Shown piece after piece: positions 1 through 64,000 of a stretch of DNA of 64,000 nucleotides. Under the pieces are notes generated by a model. The model was not told the origin of the DNA. It made no database searches and saw only the letters and a list, made by a program, of their open reading frames with translations. Source of the stretch: an uncultured Desulfobacter sp. (GTDB lineage Bacteria > Desulfobacterota > Desulfobacteria > Desulfobacterales > Desulfobacteraceae); contig OY762069.1 of the NCBI GenBank assembly GCA_963665095.1, positions 6,464,001 to 6,528,000 on the forward strand, read 5' to 3'. Numbering within the stretch: the stretch's first letter is position 1; each line of letters starts with the position of its first letter. The position numbers and the translations under genes were made by a program.

Positions 1-283
1 GCGTGATCTCTTCTGTCGTCATGGCCGCTGCATCGGGCGTTTCCATGAGGAACGGCTCCCGGGAAAACCCCTCAATAGTTTCCAGGATCATCTCCGTGAC
101 ATTTTCCCGGCGGACCCGGCGGACCTCAGAAATGCGTTTTTGGGCGGCCTTGGCAAGGGCCTGTATATCCTTCTTCATCTCTGCACAATGGGGCAGGGCC
201 AGCACCTGATTATAAATTTCCAGCTGCTGTGTTTCGATCTCTTCGGCAAAGCTTAAAATACTTCCAAAATTGACCAGGGGCAT
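1..283 (-). CDS. Partial hypothetical helical protein, possibly ferritin/rubrerythrin-like; runs off the window edge and is absent from the ORF track
   Basis: Manual translation from ATG at 283: MPLVNFGSILSFAEEIETQQLEIYNQVLALPHCAEMKKDIQALAKAAQKRISEVRRVRRENVTEMILETIEGFSREPFLMETPDAAAMTTEEIT..., open to base 1. GAGGA RBS upstream; starts 35 bp after the mmsA stop. Confidence 0.75.
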   Translation of the reverse strand, partial: MPLVNFGSILSFAEEIETQQLEIYNQVLALPHCAEMKKDIQALAKAAQKRISEVRRVRRENVTEMILETIEGFSREPFLMETPDAAAMTTEEIT

Positions 284-318
284 ATTATCCTCTTTTATAT
301 ATAAGTTCGGGTAACCTG

Positions 319-1779
319 TTAAAAATATCTTTCAATGACCACTTTGGTGTCAGTGAAAAACTGGAAGATCTCCCGGCCATGGCCTTTGATATCGCCGAAC
401 ATGGAGTTCCCTGAGCCGCCAAAGGGAAAAAAACTCATGGGGGCGGCAATCCCGATGTTGACACCGATCATGCCGGGGTTGGCCTCCACGCGCAGTTTTC
501 TCACAGCTGCCGCATTCTGTGTGTAGATACAGGCTGCGTTAGCAAAATTCCGGGTGTTGATCAGGCTGATGACATCATCTAAAGTCGGGGTGCGCACGAT
601 ACTTACCACAGGCCCGAAAATTTCTTCCTTTGCAATGGTCATGTCCGGGGTGACATTGTCAAAAACAGTGGGGCCCACAAAAAAACCGTCAGGATAGCCG
701 TCCACGGTAAAATTACGGCCGTCCAGGAGAAGATCCGCACCCTCTTCAATGCCTTTTTCAATATATCCCAGGATGCGCTCCCGGTGGGCCTGGCTCACAA
801 CCGGGCCCATGGCGTTTTTTTCATCCAGCCCGTGGCCTACGCTCATCGCTTTTGTGCGGGTGATAAATTTTTCGATGAACGCGTCTGTAAAAGCATTGTC
901 CCCCACTGGTGCCAGAATTGAGCCGGAAAGGCACCTTTGGCCGGCGCACCCGAAAAAGGAGGTGATCAAAGAGGGCATGCCCGCATCCACGTTGGCATCC
1001 GGCATGACTGCCACAATGTTTTTGGCACCGCCCAGGGCCTGAACCCGTTTGCCTGTGGCACCGCACCGTTCATAAATGTATTTTGCCGTGGGCGTGGACC
1101 CCACAAAGGAGATACCCTGGATATCCGGATGGTCCAGCATGGCATTGACCACATCACGGGAGCCGTTTACCATGTTGACCACACCTTCGGGGAATCCCAC
1201 ATCATCAATGACCTCAAAAATACGACTCTGGGTCATGGGTACCTGCTCCGACGGTTTTACCACATACGTGTTTCCGGTGACCAGGGCATAGGGCAGAAAC
1301 CACCAGGGGACCATGGCCGGGAAGTTGTAGGGCGCGATGCATCCAAACACCCCCATGGGCTGGCGATAGAGGGAGGAATCAATGCCCTTGGCAATATCTT
1401 CCAGGCAGTAGCCTGTCATCATGGTGGTGACACCTGTGGCATGCTCAATGTTTTCAATCATCCGGCGCACTTCGCCACGGGCCTCATCAATGGCCTTGCC
1501 CTGTTCCGTGGTCAGTACCCGGGCAATATCCTCAAAGGCTTCTTCAAACGCATCTTTCAGCCGGAAAAGGTATCTGGCCCGGCTCAGCGGCGGGGTCTGG
1601 CTCCACTCCTGAAACGCCGCCTTTGCCGCCGTTACTGCCAGGTCCACATCCTCTTTTGTTCCGTAAGGCACAACGGCAATTTTTTCACCCAGAGCAGGGT
1701 TCCAGATATCCCCTGTCTTGTTACTGTTGGAATCAACCCATTCCCCATCAATGTAGTTTTTGATTCTTGGTAAGCTCAT
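319..1779 (-). CDS. mmsA: CoA-acylating (methyl)malonate-semialdehyde dehydrogenase
   Basis: ALDH motifs PYNFPAMVP, KPSE, SFVGST, QALGGAKN, catalytic GCAGQRC, EEIFGPV and GVNIGIAAP...FPFGG typical of MmsA/IolA. Confidence 0.9.
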   Translation of the reverse strand: MSLPRIKNYIDGEWVDSNSNKTGDIWNPALGEKIAVVPYGTKEDVDLAVTAAKAAFQEWSQTPPLSRARYLFRLKDAFEEAFEDIARVLTTEQGKAIDEARGEVRRMIENIEHATGVTTMMTGYCLEDIAKGIDSSLYRQPMGVFGCIAPYNFPAMVPWWFLPYALVTGNTYVVKPSEQVPMTQSRIFEVIDDVGFPEGVVNMVNGSRDVVNAMLDHPDIQGISFVGSTPTAKYIYERCGATGKRVQALGGAKNIVAVMPDANVDAGMPSLITSFFGCAGQRCLSGSILAPVGDNAFTDAFIEKFITRTKAMSVGHGLDEKNAMGPVVSQAHRERILGYIEKGIEEGADLLLDGRNFTVDGYPDGFFVGPTVFDNVTPDMTIAKEEIFGPVVSIVRTPTLDDVISLINTRNFANAACIYTQNAAAVRKLRVEANPGMIGVNIGIAAPMSFFPFGGSGNSMFGDIKGHGREIFQFFTDTKVVIERYF

Positions 1780-2061
1780 GAGATGCTCTCCCTGCTGGTT
1801 TATTGGTTAACTAAAGGGTTAGATTTTCGAATTGTGAAAATGTAACATGTAACTATGTCGATATGCGTATAAAATCGATGATAATCTACGAGTATCGAAT
1901 ATTTGTTTTTAGGCTGCCAAAAGTGTAATGTCAATAGAAAAGATATTCGATATTCGAATATTTATGGCTTAGATTTTACTTAACTTGAAAAATATGTTTA
2001 AAAATTCACGAATTCTGTATAATCATAGGGCGTATAGTTTGGAACATAAAAGGATATCAGT

Positions 2062-2559
2062 ATGAAAAAGAACAAACCTCTTGATCGTCCCCTTGATCGC
2101 ATTGACCGCGGTATTATAAAGCTGCTCCAGAAGGACGGGCGAATATCCAATACAGACATGGCAAAAGAGATTGATGTGTCGGAAGCCACCGTCAGAACAC
2201 GTTTGAGCAAACTGATTGAGGATGAGATCATTCAGATTGTTGCCGTGAGCAATCCGCTCAAGCTTGGGTTCAATGTGGTGGGACATTTGAGAATTCATGT
2301 GGAGATCGGCCAGGTCGAGCAGGTGGCGGCCCAGCTTAAAAATATTCAGGCTTTATGGTTTATTGTTATTACTGTCGGGGCCTCCACCGGCATTGATGCA
2401 GAATTTAACGTGGAATCCATGGCGGATCTCAATGAACTGGTGCTGACGCAGGTGGGAAATATTTCCGGCGTACAGCGCGTGGAAACTACACTGACCATGG
2501 ATTTTGTCAAAAGAAGATATAACTGGGGTACGGGCCTTGACAGCAGCGTCGGAAATTAA
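2062..2559 (+). CDS. Lrp/AsnC family transcriptional regulator
   Basis: N-terminal HTH (DRIDRGIIKLLQKDGRISNTDMAKEIDVSEATVRTRL) plus C-terminal RAM domain; divergent from mmsA. Confidence 0.92.
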   Translation: MKKNKPLDRPLDRIDRGIIKLLQKDGRISNTDMAKEIDVSEATVRTRLSKLIEDEIIQIVAVSNPLKLGFNVVGHLRIHVEIGQVEQVAAQLKNIQALWFIVITVGASTGIDAEFNVESMADLNELVLTQVGNISGVQRVETTLTMDFVKRRYNWGTGLDSSVGN

Positions 2560-2600
2560 GTCCTGGCTTTATGTTTTGAGTTTCAATGGCCTCCTGAAAA

Positions 2601-3596
2601 TCATAGCTCCAAAAGGGTTCCGGCCTCAAGGGTCTGGTACCTGGCACCAAAGGCTTTTGAAAATTTGTCAATGGCCCAGTCTGAGCTGTCGTGGGCAGAG
2701 ACCGCCACAAGCGCCGGGTTGTGTTTCTTTAGGATTTCAATGGTTCTGAATACATCATCCTTATTCAGCCCGTTCCAGGGCATGCGGTCCGAGCCCACGA
2801 TGTTCTGGAGATTCAAAGGACCCAGGTTCATTCTTCCCCCGTGAACCGGCAGGTGTATGCCGCCAATGACCGCATATACAGGGGTATCAAACATTTTTAT
2901 GGCCCTGTTAAGAATGACCTCAACCGTGGGATGACCGCAGCCAATGACAACAACAAGACCCTTGGACTCCAGGTTGAACACCACAGACTGTTCCAGGGTA
3001 TATCCCAGAAGAAAAAGGGAGGCTGGCAAAGGGCCTGTAAGGGCTATGCCCTTTCCAATGAGAAGTGGCCGGTCCGTGGTTACAGGGCAGGGGCCCGGAT
3101 TGCCGGGGGCGCATTCAATGGGCTCAGGGGCCCATACCGGCACGGCCGGCAGTGCTGTCCGTCCCCTGGAAAGGCTGAAAACCCGTTGCTTTTCCTCCCG
3201 GATGCCCCCCACATGGTCCTCGTGAATATGGCTGATGATAATGCCGTCCAGCGTTACCGGGTCCACGCCTGCTTTTTTCATATTTAAAACCAGAGGAGAG
3301 GGGTGCTCTCTTTTGGCATTTGCCCCCACATCCATGAGCAGGCAGGTGGCATCGGCCCGGATCATATAGGATACGCCTGCCTCGGTGGCATAATCTGTTT
3401 TGCCATAGTATTCCACCAGTGGCATAAGGGTAAATCTCTTAATCGATCCAGGCGCCTTAAATGGGGTGACCACTGTTTGGCCAAGTTCCCGGGCCACCCT
3501 TTTATTGGTGCTTTTAAGCCTGATGTACAGGATGGCGATACCGGCTGCCGATAGGCCAATAATGCCTGCTGAAAGCCAAACCATCGTTGTCAGCAT
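2601..3596 (-). CDS. Membrane-anchored MBL-fold metallo-hydrolase
   Basis: N-terminal TM segment; LLMDVG, SHIHEDHVGG (HxHxDH), GCGHP and GGIHL motifs. Confidence 0.85.
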   Translation of the reverse strand: MLTTMVWLSAGIIGLSAAGIAILYIRLKSTNKRVARELGQTVVTPFKAPGSIKRFTLMPLVEYYGKTDYATEAGVSYMIRADATCLLMDVGANAKREHPSPLVLNMKKAGVDPVTLDGIIISHIHEDHVGGIREEKQRVFSLSRGRTALPAVPVWAPEPIECAPGNPGPCPVTTDRPLLIGKGIALTGPLPASLFLLGYTLEQSVVFNLESKGLVVVIGCGHPTVEVILNRAIKMFDTPVYAVIGGIHLPVHGGRMNLGPLNLQNIVGSDRMPWNGLNKDDVFRTIEILKKHNPALVAVSAHDSSDWAIDKFSKAFGARYQTLEAGTLLEL

Positions 3597-3626
3597 GGTT
3601 TTCCCCTCTGGTATTCAAAATACGGT

Positions 3627-4499
3627 TTATATTTTTAGAACTTTTCTGGCATTTCCCCCCAGCCATTTTTTCTTTACTTCCTCTTTCAGGGGAAGTCCCA
3701 TAATGCCTTCAACACCGTTTTTAAACTGGCAGGCAGGCCAGGCCGTTCCAAACAGGACCCTGTCCTGGAGAAGGCTGTTGCCGTAACACAAAAGGGTCTC
3801 CCATCCGCTCCCGGGCTTGGCCATATAGGCCGGGTTTATGGCTGAAATATCCATGTACACGTTGTCATGGCGCCAGAGTACCGCCATGAGTTCATTCACC
3901 CATGGCCAGCCGCCGTGTCCGGCGATGATAGTCAGCTCCGGGAAATGGCCTGCCACCTCATCCAGGTGGATGGGGCGGCCAAAGTCCATCTTGAGCTGCG
4001 GCACAAAATTCAGTGAGGAGTGGATCCACACCGGAATGTCCAGTTCAACACATTTGGCGTAAATGGGATAGTAGAGCTTGTGGTTGGAGCGAATTTTGTG
4101 GAGCCAGGGTTCCAGGCACAACGCTTTCATCCCCAGGTCCCTGACAGCATGTTCCAGCTCGTTCAACGCCTTCATCCCCTTATGGGGGTCAATCCCTGCC
4201 ATGCCGATGAAACGGTCCGGGGCTTTTGCTACAAATTCAGCTACCTTCTGGTTCGGGGTAAGCATTCCCATGGTGGTCATGGCGTCCTCGGCCGGCATGA
4301 CAGCCTTGTCCACGCCCGCTTCATCCATGAGGTGAAGCAGAACCCCACAGGGATCTGCCGCAAGAAATTCTATGGCCTGGCTTGTTGCAGAATACATTTT
4401 ATTGTATTTGGCAAAGGGACCTTCGGGATTGGCAAATCCCTCAATGGTTTCCTCAAGGGGAGGAATCACGCAAAGATCAATAATCATATCTTTTTCCAT
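3627..4499 (-). CDS. Amidohydrolase_2 family protein
   Basis: PDRFIGMAGIDP, YPIYAKCVELDIPVWIH, FPELTIIAGHGGWPW, NVYMDIS, RVLFGTAWP and GGNARKVL. Start taken at MEKDMII, just after the permease stop. Confidence 0.85.
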   Translation of the reverse strand: MEKDMIIDLCVIPPLEETIEGFANPEGPFAKYNKMYSATSQAIEFLAADPCGVLLHLMDEAGVDKAVMPAEDAMTTMGMLTPNQKVAEFVAKAPDRFIGMAGIDPHKGMKALNELEHAVRDLGMKALCLEPWLHKIRSNHKLYYPIYAKCVELDIPVWIHSSLNFVPQLKMDFGRPIHLDEVAGHFPELTIIAGHGGWPWVNELMAVLWRHDNVYMDISAINPAYMAKPGSGWETLLCYGNSLLQDRVLFGTAWPACQFKNGVEGIMGLPLKEEVKKKWLGGNARKVLKI

Positions 4500-4503
4500 T
4501 CTT

Positions 4504-5796
4504 TTATTTTCCTTTTCGTACAGCAAGATAATATAAAATTCCCAGAAGAATCCAGCCGGCAAAAATGCCCAGGGACCATGGCTTTAAAAGTGTCATGGAG
4601 ATAAGCCAGGTGGGCAGGGTTGCAATAATCGCCAGAACCGGTACCAGGGGATATAAAGAGATGCGGTAGGGCCTGTCCATTTCAGGCTCTTTTCTCCTTA
4701 AGGTCATGACTGAGACAGCCACCAGAACATAGCAGATGAGAACCGAAGAGGCTGCCGTGTCAAAAAGTGCAATGAGCTCGGTGAAATACGATCCCAGAAC
4801 CCCCATGATGCCAAGAAAGATCAATGCCACCCATGGGGTATGAAAACGGGGATGGACAAATGCGAGAAAACCAGGGATCTCGTTGTCCTTGGCCATGGCC
4901 ATGATCAGTCTGGAACCTCCCATCATAAAGGCGTTCATGGTGGTCAGCAGCCCGCAGATACCGGCCGCCAGAACGATGATCACGCCTTTTTCCCCCAAAG
5001 CGATCTTCACAGTATCCAGAATGGGAATCTCAGCCGTACTTTTTGCCATTTTTTCCCATGGTTCAAGGCCGGCATTCACCATCATGATGGCAATGTAAAA
5101 AAGAGCCACTGTAAGAATGGAGGCAGGAATCAGAAAGACCATCTTCCTTATGGGCGCATTGACCTCCTCTGCTGCCTGGGGCAGGATGTCAAACCCCATG
5201 AACGCCAGCATGGACAGGGGTACCATGAGAAAGACCCCGCCCCATCCCCTTCCCAGGACCGGCTGGTAATTGGCTATCTCTATTTTGGGCAGTGCGCAAA
5301 CTACATAGATGAAGATGCCGGCAAACAGGATCAGGGTAAAGGCGAACTGAACCCTGCCGGAAATTTTCACGCCCAGAAGGTTGACAAGGGTGAAGAACAC
5401 AGCGATGCCCGCGCCGGTGAGCGAGGGGGAGAGTCCCGGGTGAATGCCGTGGATGAGTTTGCCTAAAATGATACACTCGCCCGGCATCATGGCAGCGTAG
5501 GCCAGAATGAGTATCCAGCCTGCAAAAAAACCAAAGAATTTCCCCAGGCCTCTTTTCACATAGATATATTCTCCGCCGGCCTTTGGCATGGCAGAGCACA
5601 GTTCCGCATAACACAGCCCTATGAAAAGGCTGAATACGGCAGCCAGAGATATGGAGAGAATGACGGCAGGACCCGCCCTGTCCAGCATGACGTTGGCAAG
5701 TACGGCCCAGGCCATTCCGACCATGGCGCCGGTGATCAAAGTGAACATGGTTGCCAGGGTAAGTCCCCTGACCAGATTGTTTGTTTTTTCAGTCAT
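4504..5796 (-). CDS. APC family amino acid/amine permease
   Basis: About 12 TM segments; CYAELCSAMPKAGGEYIY, AFMGFD, SRLIMAMAKD...HPRFHTP and RPYR motifs. Confidence 0.92.
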   Translation of the reverse strand: MTEKTNNLVRGLTLATMFTLITGAMVGMAWAVLANVMLDRAGPAVILSISLAAVFSLFIGLCYAELCSAMPKAGGEYIYVKRGLGKFFGFFAGWILILAYAAMMPGECIILGKLIHGIHPGLSPSLTGAGIAVFFTLVNLLGVKISGRVQFAFTLILFAGIFIYVVCALPKIEIANYQPVLGRGWGGVFLMVPLSMLAFMGFDILPQAAEEVNAPIRKMVFLIPASILTVALFYIAIMMVNAGLEPWEKMAKSTAEIPILDTVKIALGEKGVIIVLAAGICGLLTTMNAFMMGGSRLIMAMAKDNEIPGFLAFVHPRFHTPWVALIFLGIMGVLGSYFTELIALFDTAASSVLICYVLVAVSVMTLRRKEPEMDRPYRISLYPLVPVLAIIATLPTWLISMTLLKPWSLGIFAGWILLGILYYLAVRKGK

Positions 5797-5817
5797 GACA
5801 CCACCTTTGTATGGATA

Positions 5818-7146
5818 TTATTCGTAGGCTTTCTCAAAGTATTCCACTTTATACTGGGACTTTTCAAAGGAGCTGGCCGGCACCCATTCTATCCGGGGGG
5901 TGAAAACCAGTTTTTCCCTGATTCCGGAGATGATTTTGCCTGACAGCATCTTCAGTTGCTCCGGGTCCATTCCTTCTGGCTGTTCCACCTTTATGGTGAT
6001 GTTCTCCCCAAAGGACGGGCCCTTGTGGGGAAGGACAATACGCATTTCAGAGTCCGGGCAGAAGGTCTGTATCAGCCCTTTCACGGCGCCCGGAAACACA
6101 TTGATGCCCTTGACCTTGATCATGTCATCGCTGCGGCCGATCACATGGAAGCGGAACCCGGTTCTGCCGCAGGGGCAGGGGGCTGTATAGACCCGTACCA
6201 TGTCCCTGACCCTGTAACGGATAACGGGTGTGGCCTCTCTGTTGATGGTGGTGAAAACAATCTCTCCTTCTGCCCCCTCTTCCATGGGCAGCGGTGCCAG
6301 GGTCTCGGGATCAATGAGTTCAGGGACCAGGGCGCCCTGGGCACAGAAGTGAAGGCCCTGGGAATGTCCGCATTCGGCTGCGATGTCTGCGCCTACATCT
6401 GCCAGACCGTAAAAGTTTCTTGCCGTAATGCCCCAGGTGGCCTCAATCTTCTCCCGCTCCTCTTCACTCAATGCTTCGCCCGCGAGAAATCCTTTCCTGA
6501 AACCTAGGTCCGATGGCGCCATTTTCAGGGTTTCTGTGACAACGTTGGCCAAAAAATGGGTGGCAGACGGCGTTGAAAACAGAACTGTGGGCCTGATTTC
6601 CCTGACAAGTTCCATGAATTTTTCCATGCCTGTACTCACAAAGGGCGCAGGCACAACCGTGATCCCCATGTATTCGGCACCTGAACATTCACTCAGTCCG
6701 CCGACGAAAAGGGTGAAATTGGCTGGATTAATCAGGACATCCTCGGGTCTCAGTCCCCCGGTCCAGGCATGGCGGGCAAACATTTCGTTCCACAGATTCA
6801 CGTCACTGCGGGTCAGCCCGATGAGAAGCGGGCGGCCGGTGGTGCCGGAGGTGCCCTGGATTCGGATGATATCCTTCATGTCTGCACATTGATGGCCGCC
6901 AAGCCCCCCGAAGGCTTCCTGGGTCTGTCTTAAATCCTCCTTGGTGGTAAAGGGGAACTTTTTTAAATCCTGCCTGGAGACGAAATCGTCCGGCCTGACA
7001 CCTGCCCCATTGAACTTCTCCCTGTAAAAGGGGGATTTTTCGTACACATAGGCAAGCTGCTCCTTCAACGCACTGGTTTCAAGCGCTTCTAACCGTTCAT
7101 GGGAAAGAGTCTCCATCTCCCGGTTCCAAAACAGTTTTTCCGTCAT
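5818..7146 (-). CDS. Phenylacetate-CoA ligase (PaaK)-like acyl-CoA ligase
   Basis: PFTTKEDLR, GTSGTTGRP, YGLAD, RYRVRD and GRSDDMIKVKGINVFP motifs; GGAGG RBS before MTEKLFW. Confidence 0.88.
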   Translation of the reverse strand: MTEKLFWNREMETLSHERLEALETSALKEQLAYVYEKSPFYREKFNGAGVRPDDFVSRQDLKKFPFTTKEDLRQTQEAFGGLGGHQCADMKDIIRIQGTSGTTGRPLLIGLTRSDVNLWNEMFARHAWTGGLRPEDVLINPANFTLFVGGLSECSGAEYMGITVVPAPFVSTGMEKFMELVREIRPTVLFSTPSATHFLANVVTETLKMAPSDLGFRKGFLAGEALSEEEREKIEATWGITARNFYGLADVGADIAAECGHSQGLHFCAQGALVPELIDPETLAPLPMEEGAEGEIVFTTINREATPVIRYRVRDMVRVYTAPCPCGRTGFRFHVIGRSDDMIKVKGINVFPGAVKGLIQTFCPDSEMRIVLPHKGPSFGENITIKVEQPEGMDPEQLKMLSGKIISGIREKLVFTPRIEWVPASSFEKSQYKVEYFEKAYE

Positions 7147-8614
7147 CTGCACCTCCTGTGTCTACTGCCTGGTTGATTTGTGAAATACGGGCTTCAATAT
7201 GATCATGAAAAGGGGGAAGCACATTGAAACTGCGTCCCTTTTCAAACATCTCAAGGGCTTTTTCCCACAGGCCGGCTCTTTGGAGGGCAACACCTGTAAA
7301 ATAGTAGACATTGGGCCACAGCCATTTGGGAAAAAAGGGCAACGCTTTGGCGTAATAGGTATCCAGCCGGGGCTTTTGAGACAGGATATTTTCAAATGAA
7401 ACAATGCTTTTTTTGAGGTGGTCCGCCCCATGGGGCAGGTCCATGAGAATTCTGGATTTCGCATATTGAATCAGGGTCTGCTGGTGCAGGTCTTCGGGCA
7501 TGTTTTCATCCGCCATGGACAGCTCATGAAGGCACAGATTTGTCAGACAAAGGATATCCCCTGGATCATTTGCTTCAAGTATGTCAAACAAATGCCAGAC
7601 GCCCAGGAAAGCTCTGCCTACAGCAAATTCCGGATTTTCACGGACAAGGGTCTCCATTTGCTGCTTCATGCGGGATGAGGCTTTGGACCCGGCGGAGAAC
7701 CTGCGGTACCAGATCCATCGGACCCGGGTTTCAAGATCGTCGGGCTCCTTTCTTATCACCCGGCGGAGCAGGCGAAGGGCGGTGTCAATGTCTCCAATGC
7801 ATGAATAGCCGATGGCAAGATCATTGAGGCGTCTGACGTCCGGTGTTCTGGGGACAAGTTTTTTTTCAATGGCCTGGAGCTGATCCATGATTTCCTGGGC
7901 AGGCAGGGCAAAACCCTCGTCGGCAGATGCCAGAAAGGCGTAATCAAGATCCTTTCTATGGCGTCCTAGAATTTCTGCCAGATGACGGGATCTTGTTTCC
8001 TGCATGAACCGATCAAGAAAGGTCTGAGACAGGGACTGGATTTCGTTGAAATCAGCTGCAGAATTTTTCAGGGCCCATCCGGTAAACGATCTGAATTCAA
8101 GATCCATGGTCTTTTTCACCAAAGACTCAATGGCACAAAGGGCGGAATAAAATTCCTCCCAAAAAACGCCTCTTTGGTTCAGCAGTCTGAAAAGCCGGAC
8201 AAGATCAGCACCAGCCCCGGAATATGCCTGGCTTTCCCCTTGATTGGTCTGAATCCACCTGTGTTTTTTCATGTCCCTGTGCACCCTGTCCGGAAGGTCA
8301 TCTAAGCGGCAGACCTCTTTTTTTTCTGTGGCCTCAGGTGTTGTTTGCACCGGGACAGATTCCAGGGCGCTGTAGTCGAATCCGTTTGACTCCAGGACCT
8401 GCCGGATCACAACCAGGGGCATGAATCTGTCGGTCTGGGCCTTTTTTATGGCCTGAATCTGGAAAATACTGTCCGGATGATACAGGGCCATATTTTTTCT
8501 CGCCTTCACAGGTTTTGAAATCAAACCCTCCTGAACATAAAACCGTATGGTTCGGGGAGTAACGTTGGCCTTCTGGGCCAACTGACTGATTTTGAGCAGA
8601 TTTTTATCTTCCAT
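7097..8614 (-). CDS. MerR-family HTH regulator with long helical/TPR-like C-terminus
   Basis: LKISQLAQKANVTPRTIRFYVQEGLI MerR HTH; TPR-like segments such as LNDLAIGYSCIGDIDTALRLLRRVIRKEP and YYFTGVALQRAGLWEKALEMFEKG. Confidence 0.8.
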   Translation of the reverse strand: MEDKNLLKISQLAQKANVTPRTIRFYVQEGLISKPVKARKNMALYHPDSIFQIQAIKKAQTDRFMPLVVIRQVLESNGFDYSALESVPVQTTPEATEKKEVCRLDDLPDRVHRDMKKHRWIQTNQGESQAYSGAGADLVRLFRLLNQRGVFWEEFYSALCAIESLVKKTMDLEFRSFTGWALKNSAADFNEIQSLSQTFLDRFMQETRSRHLAEILGRHRKDLDYAFLASADEGFALPAQEIMDQLQAIEKKLVPRTPDVRRLNDLAIGYSCIGDIDTALRLLRRVIRKEPDDLETRVRWIWYRRFSAGSKASSRMKQQMETLVRENPEFAVGRAFLGVWHLFDILEANDPGDILCLTNLCLHELSMADENMPEDLHQQTLIQYAKSRILMDLPHGADHLKKSIVSFENILSQKPRLDTYYAKALPFFPKWLWPNVYYFTGVALQRAGLWEKALEMFEKGRSFNVLPPFHDHIEARISQINQAVDTGGADDGKTVLEPGDGDSFP

Positions 8615-8739
8615 GACAGGCCTTATCTGGTTTTTTTATTTCACGTGTTACGTAATATAAAATTATAAAACCATAGTCAAGGCATGTTTTTTACACTGGG
8701 TCAGGAAATTATCGGAATGAATTTGAATAGAAAAGGGTA

Positions 8740-9147
8740 TTACATATCTTTGATATACGGTTCGATCATTTTCAGCTCATTGGGCCGGATCTGTCGCCAG
8801 GAAAAGGAGAATAAGGTTTTATCCGTCAGCTTTCTTGCAGGATTGAGGTGAGCCACCCGGATGGTGTCCCCCAACTCCACCCAAAGGGTCTTGTGGATAT
8901 CAAGGTCATACTCGTTGGACAGTTTTTCGGCAAAGGTGTGGATGCAGTTCTGCAGCGCCGTGTTCAGTGTCCCGTCGGTCTTGATTCCTTTCATGATAAC
9001 GGCCCGGGGAATAAGATACTGGACACCCCGGGATGCACTGCCAAGTTCTATAATTTTTACCCGGTATGCGCCGGGCCACCAGGTGATGGGCTGGGTGCCG
9101 TCGTGGCTTTTGCCGTCCCATTTATATGTGAAATCATGCAGAATCAT
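8740..9147 (-). CDS. Hypothetical protein
   Basis: 135-aa ORF with GGAGGGGAG RBS, co-oriented with neighbours; no motif recognised. Confidence 0.7.
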   Translation of the reverse strand: MILHDFTYKWDGKSHDGTQPITWWPGAYRVKIIELGSASRGVQYLIPRAVIMKGIKTDGTLNTALQNCIHTFAEKLSNEYDLDIHKTLWVELGDTIRVAHLNPARKLTDKTLFSFSWRQIRPNELKMIEPYIKDM

Positions 9148-9187
9148 GACTGATATCTCCCCTCCTGGATTACATTATGGACCCAGA

Positions 9188-10819
9188 CTATGTGATAAAA
9201 GGTTCTGCCGCCTGCCGGCAGGCAAAGGCAAAATCCTCAGGGAAACACCCTGAGATAAACCGCAGCTGGGCTTCGGAAAATGTGCCCGGTGCATAAGGCA
9301 GCCGGGGGATGAGTGAATATACCAGATGCTGGTCAGGTGCGGCACTGTCAAATCTGCCGGAAAATTCCACGGATGTGACCATCTGGGCACCTAGGGCCTC
9401 AAGGGTCTGGATGGCAATGCGAATCCCGGTATCCAGGGCGTTTCGGGTGTCAGTGTCTGCCGCCAGAACATGGGGGCAGGGGGCTTTGGTGACAAGCATG
9501 AGCTCCCACTCGCTCACCTGGGCCTTGGGTGCAAAGAGCATGACTGATTCATTTTCCCATACCACAAGGGTTTTGGGCCCGGCAGGGTCCATGTCCGTAC
9601 GCTGGTTGGTTTTGATTGCCTTCAGAAACGCTTTGAAAAAATTAACCCCGTGGGCAGTCTGATAAGCTTTAATAAAATCGGTTATCAGATCGCCACAGGA
9701 AAAGCACCCATAATCATTGCCGTTGTTGTCCGGAACCGTTGCCGGGATCATGGCGTTCTGCTGGTGGATCATCTGGTGGGAGGCATGCAGCCTGTGGCCG
9801 GACTGGGCAAATCCAAATCCGAAATTCCAGCCCCAGAGAGCGCCATTGAAAAACGGGCCGTCAGTGCCGTAAGTGTGGGAGGCCAGTCCCTTTAAAATAC
9901 CCTGGCGCAGGGTTTCCAGCTCGGCCACGGTCAGGGCACGGCCTGCCACCGGCAGCGGCAGGCCGAGCATTTGGGCGGTCCGGGTGTAGATGCGCTGGTA
10001 ATACAGATGCCGGATGCCGGCCATATCGGCGGCTGTCAGGTCCTTTGCCCGGTAACGGATTTGGTCATTGGCCATGTTGGCGGCATAATGCCCCCACGGA
10101 ATATAGGAGTTGGCCCGCATATACTCAAATACATGGGTATCCTCCAGGGTCTCCCCGATAATAGGGCTTTTCCCCTGGATACCGGGCTTGAGAACCATCA
10201 CCTCTTTATATGCATCGGGCAGGCATGGGTTGTTGCCGATGATATCATAAAGATCATGGTCATGAACCACCGGCCAAATTCTGCCCTGTTCATCCCTTTT
10301 ATAGGCAATGCCTGTGGGCGCAAGGTCCTTTCCATTGTCGAACACAAAGTCACAGGACCGGGCCGCCAGGGCGCACAGCTCTTCCGGGTCGGTGGAGGCC
10401 TGGGCCAGAGCCAGCAGCAGGGGCCGGGGCAGAAGATCCAGAACAGGGGGCAGATCCCTTTCCTTTGCCCCGGTCTTTTTTTGCCATCCGGCAAGGTTTT
10501 CAGTCAGGGAACATTGGGGTTTGGGGCTCAGCCGGATCGTGTCCGGGGATTGCGCTTTCCGGTCCGCCCAGGCGGAGTTGATAAAAGTAGCCCCCCTGAA
10601 TGGAAAGGCATTGGCAATTTCATAAATCCGGTCCGCCCCATTGACCCGGACCGCCCCTTGGGGAAAGTTGTCCTGATTTTTTACCCCTGTCCGGTCAGGC
10701 AGCCGTCCAAGGGTATGTTCCAGCGTCTTTTGCCGGAAATTGTCCGTTGTAAATCCCGGGGAGTGGATTCCCACCACAAACTGCCCGTCCGGGCTCACAC
10801 AGGTCTTTGGTGCGGCCAT
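9188..10819 (-). CDS. Hypothetical protein with C-terminal GalT/HIT-like nucleotidyltransferase fold
   Basis: GWNFG...HASHQMIHQQ, CFSC and VVWENESVMLFAPKAQVSEWELMLV align by eye with FENRG...GCSNPHPHGQ, CLLC and VVFSNDTFVCLVPFWAVWPFETMIL of the GalT in this window. Confidence 0.65.
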   Translation of the reverse strand: MAAPKTCVSPDGQFVVGIHSPGFTTDNFRQKTLEHTLGRLPDRTGVKNQDNFPQGAVRVNGADRIYEIANAFPFRGATFINSAWADRKAQSPDTIRLSPKPQCSLTENLAGWQKKTGAKERDLPPVLDLLPRPLLLALAQASTDPEELCALAARSCDFVFDNGKDLAPTGIAYKRDEQGRIWPVVHDHDLYDIIGNNPCLPDAYKEVMVLKPGIQGKSPIIGETLEDTHVFEYMRANSYIPWGHYAANMANDQIRYRAKDLTAADMAGIRHLYYQRIYTRTAQMLGLPLPVAGRALTVAELETLRQGILKGLASHTYGTDGPFFNGALWGWNFGFGFAQSGHRLHASHQMIHQQNAMIPATVPDNNGNDYGCFSCGDLITDFIKAYQTAHGVNFFKAFLKAIKTNQRTDMDPAGPKTLVVWENESVMLFAPKAQVSEWELMLVTKAPCPHVLAADTDTRNALDTGIRIAIQTLEALGAQMVTSVEFSGRFDSAAPDQHLVYSLIPRLPYAPGTFSEAQLRFISGCFPEDFAFACRQAAEPFIT

Positions 10820-11170
10820 CTACATCTCCGGGGCCGCCGGCGGTACCAGGCACAGAAAGGCCAGCGGGCTGTCTGAGTTATTCCTGATCTGGTGGTCAGC
10901 ATTGGGCGGCACAAATACCACAGTGTCTTTGGTAATGTCGTGCCACTGGTCTTCAATAAATACCTCTCCCTTGCCTTCCAGTACATAAATTTCATGTTCC
11001 CAGTCATGGGCGTGCCGGGGTGCATATCCCCCGGGCTTGAGATCGAATCTGCGCATGCAGAAGTTGGCTGCCCCGTCCTCTTTACCGATCAGTATGCGTC
11101 CGGTGACATCTTTAACCATGTCATTGTTCATCTCTTTTGCAGGAATTTGGGTATAGTGACTGACTTTCAT
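10820..11170 (-). CDS. Cupin domain protein
   Basis: PGGYAPRHAHDWEHEIYVLEGKG and VFVPPNADHQIRN metal-binding cupin motifs; AAGGAG RBS; stop abuts the next start. Confidence 0.9.
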   Translation of the reverse strand: MKVSHYTQIPAKEMNNDMVKDVTGRILIGKEDGAANFCMRRFDLKPGGYAPRHAHDWEHEIYVLEGKGEVFIEDQWHDITKDTVVFVPPNADHQIRNNSDSPLAFLCLVPPAAPEM

Positions 11171-11406
11171 TGGCATCTCCTTTGGGAACGGCACGGGCCG
11201 GCCGGTTTGTGTTCATCTTAGAACCAGAAGTTAAGTGTTCACTCTTTTCTTGTCAATGCTGCTGGAGATTTAGGGGCCGGACAATTGTTGGCCGCTTTTT
11301 ATAAAAAGGGTGGATTGCGGTTTACAAATTTGTATAGATATCCCCTGAATTATGGTGTTAACTATGAAATAACTGAGGCATTCACCAGTCATAAAAAGGG
11401 AGATAC

Positions 11407-11901
11407 ATGGATAAAATTTCTATTATCGCCACAGGCGGAACCATTGATAAGATCTATTTTGATGCAAAAAGTGAATATGAAGTTGGCCCACCCAATGCCA
11501 TTGAGGTCTTGAAGCAGTTTAACCTGCAGATTCCTTACACCATTACCTCACTCATGCGCAAAGACAGTCTTGATTTAACGGATGACGACAGGCAGCTGAT
11601 TGCCGACACAGTGGCCGCCGACCCCTGCCGGATGATCATTATCACCCATGGCACGGATACCATGCCTGAAACAGCCCGGCATATCATTGCCCACGGCGGT
11701 GCACAGGGAAAAATTGTTGTGCTGACAGGTGCCCTGCTTCCGGCAATGTTCAGTGCCACAGACGCAGTTTTCAATATCGGCTGTGCCCTGGGCGCTGTTC
11801 AAAAAGGCATCCCTGGTGTGTATATCGCCATGAACGGAAAAATATTTATGGGAGGAAAGGTTCGGAAAAACAGGAAATTAGGCAGATTCGAAGAGATTTA
11901 A
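11407..11901 (+). CDS. Short single-domain L-asparaginase
   Basis: ATGGTID, KDSLD, ITHGTDTM and VVLTGA catalytic motifs; only 164 aa. Confidence 0.85.
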   Translation: MDKISIIATGGTIDKIYFDAKSEYEVGPPNAIEVLKQFNLQIPYTITSLMRKDSLDLTDDDRQLIADTVAADPCRMIIITHGTDTMPETARHIIAHGGAQGKIVVLTGALLPAMFSATDAVFNIGCALGAVQKGIPGVYIAMNGKIFMGGKVRKNRKLGRFEEI

Positions 11902-14612
11902 ACATCGTTTTGGGCCTTTTCTTGTCGATTCAGTGTATCTCTAACGCTTCCCAGCAGTTCATTCATGGTATAGGGCTTGGGGACATACCCGCACATTCCT
12001 GGGGATTGCCGGCTGGCAAGCCGGTCATTGGACGCATACCCGCTGGAAATAATAATTTTTACTTCAGGGTTCGTCAAAACAAGCTCATTCATACATTTCT
12101 GACCGCCCATGCCCGGCATGTTGATATCCAGGATGACCAGGGCAATTTGGCTGCCGCATTCCCTGTAAATGGCCAGCGCCTCTTCCCCGGAGCTGGCTTG
12201 GATCACCTGATATCCCGCCCGGGTCAGAAAAAGATGGCCAATTTTGCGGACCTGGCTTTCATCATCCACCAACAGGATGGTCTGGCCGCTTCCCCGAAGC
12301 GTGCTGTCCGGGTGTTGGCCTGATCTGTCCGGAGTCCGATTCTCTGACTTCAGTGCAGGCAGGTAAAGTTTAAAGATAGTTCCCCGGTTTGGTTCGCTGT
12401 TGCAGATGATATGGCCGCCATGGCTTTTGATAATCCCGTACACTGTAGATAACCCGAGCCCGGTGCCTTTGCCGATCTCTTTTCTGGTAAAAAAGGGGTC
12501 AAAAATATGCTCTATGGTCTCCGGATCCATTCCGGTTCCTGTATCCGCAACACTGAGGCAGACATATTCCCCCGGTGTAACCCCGGTATATCTGGCCGCA
12601 TATTCAGAACTGAAGGATACAGTTGTTGTTTCAACGGTGATCCGGCCGCCATCCGGCATGGCGTCATGGGCATTGGCAAAGAGATTCATCAGCACCTGGG
12701 TGATATTGCCGGTGTCGGCATTTACCCTGGGTATATTTTCAGCTAAGTAATAGGTGATTACGATCATCTTGGGAATCGCCCTTGCCAGCATTTTTTCGGC
12801 TTCCCTGATGGTCTGGTTCAGATCCACAGGCACCAGCACCGGGTCCATTTTCCGGCTGAATGCCAGGATCTGGGTGACAAGACCCTTGGCCCGCAGCCCT
12901 GCCTTGTGAATCTCTTTTACAGACTGTACCTCCGGTGTCCCGTTGTGGATATCCTCAATAACCATTTCGGAATATCCAATCATTATGGTCAATAGATTGT
13001 TAAAATCATGGGCAATACCGCCGGCCAGGGTGCCTAAAGACTCCATCTTCTGGGCGTGATAGAGTTGCTTTTCAATGAACTGGCTCTCTTCCTGGCTATG
13101 TTTGCGATGAATGGCCAGTGCGTAAAGGTCTGCCAGCTGTTGGACCGCATCCACCTCTTTTTTACCGTAGTTAATCGGAGCATTGGCCAGGGCAATCTGG
13201 CCGATTATCTGGTCACCGTATTTCACGGGCATGGATAAAACACGCGTCAGGTGTATCACGCCATTGGACATATCCTGCGGTACCGGATACCCGGACCCCA
13301 GATTGCTGTAAAAAGGCGCCTTGGTATTGAGTGCATGCCCCCATACTCCGGGATACTGCCCGTCTTCTCCCCTGGGGAAAACAACGGGTTGATCAATGGT
13401 CTGCTCACCATCGGTCTGCTCACCATTTGACCTGCTGAACATATCCGTCTGGGTATGAATGATGTTGTTGAATGTTTTTCTGTCAATTTCCGATACGTAT
13501 CCACATTCGCTCAACGTCAGACGCTTGGCACCGGACAGGACTTTGGATGCGATCTCTGTGATATCCTGGTCTGTGGAAATAAGTGAGTCAGCCAGCTGTG
13601 CAAGAATTTTGTTGACCCGCGATTTCCAATCCAGCTTTTCCTGGGCCTGTTTGCGTTTGGCAATGTCTTCTTTGAGCCTGTTCTGGACAAGTAAAAGCCG
13701 CTGGTTCATTTTTCTGAAATAGAGGGCTAAAAAGATGGCCACTGCCAGTGCAAGAGGCAGGGCGATTTTGAGGAAGCGAACCAGCTCAAACCGGTTTTTT
13801 CCAAGCGCGCCATACCATCTGTCAAAAATACGGTCATATTCCTTATCAGGGATGGCACGAAGTCCTTTGTTCATGATACGTGTGGCAAGGGGCCAGTCTC
13901 TGCGAATGGAGAAAACCACGTCCATTTTTTCCATGGAAAAGGCGAATTGCATTTTGCTGATACCAAGTTTGCCTGCTTCCCTCATATATCCAAACGCCCC
14001 AAACCCAAACCCTGCATCTGCTTTCCCGCTGATAACTGCAAAGATGGTGTCTGCCATGCGCTCCACACGAACAATTGTTTTGGGGGTAAGTGTTTTTATG
14101 GCCTCCTCCTGAAACCGGACACCTTTTTGAATGGCAATCCGTTTTCCGTTTAAGTCTTCCCATTTCCTGATATTGCAGGGGTTTTCCTTGATCACGATGG
14201 CCATGGGCACAAAGGAGAGATATCTGTCTGAGAATTCAAAGTATTGTTTTCTGGACGACTGTGCAAAGGATGAGGCAAGTCCGTCTATTTGTCCGTTTTT
14301 TGCTTTTTCCACCAGGTCGCGCCAGACGCCTGCCTGCAGTACGAAATTGGCACCGGTATGTTGATTGACCAGATTCAGAATATCTGTTTCGTACCCCTGC
14401 AGGGTGCCATCATCTAACCTGACCGTGCTTCCCCATCTGTTATCCATACCAAGAACTATCCGGGGATGATTTTTTATAAATGCAAGCTCTTCCCGGGAGA
14501 GGATGACCTGTTCTGACTGGGCTGCAGGAAGAAGAAACGGGAGAGCTGCCAAAGTGAAAATTATGAACATCAGCGTGCGGATCTGAATCTTTATCACAGG
14601 TGCTCGCAGCAT
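11898..14612 (-). CDS. Hybrid sensor histidine kinase (periplasmic binding domain, TM, GAF, HisKA, HATPase, REC)
   Basis: GGIAHDFNNLL H-box, NAHDAM, DTGTGM, FDPFFT, GTGLGL; REC LLVDDE...ILDINMP...PKP. Confidence 0.92.
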   Translation of the reverse strand: MLRAPVIKIQIRTLMFIIFTLAALPFLLPAAQSEQVILSREELAFIKNHPRIVLGMDNRWGSTVRLDDGTLQGYETDILNLVNQHTGANFVLQAGVWRDLVEKAKNGQIDGLASSFAQSSRKQYFEFSDRYLSFVPMAIVIKENPCNIRKWEDLNGKRIAIQKGVRFQEEAIKTLTPKTIVRVERMADTIFAVISGKADAGFGFGAFGYMREAGKLGISKMQFAFSMEKMDVVFSIRRDWPLATRIMNKGLRAIPDKEYDRIFDRWYGALGKNRFELVRFLKIALPLALAVAIFLALYFRKMNQRLLLVQNRLKEDIAKRKQAQEKLDWKSRVNKILAQLADSLISTDQDITEIASKVLSGAKRLTLSECGYVSEIDRKTFNNIIHTQTDMFSRSNGEQTDGEQTIDQPVVFPRGEDGQYPGVWGHALNTKAPFYSNLGSGYPVPQDMSNGVIHLTRVLSMPVKYGDQIIGQIALANAPINYGKKEVDAVQQLADLYALAIHRKHSQEESQFIEKQLYHAQKMESLGTLAGGIAHDFNNLLTIMIGYSEMVIEDIHNGTPEVQSVKEIHKAGLRAKGLVTQILAFSRKMDPVLVPVDLNQTIREAEKMLARAIPKMIVITYYLAENIPRVNADTGNITQVLMNLFANAHDAMPDGGRITVETTTVSFSSEYAARYTGVTPGEYVCLSVADTGTGMDPETIEHIFDPFFTRKEIGKGTGLGLSTVYGIIKSHGGHIICNSEPNRGTIFKLYLPALKSENRTPDRSGQHPDSTLRGSGQTILLVDDESQVRKIGHLFLTRAGYQVIQASSGEEALAIYRECGSQIALVILDINMPGMGGQKCMNELVLTNPEVKIIISSGYASNDRLASRQSPGMCGYVPKPYTMNELLGSVRDTLNRQEKAQNDV

Positions 14613-14779
14613 AGTAAACAAACTCCGATTAAGATGAACAGGGTATGCGGCATCCCTATATATTTAAGGACGCCTTAAGGTGTCATGCGCAACGCATGAC
14701 GAATTTTTTGGGGATTATCGCAAAATAACTGTACGAATATTTACTTGTATCAAATAAGGGGAATAAAATTCAATAAATT

Positions 14780-15607
14780 TTATTCTTTAACCGAACCTGC
14801 TAAAAGGCCCCGGATGAAATACCGCCCCAAAAGAATATAAATCATAAGAACCGGCAGGGCGGCAAGAATCGCGCCGGCCATGGGCAGGTTCCAGGAGACA
14901 GCCTGGCCCCCGGCAAGCTGGGCTAAACCAACTGTAATGGGGTTGGCTGTGTGCCGGGTGAGACAGATCCCCCATAAAAATTCATTCCAGATCTGGGTGA
15001 ACTGCCACAGCGATGTCACTATGAAACCGGGAATGGATAAAGGGAAAATAATTTTTAAATAGGTGGCGAAAAACCCCGCCCCGTCCAGGGCAGCCGATTC
15101 CATAAGCGAATCCGGAATCTGGGTGTAAAAATTGCGGAAAATCAGGGATGTGATAGGAAGCCCGTATACAATGTGGGCCAGGATGAGTCCTGGCAGGCCG
15201 CCATAGAGGTTCATGGCCTTAAGCGTCTGAAACAGCGGGATCAGAATCACCTGATAGGGGATGAACATACCGAAAAGGCACAGGGTAAAGATGATCTCAG
15301 AGCCGGGAAACTGCCATTTTGAAAACACATATCCGTTCAGCGAACCAAGTATTGTGGAACCCAGGGTGGCGCAGACCACAAGGATAACAGAGTTGGTGAT
15401 ATTGGGGGCCAGCAGTTTGAAGGCCTGACTGAAAGAGCCGGGGTTCATGGTCTCAGGCAGGATCCAGGCATTGGGCAGGCTGATGTCTGCGGGAAATTTC
15501 ACCGCCGTCACCACCGCCAGATAGGCCGGCAGAAGGTATACCACTGCCAGCAGCACTAAAGCCAGGTAGAGCAGGAGGTGACTGAAAGAGAATTTGGTTT
15601 CCGTCAT
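14780..15607 (-). CDS. Carbohydrate ABC transporter permease (MalG-like)
   Basis: EAA loop [33 protein letters not shown]. Confidence 0.92.
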
Positions 15608-16716
15608 TGCTGCTTCCTCTTCCGGTAGGTGCTGATCATATACGGGATGATAAAGGTGGCGGCAATCAGAAACAGGACAATGGCAATGGCGGCGCCTTTG
15701 GAGAACTCATTGGCCCTGAAAGTGGTCAGGTACATGTTCAGGGCCGGATGGCCTGTCTGCCCGTTGTCCGGGCCGGTCATGGCAAAAATCAGGTCAAACA
15801 TTTTGAGCGAGATGTGGGAAAGAATGATAATGGCGCTGATGGTAATGGGTTTGAGCATGGGAATGGCGATGTGGCGGTAATAAGCAATATCTGTGGCGCC
15901 GTCCAGCATGGCGGCATCCCTCAAATCCTGTGAAATGCCGGTAAAGCCCGCCAGATACAGGGCCATGGTGTAACCGGAATACTGCCAGATGGTGGCAAGG
16001 ATAATGCCGATGGTTGCCAGATTGAACCCGTGCAGCTCTTCCATGAAAAGCAGCCTGGGCAGAAGATCACCCAGGAGCCAGCAGCCACCGCCCAGGGCAA
16101 TACCTGGCACCAGCCATTTCAGACCGGACCGGGCACTCTTGGACACCAGGGCCTTTAGTCCGAAAGCCAGGAGTACAAAAGAGACGGCATAGACCAGGAG
16201 GGATAAAAGATGCTGCCAGTCAAAGGCCAGTACCGTGCCGGTGGATGAGAGCCACTGGAACTTAAACGGCGCCATGCCCAGGTATTTGGGCAGAATATTC
16301 AGCCCGCCTCCGGGGGCCACCATCCAGCGCCATACAGTGCCTGACACAATAAAGGACAAAGACATGGGATACAGGAAAATGGTTCTGAAAATGCCTTCCC
16401 CCTTGGGCTTGTTATCCAGCAGAATGGCCAGGAACATACCCACGCCGATGGCACCGGCCAGCAGGCACAGGGAATAGTAGACCGCATTGACAAGGTCCTG
16501 GCGGAAGCCCGCATCTAAAAATCCTGTGAACAGATCCCTGTAGTTCTGGAATCCGGTATAATGCCGCACCGGATTTTCAGCCAGGGCCCCGCTGCCGCCC
16601 CAGTCTGTCAGGGAGATCCAGAAGGTGTTGCCGATGAACCCGTACACAAAAACAGCAATGAGTGCCAGGGAGGGCAACAAGGTGAGAATGGCTTTTATTC
16701 TGTCTTTGTTCTGCAT
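15604..16716 (-). CDS. Carbohydrate ABC transporter permease (MalF-like)
   Basis: [37 protein letters not shown]; start taken at MQNKDRIK. Confidence 0.9.
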
Positions 16717-16821
16717 GGCCTTGTCATGGTGGGTGGCATCCCGGTCCGGACAGGCAGGTGCCGGACCGGGGATTTTAATAAAGCACCTGTCCATGGTCCC
16801 GGACAGACACTGAACTGTTGA

Positions 16822-18081
16822 TTATTTGCCAATTCCGTTTTTCCTGGCAATCTGCTGGGCCGCCTTTGCTGCGGTGGACGGGTTCTTTGATTTCATGAAC
16901 AGCTCCATGACAGAGGCAAAATCATTCATGAACCCTTCATTGGCAGCGGCACCGTGGGCCAGGCTGGAGACAATGGTGTCTTTTCGGAAATCTGCGGCAG
17001 CGGACTGTCCGTAAACATTGTACTTGCTCAGGTCACTGTCTTTTCTGGCGGAGATGGAACCCTTGAGCGGATTAAAGGTGTCGCTGCCCTCAAGGCTGCC
17101 CAGAAGGGTGAGCCAGGCAATGACGTTATTACGTTCCGGTGCGCCTTTGGGCAGGCAGAAAGAGTCTGCCAGGAAGATGAATTTGCCGTCGGTGCCCGGG
17201 GAGGGCAGCCAGCCGAAACCTGACTCCGGGGCCAGTTTCTTGGTGACATTCATGTAGCCTGCAGCCCAGTCCCCCATGACGTTGAAGGCAGCCCGGCCGT
17301 CCACCACCATATCTGTGGCCTGCTGCCAGGAAAGAGATGACGCGTCGGTATTGGTATATTTAAGGATTTTTCCGAATAGCTCCCAGATTTTTTGCCCGTC
17401 CGCACTGTCAAAGGCGAGTTTGCCGCTCCACAGCGCATCATACTTTTCCGGGCCCACAGCCGCCAGAGCCACGGATTCCCACAAATGGTTGGCAGTCCAG
17501 TTCTGGGCCAGGGCCAGGGGGACAATGCCTTTTTCCTGGAGTTTGGGGGCCACGGCAAAAAATTCGTCCCAGGTTTTGGGGGCGTCCACCCCCCATTTTT
17601 TCAAATTGGCCGGAATAAACCACATCACATTGGAGCGGTGAATATTCACCGGCACCGACCAGATGCCCTTGTCTGTACCGATATTTTTGATCAGGCCCTC
17701 GGGGAATACATCCATCCACCCCTGCTGTTTGAACAGAAAGGTCAAGTCTTCCATGCGCTCGGCCTTGACCCAGGTGCCGATAAGTTCCTGGCCGGCATGC
17801 ACCTGGAAGCTTCCCGGAGGTTCCCCCCCCAGCATCCGGGTTTTCAGAACCGCCTTGGCATTAACACCGGAACCGCCGGTGACCGTGGCATTGATCACCT
17901 CAACATCGGGGTGGGCTTTCTTGTACAGATCAATCAGGGCCTCCAGAGCAGGGCCTTCGTCACCTGCCCACCAGGAAAAGATCTCCAGCCTGCCTTTAAG
18001 TGCATCTGCTCCGGCAGGTGCTGCCAGCATCATCAGCATTGCGGCAATCCCTGCTATGGCCGCCATAAATTTTGCTTTCAT
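16822..18081 (-). CDS. Sugar ABC substrate-binding protein (glucose/galactose-binding type)
   Basis: Signal peptide; LEIFSWW, PVNIHRSN, MGDWAAGY and FNPLKGSISAR, typical of glucose-binding CUT1 proteins. Confidence 0.9.
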   Translation of the reverse strand: MKAKFMAAIAGIAAMLMMLAAPAGADALKGRLEIFSWWAGDEGPALEALIDLYKKAHPDVEVINATVTGGSGVNAKAVLKTRMLGGEPPGSFQVHAGQELIGTWVKAERMEDLTFLFKQQGWMDVFPEGLIKNIGTDKGIWSVPVNIHRSNVMWFIPANLKKWGVDAPKTWDEFFAVAPKLQEKGIVPLALAQNWTANHLWESVALAAVGPEKYDALWSGKLAFDSADGQKIWELFGKILKYTNTDASSLSWQQATDMVVDGRAAFNVMGDWAAGYMNVTKKLAPESGFGWLPSPGTDGKFIFLADSFCLPKGAPERNNVIAWLTLLGSLEGSDTFNPLKGSISARKDSDLSKYNVYGQSAAADFRKDTIVSSLAHGAAANEGFMNDFASVMELFMKSKNPSTAAKAAQQIARKNGIGK

Positions 18082-18182
18082 ATCATCCTCCGTAAAAGTT
18101 ATAAGTCCGGACAGCCCCTTATCGGCTCTCCTTTATAATCATAGGGCCTGTAACTGTACTGCCCTGATGGTTCAGAACCTGG

Positions 18183-18247
18183 GCTTAAGCCGATAGCTTA
18201 AAACCAGGCAGCTTAAGGCCAGACAATTTAAGACCAGACAGCTTAAA
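18183..18247. repeat. Degenerate 15-bp tandem repeat (GCTTAA-nnCCAGnCA), about 4 copies
   Basis: Units begin at 18196, 18211, 18226 and 18241, with a partial unit at 18183. Confidence 0.75.
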
Positions 18248-18257
18248 CTTGTATGCT

Positions 18258-19349
18258 TCAAGAATAGACAGCCTCTTTGGTATCTGGATCAAAAAAAAGC
18301 AGGCGCGTAAGGTCAATGGATAACGCCATCTTTTTACCTGCCGGAATCTGCAGCCTGCCTTCAAGTTCTGCCAGCATGGTGAGGCCGCCGGCAGTGAACT
18401 GCAGCAGGGACTGTCCCCCCAGAATTTCGCAGACCTCCACCTGTGCCTCTATTTTACAATTTTTTTCCGACGCATCCGCAGGGTTGTATACCCGGATACT
18501 GTCAGGGCGAATGCCAACTTCCACGGCCTGTCCGTTATCAAGACCCGGGTTGTCAGGCACAGGCAGGGTCAGGTCCCCCATTGAAACTGCTGTCTTTTCA
18601 GCCGTCACCGCCATAGCACCCGGGAACACATTGACGGGGGGATTGCCGATAAAGCCTGCCACAAACCGGTTGGCCGGCCGTTCAAACACCTCAATGGGTG
18701 TGCCCACCTGCTGGATCGTACCGTCTTTGAGAATCACGATGCGGTCAGCCAGGGTCATGGCCTCCACCTGGTCGTGGGTGACATACACGGTGGTGGTCTG
18801 CATCCGGCGATGCAGGCCCTTTAATTCCATGCGCATCTGGGTGCGCAGCTGGGCATCCAGGTTGGACAACGGTTCGTCAAAGAGGAATACGGCGGGCTTG
18901 CGCACAATGGCCCGGCCCATGGCCACCCGCTGGCGCTGCCCCCCGGAGAGCTCGCCTGGTTTGCGCGAAAGATACGGGGTCAGTTCCAGGGTGTCTGCTG
19001 CCGCCCGTACCTTGGTGTCAATTTCCGGTTTGGGCACCTTGGCCATCTTCAGGCTGAAGGCCATGTTGTCGTACACACTCATATGCGGATACAACGCATA
19101 GTTCTGGAATACCATGGCCACGTTGCGGTCCTTGGGGGGCACTTTGTTTACAGTGGTTCCGTTGATCCGGATCTCTCCCTCACTGATGGATTCAAGCCCG
19201 GCGATCATGCGAAGGATGGTGGATTTGCCGCACCCGGACGGGCCGACCATGACAAGAAATTCATTATCATTGATTAAAAGATCTGCCCCGTGGACCACCT
19301 GTGTTGCGCCGTACCGTTTTACCACACCTTTGAGTTCAACCCTGGCCAT
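18258..19349 (-). CDS. Sugar ABC ATP-binding protein (MalK/UgpC/MsmX)
   Basis: GPSGCGKST, FQNYALYPHM, LSGGQRQR, FDEPLSNLD and HDQVEAMT; C-terminal TOBE domain. Confidence 0.95.
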   Translation of the reverse strand: MARVELKGVVKRYGATQVVHGADLLINDNEFLVMVGPSGCGKSTILRMIAGLESISEGEIRINGTTVNKVPPKDRNVAMVFQNYALYPHMSVYDNMAFSLKMAKVPKPEIDTKVRAAADTLELTPYLSRKPGELSGGQRQRVAMGRAIVRKPAVFLFDEPLSNLDAQLRTQMRMELKGLHRRMQTTTVYVTHDQVEAMTLADRIVILKDGTIQQVGTPIEVFERPANRFVAGFIGNPPVNVFPGAMAVTAEKTAVSMGDLTLPVPDNPGLDNGQAVEVGIRPDSIRVYNPADASEKNCKIEAQVEVCEILGGQSLLQFTAGGLTMLAELEGRLQIPAGKKMALSIDLTRLLFFDPDTKEAVYS

Positions 19350-19490
19350 GAAGGAATCCTTAAATTTTAAGAATCATACCGATTTCCAAGCTTTATTCAA
19401 AGTTAACATCCGTTTACTGTATACCATCAAAAAAAGAAGAAAAGAATTTTTAATTTTGTGCGGGAACCCATGAAAGGGCCTTATATTCAG

Positions 19491-20795
19491 CTACAGAGAG
19501 GGGATGTCAAGACCTTGTTCCGTCAGCACGCAGACGCCGGGCCTGCCGATACGCAAGCGGTGCACACGCCCCGGACCGAATACGCTTTCCATCTGCTGTA
19601 CAAAGCCGGCCCAGGCGTCATAGGGTACATAGGCCTGGGCCGTGCCTGCAAATCCACCCCCGTGCACCCGGCAGACCGCATCCGGGCAGATCAGGTTTGT
19701 CACGGCAATGGCCAGAAGAACGCCCTGGTGACGGGTGGTGGTGATGGTGGCGCAGTTCTGCAGCAGGCTGCAGGATGACTGCCCCGAGGCTGCCACCTCT
19801 GCCAGATAGGGCCCGAATGATCCCCTGCGCAGATAATCGGCCATCCGGCCTGCCCGTTCATTTTCATTGATGAAGTGAAGCAGGCGAAGGGCGGCCCGGT
19901 CCCCTGCCGCTTCCCGAATATTTCCCAGTTTTTCCATAAACAGGTCCCTGGAGATATCCCGGCCGACTTCTTTACCCGCAGCCCTGGCGGCCTCTTTCAT
20001 CTCCCTGGGGATCGAGGCATACTCCGGGGTCAGTTCCCTATGGGTGCCCCCTGTGTCGATCAGGGCCAGCTGATACCCGCTGCCGGAAAAATCCCGGGTA
20101 ATGGTTTCAAGTTCCGGCTGATCCGGATCTTTGAAGTCGGCAAAGATGATCCGGCCTGCGGCGCTGGCCATCTGGTCCATCAGACCGCAGGGTTTGCCGA
20201 AATAGTCATTTTCCGCTTTCCGGGCCATGCGGGCCAGCCTTAAGGCAGGGCATTTGGTCCCGGGATCAAGATATGAAAAGATGTTGCCCATGAGCACGGA
20301 AAACGCCGCAGAGGAGCTGATGCCGATGCCCGGCAGACAGGTGGCATGGATATGGGCGCAAAAGCCCCTGGGGGTGCCGCCTCCCTGGGTAAAGGCAGCT
20401 GCCACGCCCCGGATCAGCGCTGCTGTCGTGCCCTGCTCCTCCGGCAGGGGGGAACGCCTGTCAAGGTCCACAATCACCGGCGCGTCCAGTTCCGAAGAGA
20501 CCACTGTGACCAGGGGCTCTTTGACCGGGACCACAGCGGCAGCACAGTCCAGATCCACGGCTGCGGCAAGAATTCTTCCCCGGTTGTGGTCCGTGTGGTT
20601 CCCGCCAAGCTCGGTCCTGCCCGGGGCAGAGACAAAAAAAGGCCTGCCAGTGGGAATGGCCTGTTTCAGCTGGTGCAGGAGTCCTTTATATCTATTTTTC
20701 TGGTCCGCTGAATTGTCATGCCCGTAAAGCGTGGTGAAGGATGGGTCCAGACGGCCGGAGTCAATGGCCGCTGCAAGCGTATCAAATCCCGTCAT
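19491..20795 (-). CDS. galK: Galactokinase
   Basis: APGRTELGGNHTDHN, PGIGISSSAA, AENDYFGKPCGLMDQ and HGGGFAG; start overlaps galT stop. Confidence 0.88.
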   Translation of the reverse strand: MTGFDTLAAAIDSGRLDPSFTTLYGHDNSADQKNRYKGLLHQLKQAIPTGRPFFVSAPGRTELGGNHTDHNRGRILAAAVDLDCAAAVVPVKEPLVTVVSSELDAPVIVDLDRRSPLPEEQGTTAALIRGVAAAFTQGGGTPRGFCAHIHATCLPGIGISSSAAFSVLMGNIFSYLDPGTKCPALRLARMARKAENDYFGKPCGLMDQMASAAGRIIFADFKDPDQPELETITRDFSGSGYQLALIDTGGTHRELTPEYASIPREMKEAARAAGKEVGRDISRDLFMEKLGNIREAAGDRAALRLLHFINENERAGRMADYLRRGSFGPYLAEVAASGQSSCSLLQNCATITTTRHQGVLLAIAVTNLICPDAVCRVHGGGFAGTAQAYVPYDAWAGFVQQMESVFGPGRVHRLRIGRPGVCVLTEQGLDIPSL

Positions 20796-21868
20796 GGCCG
20801 ATCCTTTCTAACACAGTTTTCAAGGTAATGAATTGCGGGCTGCGCTCTGAGCATGGCAGCAGCCTTTTCCGCTGTAATGTCCCGCTGGGGCATGGCCAGC
20901 ATCTCATAGCCCACCATGTGTTTTTTTATGGTTTTGGAGCGCAGAAGCGGCGGATAATAGTGAAAATGAAAATGCCAGGCATCTGCGGCGCGGGCCTTTG
21001 TTTCCGCAGCAGGGTGCTGGTGGATGCCCATGGAGTAGGGAAAAGAGGTGGTAAACAGGTTGTCGTAACAGATGCCCAGCTGTTGGATTATGGCGGCCAG
21101 ATCCTTTTTTTCATCCGGTGTCATCAGCGGGATCGCCCCCATATGCCGCCGGGGCAGTATCATGGTCTCAAAGGGCCACACGGCCCAGAAGGGCACAAGG
21201 CAGACAAAGGTGTCATTGGAAAAAACCACCCTTATTTTTTCTTTCAGCTCGCGTTCAAGATAGTCGCAGAGCAGGCAGCGGCCATGGGCTGTAAGATAGT
21301 GGTACTGGTGTTCGTCTTCTTTCAGGGGCAGGGGAGGAATGGCACTGTTGGCCCAGATCTGGCCATGGGGATGGGGGTTGGAGCATCCCATGAGTTCCCC
21401 TCTGTTTTCAAAGATCTGGACATGGGCGATTCTCTCTTCCCGGCTCAGATGTTCAAATTCGGCAATCCAGACATCAATCACCCCTTCAATCCGGGTCCGG
21501 CTCATACGGGCCATGGTCAGATCGTGGCGGGGGTGGTAGCAGATCACCCGGCAGATGCCTGATTCCGGGGCTATTTGAAGCAGGGGGTCAGGTTCAGCCG
21601 GGTCCGGCCCTGTCTCCGGCAGCAGGGCGGAAAAATCATTGGTAAACACAAAGGTGTCCGTATACCTGGGATTTTTTTCTCCCCCGGCCCTCTGGTTGCC
21701 CGGGCACAGATAACATCCCGGATCGTACTGGACAGCTGTTTCTGCATCGGGTGCCTCCTGCTGGCCTGTCCAGGGCCGCTGTGCCCGGTGGGGGGAGACA
21801 AGCACCCATTCCCCGGTCAGAAGGTTCAACCGTTTATGGGGATAGTCGGAAATCTGCTGTTCAGCCAT
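20792..21868 (-). CDS. galT: Galactose-1-phosphate uridylyltransferase
   Basis: HKRLNLLTGEWVLVSPHRAQRPW, CYLCPGN, FENRGELMGCSNPHPHGQ and GYEMLAMPQRD. Confidence 0.96.
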   Translation of the reverse strand: MAEQQISDYPHKRLNLLTGEWVLVSPHRAQRPWTGQQEAPDAETAVQYDPGCYLCPGNQRAGGEKNPRYTDTFVFTNDFSALLPETGPDPAEPDPLLQIAPESGICRVICYHPRHDLTMARMSRTRIEGVIDVWIAEFEHLSREERIAHVQIFENRGELMGCSNPHPHGQIWANSAIPPLPLKEDEHQYHYLTAHGRCLLCDYLERELKEKIRVVFSNDTFVCLVPFWAVWPFETMILPRRHMGAIPLMTPDEKKDLAAIIQQLGICYDNLFTTSFPYSMGIHQHPAAETKARAADAWHFHFHYYPPLLRSKTIKKHMVGYEMLAMPQRDITAEKAAAMLRAQPAIHYLENCVRKDRP

Positions 21869-21976
21869 AGGGGCAGTCCTTCATAGGGGTTGGCAAACAG
21901 CCGTTGCATCGCATGGCTGCTTAAAGTACCATATAGAACAACCACGGGATTTTCAAATTTTTTTAAAGGAGCCACC

Positions 21977-22666
21977 ATGCAGCGCTCGGAAATTAACAGA
22001 TATATCAAAGAGGCCATTGACCTCTTTAAAAATGCCGGGTTTCATCTGCCGCCCTTTGCGTTCTGGTCCCCGGAACAGTGGCGCAATAAAGGCCCTGAGG
22101 CAGACGAAATCCGGGATAACGGCCTGGGATGGGATCTCACTGATTACGGTCTGGGCAGTTATCTTGACACCGGGCTGCTGCTCTTTACCCTGCGAAACGG
22201 CAACTATGCCCAAAAGGAAAAATATCCCAAAGGGTATGCTGAAAAGATCATGGTCGTGAAAGAAAACCAGGTCTGCCCCTGGCATTTTCACTGGCACAAG
22301 CGGGAGGATATCATCAACCGGGGCGGCGGCGAGCTGGTGATTGAACTTTACCTGTGTGATGATAAAGAAAACCTGTCAGATCAGCCTGTGTCTGCGGCCA
22401 TTGACGGCCAACGCATCCAGGTGGCCCTCGGCGGACGGGTGGTGCTGGCACCGGGGCAGTCCATCTGCCTTGAACCGTACATGTACCATAAATTTTACGG
22501 CAATCCCGGAAAGGGTACGGTGATTGTGGGAGAGGTCTCGGCAGTGAATGACGACCATCATGACAACCGGTTCCTTGAACAGATGGGACGGTTTCCTGAT
22601 ATTGTTGAGGATGAGCTGCCCATCCATCTGCTGTGTACTGAATATCCGAAAGGTAAAAAAGCATGA
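21977..22666 (+). CDS. D-lyxose/D-mannose family sugar isomerase
   Basis: MQRSEIN, LGWDLTD, YAEKIM, PWHFHWHKREDIINRGGG and GEVSAVNDD..DNRF; AAGGAG RBS. Confidence 0.9.
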   Translation: MQRSEINRYIKEAIDLFKNAGFHLPPFAFWSPEQWRNKGPEADEIRDNGLGWDLTDYGLGSYLDTGLLLFTLRNGNYAQKEKYPKGYAEKIMVVKENQVCPWHFHWHKREDIINRGGGELVIELYLCDDKENLSDQPVSAAIDGQRIQVALGGRVVLAPGQSICLEPYMYHKFYGNPGKGTVIVGEVSAVNDDHHDNRFLEQMGRFPDIVEDELPIHLLCTEYPKGKKA

Positions 22667-23532
22667 AAAAATTTCTGATTGCCGGTATTGGTGAGCTGCT
22701 CTGGGATGTGCTGCCCCATGGTGAAGTGCTGGGCGGGGCCCCGGTGAATTTTGCCTGTCATGTAAACCAGCTGGGCGCCACAGGGATTCCCGTATCCACG
22801 GTGGGGGATGATGACCGGGGCCGAAAGGCCCTTGCGACACTGACAGCCAGCGGCATGGATGTGGAAGGCATATCCGTGGTGCCAAAGGTGGCCACAGGCT
22901 TTGTGGAGGCCCGTCTGGATGAAAACGGCTGCGCCCGGTACCATTTTCCGGATGATGTGGCCTGGGATCATCTGACCATCACCCCCTATGCCCAAAAGGT
23001 TAAACCCAAGCTTGATGCGGTCTGCTTCGGGACCCTGGTCCAGCGCGGGGACCATTCGCGGACAGCGCTTTACGCCTATCTTGACAGCCTGCCCGAACAG
23101 TGCCTGAAGGTGTGTGATCTCAATTTCCGCCAGGCATATTTCAGCCGCGAGGTGGTGGATCACTCCCTGGCCCGGGCGGATATTGTCAAGCTCAATGATG
23201 AAGAGCTGCCGGTTCTGCTGGACCTGTTCAAAATCAGGGTCCGGCACATGGTGGCATTAAAGGATCTGCTTGACCGGTATCACCTGAAAATGGTCATCTG
23301 CACCCGGGGCAGCAAAGGCAGTGTGATTGTCACCGGCAATGCCGTGTCCGACCATCCGGGAAATCCTTGCGATGTTGCGGATACCATCGGGGCAGGGGAT
23401 GCGTTTGCAGCGTCCGTGGTCACAGACTTTCTTAAAGAAGAGCCGCTTGACGCCATAAATGACCGGGCCAACAGGGTGGCGGCGGCGGTTTGCGCACAGA
23501 CCGGGGGCATGCCCCGGGACTGTGATTATTAA
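22663..23532 (+). CDS. PfkB family carbohydrate kinase (fructokinase-like)
   Basis: GELLWD, GGAPVNFA, DLNFR, KLNDEEL and DTIGAGDAF; ATGA coupling to the isomerase. Confidence 0.92.
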   Translation: MKKFLIAGIGELLWDVLPHGEVLGGAPVNFACHVNQLGATGIPVSTVGDDDRGRKALATLTASGMDVEGISVVPKVATGFVEARLDENGCARYHFPDDVAWDHLTITPYAQKVKPKLDAVCFGTLVQRGDHSRTALYAYLDSLPEQCLKVCDLNFRQAYFSREVVDHSLARADIVKLNDEELPVLLDLFKIRVRHMVALKDLLDRYHLKMVICTRGSKGSVIVTGNAVSDHPGNPCDVADTIGAGDAFAASVVTDFLKEEPLDAINDRANRVAAAVCAQTGGMPRDCDY

Positions 23533-23555
23533 CAATATATTGATACGGCATTCAC

Positions 23556-25517
23556 ATGGGTATAGCTTCTGATATTGCAATTATTGTTGTGGCAGGACTG
23601 CTTGGCGGCCTCATTGCCCAGCGGTTAAAACAACCTTTAATTCTGGGATATATTCTGGTCGGCGTCATGGTGGGTCCCTTTACCGGAGGCGTCACCATTT
23701 CCAATACCCACGATATAGAGCTGCTGGCAGAGATCGGCGTTGCCCTGCTGCTTTTTGCGCTGGGGCTGGAGTTTTCACTCAAAGAACTCAAACCGGTGGC
23801 CCGCATCGCTTTAATCGGTACGCCCATTCAGATGCTGCTTTCCATTGCCCTTGGTTTCGGGATCGGGAAATTATGTCACTGGCCTTTTACTGATGCCCTT
23901 TGGTTCGGGGGGCTCATTGCCCTGTCCAGTACCATGGTGATTTTGAAAACACTGATGAGCCAGGGACGAATGGGGACGCTTTCCAGCCGGGTCATGATCG
24001 GCATGCTGATCGTGCAGGATCTGGCTGTGGTGCCCCTGATGATTATTCTGCCCCAGTTAAACCAGCCCGAAGCCGGATTGCCGGCCCTGGGCTGGGCCGC
24101 AGCCAAGGCAGGGACCTTTTTGTTTTTAATGGTATTTGTGGGGACACGGCTTATCCCTGGACTGCTGGCCTATATTGCCAGGAAAAATTCACGGGAGTTG
24201 TTTCTTCTGGCCATAACGGCCATCGGGCTGGGTATCGGATATGGCACCTATCTGTTCGGGTTGTCCTTTGCCTTTGGCGCCTTTGTCGCGGGAATGGTCC
24301 TAAGCGAATCCGACTACGGCCACCAGGCCCTGAGCGATATTATCCCTTTGCGCGATATTTTCGGGTTACTTTTTTTTGTCTCCGTGGGCATGCTGCTGGA
24401 CCCGGTTTTCCTGATTAAAAACTGGAAAACAATACTGGTTGTGGTGGTATTGGTCTCTGCCGGCAAAGGCATTATTTTCTCCGCATTAAGCCGGTTATTC
24501 GGCTATGGCAACGTTATTCCCCTGGCATTGGGATTTGCCATGTTCCAGGTGGGGGAGTTTTCATTTGTGCTGGCCCGGGTGGGCATCAGCACCCATTCCA
24601 TATCCCATGATCTCTATTCCCTGACCCTGGCCACCGCCATTGTGACCATGCTGCTGACACCTTTGGTTTCAGGGCTGACAGCGCCCTTGTACGGGCTGCG
24701 AAAGCGCGTGTTTAAAAAGGAATCCGTGCAGACCCTCAATCTGCCGGATACTGGATTGCGCAACCATGTGATCATCGCCGGCGGGGGGCGGATCGGATGC
24801 CACGTGGGCCAGGTGCTACAGCGCCTGGAACTGGCCTTTGTCGTCATTGAAATTGACTACCGGCGGGTCACCCAGGCCAAGAACCTGGGCTTTCCGGTAA
24901 TTTACGGCGATGTCACCCAGGAGGTGGTGATGGCGGCGGGAAAGGTGAAAAAGGCCAATCTTGTGCTTATTACCACCCCTTTGATTGACGTCACCAGAAC
25001 CGTCTGCAGCCTGGTGCTTCAGTTAAATCCCAATGTGAATATTGTGGCCAGGGCTGAAGGGGTGGAACATATGAAGGCCCTGCAGGAGCAGGGGATACAC
25101 GAAGTGATTCAGCCGGAATTTGAAGCCGGCCTGCAGTTCACCCGCCAGGCCCTGCTGCATTTAAATATCCCTGCCACAGATATCCAGAAATACACAGACG
25201 CATTCCGCAGGGAGCTGTATGCCCCACTCTTTCAGATCAGCCAGGGACACCAGACCCTGTCCCAGCTGCAGAAAGCGTGCGATCTGCTGGAGTTCAACTG
25301 GGTGAAGCTGGCGGCCGACAGCCCTGTTATCGGCCGGACAATCAAGGAGTTAGACCTTCGCACCAAAACCGGCATATCCATCGTGGGCGTCATGCATGAC
25401 GGCGCGCTGCATCCCAACCCCATGGCTGATTACCAGTTCAAAGCCGGCGATTTAATCGCTGTCATGGGCAATGCCCAGCAGTTGGCTGATTTTCAGGGGT
25501 TGATTACGCCTTCGTAA
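23556..25517 (+). CDS. CPA2 cation:proton antiporter with TrkA-N and TrkA-C domains (Kef-like)
   Basis: [42 protein letters not shown] Rossmann motif; C-terminal RCK-C. Confidence 0.92.
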
Positions 25518-25668
25518 TAAAATGTCTGGGGTTTGGATTGCTGATGGTTTGAAATCAGTGAACAGCTTTCTGAGCTGCATCCTGGATTTGATGAAGAATT
25601 TCTAAAACTAACTCATTATGAAAAAACTGGTGATTAACTGCTTTTGGCAGCAGGTCTATCTGAAATAA

Positions 25669-25703
25669 AAACCCCCACCTGTAAAGGCGAGGGTTTATTT
25701 TTT
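25669..25703. terminator. Probable bidirectional intrinsic terminator between convergent genes
   Basis: AAACCCCCACCT-GTAA-AGGCGAGGGTTT imperfect stem flanked by A and T runs. Confidence 0.6.
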
Positions 25704-25777
25704 CTGAAAATCTGACATGATAAAAAATTTTGATGTGGGATTATGTCATACTTATACGATCCTTCCCAAGGTTGGCG

Positions 25778-26455
25778 TTAGGCCTTTTGTTTTCTTCCTA
25801 TACCGGCAACGCCAAGCAGTCCAATCCCAAATAGAAGCATGGTTGCCGGTTCAGGTACAGCGTCTTGTCCGCCGGAATCTCCTGATAATTCCATGATAAA
25901 TGCGACATCCTTCTCAGTATGCCAATTCTGCCAAGATGTTGTTCCTGCTGATCGAACATACGCTGCACCATTTGCATAGGGATTATTTTTAACAGCCCCT
26001 ACAAGTACATCCGTGCCACTGGTTCCTTCCAGCACCCATAAGTATTCGAGTCCAACGGTAAGGTTTATATCTGTTCCGGAACTGGCATAGTCGATCATGC
26101 AGCCAACATAGTCATCATAACTCGTAGTGCCATTAGTTGTTGTGTCGCCCAACTGAATAGTGTCACCCGTGATATAGGAAGAACCCTGGTATAAGGACAC
26201 TGTAACCTGCTGGGTGTCATCTGAACTATTTGCCAAATAGAATGTTATCGAATCTAAATTAGTATCATCACCGGTTTGGAGGGTGAAAGTTTGCCCAACA
26301 TCCCAGCGGTAACTGTTGCTATCAAGCGGCCCTAAACTGGTTGCGTCGCTTGAACTAGAAGCAAAATTGGTAGTTGTATCAATGGTTGTAGCCATGGCGG
26401 TTGAAAAAATTAAAACACCGGCCAGGCTGATTAAAAGAAATAAACTTTTTTTCAT
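25778..26455 (-). CDS. PEP-CTERM exosortase-target surface protein
   Basis: Signal peptide, T/S/D-rich body, C-terminal VPEPATMLLFGIGLLGVAGIGRKQKA. Confidence 0.95.
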   Translation of the reverse strand: MKKSLFLLISLAGVLIFSTAMATTIDTTTNFASSSSDATSLGPLDSNSYRWDVGQTFTLQTGDDTNLDSITFYLANSSDDTQQVTVSLYQGSSYITGDTIQLGDTTTNGTTSYDDYVGCMIDYASSGTDINLTVGLEYLWVLEGTSGTDVLVGAVKNNPYANGAAYVRSAGTTSWQNWHTEKDVAFIMELSGDSGGQDAVPEPATMLLFGIGLLGVAGIGRKQKA

Positions 26456-26766
26456 TTTCTTCTCCCTTAAATAAGTTTAAAAAATTGAATATGGTGAATT
26501 TTATAACATGCTGACTATGTAAATGATTTTGTTATAGGCAGCAGCTAAAAAAATCTGTGATTCAAAATAATGACTATGCTTTAAAAAAATGCATTAGACT
26601 GAAGCGACGGAGTTGGAAAAATTCCATTCGCAGTAATGTTGCTTTGAGAGAGGCTTTTTATTTCAGAGGTATAACAGTATTTGCGTCAGCAATCAGAAGA
26701 GTGTGAGCTTGTCTCTTCAGCCATACTTAATAATTAGTTTAAAATATCTAATTTTCTGAGTAGATT

Positions 26767-26782
26767 TGCAAATGCCATGCCA
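26767..26782 (-). promoter_or_regulatory. Sigma54 (-24/-12) promoter for the PEP-CTERM gene
   Basis: Minus strand reads TGGCAT-GGCAT-TTGCA (GG-N10-GC); PEP-CTERM genes are known sigma54 targets. Confidence 0.75.
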
Positions 26783-27144
26783 GCGCTTCACTAATTAACG
26801 CCATGGCGTTGAATAGGGTTACTTTTTATTTTATTTCCAATAGGTTTAATGTGAAGTGATATTTATTTTTACTTGTTTTAGTGTGACTTAATGTGTGTAT
26901 TAATTTCCCTATATGTATGTAATTTATTTACCTTGTTAATAACAATTTCATACTTATCAGGCAGGGGAAATGTCTTTCTTGTATATTTCCGGACAGATCC
27001 GTTCTAAATAACGTCCAGGCAATGGTTGAGCCAATCATTTCCCTGCCACAAATATGCCATGCCCGCACCGGTTATGGCCAGACAGTAAAGAATAACAAAG
27101 CGTATATACACCACATAAAAAGTTTCTGGTGAATCAGAAATTGG

Positions 27145-29994
27145 TCAACAGTGCTCAGCCAGCCAGGACTCAAGTTCATGCAGGGGCATGGGCCGGGCAA
27201 AAACATATCCCTGGATGTCCATGTCTCCCAGTTTATTTAGAATCTCCAGCTGAGTGTCATCTTCCACGCCTTCGGCCACAATACCCATGTTCAGCTTGTT
27301 GGCCATCAGGACGATGGTTTCTACTATTGCCAGGGCATTGGCGTCATCTGCGATATCATCGATAAAGGATTTGTCGATTTTTAAAGTGGTGATGGGCATC
27401 TGTTTAAGATAGGCCAGGGACGAATAGCCTGTGCCAAAGTCATCTATGGCTGTGGAGATACCGATTTCCGACAGGTTTTTAAGCCGGGTCATGGTGGTGT
27501 TGATATCCCGCATTAAAAGGGACTCGGTGATCTCTATTTTCAGGCGGTCTGTGGGGTAGGCGGTCTCTTTTATTATCCTTCCGGCCATCTGTTCAAATGA
27601 GGGCTCATCCATCTGCCGTGCAGACACATTGACAGAGAGCATCAGGTCTATCTGACTTTCTTTCCGGATTCGGCAGGTCTGTTCAACCGCCTTTTGAAAA
27701 ATTTGTTCACCAATGGGAATGATCAGGCCGGACTCTTCTGCCAGGGGGATAAACTGGCCCGGTGAAACAACGGTCCCGTCCGGTTTTATCCAGCGGACCA
27801 GGGCTTCAAGCCCCACCGGCTTTACCGTCCGGATATTGACCTGGGGCTGGAAATATACCTGGAATTCATCATTTTCAATGGCCGTACGCATATTCATCTC
27901 CATTTCAATGCGCTGGTTGATCTCTTTGGCCATTTTCTTTTCAAACAGATAATACTTATCCTTTCCTTTATCCTTGGAGTGGTACATGGCAAGATCGGCA
28001 TGGCGGATAAGTGTCTCTGCATCATCACCGTCCTCGGGGAAAACAGAAATGCCGATACTCGAGGTGATATGGAAGGATTTGCCGCCAATGTCAAAGGGCG
28101 CTGAAAATGCGTCCTGAATCCGTTTGACCATACCGATGATTTCCATCATATCGTCCACGTCCGTGACCATGATGACAAATTCATCTCCGCCAATCCGGGC
28201 CACAGTATCGCTGGTTCGTGTCACTTTGCCCAACCTTTCTGCCGCCTCCTTTAACAGTTCGTCCCCATGGGCGTGACCTGCCGTGTCATTGACGTTTTTG
28301 AAATTATCAAGATCAATGAAGATCAACTGCAACATCCTTGCATCGCGCCTTGCCCTGTTTATGGCATGTTCAAGCCGGTCTTTGAGCAGGGTCCGGTTGG
28401 GAAGGCCTGTGAGCGGATCATGGTAGGCCATAAATTCGATCTGCTTTTCTTTGGTCTTCATCTCGGACATATCATGGAACACGGCCACATAGTTGTTCAC
28501 TTTTCCACAGTTATCCCGGATGGCACTGATGCTCAGGAACTCCGGGTAGGCCTGTCCGGATTTTTTCCGATTCCAGATTTCACCGGACCACTGGCCTTTT
28601 AAAATCAGGGACTGCCACATGGATTTATAAAAGGCATGATCGTGCCGGTCCGATTTTAAAATCCGGGGATTTTGGCCGATGGCTTCCTGGGCCGTGTAAC
28701 CGGTAATATCGGTAAATGCCTGGTTTACCACCTGAATTTCTCCATTCGCAGCGGTGATGGTAATCCCCTCGTTGGCATTTTCAAATACTTTTTCAAATAA
28801 CTGGAGCCGGATCTGGGTCTCTTTGCGGATGGTATTTTCGGTGATCAGAGTTCTTTTATACGTTTCCAGCCGTCTTACAAATTTGTTGAAGCTGGATTCA
28901 AGGTCCCCGATTTCATCTTTGCGCCGGCTCTCCAGTGGCTGCAGCTGCCAGTCTTCACTCATATTGACATTAAAACGGTCAATGAGGCTGATCAGGGGTC
29001 TGGTAATGGTGGTGCTTACGGCAAGTGTAACAAGGGCAATGACGGCAATGGAGGCCGCCAGAATGGCAAGAAACATCCGGCGTATTTCCGATAGCGGGGC
29101 AAAGGCTTTTTCAGTATATGCTGAAGACGCAATGATCCAGTTGAAATCAGGTATGAAATCAAATGCCATCAATTTTTCCTTGATCACCTGATCTTCAGGG
29201 TTTTGCCAGAAGTAGCGGGCCATCCCTTTTTTCTGTGCAATGATTTCCCGGAGCTGTTTTCGGTTTTCAGCAGATCCGTAATCCATCATGTTGCCGGATA
29301 TTTTGGGATGGATGATGATGTTGGCCCGGGTGTCAAAGACAAACGAGTAACCGGTGCCCAGCACATCCATTGCCAGCACTTTGTCTTTAAAATCTGCCAC
29401 AGAGACAAGCTTGGAAAATTCTGATTTATATGATGATACTGAGATGATCCAGTCCCAGGGTTCAAAATAGGTCATGTGCAGTGCTTTGGGGTGTTTTTCA
29501 CTGTCCTCCGGGTTTTTCCACCAGTATTCCAGGTAGCCGGTCTTCTGCATCAGCTGTTTCTGGATGAATTCGAGTTCGGCATAGTTCTGCCCTTTGACAT
29601 CCTGTTTAGGGTGAATTTTTACCTCTCCTGTACTGTCAATGACGTAGATGTACCCGGTCTGGCCGATTTTCTGGCTCAGCAGCAGGTCGGTCGCCTGTTT
29701 TTTTGCCTCTTTTTCGGAAATCAGATGATTCCGGAAATCTTCATAGATGTGCTCGATGACTTCCAGATTTTTTTCAGCAATGGCACGCAGGTGAAATTTT
29801 ATGGAAACTGTTCCGGCCGTCTCGATCATGCTTGTGATCGACTGGTTGGACAGTGCCAATGCGGTTTTTATCTGATGTTCAAGATGGGCTTTCACGTGGA
29901 TATAGTACGCGGTGAAACCGCATGAAAAAACAGCGGTGGCCACCAGTGAATAGATGAAAAACAGCTTGAGCCGTATGGGCAGACGTTTGAGCAT
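27145..29994 (-). CDS. Cache-HAMP-PAS-GGDEF-EAL c-di-GMP signalling protein
   Basis: Two TMs around Cache repeats; PAS NQAFTDITGY; HDPLTGLPNR, RTSD I-site, GGDEF, EAL, DDFGTGYSSL and QGY. Confidence 0.93.
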   Translation of the reverse strand: MLKRLPIRLKLFFIYSLVATAVFSCGFTAYYIHVKAHLEHQIKTALALSNQSITSMIETAGTVSIKFHLRAIAEKNLEVIEHIYEDFRNHLISEKEAKKQATDLLLSQKIGQTGYIYVIDSTGEVKIHPKQDVKGQNYAELEFIQKQLMQKTGYLEYWWKNPEDSEKHPKALHMTYFEPWDWIISVSSYKSEFSKLVSVADFKDKVLAMDVLGTGYSFVFDTRANIIIHPKISGNMMDYGSAENRKQLREIIAQKKGMARYFWQNPEDQVIKEKLMAFDFIPDFNWIIASSAYTEKAFAPLSEIRRMFLAILAASIAVIALVTLAVSTTITRPLISLIDRFNVNMSEDWQLQPLESRRKDEIGDLESSFNKFVRRLETYKRTLITENTIRKETQIRLQLFEKVFENANEGITITAANGEIQVVNQAFTDITGYTAQEAIGQNPRILKSDRHDHAFYKSMWQSLILKGQWSGEIWNRKKSGQAYPEFLSISAIRDNCGKVNNYVAVFHDMSEMKTKEKQIEFMAYHDPLTGLPNRTLLKDRLEHAINRARRDARMLQLIFIDLDNFKNVNDTAGHAHGDELLKEAAERLGKVTRTSDTVARIGGDEFVIMVTDVDDMMEIIGMVKRIQDAFSAPFDIGGKSFHITSSIGISVFPEDGDDAETLIRHADLAMYHSKDKGKDKYYLFEKKMAKEINQRIEMEMNMRTAIENDEFQVYFQPQVNIRTVKPVGLEALVRWIKPDGTVVSPGQFIPLAEESGLIIPIGEQIFQKAVEQTCRIRKESQIDLMLSVNVSARQMDEPSFEQMAGRIIKETAYPTDRLKIEITESLLMRDINTTMTRLKNLSEIGISTAIDDFGTGYSSLAYLKQMPITTLKIDKSFIDDIADDANALAIVETIVLMANKLNMGIVAEGVEDDTQLEILNKLGDMDIQGYVFARPMPLHELESWLAEHC

Positions 29995-30114
29995 AATTAA
30001 ACTGCTTGTTAAATATAAGGTTCTGGGTTGCAACCGGATGATATGGTGAAAAGTGTATTGTAAAATACCAATGAAATCAAGGCTTCGCTTTATCTATGTG
30101 CTGTGCAGAATGAT

Positions 30115-30143
30115 TTGACATTCACTGATGTAAGCTCTACATT
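30115..30143 (+). promoter_or_regulatory. Sigma70-type promoter
   Basis: TTGACA-17 bp-TACATT. Confidence 0.6.
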
Positions 30144-30276
30144 GACCAGCTGGATTTCGGCAGCAGCCGAAGTGACGTTATATGTGTGAAGTGTGCCGGC
30201 TGCACCGGGATAATCTCCCGGAATGGAAGAAAAAAACGGCATGCTCAGGAGTAGAAAAGTTAGTAGCAGGTAGCGC

Positions 30277-30594
30277 ATGTTTACAAGACCCTTGAGTTCA
30301 GACTTACCGTCAACCATTGACGAGGCAGTCAGTATACTTCTGGCTGATTTGAGAATACTTGACAGGACCCGGATGGGTTCCATGACAGACGAAGAGCTAA
30401 ATCTGGTTAATAAGGTGGTTGGATATCAGATTACCAAAGATTTCAGATTGTGGAGCGGCAATGAGCTGCTGCTGCATGAATGTCTTGAAGCTATTGAGAA
30501 TGGTGACACGGATGATGCCGACCCCACAAATGTCATTATTCACGCCATGTGGCAGAAATTACAGGAAACCCATGTGCTCAGACTGGTAAAATGA
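30277..30594 (+). CDS. Small hypothetical protein (DUF6794-like)
   Basis: PSTIDEAVSILL...FRLWSGNELLL...VIIHAMWQKL pattern recalled for this DUF; RBS-like AGGTAG and promoter upstream. Confidence 0.65.
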   Translation: MFTRPLSSDLPSTIDEAVSILLADLRILDRTRMGSMTDEELNLVNKVVGYQITKDFRLWSGNELLLHECLEAIENGDTDDADPTNVIIHAMWQKLQETHVLRLVK

Positions 30595-30613
30595 CCTGAT
30601 CCGGCCGTAAGGG

Positions 30614-31582
30614 TCAGGCGGATGGCGGAAACCTGTCATCAATGGATGCCATGGCATCATCGGCAGCATCTTTAAGATCTTCATGGTTGAGAAGAGCCAG
30701 TTGTGCGGTGATCCAGTCCCGGGTGGCAGGGGTGCCCATCTCCCCCAGTGCATAAAGAATATCTCCCTGAACGGGGACGGGCTGGGTGGGGAAGGCATCC
30801 GTTAATATTTTTTCCAGGGCGGCACACAGGTCCGGGGCCTCTCCGGCCAGGGCTTCCACCACCACCATGGCCCCGAGCCTTACTGACCATGTGTCGTGAA
30901 GCAGCAGGCCGGCAAAGCCTTTGAACAGGCGATCCTTTGATACCATCTGCTCTGTGAGCCACTCTGCACGGCCCTCTTCGAGGATGGTTTTCAAAGCCGG
31001 GGTGTCAAGGTCCATGCTGCCCCGGTGTATGATCATGTCCAGCACCTCTTCGGCCGATACGGCACCGGTCCACCGGATGTCATCATCCAGGATCAGGCAG
31101 GGGGCAGACATGACCTTGTCTGCCTGCGCCTTTTCCGGGAAGACAGAGCCATCAATGATGTGCAGATGGATTTTGTCACAGGCGGCGGCCAGGGGAATAA
31201 GCGTCTCCACCATGGCCGGGCAGTGGGGACATTGCAGGGCAATGTAAAGGGTGAGCCGGCAGTCTGCATCTATCTGGCTTAAGGCCTCTTTGATCCCGGC
31301 AGGTATTTCCGGGACCTCAAGGCTGTCCAGCCCTTTTAAAAAAGGCGCCAGTTCCCGTTCCAGGGGAAGTGCAGAATACAGAATGTTGGATTTAAGGATA
31401 AACCCGGGCAAAGCGGCGGGTGACTCCTTGATCTCCCACTGGACGGCCGAAGAAATTTCTTTCCATTGTTTAGAAAAATCCATAAAAGTCCGCTGCTCCG
31501 GATGATCGGAGTCGGCAATGCCGATGACAGGGGTGCAGGCAGGTGTCCATGATGTGATTTTTTCCTTGGCTGTATTATTCAT
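30614..31582 (-). CDS. Thioredoxin-like (AhpF-NTD-like) protein with C-terminal HEAT repeats
   Basis: CPHCP, VMSAPCLIL cis-Pro loop; WSVRLGAMVVVEAL and VQGDILYALGEMG HEAT-like helices. Confidence 0.78.
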   Translation of the reverse strand: MNNTAKEKITSWTPACTPVIGIADSDHPEQRTFMDFSKQWKEISSAVQWEIKESPAALPGFILKSNILYSALPLERELAPFLKGLDSLEVPEIPAGIKEALSQIDADCRLTLYIALQCPHCPAMVETLIPLAAACDKIHLHIIDGSVFPEKAQADKVMSAPCLILDDDIRWTGAVSAEEVLDMIIHRGSMDLDTPALKTILEEGRAEWLTEQMVSKDRLFKGFAGLLLHDTWSVRLGAMVVVEALAGEAPDLCAALEKILTDAFPTQPVPVQGDILYALGEMGTPATRDWITAQLALLNHEDLKDAADDAMASIDDRFPPSA

Positions 31583-31749
31583 ATGTGCTCTCCTGGCTGG
31601 TGGTTTTATAAAAATTTCAGGCCCGAATGCATGTGAAATCGGTAAACCTGTTTGTGATTCTTTTATCAGAAACCCGCTTTTAAATTAAGGGCAAATCATG
31701 TACATAAATGCCTGACACATTTCCGACAGATACTATTGGGGCAGAACTC

Positions 31750-34700
31750 ATGAAATATATAGCGGACCTTCATATTCATTCAAAATTTTCCCGGGCCACG
31801 GCCAAAAATCTGGATCTGGAGCATGTGTACCAGGCTGCCCGGATCAAGGGGCTGACCCTGGTGGGTACCGGAGATTTTACCCATCCTGCCTGGATGGCGG
31901 AGCTTGAAACCAAGCTGGAGCCGGCGGAACCGGGACTGTTTACCCTGAAAAAAGAGATTGCCCGTGAGGTTGACGCCACTGTGCCCGGGTCATGCAGCGG
32001 AACGGTCAGATTTATTCTCCAGGCGGAGATTTCCAACATTTATAAAAAGGACGACCGGGTTCGTAAAAATCATAATCTGATCTATCTGCCGGATCTGGAT
32101 ACGGCCAGGCAATTTAATGCCCGGCTGGATGCCATCGGCAATATCAAGTCGGATGGCCGGCCGATTCTTGGGCTGGACGCCCGGGATCTTCTGGAGATCA
32201 TGCTGGACACCTCTGATGCCGGTTTTTTTGTGCCGGCCCATATCTGGACACCGTGGTTTTCCATGTTTGGCTCCAAATCAGGATTTGACACCATTGAGGA
32301 ATGTTTTGAAGATTTAAGTGCCCATATATTTGCCTGTGAAACAGGGCTGTCATCAGACCCGCCCATGAACTGGCGGGTGAAAAACCTGGACCGGGTCCGG
32401 CTGATATCCAATTCAGATGCCCACTCCCCCGGATTCCTGGGCCGCAACGCCTCGGTGTTTAATACGGATCTCTCCTTTGATGCGGTGAGAAACGCGTTGG
32501 AAACCAATGACCCTGACGCCTATCAGGGCACTTTGGATATGCATCCCCACCAGGGAAAGTACCATTATGACGGCCACCGCAAATGCGGGGTCTGCCTTAA
32601 CCCAGACGATACGGCTGCCTTGGGCGGCATCTGCCCGGAATGTGGAAAACCTTTGACCCTTGGTGTGCTTTACCGGGTACGGGAACTTGCCAACCGGCCA
32701 GAAGGATACGATCCCGGTGACCGCCATCCCTATCGGTATATCGTGCCCCTGGCGGATATTCTGTCCGAGATTTTTGAGGTGGGGCCCAAGACCAAAAAGG
32801 TGACAGGTTACTACGACAAGGCCATCGAAGCCCTGGGATCGGAGCTTTCCATTCTTACTCAGATGCCTGTTGACACCATTGAGACGGCAGGCGTACCGTT
32901 GCTGGCACAGGCCATTGAAAAGATGCGTGCCGGCGATCTCAATATTGACCCCGGTTATGACGGGGAATATGGCAAAGTAAATATTTTTACCAGGGAAGAA
33001 AAAGCCCGGATTCAAGGGGAAAACAATCTGTTCCCAATGTCGTCGGGTCGCAAAAAAGCTAAGCAGTCCGGTCGGACGGCAATAAAGAAAAAAAAAGGCA
33101 GCCAGGTCCTGGAGAAAAAGGCTCCGGAAAAAAAGAACCTGCCGGAACCCCGTGTACCTGAACATATTCTGGACGGGCTGAATCCGGAACAGGAAGCCGC
33201 CGTGACTTCCAATTCAAAGGCCATTGTCATCCAGGCCGGACCCGGTACCGGAAAAACCAGAACGCTTACAGCCCGTATTGCCTGGCTGCTCAGCGAAAGA
33301 ACAGTGCCCCCAGATCAGATTCTGGCCCTGACTTTCACCAATAAAGCTGCCAGGGAGCTTTCAGACCGAATTGAATCCTTTATCCCTGAGGGCGGCGAAC
33401 AGGTGACGGCAGCGACTTTTCACGGGTTCTGTCTGAATATGCTCAAGGAGTATGCCGGGTTTGACCGGGGGCTGATGGAAGATGACCTCCGCCTGGAGAT
33501 GGTGGGCCTGGCAACTGAAGAGGTGCTGGGCTGCAAAAAACTGCCCGGCAAGGTGTTGAAAAAAATTGATGCCTGGATCAGCCGCTGCAAACAGCAGCTT
33601 TGGGGACCGGAAGATGAGGCCTTGAAAGAAACGCAAAATCCAGAGGGCCTGGAAGACCTGGCCGGTGATCTTAAAGACATTTACCGGGCCTATGATCGGA
33701 TACTGGAAAGAGACGGCCTGGCTGATTTTGAAGATTTGATTTTTATCTGCTATGGCATGTTTTCAGGGGATACCGCACTGCTTGCACATATACGGGGCCG
33801 GTTTAAGTATATGTTTGTGGATGAGTACCAGGACCTGAATCTGGGCCAGTATCAGCTGGTGCGTCTGCTGGCTGCAGAGAGTTATATTTTTGTTATTGGT
33901 GACCCTGATCAGTCCATCTACGCGTTTCGGGGATCAGACAGCCGTTTTTTCAGCCGGTTTGAACAGGATTTCCCTGGAAGCGAAAAGTTCAGGCTTCGCC
34001 GTAATTACCGTTCCACCCAGACCATTCTGGATGCCTCTTTCCAGGTGATCGCCACCGGCAATGAAAAAAGAAGAGAAGACAGTAAAATTTATTCCAGCCT
34101 GGATGGCACCAAAACCATTTTAATCAGTGAAACCGCCAGTGAGAGTGCCGAAGCGGTGGCTGTGGGGAAGGTGATTGAAAAGGGGGTGGGCGGCCTCTCC
34201 TTTTTCTCCATGGACAAGGGAACAGGATCGGGTATGGACGGGACGCGGGAATATTCGTTTTCGGATTTTGCAGTGCTTTACCGGACCCGCCGGCAGGCAA
34301 ACGCTTTTGCCGGCGCCTTTGAAAAAGCAGGCATCCCCTATCAGACAGCAGACCGGGATCACTGGGCGGATATGGCAGGGATCAAAGAGATACTGGGACT
34401 GATGCGTCTTTGCCTTGCCCGTGGCAGTGCGGCTGACCGTAAATCGTTTGCCGAATTTGATTCCCTTATGGCCGGTCTGAATGGGCTTGGAAACAGCGTG
34501 GACCTGCTCCATACCCTGGCTGGATGGCTGGATATGGATGCCCGGTGTAAAAAGGACGACACATTGTCCAGCGCCTGGAACCGGCTGAAGGCCCTGGCAG
34601 GGATTTATCCTGTGCCCGGGCAGTTGCTGGATGTCCTGCGGCTGGACCAGGATCCTGATTTTCTGGATAAAGCGGTGGAGAAGGTGTCTCTTTTGACCAT

Positions 34701-35016
34701 GCATGCAGCCAAAGGCCTTGAATTCCCGGTGGTTTTTGTCACTGGTTGCGAAAACGGGATGATTCCCTTTGCCCGGGACGGCAAAACCGTGGATGATCCT
34801 GAGGAGGAGCGCCGGCTTTTCTATGTGGCCATGACCCGCGCAAAAGATGTGCTATATTTGACATATGCGAAGAAAAGACGCATATTTGGCCAGGAACAGC
34901 AACGAGAAAAATCGTGTTTTATTGATGATATTGAAAAAGAGCTGGCCCGGTATGAAAAGAGTAAAAAAACGGCTGGAAAAAAGAAACCCAGGGATATTCA
35001 GCTTGAATTGTTTTAA
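31750..35016 (+). CDS. PHP/EndoQ-like nuclease fused to UvrD/PcrA helicase
   Basis: IADLHIHSKFSRA, GTGDFTHP, SNSDAHS and Zn finger (KCGVC...CPECG); AGPGTGKT, VDEYQD, GDPDQSIYAFRG, HAAKGLEF and EERRLFYVAMTRA. Confidence 0.9.
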   Translation: MKYIADLHIHSKFSRATAKNLDLEHVYQAARIKGLTLVGTGDFTHPAWMAELETKLEPAEPGLFTLKKEIAREVDATVPGSCSGTVRFILQAEISNIYKKDDRVRKNHNLIYLPDLDTARQFNARLDAIGNIKSDGRPILGLDARDLLEIMLDTSDAGFFVPAHIWTPWFSMFGSKSGFDTIEECFEDLSAHIFACETGLSSDPPMNWRVKNLDRVRLISNSDAHSPGFLGRNASVFNTDLSFDAVRNALETNDPDAYQGTLDMHPHQGKYHYDGHRKCGVCLNPDDTAALGGICPECGKPLTLGVLYRVRELANRPEGYDPGDRHPYRYIVPLADILSEIFEVGPKTKKVTGYYDKAIEALGSELSILTQMPVDTIETAGVPLLAQAIEKMRAGDLNIDPGYDGEYGKVNIFTREEKARIQGENNLFPMSSGRKKAKQSGRTAIKKKKGSQVLEKKAPEKKNLPEPRVPEHILDGLNPEQEAAVTSNSKAIVIQAGPGTGKTRTLTARIAWLLSERTVPPDQILALTFTNKAARELSDRIESFIPEGGEQVTAATFHGFCLNMLKEYAGFDRGLMEDDLRLEMVGLATEEVLGCKKLPGKVLKKIDAWISRCKQQLWGPEDEALKETQNPEGLEDLAGDLKDIYRAYDRILERDGLADFEDLIFICYGMFSGDTALLAHIRGRFKYMFVDEYQDLNLGQYQLVRLLAAESYIFVIGDPDQSIYAFRGSDSRFFSRFEQDFPGSEKFRLRRNYRSTQTILDASFQVIATGNEKRREDSKIYSSLDGTKTILISETASESAEAVAVGKVIEKGVGGLSFFSMDKGTGSGMDGTREYSFSDFAVLYRTRRQANAFAGAFEKAGIPYQTADRDHWADMAGIKEILGLMRLCLARGSAADRKSFAEFDSLMAGLNGLGNSVDLLHTLAGWLDMDARCKKDDTLSSAWNRLKALAGIYPVPGQLLDVLRLDQDPDFLDKAVEKVSLLTMHAAKGLEFPVVFVTGCENGMIPFARDGKTVDDPEEERRLFYVAMTRAKDVLYLTYAKKRRIFGQEQQREKSCFIDDIEKELARYEKSKKTAGKKKPRDIQLELF

Positions 35017-35089
35017 AGCTGTTATTATAAGATGTGTCCCGGTGCAACATATTTAACCAACGATAATTAAATTCGAACTATTAAGATAT

Positions 35090-35494
35090 ATGGAAGAACG
35101 TACCCCTTACAGAAAACTGGATCTGGATCATGGCCACTGCCTTGAAATCTATGACGATTCCCGCAAAATCGGCGCAGATGCCTGGGTGGTGATCATGACC
35201 GCGGCAATGGAAATCCCGGTGGAGCCCTCCCTGTTTCAAACGGAAACTGTGGACGAAAATACATTTAACGATATGCTGAATACCCTTGGTTCTCCCATTG
35301 AGTATCGTTACCGGTTGGAGCGCAATATGATCTTTGATCATGAAAAAGATGCGGTTCTGGAGAATCTTGTGAATACGTTCCTGGAAAACACCGGCCGCTA
35401 TGTGGCCAACCCCAAATTTCCGGAAAAATTGGTATTAAAAGAGTACAGACAGCGCCTTGAAAAACGGAATAAGACATATCAGACCGGTAGCTGA
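35090..35494 (+). CDS. Hypothetical protein
   Basis: 134-aa co-oriented ORF with protein-like composition; no motif recognised. Confidence 0.7.
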   Translation: MEERTPYRKLDLDHGHCLEIYDDSRKIGADAWVVIMTAAMEIPVEPSLFQTETVDENTFNDMLNTLGSPIEYRYRLERNMIFDHEKDAVLENLVNTFLENTGRYVANPKFPEKLVLKEYRQRLEKRNKTYQTGS

Positions 35495-36128
35495 ACGGGC
35501 TGACAAAAAGGCTTTTGAATGCAGGTCAACCGAATGGCTCCAGGCCGCCGGCCTTGCCCTGGGGATTGCCTGCCTCCTGTTTTTTTCAGCCATATGGCCG
35601 GGAACTTCCCGGGCGGATATTTACAGGTACATTGATGCCGACGGCGTTGTCCATTTTACCAATACCCCAACGGCAAAGGGCTATACCCTGTTTCTTAAGG
35701 TGAAAGAGGGTGCCAGCAGGAAAAGATTCAACCCCGGCCCCAATGCCTACGATAATATCATCAGCAAAGCCGCCGGCCGTTTCGGCGTGGATAAGGCCCT
35801 GATCAAGGCCGTGATCCATGCGGAATCCAGTTTTGATCCCAATGCCGTATCCCGAAAAGGGGCCCGGGGATTAATGCAGATTATGCCGGAAAATGATTCC
35901 TTTCTGAATATCTCCAACCCCTTTGATCCCTCCCAGAACATCATGGGCGGCACCCGGTATCTCAAGCAGATGCTGGACCGCTATAACAAAAAGCTGGCCC
36001 TGGCCCTGGCTGCCTACAATGCAGGGCCCACGGCCGTGGACAGATATAGAAGAATCCCACCGTTTGAAGAAACCCGGAATTATGTTCAGAAAGTGATGGA
36101 TCTCTATTCAAGGTATAAACGTATTTAG
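35457..36128 (+). CDS. Lytic transglycosylase (SLT) with DUF4124-like N-domain; true start uncertain
   Basis: IYRYIDADGVVHFTN; AVIHAESSFDPNAVSRKGARGLMQ, ALAAYNAG and ETRNYV. Confidence 0.9.
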   Translation: MKNGIRHIRPVAERADKKAFECRSTEWLQAAGLALGIACLLFFSAIWPGTSRADIYRYIDADGVVHFTNTPTAKGYTLFLKVKEGASRKRFNPGPNAYDNIISKAAGRFGVDKALIKAVIHAESSFDPNAVSRKGARGLMQIMPENDSFLNISNPFDPSQNIMGGTRYLKQMLDRYNKKLALALAAYNAGPTAVDRYRRIPPFEETRNYVQKVMDLYSRYKRI

Positions 36129-36130
36129 TC

Positions 36131-37000
36131 TTATTCCTGAATTGTTTTAATGAAGTTCAGCAGTTTATCCCGCATTTCAGGACGTTCCAGTGAAAAGGCC
36201 AGATTGGCCATCTGAAATCCCACTTTGTCGCCGCAGTCAAACCGGGTGCCATTGAATTTGTATCCGAAGACAGGCTGCTCTGTCAGCAGTCCCTTCATGG
36301 CGTCGGTGAGCTGAATCTCTCCCCCGGCCCCTGTTTTTTTCTTCCCCAGATATTCCCAGATTCTGGGCGTCAGGATGTACCGGCCCACAATGGCCAGATT
36401 AGACGGCGCCTTCTCCGGTTTGGGTTTTTCCACCATATCACTGATTTTAACAATATCTTCTTCAATGGTGTCTGCTTTCAGGATACCGTACTTATCGGTC
36501 TGGTCTTTGTCAACTTCCATGACCGCAGCAATGGAGGCCCGGAACCGTTCGAATTTCTCCACCATCTCACTTAATACCGGTCTTCCCGGGGTCTGGATCA
36601 TATCATCTGCCAGAAGGACGGCAAAGGGCTCGTCTCCCACAATATCCCTGGCACACCAGATGGCATGGCCAAGCCCTAACGGCTCGTGCTGACGTGTATA
36701 TACGATGGTGCCGGTCCTTGGAACCAGTTCCTGTATCTGTTTGAGCAGATCGTCTTTTCCCTTGGCCTTCAGGGTGGTCTCCAGTTCATAACTGCGGTCA
36801 AAATGGTCTTCAAGGGCTTTTTTTCCCCGCCCTGTAACAAAAATGATCTGTTCAATGCCGGCAGCAAAGGCTTCTTCAACAGCATATTGGATAATGGGTT
36901 TGTCAACCACCGGCAGCATCTCCTTGGCCATGGCCTTGGTCGCCGGTATAAAACGGGTGCCGAGACCGGCCACCGGAAAAACCGCTTTTTTAACTTTCAT
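36131..37000 (-). CDS. galU: UTP-glucose-1-phosphate uridylyltransferase
   Basis: KAVFPVAGLGTRFIPATK..KEMLPVVDKP, LGLGHA, VEKP and GEIQLTDA; AAGGAG RBS at MKVKK. Confidence 0.96.
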   Translation of the reverse strand: MKVKKAVFPVAGLGTRFIPATKAMAKEMLPVVDKPIIQYAVEEAFAAGIEQIIFVTGRGKKALEDHFDRSYELETTLKAKGKDDLLKQIQELVPRTGTIVYTRQHEPLGLGHAIWCARDIVGDEPFAVLLADDMIQTPGRPVLSEMVEKFERFRASIAAVMEVDKDQTDKYGILKADTIEEDIVKISDMVEKPKPEKAPSNLAIVGRYILTPRIWEYLGKKKTGAGGEIQLTDAMKGLLTEQPVFGYKFNGTRFDCGDKVGFQMANLAFSLERPEMRDKLLNFIKTIQE

Positions 37001-37221
37001 AATAACTCCTTCATGTGAACAAAGCGAAAAAAATGTCCTGATATATTGGGAACCTGATATCAGTCCGCAGATTTTGTTTGTCTTCGAACAATTGCCTTCA
37101 CCGCAATTAAAATTTTTGAACTGCCTTGTTTCTAAATTAGAAATGACAGGTCTGTCAAACCTAAATTTAACCTGCAGACAGGGCATTAAGGGGTGTATCG
37201 GCTATACGCCGGGCTATCCGA

Positions 37222-37250
37222 TTGACATTATTGTGCTTTTTCAGTATAGT
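37222..37250 (+). promoter_or_regulatory. Sigma70-type promoter
   Basis: TTGACA-17 bp-TATAGT, 45 bp upstream of the YkgJ-family start. Confidence 0.65.
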
Positions 37251-37295
37251 TCGTCTCCTTTAAACGGCTTGTTACAAAATGATGAGGAATATTGA

Positions 37296-38129
37296 ATGAG
37301 TGCTGAAAATCATACCGATAAAACCGAACTTCGGGCGGAAATACCGCCGGAGCAACTGAGCCTGAACAGCAGGTTCAAATTTAAATGCCACAAGGGTGTC
37401 TCCTGTTTTACAGACTGCTGCCGGGGCATTGACATCATGCTGACCCCCTATGACATTCTGACCATGCGCAAAAAACTGGATATGGATTCTGAAAAATTTT
37501 TAGCCATATTTACCACCCCACGGCTGCTTGAAAAAGCAGACATGCCTGTGGTCACGCTCAAACTTCTGGATGATGAGCGTCAATCCTGTCCCTTTGTGGA
37601 AGACAAAGACGGATGTGTGATCTATGAAGACCGTCCCACCACCTGCCGGTACTATCCGTTAGGCGTGGGGTCTTTGAGTTATTCCGGAGAGCAGGGTGAA
37701 AAGGATGAATTCTTTTTTATGATTAAAGAGGCCCACTGTAAGGGATTTCAGGAACCTGACGAATGGACCGTGGGCGAGTGGCGGGAAGATCAGGGCGTGG
37801 ATTTGCGCGATGAGGTCAATGAAGGCTGGCTGGATCTCATGGTCCGCAAAAAATCACTGCCCCCCAGCATGCAGCTGTCCGAACAGGCCAAGCAGATGTT
37901 TTTCATGGTCTGCTATAATATTGATAAGTTTAAACGGTTTGTTTTTGAGTCCAGTTTTCTTGAAAGATATCAGATTCCTGAAAACAGGGTACAGGAGATC
38001 CGGGAGGACGATGTGAAACTACTTCAATTCGGATTTGAGTGGCTCAAGGCCTCCTTTTTTCATTCTGGGGAAGAGATGTTTAAGGCCAAAGAAAATAAAG
38101 ATAATGGCGATATGCAGGATAAGAAATAA
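37296..38129 (+). CDS. YkgJ family cysteine-cluster protein
   Basis: FKCHKGVSCFTDCC, LTPYD, CPF...GCVIYEDRPTTCRYYP. Confidence 0.88.
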   Translation: MSAENHTDKTELRAEIPPEQLSLNSRFKFKCHKGVSCFTDCCRGIDIMLTPYDILTMRKKLDMDSEKFLAIFTTPRLLEKADMPVVTLKLLDDERQSCPFVEDKDGCVIYEDRPTTCRYYPLGVGSLSYSGEQGEKDEFFFMIKEAHCKGFQEPDEWTVGEWREDQGVDLRDEVNEGWLDLMVRKKSLPPSMQLSEQAKQMFFMVCYNIDKFKRFVFESSFLERYQIPENRVQEIREDDVKLLQFGFEWLKASFFHSGEEMFKAKENKDNGDMQDKK

Positions 38130-38159
38130 ACCAATCGGTAATCGCCCTTTTAAAAAATT

Positions 38160-38206
38160 AAACCGCGCCGCCGGGGATACTTCCGGCAGGGCGCGGTTTT
38201 TATTTT
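38160..38206 (+). terminator. Intrinsic terminator
   Basis: AAACCGCGCCGCCGGGG-ATAC-TTCCGGCAGGGCGCGGTTT followed by a T tract; lies between convergent genes. Confidence 0.75.
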
Positions 38207-38305
38207 GGTAATCCGCCCCCATTTTTACCTGTCGGGCAGTGTTGGACTTAACTTTTTGGGAAAACTGCCCTGGCGTTTGTCCAGGGCCTGAATCTGAAAC
38301 TGTGT

Positions 38306-39343
38306 TTACTCATAGGAATACCACAACGCATCGTGAGCTGTCTCATCATTGAGGCGGGCATCAAGATCCAGATTGAAAAATGAGGCGGCCGGTGCCAGAA
38401 TTTCCGGGTTGTCTGTCTGTACTTTTTTCAGGGCGGCCAGGGCCATGTCAAAGCCTTGGCGGGTCATTTTTCCCAAGGGCGGGCGGCAGGGGCCGCCTGG
38501 CATGCCAAGGATCTGCATCATGGTTTTCAGGGGCAACGGATTTCTGGCCCGGCAGGTCACCGGCCCGTACTTGCTCTCTTCCTGCGTGGTTATGACCACA
38601 AGGTCCAGCAGTGGAGACAGGGCAGCCTCGATACCTGATGCTTCCTGGGTTTTTCCCTGATTCAGCAGCTCAACCATCCGGGTCATGGCGGCCGGTGCAA
38701 TGTTGGACATCACTGAAATGGCACCGCAGGCGCGGATCTGTGCATCTGTCATGATTTTGCAGGTCAGAGAATCGTCCCCGCAGAAAATATTGAAGTCGTC
38801 TCCGCAGAGTTTGCGGGTGAGCTTCATATTGTCGAGGTTGCCGGTGGCCTCCTTGACACAGGTAACATTGGGGCAGTTGTCTGCAAGGATGGCCAGATCC
38901 TGAGGCAGCATCTGTGCCCCGGTCCGTCCGGGAATAATGTAGGGAATGATGTCAATATCCGGATTGGCCTTTGCCACAACTTCATAATATTCCCGCCGGA
39001 TTTCAAGGGAGGAGGGGCCGTTGTAATAGGGATCCACCAGCAGCACACCGTCAACACCCTGTTTGCCTGCATGGGCCGTACCGGTCAACGCTTCATCGGT
39101 ATTGTTTGAGCCTGTTCCTGCGATGCATTTGCACTTGCCCTGGATCTGTTTGGCGGCCAGATCTATTACCAGATTGTGTTCTTCCCATTTAAATGTCGGG
39201 CTTTCACCTGTGGTACCTGTGACCAGAATTCCGGTGATTCCGCTTTCGATCTGAAAATCGATAATCCCGGCCAGCCCGTCCCGGTCCAGTTCTCCTGCGG
39301 GAGTGAACGGGGTGATCAGTGCGGTGTAGCATCCTTGTTTCAT
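38306..39343 (-). CDS. dapA: 4-hydroxy-tetrahydrodipicolinate synthase
   Basis: TALITPF, GTTGES, AGTGSNNT, PYYN, YIIPGRTG, KEATG and GDD. Confidence 0.9.
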   Translation of the reverse strand: MKQGCYTALITPFTPAGELDRDGLAGIIDFQIESGITGILVTGTTGESPTFKWEEHNLVIDLAAKQIQGKCKCIAGTGSNNTDEALTGTAHAGKQGVDGVLLVDPYYNGPSSLEIRREYYEVVAKANPDIDIIPYIIPGRTGAQMLPQDLAILADNCPNVTCVKEATGNLDNMKLTRKLCGDDFNIFCGDDSLTCKIMTDAQIRACGAISVMSNIAPAAMTRMVELLNQGKTQEASGIEAALSPLLDLVVITTQEESKYGPVTCRARNPLPLKTMMQILGMPGGPCRPPLGKMTRQGFDMALAALKKVQTDNPEILAPAASFFNLDLDARLNDETAHDALWYSYE

Positions 39344-39488
39344 AGTTTACAAACTCCTGAATGTTGATTATATCTCAATAATTTGACATTTTTGGTGTAC
39401 GGATAAAAGGCCTTTCTTGTAACCCTGCATATCCGGTCCTTTTCAATGGGACATTTTAATGGCACAGCGGCATGCGCCACGAAAGGTC

Positions 39489-39516
39489 TTGACACCCGAA
39501 TGAAAAAATTTATTAT
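39489..39516 (+). promoter_or_regulatory. Sigma70-type promoter for the TPR gene
   Basis: TTGACA-16 bp-TATTAT. Confidence 0.5.
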
Positions 39517-39573
39517 ATAAAAATTTTATTTAAAGACAACGATAAAGTCATAAAAGTACCAAAAGGAGTGAAT

Positions 39574-40251
39574 ATGTCCCAGCCCCAAACCAGGAAAACC
39601 CTGCCACAAAATGTCGACGAGCAGATTGCCAGGCTCAGAGAAGCACTGATTCATAATGCGGAGTGCGGTACCACCCACTATAATCTGGCAGTTGCACTGA
39701 TCGGCAAGCAGGAGTTTGCTGAAGCGGAAAAAGAGCTTCATGATGCCATTGACTGCAGTCCAACCCTGGCTGAAGCCTATGTGCAGCTTGGGGGGTTGTG
39801 CCTTCAGCGTGGGGATCTTGAGGGGTGCTACCGGTTTAATCAGCGGGCCACTAAAGCCCGGGCCGGGTTTGCCGAAGGGTACGCCAATATGGCTTTTGTC
39901 CTGCTTCAGCTGGTGGACGGCAAAAGCGCCAAAGAAGATGAGGAAAAGGTGGACAAGGCCATTAAAAATCTGAAAAAAGCCATTATCCATAATAAAAATT
40001 TCATTCAGGCCTATACCACCCTGGGCACCGCCTATTTCATGAAAGGCCTGGTGGAGGAGGGGATCAAGGCCAACCTGCAGGCCTTGTCCGTGGAACCAAA
40101 ATTTCCCATTGCCCATAACAACCTGGCTGTGGCCTATCTTGAACTCAAAGATCATAAACGCGCCATTGAACACTGTGATATCGCAGTGGATCTCGGTTTT
40201 GAAGTAAATCCTGGGTTATTGGATGAACTGGCTGCTTTTCGGCAGGATTAA
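39574..40251 (+). CDS. Tetratricopeptide repeat protein
   Basis: Repeated TPR helices (HYNLAVAL, AEAYVQLG, AYTTLGTAY, AHNNLAVAY); AAGGAG RBS. Confidence 0.9.
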   Translation: MSQPQTRKTLPQNVDEQIARLREALIHNAECGTTHYNLAVALIGKQEFAEAEKELHDAIDCSPTLAEAYVQLGGLCLQRGDLEGCYRFNQRATKARAGFAEGYANMAFVLLQLVDGKSAKEDEEKVDKAIKNLKKAIIHNKNFIQAYTTLGTAYFMKGLVEEGIKANLQALSVEPKFPIAHNNLAVAYLELKDHKRAIEHCDIAVDLGFEVNPGLLDELAAFRQD

Positions 40252-40377
40252 GGGATTTTTTCAAACACAGGTTTCCGTTTAGTTACTAATACTCACAAAA
40301 AATCAACCTGAAACAATAAAGGAAATCGGGGCTAAAAAACGTCTCAGGGTAAATCCGGATGGATTTCAGGATTTTTA

Positions 40378-40406
40378 TTGACACGGGAACGTATAAATTT
40401 TATATC
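40378..40406 (+). promoter_or_regulatory. Putative sigma70-type dsrA promoter
   Basis: TTGACA-17 bp-TATATC, about 145 bp upstream of dsrA. Confidence 0.5.
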
Positions 40407-40552
40407 AGCTAATGTTATTTTGCTTAATGTGTCCTAAGAAAGCGTTAATTTTTCACTAACGTTTTGAAATGATAGAGAAAGAATATTGATGGAAAGTTTG
40501 GAAAAATCTTTTCATTGTTGTATGTAAATCAACTTTTAACGGAGGTAAGTAA

Positions 40553-41878
40553 ATGGCTAAGCATGAAACTCCTTTACTGGACGAGCTGGAATCCGGCCCG
40601 TGGCCTAGCTTTGTTTCTGACCTGAAACAGCAGGCAGAAGTCAGAGCCAAAAACGAAAAAGGCGTTGAATTCCAGATTCCCCAGGATTGTGTAGACGATC
40701 TTCTTGGTGTGTTGGAACTCTCTTACAAACATGGACGTACCCACTGGAAACACGGCGGCATTGTTGGTGTATTCGGCTACGGCGGCGGCGTTATCGGTCG
40801 TTACTGCGACCAGCCCAAACTGTTCCCCGGTGTTGAACATTTTCACACCATGCGTGTAAACCAGCCCTGCGGTAAATACTACAGTACTGAATACCTCAGA
40901 CAGTTGACTGATCTGTGGGACTTCAGGGGCTCCGGAGTTACCAATATGCACGGCGCCACCGGCGATATCATCCTTCTGGGTACCACTACTCCCCAGCTGG
41001 AAGAAGTGTTCTGGACACTGACCCATGACTTCAACCAGGATCTCGGCGGCTCCGGCTCCAACCTGAGAACCCCTGCTGACTGCCTTGGCCAGTCCAGATG
41101 TGAATACTCCTGCTACGACACCAGCGCTCTGTGCCATTTCCTGACCAACGAATATCAGGATGAGCTGCATCGTCCGGCATTCCCCTACAAGTTTAAATTC
41201 AAATTTGACGGCTGCCCCAACTGCTGTGTTGCTTCCATCGCACGTTCCGATATGTCCTTCATCGGCACCTGGAAAGACGACATCCGCATTGATCAGGACG
41301 CTGTTAACAAATATGTTGAAAATGATCCCGCATATCCGGCCAACGCCGGTGCCCACAAGGGTAAAGACTGGGGCCCCTTTGACATTGAAAAAGAAGTTCT
41401 GGGACTGTGCCCCACAAAATGCATGAAGTTTGAAAACAAAACGTTGACCATTGATAATGCCAACTGCACCCGCTGCATGCACTGTATCAACGTAATGCCC
41501 CGCGCATTGAAGATTGGTAAAGAAACCGGTCTGTCCATTCTCTGCGGTGCCAAGGCGCCTATCCTTGACGGTGCCCAGATGGGTTCTCTGCTGGTTCCCT
41601 TCATCGAAGTTAATGCCGACAACGATTACGAAGAAATTACCGAAATCATTGAAAACGTTTGGGACTGGTGGATGGAAGAAGGCAAAAACCGCGAACGTCT
41701 TGGTGAGCTGATTATGCGCCAGGGATTCCAGAAACTTCTGGAAGTAACCGGCATTGAAGCAATGCCCCAGCATGTTGCCTACCCGAGAACCAATCCCTAC
41801 ATCTTCTGGAAAGAAGACGAAGTACCGGGTGGCTGGGAACGTGACGTTGAAGATTACAGAAAACATCACTTAAGATAA
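40553..41878 (+). CDS. dsrA: Dissimilatory sulfite reductase alpha subunit
   Basis: TPLLDELESGPWPSFV, THWKHGG, CLGQSRCE, KFKFDGCPNCC, CTRCMHC and PYIFW. Confidence 0.99.
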   Translation: MAKHETPLLDELESGPWPSFVSDLKQQAEVRAKNEKGVEFQIPQDCVDDLLGVLELSYKHGRTHWKHGGIVGVFGYGGGVIGRYCDQPKLFPGVEHFHTMRVNQPCGKYYSTEYLRQLTDLWDFRGSGVTNMHGATGDIILLGTTTPQLEEVFWTLTHDFNQDLGGSGSNLRTPADCLGQSRCEYSCYDTSALCHFLTNEYQDELHRPAFPYKFKFKFDGCPNCCVASIARSDMSFIGTWKDDIRIDQDAVNKYVENDPAYPANAGAHKGKDWGPFDIEKEVLGLCPTKCMKFENKTLTIDNANCTRCMHCINVMPRALKIGKETGLSILCGAKAPILDGAQMGSLLVPFIEVNADNDYEEITEIIENVWDWWMEEGKNRERLGELIMRQGFQKLLEVTGIEAMPQHVAYPRTNPYIFWKEDEVPGGWERDVEDYRKHHLR

Positions 41879-41893
41879 AAAGGGAGATATATA

Positions 41894-43042
41894 ATGGCAT
41901 TTATTTCTACCGGGTATAATCCCGCAAAACCGATGGAAAACAGAATCACCGACATCGGTCCTAAAGACTATAACGACTTTTATCCTCCTGTTATCGCAAA
42001 CAATAAAGGCAAATGGTCTCATCATGAGATCCTGGAACCCGGCGTGCTGGTTCATGTTGCCGAGTCCGGAGATGAAGTATATACCGTAAGAGTTGGCGGT
42101 TGCCGTCTGATGTCCACCACGCACATCAATGAAATTTGCGACATCGCAGATAAACATTGTGACGGGTATGTTCGTTTTACTACCCGTAACAACATTGAGT
42201 TCATGGTTGACTCCAAAGACAAAGTAGAACCGTTGAAAAACGATCTGGCTTCCAGAAAGTTCCCCGGCGGCTCCCAGAAATTCCCCATCGGCGGTACTGG
42301 TGCCGGTATCACCAACATCGTTCACACCCAGGGCTGGATTCACTGCCATACCCCGGCTACTGATGCTTCCGGTACCGTAAAGGTTACCATGGATGCCCTG
42401 TTTGACGAGTTCCAGAATATGAGACTGCCTGCTCAGCTTCGTGTTTCCATGGCATGCTGCCTGAACATGTGCGGTGCGGTTCACTGCTCTGATATCGCCA
42501 TCCTTGGTTACCACAGAAAACCGCCAATGCTTGACCATGAATACCTGGACAAGGTTTGCGAAATCCCGCTGGCCGTTGCTGCCTGCCCCACCGCAGCTAT
42601 TAAGCCTGCTAAAACCACCCTGCCTAACGGTACTGAAGTAAAATCAGTAGACGTTAAAAACGAACGCTGCATGTACTGTGGTAACTGCTACACCATGTGC
42701 CCATCCATGCCGCTGGCCGACACCGAAGGTGACGGTATCGTTCTTATGGCCGGTGGCAAGGTGTCCAACCGTATCTCCGATCCGAAATTCTCCAAGGTTG
42801 TTGTGGCCTTCCTGCCCAACGAAATGCCCCGCTGGCCGTCCATGACCGACGCCATCAAAAAGATTGTTAACGCCTACTCAAACGGCGCCAATAAATACGA
42901 GCGTCTGGGCGACTGGGCAGAGAGAATCGGATGGGAAAAATTCTTTACAGCTTGTGAACTTGACTTCACCCACCACCTGATTGACGACTTCCGTCAGCAG
43001 GCCTACATGAGCTGGCGTCAGTCCACTCAGTTTAAATTCTAG
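41894..43042 (+). CDS. dsrB: Dissimilatory sulfite reductase beta subunit
   Basis: [41 protein letters not shown] and RQSTQFKF. Confidence 0.99.
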
Positions 43043-43082
43043 TTCTAAAAGTCAGAACTTGAGTTTAATAGCAATTTAATAT

Positions 43083-43125
43083 GGGTTGAACCGGGGCAAC
43101 ATTTTGTTCTCCGGTTCATCCCTTT
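43083..43125 (+). terminator. Strong stem-loop between dsrB and dsrD
   Basis: GGGTTGAACCGGGGCAAC-ATTTT-GTTCTCCGGTTCATCCC followed by only TTT. Confidence 0.55.
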
Positions 43126-43144
43126 CAACTGAAAGGAGTCTAAC

Positions 43145-43405
43145 ATGGCAAGCGATCTTCTTAATGATAAAGAGGCTGCCCAGAAAGCAGTTGTTGACTG
43201 GTTGACAAAAAAAGCAGGCAGCAAAACCAAATTTTACATTAAAGATTTTTATAAAATTTTCCCCGATGATAAACCCCGGGAAATTAAAAAAGTCGTTAAT
43301 AAAATGGTAGAAGAGGAAATCCTTGAATTCTGGTCATCCGGATCTACCACAATGTATGGCCTTAAGGGTGCAGGCATCCAGCATGCCTCTGAGGGTGAAG
43401 CATAG
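43145..43405 (+). CDS. dsrD: Dissimilatory sulfite reductase D protein
   Basis: KTKFYIKDF...LEFWSSGSTTMYGL signature; position after dsrB. Confidence 0.97.
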   Translation: MASDLLNDKEAAQKAVVDWLTKKAGSKTKFYIKDFYKIFPDDKPREIKKVVNKMVEEEILEFWSSGSTTMYGLKGAGIQHASEGEA

Positions 43406-43423
43406 AAAGTATTTTGCTGATTC

Positions 43424-44902
43424 ATGATCGTCAGTAGGGAAAACGTCCCTGGAGTTGTCATTGCAGGACTTAAAGGGGGGTCAGGCAAGACAATAATATC
43501 CCTTGGGATAACTGCCGCGTGGACTGCTCAAAATATAACAGTGGCCCCATTTAAAAAGGGCCCTGACTATATTGATGCCGGCTGGCTTTCAAGGGCAGCC
43601 GGCCGCCCCTGTTATAATCTGGATACCTATCTTTGCACCCAGTCTGTGGTGCGCAATTCCTATTTTACTCATACCCGGTCCCGTGACATCGCCATGGTTG
43701 AAGGCAATCGCGGTTTATATGACGGCATTGATATGGATGGGACCACCTCCACCGGTGAGCTTGCCAAACTGCTTGATCTGCCGGTTGTTCTGGTTCTGGA
43801 CTGCACAAAATCCACCCGGACCATAGCTGCTGTTCTCATGGGTTGTGTTCAGTTTGATCCGGATATCCATATCGGTGGTGTTATACTGAACCGCCTGGCC
43901 GGCAAACGGCATGAAGGAAAAGTCAGGGCTAATATTGAGCGATACTGCAACATCCCGGTACTTGGTGCCTTGCCAAAGCTTAAGCAGGAAGATTTCCCCG
44001 AACGCCATATGGGGCTCGTGCCATCACAAGAACACGGGGAAGGTGACAGATCTCTTGAACGGGCCGGCCAGGTGGCGCATGATAACATTGATCTAGATGC
44101 AATTTATCGCATGGCCTTTGCCTATAAGGGGTGTGATCGGATGTCTGATGCCGGCCAGGGAGATGAAAATTCGTCGGCTTCCGAATCCTGTTTGAGTATT
44201 GATACCAAACCTATAGCCGCAGTGTTGGATCCCGGAACAAATGATCCTGTCACTATTGGTATCGTCAGGGATTCTGCATTTCAATTTTATTACCCGGACA
44301 ATATAGAGGCATTGGAATTGCTGGGGGCAAAGATCACATACATCAGCCCGCTTTCCCAGACAACCATTCCAGATGTGGATGCCATTTATATGGGAGGCGG
44401 ATTCCCCGAGACTCACGCAGCCCAGCTTTCGTCAAACACGTCTTTTCTGAGTGCATTAAAAACATTGTCCCGGAAAGGCCTTCCCATTTATGCCGAATGC
44501 GGCGGGCTGATTTTTCTGGGTGAAAGTATCTGTCTCGACCACTGTGTTTATCCAATGACAGGTATCCTTCCAATACGGTTCGGTCTATCTTCCCGCCCCC
44601 AGGGGCACGGATACACCGAAGTTGAAGTGGTCAACGACAACCCCTTTTATGAAAAGGGAGAGATATTACGGGGGCATGAATTCAGATACTCCAAGGTGCT
44701 TTCCATTGATTTTGAGAATAGCGCCATGGCTTTTAACATGGTTCGGGGCAAAGGAATCCTTGAGAAAAAAGATGGATTTTTCAGGGACATGACTTTTGGT
44801 ACCTACACTCATATTCACGCCCTTGGGTCCCTTTCCTGGGCCCCGTCTCTCATGGCCAGGGCCAGGGCCTTTAAATCTGCCCGTGCACAGGCAGATCTTT
44901 AG
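43424..44902 (+). CDS. dsrN: Cobyrinate a,c-diamide synthase homolog (siroheme amidase)
   Basis: GGSGKT, FKKGPDYID, EGNRGLYDG, PERHMGL, YAECGG, GHEFRYS and YTHIH; follows dsrABD. Confidence 0.9.
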   Translation: MIVSRENVPGVVIAGLKGGSGKTIISLGITAAWTAQNITVAPFKKGPDYIDAGWLSRAAGRPCYNLDTYLCTQSVVRNSYFTHTRSRDIAMVEGNRGLYDGIDMDGTTSTGELAKLLDLPVVLVLDCTKSTRTIAAVLMGCVQFDPDIHIGGVILNRLAGKRHEGKVRANIERYCNIPVLGALPKLKQEDFPERHMGLVPSQEHGEGDRSLERAGQVAHDNIDLDAIYRMAFAYKGCDRMSDAGQGDENSSASESCLSIDTKPIAAVLDPGTNDPVTIGIVRDSAFQFYYPDNIEALELLGAKITYISPLSQTTIPDVDAIYMGGGFPETHAAQLSSNTSFLSALKTLSRKGLPIYAECGGLIFLGESICLDHCVYPMTGILPIRFGLSSRPQGHGYTEVEVVNDNPFYEKGEILRGHEFRYSKVLSIDFENSAMAFNMVRGKGILEKKDGFFRDMTFGTYTHIHALGSLSWAPSLMARARAFKSARAQADL

Positions 44903-45359
44903 CAATCTCCTCATAAAGAAGATCTACCCAGTGTTGTGCTTTTGATTCCGTCATCTCCATTCCATCAAGAATCGACTGCCAGTTACACTCTTTTGAAATG
45001 GGGCAGGAGGAATCTATGCCCAGTATGTGGTGGTTTATAAAGTCATAGGGAAAAAGCCTGCAAATCAACGGCCGGGTCTCTAAAGGGAGCAGGCACCCCA
45101 TGGCAGAGGCCAGGCAGCATTGTTTGTCATCCGTTCTTTTCAGTACTCTGACTCGGTTTCCCTCAGACATGATCAGGGGCAGCCAGCAGGTGTCATAATC
45201 CGGTTCAATATCTGATAAAATCGGGGGCTCGTAGGTGTAAAAATCTGAATGTTTCAGAAAGCCGGAAATACGCACGATATCTCCGGAGGTAAGGTAAATC
45301 TGGTATCCCTTACAGCAAGAGTGGCCCAGACTTGCGCAGGTCGCACAAGGCGTAACCAT
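44871..45359 (-). CDS. YkgJ/FliB-like cysteine-cluster protein
   Basis: CATCASLGHSCC, CCL...GCLL...RPLICRLFP; GGAG RBS before MVTPC. Confidence 0.85.
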   Translation of the reverse strand: MVTPCATCASLGHSCCKGYQIYLTSGDIVRISGFLKHSDFYTYEPPILSDIEPDYDTCWLPLIMSEGNRVRVLKRTDDKQCCLASAMGCLLPLETRPLICRLFPYDFINHHILGIDSSCPISKECNWQSILDGMEMTESKAQHWVDLLYEEIAKDLPVHGQI

Positions 45360-45468
45360 ATAAAACTCCAAAAACAGTTAAAAGCTGCGAACCAGTCAAC
45401 GAACCGGTTCGGTTTCTTGTCGTACAAACTGCAAAATTCAACAAAAAAAAGGTTGAAATCAACATCCC

Positions 45469-45516
45469 TCGGATCCCTGATCGGACCTCTGATCAGACCA
45501 CTAACCGGATCACTAA
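45469..45516. repeat. Degenerate 12-bp tandem repeat x4
   Basis: TCGGATCCCTGA / TCGGACCTCTGA / TCAGACCACTAA / CCGGATCACTAA. Confidence 0.75.
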
Positions 45517-45534
45517 GATCCGTTGGAAAAGGGC

Positions 45535-46806
45535 TTATCCATCTTGGGGAATTAGGAAAATGCCTTGGCTGTTCGTCTTGACGGCCACCCGGGGCAGCGG
45601 CTTGATGAACTGCTGACGAAGGCTGTAAGTGTAAGCCCCTTGGGCAGGTATCATGAGAATGTCCCCTTCTTTTATATCTGAACCCAAATAGGCGAATCCC
45701 CAGACATCGTGGGGGGTGCATAGGGCGCCCAGGATATGGCATGGTTTTTCGGTCAGGCCCGGTCGCGTGAGGTTGAGTACCGGACAATAGTCGACTTCAT
45801 ACCGTTCCCAGCCGATGGTGTTGGTACCGGCATCTGTTATCACAAGATCGTGGGCTTTCTGGTCCACCACCTGGATAAGAATGTGCATGGCATCATTACA
45901 GATCCAGCGCCCGGGTTCAAAGCAGATACGGCAACGGGCAACTGGAAAGATGGCGTCCTTGATGGCCTGGGACAGTTTTTCGGCAAAAATATCAATGGAG
46001 ACGGCCGGATCTATGGTGTACTTTCCGGACAGGTCGGACAACAGCCATTCTCCCTGGTCGGGCCAGTAACCCCCGCCAATATCAATAAATTTCAGGTCGT
46101 TTAAAAAATCAGCCGGCATGGAGGCAAGAATATTGCCTAACTGCTTGATAAAAGAGACCTGTCTATCCGGGTTCAGATTCCATGAGGAATGAAACTGAAG
46201 GCCCTGGAACTCCAGGCCATCCGTGGCCTGTATCTTTTTGTAGGCGACAAGCAGATCCTGGGCGGCGATGCCGAATTTGCGCCACAACCCGTTTGGGTTG
46301 TTGTTCAGCCGAATTCCCACCCGCATGGTACTGTTCGTTCCATCAAGTATGGATGCCAGGCGATTGAGCTCGCCCAGGCTGTCCAGAAGAATCACCACCC
46401 GTTTTGGATGGTGCAGGGCAAGTTCCAGCTCCTGATCTGTTTTTCCCGGGCCACTGAATATAATGGACCGGGCACCCAGATCCAGGGCACACTTAAGTTC
46501 CATGCCGCTGGAAACGTCCAGGCCGAATCCTTGTCTTAACAGCGTTTTTGATAAATATGGCAGATTGTTGCTTTTCATGGCGTAGAAAAAGGCCGTATCC
46601 GGCAGATACTTTCGGAAGGCAGTCATGAACCGGTCTGCCTTTTGGGCAAGGACATCTGCTTCCAGAACATACAAAGGAGAACCGTATTGTTCCGCCATGT
46701 TAAGGTAAACCTCTTTATTCTGAAAATAGGGAGTAACAAAGGCTCGGACCGATTTTTCGCTGAGTTCGGAACGGCCTTCGGGAATCTGCAGGTTTTTGGT
46801 CAGCAT
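45535..46806 (-). CDS. Fold-type III PLP-dependent decarboxylase (LysA superfamily, SbnH/BtrK-like)
   Basis: YAMKSN (PLP Lys), DVSSGME, FSGPGK, KFG, IDIGGG, EPGR, GALCTPHD and GAY. Confidence 0.85.
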   Translation of the reverse strand: MLTKNLQIPEGRSELSEKSVRAFVTPYFQNKEVYLNMAEQYGSPLYVLEADVLAQKADRFMTAFRKYLPDTAFFYAMKSNNLPYLSKTLLRQGFGLDVSSGMELKCALDLGARSIIFSGPGKTDQELELALHHPKRVVILLDSLGELNRLASILDGTNSTMRVGIRLNNNPNGLWRKFGIAAQDLLVAYKKIQATDGLEFQGLQFHSSWNLNPDRQVSFIKQLGNILASMPADFLNDLKFIDIGGGYWPDQGEWLLSDLSGKYTIDPAVSIDIFAEKLSQAIKDAIFPVARCRICFEPGRWICNDAMHILIQVVDQKAHDLVITDAGTNTIGWERYEVDYCPVLNLTRPGLTEKPCHILGALCTPHDVWGFAYLGSDIKEGDILMIPAQGAYTYSLRQQFIKPLPRVAVKTNSQGIFLIPQDG

Positions 46807-48137
46807 GCCTTGTCCAGTTCCAGTTCCATTTCAATTTCAATGCGTTTTGACAATAACAGACATTCAGTTTCAAGGTAGGTGGTCCGGTCCGGTTCGATGA
46901 TCATATGGCCCAGCAGCCAGGAATCATAATCCTTGGGCGGCAGGGTGACCATATGGCCGGGCGCGTGGATCAGATGGACCTTTTTCACCCGTTTATCACC
47001 GGTCAGAGCATCTGTGTTGATCTGTTTTAAAATCCCCTCTTTACGTGCATGAATCCGGTATGCCACCCATGGCTTGTATGGCACCATTTTTTCATGTTTC
47101 CAGGGAATGCCGGCTGCCGCATCTATGGCCATACCCAGCATATCAAAGTTGCCGGCCTCCTTGAGCAGAAACGGCAGGCAGTCACCTCCGGGCCGCGGGG
47201 TCATCTCAATGAGTACAGGGGTGTTGCCCCTTATGATGAAATCCACCATACAGATTCCTGTGCGGATACCAAGAGCCCCTGCCGCCTTTGAAAGAATTTC
47301 TGCCAGGCCGTCATGGTGGTTCGGGGCCAAATCGTTATGGTTGCCCTGGTTTGCATCTGTACAAAGGGCATACCCTGAAATGGTGCCAAAAGGGCGGTTG
47401 TCCATTTTGATCTTCCGGGTTTTACGAAGTATGACCGCTTTACCATTTTCCAGAAGGAAATCGCAGCTGTACTCAGGACCCGGTATCCACTCTTCCGCCA
47501 GCATCCGGTAGGTGCCGGCATCTGTGGCTCTGAACAGCGGGTTGGCAGATCTCTCCTCAAGGCCGGTTGCGATGGTATCAAAAGCCGTGCTGCATTCCCT
47601 TCGGGTCCGGCATTTAAATACCAACTCACTGCCCGACCCGCAAAACGGTTTAAGGACCAGACCCTGGGGGGCGGTTTCCAAAAATGCTGTCACCCCGGTA
47701 ATATCCTTTACCGGTAGCGTTCGCGGGCAGGGGATCTGGTGTTCGTGCCATAACTGTTTACAAAGATATTTGTCCCGGCAGTTTTTGACCGCGGTCAGAC
47801 TTGGGTATGGCAACCCGAAGCGGGCTGCCAGTACGGAAGCTGTTTCCATGGACTCACAGTCAAAGCAGGCAATGCCGGCAAGTTCAATGCCACAGATTTT
47901 AAGATGCGTTGTCAAAGCCGTTTGCACAGCGTCAATATCTGTGATCTGGCATAATATCTCTTCCCGGTTCCCGGGGCAGGGCTCTTTGGACTTCTTGCGT
48001 ATATCGGGATCTGTCAGAAAAAGTGCCGCTCCTGGACGAGTCTGTCGAATCCAGTCAATGTAGTCGCAGGTGGTCCCTACCACAAGCACTTTTTTGTTCG
48101 GATCGGTCATATCCCTATCAAACAGCCTTACGGTCAT
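46800..48137 (-). CDS. ATP-grasp ligase (L-amino-acid-ligase type)
   Basis: CRDKY, VLKPFCGSGS, EEWIPGPEYSCD, VDF..LIEMTPRPGGD and a C-terminal LAL-like domain; GAGGA RBS. Confidence 0.85.
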   Translation of the reverse strand: MTVRLFDRDMTDPNKKVLVVGTTCDYIDWIRQTRPGAALFLTDPDIRKKSKEPCPGNREEILCQITDIDAVQTALTTHLKICGIELAGIACFDCESMETASVLAARFGLPYPSLTAVKNCRDKYLCKQLWHEHQIPCPRTLPVKDITGVTAFLETAPQGLVLKPFCGSGSELVFKCRTRRECSTAFDTIATGLEERSANPLFRATDAGTYRMLAEEWIPGPEYSCDFLLENGKAVILRKTRKIKMDNRPFGTISGYALCTDANQGNHNDLAPNHHDGLAEILSKAAGALGIRTGICMVDFIIRGNTPVLIEMTPRPGGDCLPFLLKEAGNFDMLGMAIDAAAGIPWKHEKMVPYKPWVAYRIHARKEGILKQINTDALTGDKRVKKVHLIHAPGHMVTLPPKDYDSWLLGHMIIEPDRTTYLETECLLLSKRIEIEMELELDKAC

Positions 48138-49083
48138 AGTGTTCCTCTTGATGTGCAGCCGGAAAGGCTTTTGTGTGGATCTCATATGAGGGTCGGGGGC
48201 TCAGGCGGAACCGCTGCTTCCAGTTGAAACTGCCGCACAGAAAGTCCACAGACTCCAGCCGGTTATGACAGGCCCACTCCAGGTGGTGGAGATTAATTAC
48301 TTTGGCAATACCGGGAAAATCCGCATGTGTACCGCCGGCTACAACCATATAGGTGTTGTTGAACACCACGCCCATGTCAACTGCCGCCACTGTCCCATCC
48401 ACGATGGCGGTGGTGATCCGCAGCATGCCCATGCCCTTGAAAAATGCGGCCAGTTGTTCAAATGATCTGTAAAACCGGGCATCGCTGAAATAGGAGTCTG
48501 ATGTAAAGGCTGTCATGTTCAGGCGGAACATCTCGGTGAGATCAGGATGGTGGTTATACCGCCAGGTCAGATTCTGGGTTTCGATCTTTTTTACGTCGGC
48601 TTTCAGTTTTTTCCTGGTTTTTCCAGGGAAGGTCAGCCAGAAGTTGTCCATGGAAAAATCATAGAGACGCGGGTAGAAAAGGTATCCGGTTTCATCCAGG
48701 GCAGCCTGTTTCACTGTTTCCAGGATCCGGGATTCCCGCATATAACGCAGATGTAAAGGCCCGGGAACTGACTCACACAGGGCGTTGAATACATCGGGGT
48801 CATCTGCAATGATCCGGTTTTGTTCCAGCCAGGTTTTGCCTTTCCATGTCTCCCCGGGAAAAAATACATATTCACCGGTCTCTTCGTTAAGGCTAAGGGG
48901 CAGAAACCCCACAACTTTGCCAGCCCGTTCTGCGATGTGGAAACTTAAGGGCCGTTTAAAGGTGTTATGAAAACACTCTCTTACCGCCCAAAGATCAAAT
49001 ATGCAGTCCACAGGCCAGTATTGTTCAAATGCCTTGCGGCACAGTTCCGGATCTTCGATGGTGGTAATCTTCATTGCCGCCAC
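48118..49083 (-). CDS. GNAT-fold protein (FemAB/Acetyltransf_6-like)
   Basis: Two GNAT-like halves; VGFLPL, GKTRKKLK, HLEWACHNRLESVDFLCGSFNWKQRF; start directly follows the speD-like stop. Confidence 0.78.
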   Translation of the reverse strand: MAAMKITTIEDPELCRKAFEQYWPVDCIFDLWAVRECFHNTFKRPLSFHIAERAGKVVGFLPLSLNEETGEYVFFPGETWKGKTWLEQNRIIADDPDVFNALCESVPGPLHLRYMRESRILETVKQAALDETGYLFYPRLYDFSMDNFWLTFPGKTRKKLKADVKKIETQNLTWRYNHHPDLTEMFRLNMTAFTSDSYFSDARFYRSFEQLAAFFKGMGMLRITTAIVDGTVAAVDMGVVFNNTYMVVAGGTHADFPGIAKVINLHHLEWACHNRLESVDFLCGSFNWKQRFRLSPRPSYEIHTKAFPAAHQEEHYDRKAV

Positions 49084-49473
49084 CTAATGCCGAAGGGTTA
49101 CGTTGATGTGGCAGCTTTTTCCGCCAAAATAGTTTTGTGCAAATTCACGCACCACTTCAGGATCATATACCTTGCAGGAGAACACATCCAGGTAGGTGGT
49201 ATTGCTCTGGTTGGCAAAATGAGCGGAGATCAGGGATGTCTCAATGAGCTGAACCATTGAAAATCCGGCTACTTTCTCATCTTCGCCAAAGTGGACCACC
49301 TGGGTCTCACCAAACCGTTTCATTTCGATCAGGTCACACAGTTCCACAACAAATTTTTTGATTAATTCCGCATCCCTGATTTTTTCAGGATCACAGTCAT
49401 AAATGTCAATGGCAGAGGCAATGCCCCAAACTTCAGGTGCGGTGTCAAGTTGGATTACGTTTGCAGCGGTCAT
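49084..49473 (-). CDS. Pyruvoyl-dependent S-adenosylmethionine decarboxylase-like proenzyme (class 1b size)
   Basis: IET-S80-LISA-H85 and LDVFS-C100, the same Ser/His/Cys spacing as bacterial SpeD; AAGGAG RBS. Confidence 0.85.
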   Translation of the reverse strand: MTAANVIQLDTAPEVWGIASAIDIYDCDPEKIRDAELIKKFVVELCDLIEMKRFGETQVVHFGEDEKVAGFSMVQLIETSLISAHFANQSNTTYLDVFSCKVYDPEVVREFAQNYFGGKSCHINVTLRH

Positions 49474-49501
49474 GTAGATTCTCCTTTAAAAGCGGTGCGC
49501 C

Positions 49502-49663
49502 CTACCATTTATCTCTGGTGTCGGTGGGTCGCTTGGGTTTTTTGTTCATTTTTTTTCGGCGTTTCTGGTCTTCCTGCTGGTCCTCCCAGTCGTACTCTTC
49601 GTCATAGCTCTCTTTGAACCGTGGGCTTTTACTCTTGTTACGGCCGATTTTTTCCCTATTCAT
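49502..49663 (-). CDS. Unannotated 53-aa highly charged peptide, first gene of the sigma54 operon
   Basis: MNREKIGRNKSKSPRFKESYDEEYDWEDQQEDQKRRKKMNKKPKRPTDTRDKW*; AAAGGAAAGGA RBS; stop 28 bp before the speD-like ATG. Confidence 0.75.
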   Translation of the reverse strand: MNREKIGRNKSKSPRFKESYDEEYDWEDQQEDQKRRKKMNKKPKRPTDTRDKW

Positions 49664-49734
49664 GGGTCCTTTCCTTTTTGGTTGTTTACCAGCGGTATTG
49701 CCGGAAGGTGTGGATTCAACTCATGACCCCTCTT

Positions 49735-49750
49735 AGCAACCAGCGTGCCA
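49735..49750 (-). promoter_or_regulatory. Sigma54 (-24/-12) promoter
   Basis: Minus strand TGGCAC-GCTGG-TTGCT is a full consensus match, divergent from a bEBP gene. Confidence 0.88.
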
Positions 49751-49934
49751 AGACATAAAAAAAAATTTTCCCCGCAAATACAGGTTGTTCCAAAAATAAA
49801 AGATATATTTGTAGACGGAATACTGAATTTAATAGCAATATTTTACTTAAAACTAAATTATCGGAAAAATTATACTTGAATGGGTCGTTCAATTCCTGTA
49901 TTAAGATCAATCAGTCTCCATATTTAATAGGAAG

Positions 49935-49947
49935 AATCAAAATATTG
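49935..49947 (+). promoter_or_regulatory. Possible IHF site
   Basis: AATCAA-AATA-TTG matches WATCAA-N4-TTR, but lies in an AT-rich region and further upstream than usual. Confidence 0.3.
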
Positions 49948-50024
49948 AAGTCTGATATCTATATATTATGTGTATTTCAACAAACAAATAATCAGAAATA
50001 TTTTACTGAAAATGGAGTATCCCC

Positions 50025-51446
50025 ATGCTGATTCGACTGGCATGCGCCATTAAAGAGAAAAATATCCTTACTCAGCTTTCAAACAGAATGGAAGAGCAGG
50101 ACGTCCAGCTCCAGTTTTTTAAGCCAACAACGCTTTCGTGGCAGGCTCTTGCCAGAAGTTGTGCGGATGTCTTTATTGTCAGCAGTTCTGCAGTACCAAA
50201 ACCTGTGGAGTCCAGCATCTCTTTGCTCAATGAACTGCCGGAGTCGCCCATGACCATTGTTTTGCATAACCGGGAGTCATCTGAAGAGCATGCCAACCTG
50301 CTGGCGGCCGGTGTTGATGTGGTGCTTTATTCCGGTATCTCAACGGACAGCCTTTTAGAGGCCATTGACACAACGCTGGAGTCCCGGCGGCAGTTCTACT
50401 ATTCCGAACGCTTTGACCGGCGGGGACGGTTTCTGCCCCGGCTTAACGATTTTACCTCCAACAGCCGTCAGATGCAGGTGTTTCTTGATGAGACCCGGCA
50501 GGTGGTATCCAGTGATGCCACAATCCTGCTGTTAGGCGAAACAGGTGTGGGCAAGGAGCATCTGTCCAAAGCCATACATACGGACAGCCACCGGTCCACA
50601 GGTCCCTTTATCGCCATCAACATGGCCGCCATTCCGGAACAGCTCATGGAAAGCGAACTGTTCGGCCATGAGCAGGGTGCGTTTACCGGAGCGGTGCGTT
50701 CCCGGCGCGGAGCCTTTGAAATGGCCCACGGCGGCACCATTTTTCTGGATGAAATAGGGGAGATGCCCTTGCAGATGCAGACCAAACTGCTCAGGGTACT
50801 CCAGGAACTTGAATTTACGCCTGTGGGCGGTGAGAAACCGGTGTGGGTGGATGTCAGGGTCATTGCAGCCACCAATAAAGATCTTGAAAAGGAGATTGAA
50901 AAAGGCACCTTCCGAAAAGATCTTTACTACCGGTTAGGGGTGATCACGCTTACACTTCCGCCCCTGAGAAAAAGAAAGGAGGATATTCCCTCCCTGGCCA
51001 ACCATTTTCTGACCATGAACCAGCAGAAATTCGGCCGGAATCTCAAACGCTTTTCTCCCCAGGCCATGGAGGCCCTGTGCCGGTACGAGTGGCCGGGAAA
51101 CATCCGGGAACTCATGAATGTGATTGAGCGGGCCGTGCTGCTCTGCAAATCAGATACCGTGGGGCTGACCGAACTGCCGACGGTTTTTCATCACCCCCTG
51201 CCCGCAACAGGCAACGGGCATGTGTCCGGCTTTCCTTTCCCCCAAAAGTGGGAGTCCATGACTCTGCCTGAGGTCAAGGAGGCGGTGTATGACCGGGTGG
51301 AGGCCCAGTACCTTGCCATGGTCCTGAAAAAAACAAAAGGCCGGATCAATGAAACCGCCCAGATTGCCGGAATCCATCCCAGGGGGCTTTATGCCAAAAT
51401 GAAAAAACTGGGACTGGACAAGGCTGATTTTAAACTTCAAGGATAA
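50025..51446 (+). CDS. Sigma54-dependent enhancer-binding protein with degenerate receiver domain
   Basis: GETGVGKE, ESELFGHEQGAFTGA, FLDEIG, QTKLLRVLQE, FRKDLYYRL and WPGNIREL; C-terminal Fis HTH. Confidence 0.93.
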   Translation: MLIRLACAIKEKNILTQLSNRMEEQDVQLQFFKPTTLSWQALARSCADVFIVSSSAVPKPVESSISLLNELPESPMTIVLHNRESSEEHANLLAAGVDVVLYSGISTDSLLEAIDTTLESRRQFYYSERFDRRGRFLPRLNDFTSNSRQMQVFLDETRQVVSSDATILLLGETGVGKEHLSKAIHTDSHRSTGPFIAINMAAIPEQLMESELFGHEQGAFTGAVRSRRGAFEMAHGGTIFLDEIGEMPLQMQTKLLRVLQELEFTPVGGEKPVWVDVRVIAATNKDLEKEIEKGTFRKDLYYRLGVITLTLPPLRKRKEDIPSLANHFLTMNQQKFGRNLKRFSPQAMEALCRYEWPGNIRELMNVIERAVLLCKSDTVGLTELPTVFHHPLPATGNGHVSGFPFPQKWESMTLPEVKEAVYDRVEAQYLAMVLKKTKGRINETAQIAGIHPRGLYAKMKKLGLDKADFKLQG

Positions 51447-51457
51447 CCACTGTTAAT

Positions 51458-52048
51458 ATGTATTCTCCATTTCATTATCAGATTTCAGAGTATGACTGCG
51501 TTCCTGCGGCGCTTACCAATGCAGTTTCTTTCCTTTTTCACAGAAAGGAGATTCCTCCCATGGTGATTCAGCACATTTATCTTTATTGCCTGGACACCGT
51601 GGGCCGGAATTGCCGGTTCGGCATCGGCGGCACCAGTAAGTATGCGGTTCGCCTGGTGGGCAACTGGCTGGACTCTTACAAAATGAAATCCTTTGCAGTG
51701 AAAACCCAATTTCTGGAGAAGGCGGCTGTGAATATGGCGCCGGGCGGGCAGATTGAAACCTGCCTTGAAGAGGGCGGTGTGGTGCTTTGCAATATTCTTT
51801 TAACCCCCCGGGACGAACACTACCTTATGATAACGGCCATGGATGATGAGTGGGTATATTGTTTTGATTCATACCGCCGGCAGTCCATCCGCGGTATGAA
51901 AGGTATGGCCCGGGTCATTGAACCTGAAGACGGGCGGGCCGCCAACCTGAAAATCAGGCGGGACTGGATTGGCCAGGATCAGGTGACGCGCTTTTGTCTT
52001 GGCCCCATGGATATGCGGGAAAGCCTTCTTGTCTGGCGGATATCCTGA
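51458..52048 (+). CDS. Standalone C39-like (papain-fold) cysteine peptidase
   Basis: Q8-x5-C14 (YQISEYDCVP), EHYLMI (His) and YCFDSY (Asp); no signal peptide; 11 bp after the bEBP stop. Confidence 0.7.
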   Translation: MYSPFHYQISEYDCVPAALTNAVSFLFHRKEIPPMVIQHIYLYCLDTVGRNCRFGIGGTSKYAVRLVGNWLDSYKMKSFAVKTQFLEKAAVNMAPGGQIETCLEEGGVVLCNILLTPRDEHYLMITAMDDEWVYCFDSYRRQSIRGMKGMARVIEPEDGRAANLKIRRDWIGQDQVTRFCLGPMDMRESLLVWRIS

Positions 52049-52131
52049 ACCGGACAATGTCTAAGGATGAATGAATTTGACACAAGGGTAAAGAAGGGTT
52101 AGTTTTAAAAATCCTCGCAGAATGAACCAGG

Positions 52132-52156
52132 GCTCCCTATTGAAGGGAGCTTTTTT
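52132..52156 (+). terminator. Intrinsic terminator
   Basis: GCTCCCT-ATTGA-AGGGAGC-TTTTTT. Confidence 0.75.
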
Positions 52157-52189
52157 GTGGCAGATCAGATCACGATTGGAACAAGGGTA

Positions 52190-52972
52190 ATGCAAATGAC
52201 AAATTCCATATTTCAAAATAAGGCCCTGCTGATTGCCATTGCCGTGGTACTGGTTTTGGTGGAACTTCAGATTTTTTTTATTTTTTCTGCTAAATCGGGT
52301 GAAAAGCACACCCTGCAGATTTTAAATGATCAGGGCACCGTGATTTATGAAACGGATGGCCAGCATTTGACCCAGTTTAAAAAATATTATTTTGAAGCCA
52401 CCTTTGGGCCCTTTGAGAATTATGAGAAAAAGCTGGTGAGCCGGACGGTACCTTTTCCCTTCCGGGGCTGGTTTGCAACGGCTGTGGGCTTTCCCATGGG
52501 GTTTGTTCTGCTGTTTTCATTTATTGTTTCTGCCATCTCTACTCTTTTCGGCAAGAAAAACAAGCAGGATCAGGAAGCCAAAAAGGAGGATCCCCAGCCC
52601 AAGGGACGGGTGGACCAGTTTCTGGCCCAGATCAACCGCATGAATATATTTATGGTGGGTGGTGCGGTTTTTTTAATTGTGCTGGCCTTCTGGGTTCTGC
52701 CCAACCTGGTGACGATTATCGGCCAGACCGGCCTTGAGATTATTGACCGGTATCGGTGGTTTTTTGCCGTGGCCGGCATTGCCGTTCTTCTGATTTTTGC
52801 CTGGTTTCTTTATCTGCGGTTTCTTCTGGCCAAAAAGGCCCTGGAGGCGGAAACCCATCTCCGCGAGCATCAGATGAACCTCAACAGTCTGCCCGGGCCT
52901 GATTCTTCACCCCTCAGAATCGAAGATAAATCCGATCCATCAATAATGGATGTTGATATCTCTGAAGAATAG
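52190..52972 (+). CDS. Hypothetical membrane protein (about 4 TM); start uncertain
   Basis: Four hydrophobic segments with a soluble loop; long ORF filling the gap. Confidence 0.7.
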   Translation: MQMTNSIFQNKALLIAIAVVLVLVELQIFFIFSAKSGEKHTLQILNDQGTVIYETDGQHLTQFKKYYFEATFGPFENYEKKLVSRTVPFPFRGWFATAVGFPMGFVLLFSFIVSAISTLFGKKNKQDQEAKKEDPQPKGRVDQFLAQINRMNIFMVGGAVFLIVLAFWVLPNLVTIIGQTGLEIIDRYRWFFAVAGIAVLLIFAWFLYLRFLLAKKALEAETHLREHQMNLNSLPGPDSSPLRIEDKSDPSIMDVDISEE

Positions 52973-53066
52973 ATTGTACTGTTTACTTTATTTGCCTTTT
53001 AAAGGCCCGTCAAATTGCACTTGAGGATCGTATACTTTTGAGGGCCTGCCCTGGGTGATCTGTTTT

Positions 53067-55616
53067 TCAGTTTTTGTATTTTGAATTCAGATAATCCAGG
53101 ACCTGTTGGGGGGAGGTCAGATTGATCACTGCCTGGGCCATCTCTCTGGCTTCCGACATGGACACATTGCCCACCGTTTTTTTTACATCAGGGATGGCAG
53201 GGGCGTTCATGCTCAATTCGTCCAGGCCCATGCCAACCAGGATCGGGGTGACCAGGGGATTGCCGGCAAGCTCCCCGCACATACCCACCCAGATTCCTGC
53301 CTGACGGGCAGCGGCAGCTGTCTGGGACACCATGCGCAGCACCGCAGGGTGCAGGGCATTGGTGAGGTGGCTTACCTTGCGGTTGCCGCGGTCCGCACCC
53401 ATAACATACTGGGTGAGATCATTGGAGCCGATGCTGAAAAAGTCAGCCTCTTCAGCCAGCTGGTCTGCAACGGCCACAGCTGACGGCACCTCAATCATGA
53501 GTCCCACTTCAATAGTGTCATCAAAGGGGATTTCAGCGTCCGTCAGCTCCTGTTTCACTTCATTGAGCATGGCTTTGGCCTTGCAGAATTCCGGCTGGCT
53601 GCTGATCATGGGGAACATGATTTTGATATTGTGCCCGTGGCTGGCTTTTAGTATGGCCCGCAGCTGGGGTTTGAAAACCTCGGGATGTTCAAGGCAGAAC
53701 CGGATACCCCGCAGGCCCAGAAAGGGGTTCTCCTCCGGTGCCATGTCCAGATAAGGGATAAATTTGTCTCCGCCCACATCCAGGGTACGGATAACCAGGG
53801 GCTGTTTCCCCATGGCTGCGGCGACTTCGGCATAGGCTGCCAGCTGTTCCTCTTCTGTGGGTGCCTGGGACCGGCCCAGAAACAGGAATTCGGTTCTGAA
53901 AAGCCCCACGCCGTCAGCGCCATAATCCAGAGCCACCCCGGTATCAAAGGGGCCGCCGATATTGGCTGCAACCTCAATGGTCTTCGCGTCTTTCCCCTTT
54001 GTCACTGCCGGTTGCAGGGCCTGGGCTTTGAGCGCATTCTGCCGGGATATCCACCGGTCACGCCGGGACTGTAATTCAGTCAGTTGTACCTGGGTGGGCC
54101 GGGGCCAGACCTGGCCGTTGGTGCCGTCCAGCGCAACCACAGTGCCTTCAGGTACGTCGCCTAATCCCTGGGGCAGGCCTACCACGGCGGGAATACCTAA
54201 GGCTTTGGCCACAATGGCGCTGTGGGAGGTGGCGCCGCCTTGTTCGGTGCAGAACGCCAGAACTTTTTCAGGATTCAGGCGGGCCGTATCTGATGGGGTC
54301 AGCTCGAATGCAAATACAATTGAGGGGTGCAAGAAATCCAGGCCGGGAAGCGCCTCCCCCAGCAAATGCCGCAACACCCGTCTGCCCACATCAATGACGT
54401 CTGCCGCACGTTCCCGAAGATATGGGTCTTCCAGTCTGCGGTATTCATCTGCCATGGCCTCAATGGCGTTGCTCCAGGCAGATTCTGCGTTTATTTTCCT
54501 GTTAATCACCTGATCTTTTACCCCATCCAGCAGGGCCGGATCATCCAGAAACATTTGCTGGGCATCAAAAATGGCGGCCTGGTCAGCACCGATCTGCCGG
54601 GCAGCCTGATTTTTCAAAAGATCAAGGTCCTGTTTGGCCTGGTCAAGGCTGCCCTGGAATTTTTCCCATTCCACATCACCATTTTCTATTAAAGTTGCAG
54701 TAACTTCCGGCATCCGGGAAGTGTAATGGGCCACAGGGCCGATGGCAATGCCGGGTGAGGCTGGAATGCCGGTTAAAATACCATCGGCATTCTTTTGGGG
54801 GGCAGACGCTGGTGGGGCCTCGGATGATTGGGGGATGTCTGAATTGTCCTCCTTATCACCAAATTTATCTTCAGCCAGAACCTGGATGGCATCCAGTGCG
54901 GCCCGGGCATCGGGTCCCGTTGCCTTGACAACAATGCTGTCATTGTGGCCTGCGCCCAGGGTGGCTACCTGGTTGATGCTTTTTGCATTGGCGGTTTTTT
55001 CGCCTTTAGCCACTGTGATATTGGATTGAAACCGGCCGGCGGTTTTAACGAAATTGGCTGCAGGCCTGGCATGCAGGCCCATACGGTTGAGAATGGTAAT
55101 GGTGATCTGAACTGTGTCGCCAGGCGGCTCAGCCGGGCAGGGTGAGTCTGCATCAGGGTTGGAACCCGGCAGGCGTGTCATATCTGATCCGGGTGGCACC
55201 CCCATGGCCGGTGACAGCTGATCCATTTTGGCGGAAAGTGCTCCCATGGCTTCATGCATCACCTGCTCAAGGGTGCTGCCGATGGACGCTTGAACTGCTG
55301 CGGCCACAGCACCTTCCACAATGGGGGCGGCACATAGTTTTACCTTTTCCTGCTGTGCCGGCTCAAGAAATTCCAGTGCCATCTCTGCACTGAGAAGTGC
55401 CGAACCCAGGTCCATGAGCACCAGTACCCCGTCTTCACTGAAAACAGATTCAATTGCGGCCTGAACTTTAAAGGCATCCGTGCCAATGGGATTTTCCGGA
55501 TCATCTATGCCGCCGGCAACGGCAATCTGACCCTGTCCCCGGGTCATTTGTTCTGCCAGCTCTTTTACGCCCTGGGCCAGGGCGGCACTATGGGAAACTA
55601 TGACAAGACCAACCAT
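53067..55616 (-). CDS. dhaM: DhaM(EIIA)-HPr-Enzyme I multiphosphoryl transfer protein
   Basis: MVGLVIVSHS (EIIA His), DLGSA; HPr GLHARPA and NAKSI; EI TSHSAI, GLFRTEF, RTLDVGGDK, SIGSNDLTQY and CGE. Confidence 0.92.
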   Translation of the reverse strand: MVGLVIVSHSAALAQGVKELAEQMTRGQGQIAVAGGIDDPENPIGTDAFKVQAAIESVFSEDGVLVLMDLGSALLSAEMALEFLEPAQQEKVKLCAAPIVEGAVAAAVQASIGSTLEQVMHEAMGALSAKMDQLSPAMGVPPGSDMTRLPGSNPDADSPCPAEPPGDTVQITITILNRMGLHARPAANFVKTAGRFQSNITVAKGEKTANAKSINQVATLGAGHNDSIVVKATGPDARAALDAIQVLAEDKFGDKEDNSDIPQSSEAPPASAPQKNADGILTGIPASPGIAIGPVAHYTSRMPEVTATLIENGDVEWEKFQGSLDQAKQDLDLLKNQAARQIGADQAAIFDAQQMFLDDPALLDGVKDQVINRKINAESAWSNAIEAMADEYRRLEDPYLRERAADVIDVGRRVLRHLLGEALPGLDFLHPSIVFAFELTPSDTARLNPEKVLAFCTEQGGATSHSAIVAKALGIPAVVGLPQGLGDVPEGTVVALDGTNGQVWPRPTQVQLTELQSRRDRWISRQNALKAQALQPAVTKGKDAKTIEVAANIGGPFDTGVALDYGADGVGLFRTEFLFLGRSQAPTEEEQLAAYAEVAAAMGKQPLVIRTLDVGGDKFIPYLDMAPEENPFLGLRGIRFCLEHPEVFKPQLRAILKASHGHNIKIMFPMISSQPEFCKAKAMLNEVKQELTDAEIPFDDTIEVGLMIEVPSAVAVADQLAEEADFFSIGSNDLTQYVMGADRGNRKVSHLTNALHPAVLRMVSQTAAAARQAGIWVGMCGELAGNPLVTPILVGMGLDELSMNAPAIPDVKKTVGNVSMSEAREMAQAVINLTSPQQVLDYLNSKYKN

Positions 55617-55741
55617 AATTCTTTTTTCCTTTGTCAGCCCTGATTGCCGTCAACCTACCATTGGCTGCTGTGAACCAAACAGTATAAAAAGCCTTTACCC
55701 GGTTCCGGCGTTTGTCGTAAGGGCCCGGGTCGGTCTGTCAA

Positions 55742-56374
55742 TCAGGCCTCAAGCGTTTCTAAAAACGTTTTAAGCAATAGGCAGGAGGAGGTGGCACCCG
55801 GGTCCTGATGCCCGATGCTGCGTTCTCCCAGGTAGCTCGCCCGGCCTTTTTTGGCCTGAAGGGGAATGGTGGCTGAAAGCCCCGTTTCGGCAGCTGCTAC
55901 CCCGGCCTTCATCAGCGCCAGAGTATCGCTGCCTTTGGATAACTCTGTCTGAATGGTTTCCAGAACCGGAGCCCAGACATCATACATGGTTTTGTCTCCC
56001 ACCTGTGGACGGCCACGCTGGATAATCCCGTCAACACCGCCCTTGAACATGGCGTACAGATCATTGTCATCCAGCTCTTCCTTCCCGGGAGCAGCTGCTG
56101 CTGCACGCATGAAAAAGGTGCCGTAAAGCGGACCGCTGGCACCGCCAACACTTGAAATCAATGTCATGCCGGTCTGTTTTAAGATATTGCCGATGTCTGA
56201 ATCGGCCAGGCTGGGCAGCTTTTCCTGAACTTTTTTAAACCCCCGGGCCATGTTGAACCCGTGGTCTGCATCACCGATTTCAGCATCCAGCTGGGTGAGG
56301 TAGTCTTTGTTTTCCTGGATGACATCTGCTGATTTCTGCAGCCATGTGATGATTTGCTCTTTGCTGACACTCAT
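55742..56374 (-). CDS. dhaL: Dihydroxyacetone kinase ADP-binding subunit
   Basis: LTQLDAEIGDADHG, GGASGPLYG, GDKTM and KGRASYLGERSIGHQDPGA. Confidence 0.96.
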   Translation of the reverse strand: MSVSKEQIITWLQKSADVIQENKDYLTQLDAEIGDADHGFNMARGFKKVQEKLPSLADSDIGNILKQTGMTLISSVGGASGPLYGTFFMRAAAAAPGKEELDDNDLYAMFKGGVDGIIQRGRPQVGDKTMYDVWAPVLETIQTELSKGSDTLALMKAGVAAAETGLSATIPLQAKKGRASYLGERSIGHQDPGATSSCLLLKTFLETLEA

Positions 56375-56490
56375 AGTTGCGCTCCGTAGAATATTAATTA
56401 GGGATGGTGGTACGGGTGCTATTATATCACCATGCACCAGCATCCCCAATCCTTATAAGGCATTAATTGTATCTAAACGCCGTATCGGTT

Positions 56491-57558
56491 TTATACGCCC
56501 CACCGAAGCCCCGGGGTGTTGACTGGTGCATCCCAGAATTTAAGGATCTCCTCGTCAGTCTTGAGCAGGGTAATGGAACAGCCCTGCATTTCCAGGGATG
56601 TAATATAAGGGCCGATCAGGTTGCGCACAATCTTGATGCCTTTGGCATCACATACCTCCACAAGCTTGCTGTAAACCGCGTAGAGCTCGGACAGAGGCGT
56701 TCCGCCCATGCTGTTGACAAAGGCAATCACTTCATCTCCTTTGGCAAAGGGCTTATCCGTAAGTGTTTTTTCTTCCCAGTCACCTTTCTGGGCATCCCAT
56801 TCACGCACAGTGCGGGTGTATGCTTCATCATCAATGATGGACAGGGCCATCTGTTCGGTGATCTCATCCACGGTTTTCATCTTGGTTCGTTCTGTACCCG
56901 GTTCTCCATGGATACCAATGCCCATTTCGATTTCATCCTCGGGCAGGTCAAAGGTGGGCTTCCCTGCTGCCGGTACTGTGCAGGAGGTCAGTGCCACACC
57001 CATGGAGCGGCCGTACTGGGAAACTTTCCGGGCAAGGTCAGCGCACTGTTCCAGGTCGTAGCCGGCTTCAGCAGCCGCGCCTACAATTTTTTCCACCAGT
57101 ACGGTGGTGCCCACGCCGCGGCGTCCGGCCGTGTAGAGACTGTCTTTTACCGCCACATCATCATCCACCAGGATGTTCTGCACTTTGATGCCGTCGGCAT
57201 GCACCATTTCTGCGGCAGTTTCAAAGTTCATGACGTCACCGGTATAGTTTTTCACCAGGAAGAGAACCCCTGCGTCAGAGGCAACTGCTTTGGCGCATTC
57301 GTACATCTGATCCGGTGTGGGGGAGGTAAAGACTTCGCCAGGGCAGGCACCATCCAGCATGCCCATGCCAACGAAGCCACCGTGCATGGGTTCATGCCCG
57401 GACCCGCCGCCGGAAATCAGTGCCACCTTTTTATTCGGAGCATCCGCACGGTATACAAAATGCGGATCAATTTTAACCGTGATTTCGGGATGGGCCTTGG
57501 CCACGCCTGCCAGTTGTTCTTTTACAACGTCGTCCACTGCATTAATGAGTTTTTTCAT
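56491..57558 (-). CDS. dhaK: Dihydroxyacetone kinase DhaK subunit
   Basis: [32 protein letters not shown] and TSLEM. Confidence 0.96.
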
Positions 57559-57665
57559 TATTGTGTTCCTTATGGGGTTTTAAATCTCCATTAATACACA
57601 GAAACGGCTGTGCGTATTTAGACATCATTGCGTTCTAAAAAACCGCTTCGCTCTTCCGGTTTAAA

Positions 57666-58469
57666 CTATTTGCCTTCGGGCAGAAACGGGGTGATAAACC
57701 AGTCATAGGTCAGCACGCCCAAAATACCGCCGATGACGGGGGCAATAATGGGAGCAACCAGCCAGTAGATACCGTCAAACAGCCCCTGTGTGCCTGAAAG
57801 AAGACCAAAAATCCGAGGGCCGAAGTCGCGGGCAGGGTTGATGGCGTAACCGGAAACACCGCCCAGTGAAGTACCGATAACCAGAACGGTGGCACCAACA
57901 AGCACGGGGCCTAAGTTTGCCCCGATGGCGGTATTGCGTGTATCACCGGAAGCAATAACGCCCCACAGCAGAACGGCCGTACCCAGGATCTCGTTGATAA
58001 CACAGGTGGACAGCGGGTAGGGGCCGATGGCATGGCGGGCAGCACCGGCAGCACCGCTTCCCCAGGCCATTGCATCAAAAACAGTGCCGGGTCCGGTCGT
58101 GTAAATGTTGGGAAGACCTGCAGCCACAAGTCCTTCACGGTAAGCCATGTAAACAGCGGCAGCGCCCAGGAACGCACCAATAACCTGGGCAATAATATAT
58201 GGCAGAACCATGCTCCAGGGCAACGCTTTCCTAACGGCCAGTGCAACAGTAACGGCCGGATTTAAATGGGCGCCTGAAACACCTGCAGTCACGTAGACGG
58301 CGATGGCAACAGCAAAACACCACCCGATGTTGATGAGCAGCCAGCTGTAGGACTCTGCTCCGGTACGAGGTCCAAGGCCCACCTGGGCACACACGCCTAA
58401 TCCCAGCAGCAGAAGGATAAATGTTCCAAATAGCTCAGCGATAAACGGACCTAAAACTTTGTTGTTCAT
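57666..58469 (-). CDS. glpF: MIP aquaglyceroporin
   Basis: SGAHLNPAVT and GYAINPARDFGPR (glycerol-facilitator NPARD signature). Confidence 0.92.
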   Translation of the reverse strand: MNNKVLGPFIAELFGTFILLLLGLGVCAQVGLGPRTGAESYSWLLINIGWCFAVAIAVYVTAGVSGAHLNPAVTVALAVRKALPWSMVLPYIIAQVIGAFLGAAAVYMAYREGLVAAGLPNIYTTGPGTVFDAMAWGSGAAGAARHAIGPYPLSTCVINEILGTAVLLWGVIASGDTRNTAIGANLGPVLVGATVLVIGTSLGGVSGYAINPARDFGPRIFGLLSGTQGLFDGIYWLVAPIIAPVIGGILGVLTYDWFITPFLPEGK

Positions 58470-58871
58470 GACTATTTCCCTTTGTAAAAGTTAAATATTG
58501 TTAAAAATGTAAATTGTTCTATCTTTTTTGTCCTGACTTTTCATCTAATTATTAAAATAGTGTAGCCTTTTAAATTTTTTTAGCCGGCCAGCCTCCTTTC
58601 CCTGCCATGCTGTAACCCTTCAACATGGGAAGATATAAGTAAACCCTGCTTCATAATATGCTGACGCATGCAAAACAGCATATTATTAGCAATTTGCTAA
58701 TTTAACTTAGATAGAATGAGAAATTTTGTCAAGTGAATACAAGGTCAAAATTTTGATTTTTTTTATCCAAAATGTATATATATTATGCTATATTCGGTCC
58801 TCACCCCATACAGAGATACCCTACACCCTATAATGCCTACTCTACACCCTATATATCTAGTCTTTTTCAAA

Positions 58872-58908
58872 AAAAGAGCTGCATGAGACATCCCCATGCA
58901 GCTCTTTT
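58872..58908 (-). terminator. Intrinsic terminator of glpK
   Basis: AAAAGAGCTGCATG-AGACATCCC-CATGCAGCTCTTTT, a perfect stem with a T run on the minus strand. Confidence 0.8.
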
Positions 58909-58937
58909 AAGTAATATATATTTAGATAATAAAGGGT

Positions 58938-60449
<1,512 letters not shown>

Positions 60450-60595
60450 TTAAGTGGTTGCTTGTTTCTACCCGTCTAATCCATTGTAAAATCGGTATTA
60501 GACACTGCTCCAAAAAAAGGTATCGCTGTTTTTGGGCGGCCTGACTTCAAACATGGCATCTGCCAGGTTGTTCTTATTATCGGCTCCGCTTGAAA

Positions 60596-60810
60596 TATTC
60601 ATTTGTGAACACTAACTTTTAATTAAATTGTAAACACAAATAATATTCAAACAATTATGTCATTTTTAGTTCAGTAACTGACATAAATCAAGATAAAATT
60701 TTCAAAATTGAAAAAATGGTTTTTCATTGATGTCTCTATATTTGTTAAATTTATTTACAAATTTATGCGAATATGTATTATTGGAATAAACTAATTTTCA
60801 TTTTGGAATA
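60596..60810. promoter_or_regulatory. Three TTC-N6-GAA dyads, candidate GlpR operators
   Basis: TATTCATTTGTGAACA (60596), TTTTCAAAATTGAAAA (60699) and TTTTCATTTTGGAATA (60795) between divergent glpK and glpR. Confidence 0.45.
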
Positions 60811-60988
60811 TTATTGCGGTAAAACAGAGCGATGTGAAAAATTTTACTGTACAAAGGTGAAGAATATTCAGGTGCGCAGTTTTCCTGAAAGTTGTGATTT
60901 ATTGTTGTTAGACATCTGGCTTAGTGGTAGGGTCGCCATGGCAGTTAGTTGATCCTGAGTGAAAAAACGGTATGAAAGACGGGTAAAA

Positions 60989-61792
60989 ATGAACACAAAT
61001 CCATTCAAGTCTGCTCAAAAGAAGGTACAGGGACTGTCCGAACGTCAAAATGAGATGGTTGACATTGTCAGGAAAGAGGGGTTTGCACCTATTGAAGAGT
61101 TGTCAAAGCATTTTGGTGTAACGCCCCAGACCATACGGCGTGATATAAACCAGTTATGTGATCTTGGGGTGTTGACCCGGTATCATGGGGGGGCTGCCTT
61201 CTCTTCCAGTGTGCGCAACGTGGATTATTCTGCCAGAAAAACCATGCTGCACAATGAAAAGCGAAGAATCGGAGCTCAACTGGCCAAATTCATTCCGGAT
61301 GGTGCCAGCGTATTTATTAATATCGGTACAACCACCGAAGAGGCTGCCATTGCCCTTGGGGGGAAGAAAGATCTCAAGGTCATCACCAATAACCTGAACG
61401 TGGCGATGCTCTTAAGTGCCAATGAAACCTTTGAGGTTATTGTGGCCGGCGGCCTTATCCGGAACAGGGACAAAGGCATTACCGGGGAGGCCACAGTTGA
61501 TTTCATAAATCAGTTCCGGGTGGACTATGGGGTTATCGGTGTTTCAGGAATTGATGAGGACGGCACCCTTTTGGACTACGATTACCACGAAGTCCGGGTG
61601 GCACGAGAAATTATTGCCAATTCGAGAAACGTTTTTCTTTTGGCAGACCATACAAAATTCAACAGAAACGCCATGGTAAGAATCGGTACCCTTGAGGATG
61701 TCCATTATCTTATTACGGATAAAAAACCCAATGATAAATTTGTCAAAATCATGGATGTCTACGGCGTAGAACTGTTGGTTGCCGAAAAATAA
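60989..61792 (+). CDS. glpR: DeoR/GlpR family repressor
   Basis: FGVTPQTIRRD HTH, RYHGGA, IGTTTE, VITNN and ADHTKF; glp context. Confidence 0.92.
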   Translation: MNTNPFKSAQKKVQGLSERQNEMVDIVRKEGFAPIEELSKHFGVTPQTIRRDINQLCDLGVLTRYHGGAAFSSSVRNVDYSARKTMLHNEKRRIGAQLAKFIPDGASVFINIGTTTEEAAIALGGKKDLKVITNNLNVAMLLSANETFEVIVAGGLIRNRDKGITGEATVDFINQFRVDYGVIGVSGIDEDGTLLDYDYHEVRVAREIIANSRNVFLLADHTKFNRNAMVRIGTLEDVHYLITDKKPNDKFVKIMDVYGVELLVAEK

Positions 61793-61796
61793 AATA

Positions 61797-63011
61797 TCAG
61801 GATTCTGCCGGTATCACCTCCGGATCAGGGGTGTTCAACACGGACTGCGCAAGTATCTGGGTGGGATCCATGGTGGGAAGTGCCGTGAAGTGCCCCATCT
61901 GCATACGGCAGGCCCCGCAGTCCGAGATGACAATATCTGGTTTTTTTTCCAGAATGGCATCTGCTGCAATGGTTCCCAGCCGGATCGCATTGTTCTCAAA
62001 TTTTGATTTAAACCCGTAGCTCCCTGCAAGGCCGCAGCAATAGGTATCGTGAATCTGAAGTGTCAGACCCGGAATCATGCGAAGCAGCTTAACGGCAGGA
62101 TACCCGATCCCCAGGGCTCTTAAGTGACAGGGGATGTGGTAGGCAATGGTTTTATTCACCGGTGAAAAGGCTGGCGTGATCTCTTCTGTCTCCATGAGCA
62201 TGAGAATGTACTCGTGAATGTCATAGGTGTTCTTGGCAATCTTATTGCCCTGAGGGGTGTTTAATATACCGGGATAATCCTGCGTCAAAGTATTTCCACA
62301 GGAGGTACAGGAGTAAATGACATCGTAGCCTTTGTCAATGTAGCCGGAAAGGATGGCCGTATTTTTAGCGGCAAACTGTTTTGCCTTTTTCAGATCTCCG
62401 TTGGCCAAAGCCGGTAAGCCGCAACACACCTGCCGGGGGACCACGACTTTAATTCCAAGACTGGCTAAAAGGGTTGTCATGGTACGTCCCACTTCCGGGG
62501 CGTTATTTTCCAGGTAACATCCATGAAAGAAAACAATTTTTCTGTTTCCCTTTCCTTTCCACCGCCAGCTTCTGGAAAGGGTTTTAAAGTGAAACTCAGG
62601 GAATGGCATATAGGTTGACAGTCCCAGAAGTTTGAAGATTTTTTTCATGCTTTGGTTTTTGGTCACCAGATTGGCTATGGGGGCAAACAAAGAGCCTAAA
62701 AGCCCAAGGTAATAGTTATTGGCAAAAAGCATCGGAGCAAGCCCCTTACCATGGGCCCGGCTGTACTGCACCTGGGCCTCCTGAATGATGTGGGCCGGAT
62801 TTACGCCATGGGGGCAGGCCACATCACATCGCTTGCACTGGGCACATTTTTTTACCCATTCATCCACAGGGGCTACGTCCCCACCAACTCTGAAACGAAC
62901 AGCATCTGGCCCGGCCTGTTTGGGGCCGGGGAAGTCTTTATCCACCCGGAAAACCGGACAGTTTTCTTCGCACAGGGTGCATTTTATACAATGCTCAAAA
63001 TCATTATTCAT
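61797..63011 (-). CDS. glpC: Anaerobic glycerol-3-phosphate dehydrogenase subunit C
   Basis: CIKCTLCEENCP, FPGPKQAGPD, CAQCKRCDVACP and two CCG domains. Confidence 0.92.
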   Translation of the reverse strand: MNNDFEHCIKCTLCEENCPVFRVDKDFPGPKQAGPDAVRFRVGGDVAPVDEWVKKCAQCKRCDVACPHGVNPAHIIQEAQVQYSRAHGKGLAPMLFANNYYLGLLGSLFAPIANLVTKNQSMKKIFKLLGLSTYMPFPEFHFKTLSRSWRWKGKGNRKIVFFHGCYLENNAPEVGRTMTTLLASLGIKVVVPRQVCCGLPALANGDLKKAKQFAAKNTAILSGYIDKGYDVIYSCTSCGNTLTQDYPGILNTPQGNKIAKNTYDIHEYILMLMETEEITPAFSPVNKTIAYHIPCHLRALGIGYPAVKLLRMIPGLTLQIHDTYCCGLAGSYGFKSKFENNAIRLGTIAADAILEKKPDIVISDCGACRMQMGHFTALPTMDPTQILAQSVLNTPDPEVIPAES

Positions 63012-64000
63012 TTCAGCTGCTCCTCACAATTAAGCGCCGCGGCAACCCCTGTTGCAATGGCCATTCCGTGGCCGCAGCCGTATTTCATGATTTCAGAAAA
63101 TGCCAGAATGGAGCCGCATACAAAAAGGTTGCGTAATTCACCATTCTCAGGCTGAAAGGACTTGTTGACAACGATACCTGATTTTTCAATTTCATGGCCG
63201 GTTTCAAAAAAATTGAGACCAAACCAGCTCTCCCGGCTGGCAGGTGCAAAGGCGGGAAGGTGAAACACGCCTTCCTCAACCACGCCCTCCTGCCGGGCAT
63301 AGAGACCGCCGCTGATAAAAGAGCCGGTGGCAAGGACAAAGGTCTTTCCTTCAATGCGTGTGGGCCGTCCGGCACCCTCCAGGGTGACGGCTTCGATGCT
63401 GTTTCCACCCGTTTCCACCGTTTTTACCGCATGTCCCCAGTAAAAATCTCCCCCGGTATTGTGCAGGGTGTTTTTAAGAGCATTGAATAACCTTAAACCC
63501 GGAATAGAGGGCGGCAGGGTGGGGATTTCAAAAATATCCCGTCCCAGTTTTCGGGCAACTTCCCCAAATACCCCTGGCTTTGTCCCCACGACAGCAGGCA
63601 GGGCAATTTTACCCGGGGGCAGGTTTAACCCGTTAACCCAGGCGATAAATTTATCCTGGAAACCCGGTTCATTAAATTTGGTGGCAATGCCCAGTGTGGA
63701 TACCTCATCGGCGTCAAATTCATTCACACTGGCATGTTGGTATCTGATGGTCACATAGCCTGAATAAAAGTCCTTTAATGCTTTAAATGTAATCAGATGC
63801 AAGGGCTCGGTGTCATTGATAAGACCGTTTGCATAAGCCATGCTTTCCGGGACAAGCGCGGTCTGTCTTAAATTGCCGGCAGGTGACAGGATATACCGGT
63901 TTTCCCGGGGATCTCCCACATAACTTAACCCGGCTTCTTTCATAACCAGAGTAAACAGTTCCATGGACTTTGTGATCCCGTCAGTGCCCACTAAATGATA
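63008..64000 (-). CDS. glpB: Anaerobic glycerol-3-phosphate dehydrogenase subunit B (N-terminus outside window)
   Basis: EIPTLPPSIPGLRL, VLATGSFISGGL and GCGHGMAIATG; ATGA coupling to glpC. Confidence 0.9.
   Translation of the reverse strand, partial: YHLVGTDGITKSMELFTLVMKEAGLSYVGDPRENRYILSPAGNLRQTALVPESMAYANGLINDTEPLHLITFKALKDFYSGYVTIRYQHASVNEFDADEVSTLGIATKFNEPGFQDKFIAWVNGLNLPPGKIALPAVVGTKPGVFGEVARKLGRDIFEIPTLPPSIPGLRLFNALKNTLHNTGGDFYWGHAVKTVETGGNSIEAVTLEGAGRPTRIEGKTFVLATGSFISGGLYARQEGVVEEGVFHLPAFAPASRESWFGLNFFETGHEIEKSGIVVNKSFQPENGELRNLFVCGSILAFSEIMKYGCGHGMAIATGVAAALNCEEQLK

Follow-up and report, generated by a model that had tools for sequence, protein, structure and literature searches.

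In the butirosin pathway, the ATP-grasp enzyme BtrJ works on a carrier and is paired with BtrK. The operon described here resembles this BtrI/BtrJ/BtrK system in combining an ATP-grasp enzyme with an alanine-racemase-fold decarboxylase that has the LCTP loop of BtrK, and in the small partner protein often encoded nearby; however, neither an acyl-carrier protein nor aminoglycoside genes occur among its recurring neighbours, and its small proteins are optional and unrelated to BtrI. By sequence, the decarboxylase finds its best structural relative in 7kh2, which points to the FigA/FigC (FslA/FslC) rhizoferrin route and to SbnH (PMC7857480). FigC-like traits are a missing Asp after the catalytic Cys, a His three residues on and a ligate-then-decarboxylate logic, whereas identity is low, amide formation would fall to the ATP-grasp enzyme and a Fem-type transferase, and neither an NIS synthetase nor an exporter or siderophore receptor is a recurring neighbour.

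Amino acids are joined to polyamines in the hsv operon for phevamine, where the ATP-grasp enzyme HsvC forms the link without an NRPS (PMC6187163). That system has two ATP-grasp enzymes and an amidinotransferase, whereas one ATP-grasp enzyme, a tRNA-type transferase and two decarboxylases are encoded here. The FemX-like natural-product transferases DhpH-C, DhpK, PacB, VlmA and Orf11 share the double-GNAT fold of the operon transferase and, judged by motif position, the basic helix with K155 and K158 that opens its second lobe as well as the conserved pair of an aromatic residue and Lys (W288-K289). Identity is 12–14%, and the words “putrescine” and “decarboxylase” are absent from the review on this group (PMC12945691). 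SpeDC proteins have the Ser/His/Cys processing residues and four diagnostic residues also found here; their genomic contexts, in the part of the source available, are speD/speE, casdh/casdc or hss, and an operon with a Fem-type transferase, a ligase and a second decarboxylase is not among them (PMC10407285). Graspetides/microviridins and the LysW-LysX system likewise place a small acidic peptide beside an ATP-grasp enzyme, a GNAT-fold gene and a peptidase-like gene, and LysW-like zinc ribbons lie beside five of the loci studied here. Unlike in those systems, the ligase falls with the L-amino-acid ligases, the peptide is optional and has no conserved core, and the partners lack EDWGE. The preliminary description had recognised no named pathway with this gene set, and no published description of the operon was found in the literature searched.

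Layout and distribution of the operon

The window (the whole 64-kb stretch of DNA analysed) contains the following features; all eight ORFs were confirmed where the preliminary description had placed them.

44871..45371, minus strand: YkgJ/CxxCxxCC-like gene; neighbour outside the system (0/115 related loci)
45535..46806, minus strand: alanine-racemase-fold PLP decarboxylase of the FigC/SbnH/BtrK kind; core (K78, C363-T-P-H366; 114/115 loci)
46800..48137 (longest ORF from 48185), minus strand: L-amino-acid-ligase-type ATP-grasp enzyme, from profile matches; core (115/115 loci)
48118..49083, minus strand: double-GNAT, FemX/Sbb17-like transferase, predicted aminoacyl-tRNA-dependent; core (PF13480, fold match; 115/115 loci)
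49084..49473, minus strand: SpeDC, predicted pyruvoyl-dependent L-ornithine decarboxylase; frequent, dispensable (PF02675, residues; full length in 85/115 loci)
49502..49663, minus strand: 53-aa charged microprotein; real gene, optional member (dN/dS; 54/115 loci)
49735..49750, minus strand: sigma54 -24/-12 promoter motif, TGGCAC-N5-TTGCT (motif match; recurs in related loci)
50025..51446, plus strand: dedicated sigma54 enhancer-binding protein (bEBP) with an atypical receiver-like N-terminal domain (PF00158; orthologue divergent in 91/115 loci)
51458..52048, plus strand: C39-like papain-fold cysteine hydrolase or transferase; accessory (20/115 loci)

The domain calls (PF02675, PF13480, PF13535/PF02655, PF02784/PF00278, PF00158) were upheld, and the ORF coordinates bear out the gene junctions: the speD-like stop and the GNAT start are contiguous (49084/49083), the GNAT and ATP-grasp genes overlap by 20 bp when the ATG at 48137 is taken as the ATP-grasp start (445-aa form P0001), and the decarboxylase and ATP-grasp genes overlap by 7 bp. 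The consensus sigma54 site reported previously (49750–49735) is real. The strict motif has a single match in the window as against 23 in the 6.9-Mb genome, and among 105 untruncated related loci, 89 have a -24/-12 site ahead of the first gene of the operon. The bEBP carries a Ser at the inferred phospho-Asp position, and its orthologues retain GAFTGA in 85/87 and S53 in 78/87 cases; this divergently encoded protein likely turns the operon on upon something other than phosphorylation. The proposal of a sigma54-controlled gene set with a divergent bEBP is supported: the unit is conserved, and the bEBP is dedicated to it. Conversely, the YkgJ-like gene, formerly counted as an operon member, adjoins the operon only here; its match to PF03692 is weak and below cut-off, and its orthologue in G035 lies ~4.6 Mb from the operon of that genome.

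Related loci entered the set through similarity of their ATP-grasp enzymes, and many of them are kin. Transferase, ATP-grasp enzyme and decarboxylase form the core, whose gene order is kept in 114 of the 115 loci with enough flank, while the full-length speD-like gene and the divergent bEBP are the usual additions. The ATP-grasp gene is present in 73/121 genomes of the family, 20/401 of the phylum and 427/484 GTDB pattern hits. The operon occurs in about 60% of the sampled genomes of the window's family, where its distribution is patchy, and records assigned by their labels to several other anaerobic phyla have it too. Fusions of transferase and ligase and of ligase and decarboxylase exist among homologues. 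In three split-operon genomes, speDC and the transferase gene remain together, as do the ligase and decarboxylase genes. The operon and its dedicated activator gene are common to many sulfate-reducing bacteria.

Enzymes of the operon

The speD-like protein has S80, H85 and C100 at the positions of the T. maritima processing residues S63, H68 and C83, with S80 aligning to S229 of the validated fusion. The diagnostic residues Q75, T79, F86 and Y94 are also present (positions from the text and Fig. S5 of PMC10407285), and the motif recurs in 75/75 orthologues. In a gap-free comparison counted by eye, 78 of 114 residues (68%) are identical to the validated Desulfotignum ODC domain (PMC10407285, Fig. 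S5). On these diagnostic residues the former label “AdoMetDC-like” is replaced by SpeDC; a bona fide AdoMetDC (SpeD) was rejected on the same residues and because SpeD and speE of this genome sit elsewhere. A SpeDC would yield putrescine, not decarboxylated SAM. As the only ornithine decarboxylase found in the window genome, it probably feeds spermidine synthesis too. A standalone SpeDC is encoded in 56 of the 73 operon genomes; a PLP Lys/Orn decarboxylase is found in 16 of the 17 others compared with 2 of these 56. This complementarity is confounded: the SpeDC domain present as a fusion in the spermidine operon is intact in 8/9 genomes that lack the operon studied here and degraded in most genomes with a PLP-ODC, so that one working ODC per cell may be all that the pattern reflects. 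Five speDC-less genomes outside the family include one (G699) where the queries used detected no ODC and two with only aguAB. Four speDC-less loci of one clade adjoin aguA/aguB, three of them also a polyamine-type ABC transporter.

The structure model of the transferase (pLDDT 92) matches FemX best (4ii9; Z 17.9, rmsd 4.4, 276 aligned), tied with Sbb17 (9wqx, identity from the PDB title; Z 17.6, rmsd 4.1, 263 aligned). Except for one uncharacterised protein, its nine best fold matches (Z 13.7–17.9) are aminoacyl-tRNA transferases, with acetyl-CoA tandem GNATs ranking lower (Z 13.2 or less). Residues K155 and K158 on helix 154–168 and the pair W288-K289 are conserved in 90% or more of 57 sequences; they were compared with the basic tRNA-binding helix and the catalytic Lys of such enzymes (FemX K305, DhpH-C K329) by motif position rather than superposition. 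The GNAT is thus probably a Fem-type, aminoacyl-tRNA-dependent transferase, and this fold ranking supersedes the microviridin-type likeness suggested before.

For the ATP-grasp enzyme the earlier domain call stands, and profile matches now specify its type. Full-length matches including the C2 domain are obtained to 4dim (E 3e-32), 3vot (E 3e-31), 4wd3 and BacD, while the LAL_C2 match is weak, below or near cut-off. By sequence it groups with L-amino-acid ligases rather than RimK/LysX; these ligases lead by a wide margin, and no MvdC/MdnC-type enzyme is among the best 60 of 79 PDB matches. L-amino-acid ligases normally activate the alpha-carboxyl.

The decarboxylase, previously called SbnH/BtrK-like, keeps that placement as FigC/SbnH/BtrK-like from its residues and sequence relatives. 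In LysA, ODC and ADC, an acidic residue (Asp) after the catalytic Cys binds the free side-chain amine (PMC7857480). Here, Thr follows the Cys in 102/102 orthologues, so that a decarboxylase of free basic amino acids was rejected; the score of 150 bits compares with a LysA cut-off of 298. A His equivalent to FigC H357 is found in 101/102 orthologues. Filing as a FigC/FslC N-citrylornithine decarboxylase was rejected (102 bits vs a cut-off of 500, and no recurrent NIS synthetase gene nearby); FigC-like working is, however, retained.

Small charged proteins beside the operon

The 53-aa peptide consists of basic, acidic/aromatic and basic blocks with a terminal Trp and has no match in Pfam. With dN of about 0.075 and dS >1 or saturated (13 orthologues), it qualifies as a genuine gene kept by purifying selection. 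In 67/115 loci, a small charged protein is encoded on the operon strand no more than ~3 kb away (peptide 54, treble-clef 8, LysW-like 5), two types never occurring together at one locus by HMM across the 115 loci. In the other 48 no small partner was detected, and the peptide was found in trans in none of five genomes lacking a cis copy, although the same profile recovered 5/5 controls. Met1 is the only residue conserved among 32 peptides. The charged peptide noted in the preliminary description does recur upstream in related loci; since 48 loci are partnerless and none of the five genomes supplies it in trans, its role as an obligatory RiPP precursor is not supported, nor does it show the conserved leader and core expected of a graspetide/microviridin precursor. 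We read the microprotein here as an optional co-expressed helper, not an obligatory substrate.

A LysW-type amino-group carrier was also rejected for the window peptide, which has neither zinc ribbon nor C-terminal EDWGE. The LysW-like partners in L048, L050 and L051 have the zinc ribbon and lack the EDWGE end; unlinked LysW genes in the same order are canonical and lie in lysW-type biosynthetic operons. The C39-like protein has no Pfam or NCBIfam match, and its assignment is backed by Atlas and by invariant Q8, C14, H121 and D137 in seven sequences. Its suggested role in peptide processing was not borne out: C39-type genes occur in 19/59 peptide-positive and 13/46 peptide-negative loci, independently of the peptide, and with GG or GA in only 4/56 peptides, double-glycine leader processing was rejected.

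Proposed pathway and alternatives

It seems somewhat likely that the operon enzymes make putrescine, then aminoacylate, extend and decarboxylate it into a putative small amide. SpeDC would, as its family membership strongly suggests, make putrescine by decarboxylating ornithine, a step that a PLP ornithine decarboxylase encoded elsewhere could take over. The FemX-like transferase, judged by its fold, may then pass an amino acid from aminoacyl-tRNA to the amine, most likely putrescine. The ATP-grasp enzyme would activate a second amino acid at a carboxylate, in the simplest case that of a Glu or Asp side chain, for an amide link, a step for which the usual alpha-carboxyl activation of L-amino-acid ligases is ill suited as written. 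Finally, the PLP enzyme could strip the remaining alpha-carboxyl, so that a 4-aminobutyryl or beta-alanyl cap is left, in the manner of BtrJ/BtrK acting on a carrier. The order of the last three steps and the amino acids used are provisional, and a FigA/FigC-like variant, in which ornithine is acylated first and decarboxylated afterwards, would fit equally well. Of the acceptors first considered, a small molecule is the better reading, and a peptide is kept at lower weight.

The small amide leaves the charged protein of 67 loci unexplained, and it is on this protein that a carrier or substrate model, unlikely in our view, would build. Here, the ATP-grasp enzyme would activate an Asp/Glu carboxylate in the acidic-aromatic tract, a chain containing putrescine would be assembled there by transferase and decarboxylase, and a C39-like enzyme would release the chain or reverse its attachment. 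A new system of carrier proteins or of post-translational modification, for which disordered peptide, LysW-like ribbon without EDWGE and treble-clef protein were recruited in different anaerobic lineages, is doubtful to the same degree. Such roles are kept open because the LysW-like gene (PF21344 over cut-off; 3/3 genomes) or treble-clef gene (4/4) is the only one of its kind in all seven genomes tested. The selection on the peptide, its retention where speDC is deleted (L022, L023, L025, L027), the mutual exclusion of small-protein types and the action of BtrK on carrier-bound glutamate (PMC7857480) also fit. In the split-operon clade, moreover, the peptide gene accompanies those of ligase and decarboxylase in 7/7 loci and is absent from 3/3 speDC-transferase halves. 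However, this split is one event, one of its loci (L163) has a frameshifted decarboxylase, and the intact relatives L190 and L198 indicate that loss of an internal speDC-transferase block can produce it, leaving the peptide in place by geometry. Small-protein types are confounded with lineage, and the promoter lies within 191 nt of the first enzyme in 26 loci; the partnerless loci, the searches in trans, the missing EDWGE and the C39-type distribution weigh against this model as well.

Somewhat less probable again is a cell-envelope acceptor, with a peptidoglycan stem, lipid or glycan precursor decorated with amino acids and putrescine. Fem-type enzymes act on peptidoglycan precursors and lipids, FemX and FemA lead the fold matches, followed by MprF and L-PGS, and the transferase and decarboxylase score weakly against the PEP-CTERM FemAB and exosortase-associated decarboxylase families, both far below cut-off. 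Yet the small-molecule enzyme Sbb17 ties with FemX, no glycosyltransferase, flippase, Mur or membrane gene is found among neighbour families in at least three loci, and the operon is patchy in the family and decaying in L168, L169 and L171. Ordinary polyamine and lysine housekeeping (SpeD plus LysA) beside unrelated neighbours is very improbable: the sole-ODC status of SpeDC and the position of the operon beside the speD-speE operon in one clade would suit it, but a LysA-type gene and a speD-speE operon exist separately in this genome, and the decarboxylase residues and score and the constant core order speak against it.

The union of a validated enzyme class, SpeDC, with a transferase, ligase and decarboxylase trio predicts that sulfate reducers make a conjugate of polyamine and amino acid. 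If the small amide is indeed the product, a tRNA-dependent step would be added to polyamine chemistry; if the small proteins serve as carriers or substrates, the operon would represent a new protein-templated pathway.

Layout, conservation and distribution

The eight open reading frames of the preliminary description (on the minus strand the 53-aa peptide, the speD-like gene, the GNAT/Fem-type transferase, the ATP-grasp ligase, the PLP decarboxylase and ykgJ; divergently, the bEBP and a C39-like gene) were all found in the sequence as described, together with their junctions and the sigma54 motif. Named homologues are Desulfobacter proteins with 62-65% identity, which points to a Desulfobacter-like sulfate reducer as the host, and the operon genes are single-copy in the genome, except for a distant SpeD fusion and further bEBPs. 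The promoter and the neighbouring regions of the window are arranged as follows:

49750-49735, minus strand: sigma54 motif, with no second strict match in the window and 23 such matches genome-wide
49760-50020: very AT-rich spacer from the sigma54 site to the bEBP start, where upstream activator and IHF sites would be expected
40553-44902, plus strand: dissimilatory sulfite reductase region, which overlaps the end of ykgJ convergently by 32 bp; its genes are presumably dsrA, dsrB and dsrD, and its last gene matches CobB
53067-57558, minus strand: three genes that we take to be a PTS-dependent dihydroxyacetone kinase operon, one of them encoding an 849-aa multidomain phosphotransfer protein

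Related loci were picked for the similarity of their ligases, and many of them are related to one another; the counts therefore describe the sample rather than independent tests. The sample comprises 129 distinct loci, 115 of which have at least 2.3 kb upstream and at least 3 kb downstream of the ligase (9 duplicate and 14 short-flank loci having been removed beforehand). The transferase is present in 115/115 and the decarboxylase in 114/115 of these loci, followed by the divergent orthologous bEBP (91/115), a full speD-like gene (85/115) and the window-type C39-like gene (20/115). When 5 duplicates, 1 transferase-less locus and 7 truncated loci are removed, 105 untruncated related loci remain, of which 89 carry a -24/-12 site 5' of the first operon gene. 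YkgJ, initially considered a member of the system, occurs in 0/115 loci; its orthologue is unlinked from the operon, and promoter and terminator scans around ykgJ remained at chance level. The proposal that the C39-like gene encodes a leader peptidase did not hold either, as the occurrence of C39-type genes, which belong to two families, does not follow that of the peptide. The second of these families (PF13529/PF03412) is located near the operon in 12 loci (L035, L057, L069, L103, L104, L113, L114, L116, L120, L133, L136 and L137).

The ligase was detected in 28/61 relatives, 73/121 family genomes and 20/401 phylum genomes, in 30/151 genomes from another order and in 427/484 GTDB pattern matches. 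Titles among the best 80 of these 427 matches include Nitrospirota, Planctomycetota, Verrucomicrobiota and Krumholzibacteria. Gene fusions join the transferase to the ligase or the ligase to the decarboxylase, and one carries an additional ATP-grasp domain. In proteins P0162 and P0257 and at locus L183, a second, L-amino-acid-ligase-like ATP-grasp domain lies N-terminal to the operon-type ligase; such fusions may mark loci where the added domain replaces the tRNA-type transferase. Ligases of genus g2 (locus L176; genomes G483, G492, G500 and G512) contain an insertion of roughly 30-90 residues. Copies of the operon in decay were observed at L168, L169, L171 and L163 (truncated ligase, orphan speDC and bEBP, fragmented genes, frameshifted decarboxylase). 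Furthermore, 16 loci (L022, L023, L025-L027, L031, L032, L035, L053, L055, L065, L071, L072, L075, L126 and L127) have a DksA/TraR-type gene no more than about 9 kb from the operon; in L053 and L055 it lies directly upstream. In several distant genomes (L043, L044, L053 and L238), the operon adjoins a cluster of D-Ala-D-Ala-ligase-like genes and a GNAT-deacetylase fusion.

SpeDC and the probable supply of putrescine

Judged by its residues, the speD-like gene is SpeDC, a member of the ornithine-decarboxylating family. Gln, Thr, Phe and Tyr are diagnostic for ornithine-decarboxylating AdoMetDC homologues according to PMC10407285; the window protein exhibits Q75, T79, F86 and Y94 in addition to S80, H85 and C100, as do 75/75 orthologues. 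Aligned without gaps to the validated Desulfotignum ODC domain in Fig. S5 of the same paper, it is identical at 78/114 positions when counted by eye, with S80 on S229 (PMC10407285). A tool comparison with the intact fused domain of a relative likewise gave 78/114, and a sequence search of SpeDC against the PDB returned nothing meaningful.

The true SpeD of the genome is a fusion adjoining speE, in which the second domain lacks the pyruvoyl Ser. A search of the genome for a further ornithine or arginine decarboxylase found none beyond a 38-residue PLP-type remnant (C1:585233-585346), which is 92% identical to the PLP Lys/Orn decarboxylase found in relatives in place of SpeDC and suggests that the genome lost this enzyme. 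An aguA/aguB pair is located at C1:6432371-6434324, although the genome yielded no arginine decarboxylase.

Across the family, standalone SpeDC occurs in 56/73 ligase-bearing genomes (hand count from tables). By hand count, an unlinked PLP Lys/Orn decarboxylase is present in 16/17 SpeDC-less ligase genomes as opposed to 2/56 with SpeDC and 0/48 without ligase, a complementarity which supports the ODC assignment. Its value as proof of putrescine use by the core was downgraded, since spermidine supply is a confounder: 8/9 operon-negative genomes inspected retain an intact fused SpeDC domain and most PLP-ODC genomes have a degraded one, so the pattern may just reflect one working ODC per cell. 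Among five speDC-less genomes outside the family, two contain a PLP ODC, two have aguA/aguB beside the operon and one yielded neither with the queries used.

Core enzymes and regulator

The model of the GNAT protein (pLDDT 92) is closest in fold to FemX (Z 17.9, rmsd 4.4, 276 aligned), followed by the aminoacyl-tRNA-dependent synthase Sbb17 (Z 17.6), S. aureus FemX and FemA, and MprF-type enzymes; acetyl-CoA tandem GNATs reach Z ≤13.2. Searched by sequence, the transferase profile found nothing meaningful in the PDB. The conserved K155, K158 and W288-K289 resemble, when judged without superposition, the basic helix and aromatic-Lys pair of FemX/DhpH-C as given in PMC12945691. For the ligase profile, L-amino-acid ligases rank first in the PDB, and no graspetide synthetase appears among the best 60 matches.

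The nearest relatives of the decarboxylase are FigC, SbnH, DAPDC and BtrK. Thr follows the catalytic Cys in 102/102 orthologues, with His three residues further in 101/102. ODC, ADC and DAPDC use Asp at that position to bind the side-chain amine, whereas FigC lacks this Asp and uses H357 (PMC7857480). With Thr in place of Asp, combined with a His as in FigC, the enzyme likely acts on an acylated amino acid and not on a free basic amino acid.

The bEBP retains GAFTGA in 85/87 orthologues, and its receiver-like domain has Ser in 78/87 at the inferred phospho-Asp position. These features make it unlikely that the protein is a response regulator controlled by phosphorylation. At some loci, a TetR gene lies upstream in place of the bEBP.

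The microprotein and the proposed product

On coding-sequence grounds, the 53-aa microprotein is a real gene, with dN of about 0.075 and dS above 1 or saturated across 13 orthologues, and it persists after speDC deletion in four loci. The family is found upstream in 54/115 loci and is variable, Met1 being the sole conserved residue in 32 aligned peptides. The microprotein is not obligatory for the system: 48/115 loci lack a small partner by HMM, two of which (L066 and L130) carry a different acidic ORF. The promoter lies at most 191 nt from the first enzyme in 26 loci. The peptide profile found nothing in 5/5 genomes without a cis copy and recovered 5/5 controls, which are close kin of alignment members.

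Other lineages have other small neighbours, namely a LysW-like zinc ribbon (acidic tail, no EDWGE) upstream of the operon in 5 loci and a treble-clef protein (basic tail) directly up- or downstream of it in 8 loci. That these are the only such genes of their genomes (3/3 and 4/4 tested, respectively) lends some weight to a small protein as the modified substrate or as a scaffold for assembly, as does genus g10. Here, the operon is divided into bEBP-promoter-speDC-transferase and peptide-ligase-decarboxylase halves, with the peptide in 7/7 of the latter and absent from 3/3 speDC-transferase halves. However, the g10 split is a single event, removal of an internal block (compare loci L190 and L198) can account for the peptide position, and one split locus has a frameshifted decarboxylase. 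A genome-level LysW correlation (12/15 genomes with a small LysW-like match carry the ligase) proved spurious and was dropped because the unlinked genes retrieved were of the canonical EDWGE type in their own operons. We consider a small-protein substrate or scaffold unlikely, an envelope acceptor somewhat more so, and plain housekeeping very improbable. Separately, several Desulfobacterota genomes in the order of genome G371 contain canonical LysW genes ending in EEDWGE (L207-L217), most of them followed by genes which we take to be lysX/argC/argB-type.

The SpeDC gene is the only operon gene belonging to a known family. A literature search, in which subscription titles were mostly beyond reach, found no paper on the gene set, in agreement with the initial impression that it matches no named pathway. 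The operon would operate in the manner of FigA/FigC, BtrJ/BtrK and HsvC, although it belongs to none of these systems. From the observed gene content, conservation, motifs and fold, we infer a chemistry that leans towards a small putrescine-amino acid amide as the operon product: SpeDC would provide putrescine, the Fem-type enzyme would attach a tRNA-borne amino acid to it, and the ligase would add a second amino acid which the decarboxylase would then trim.
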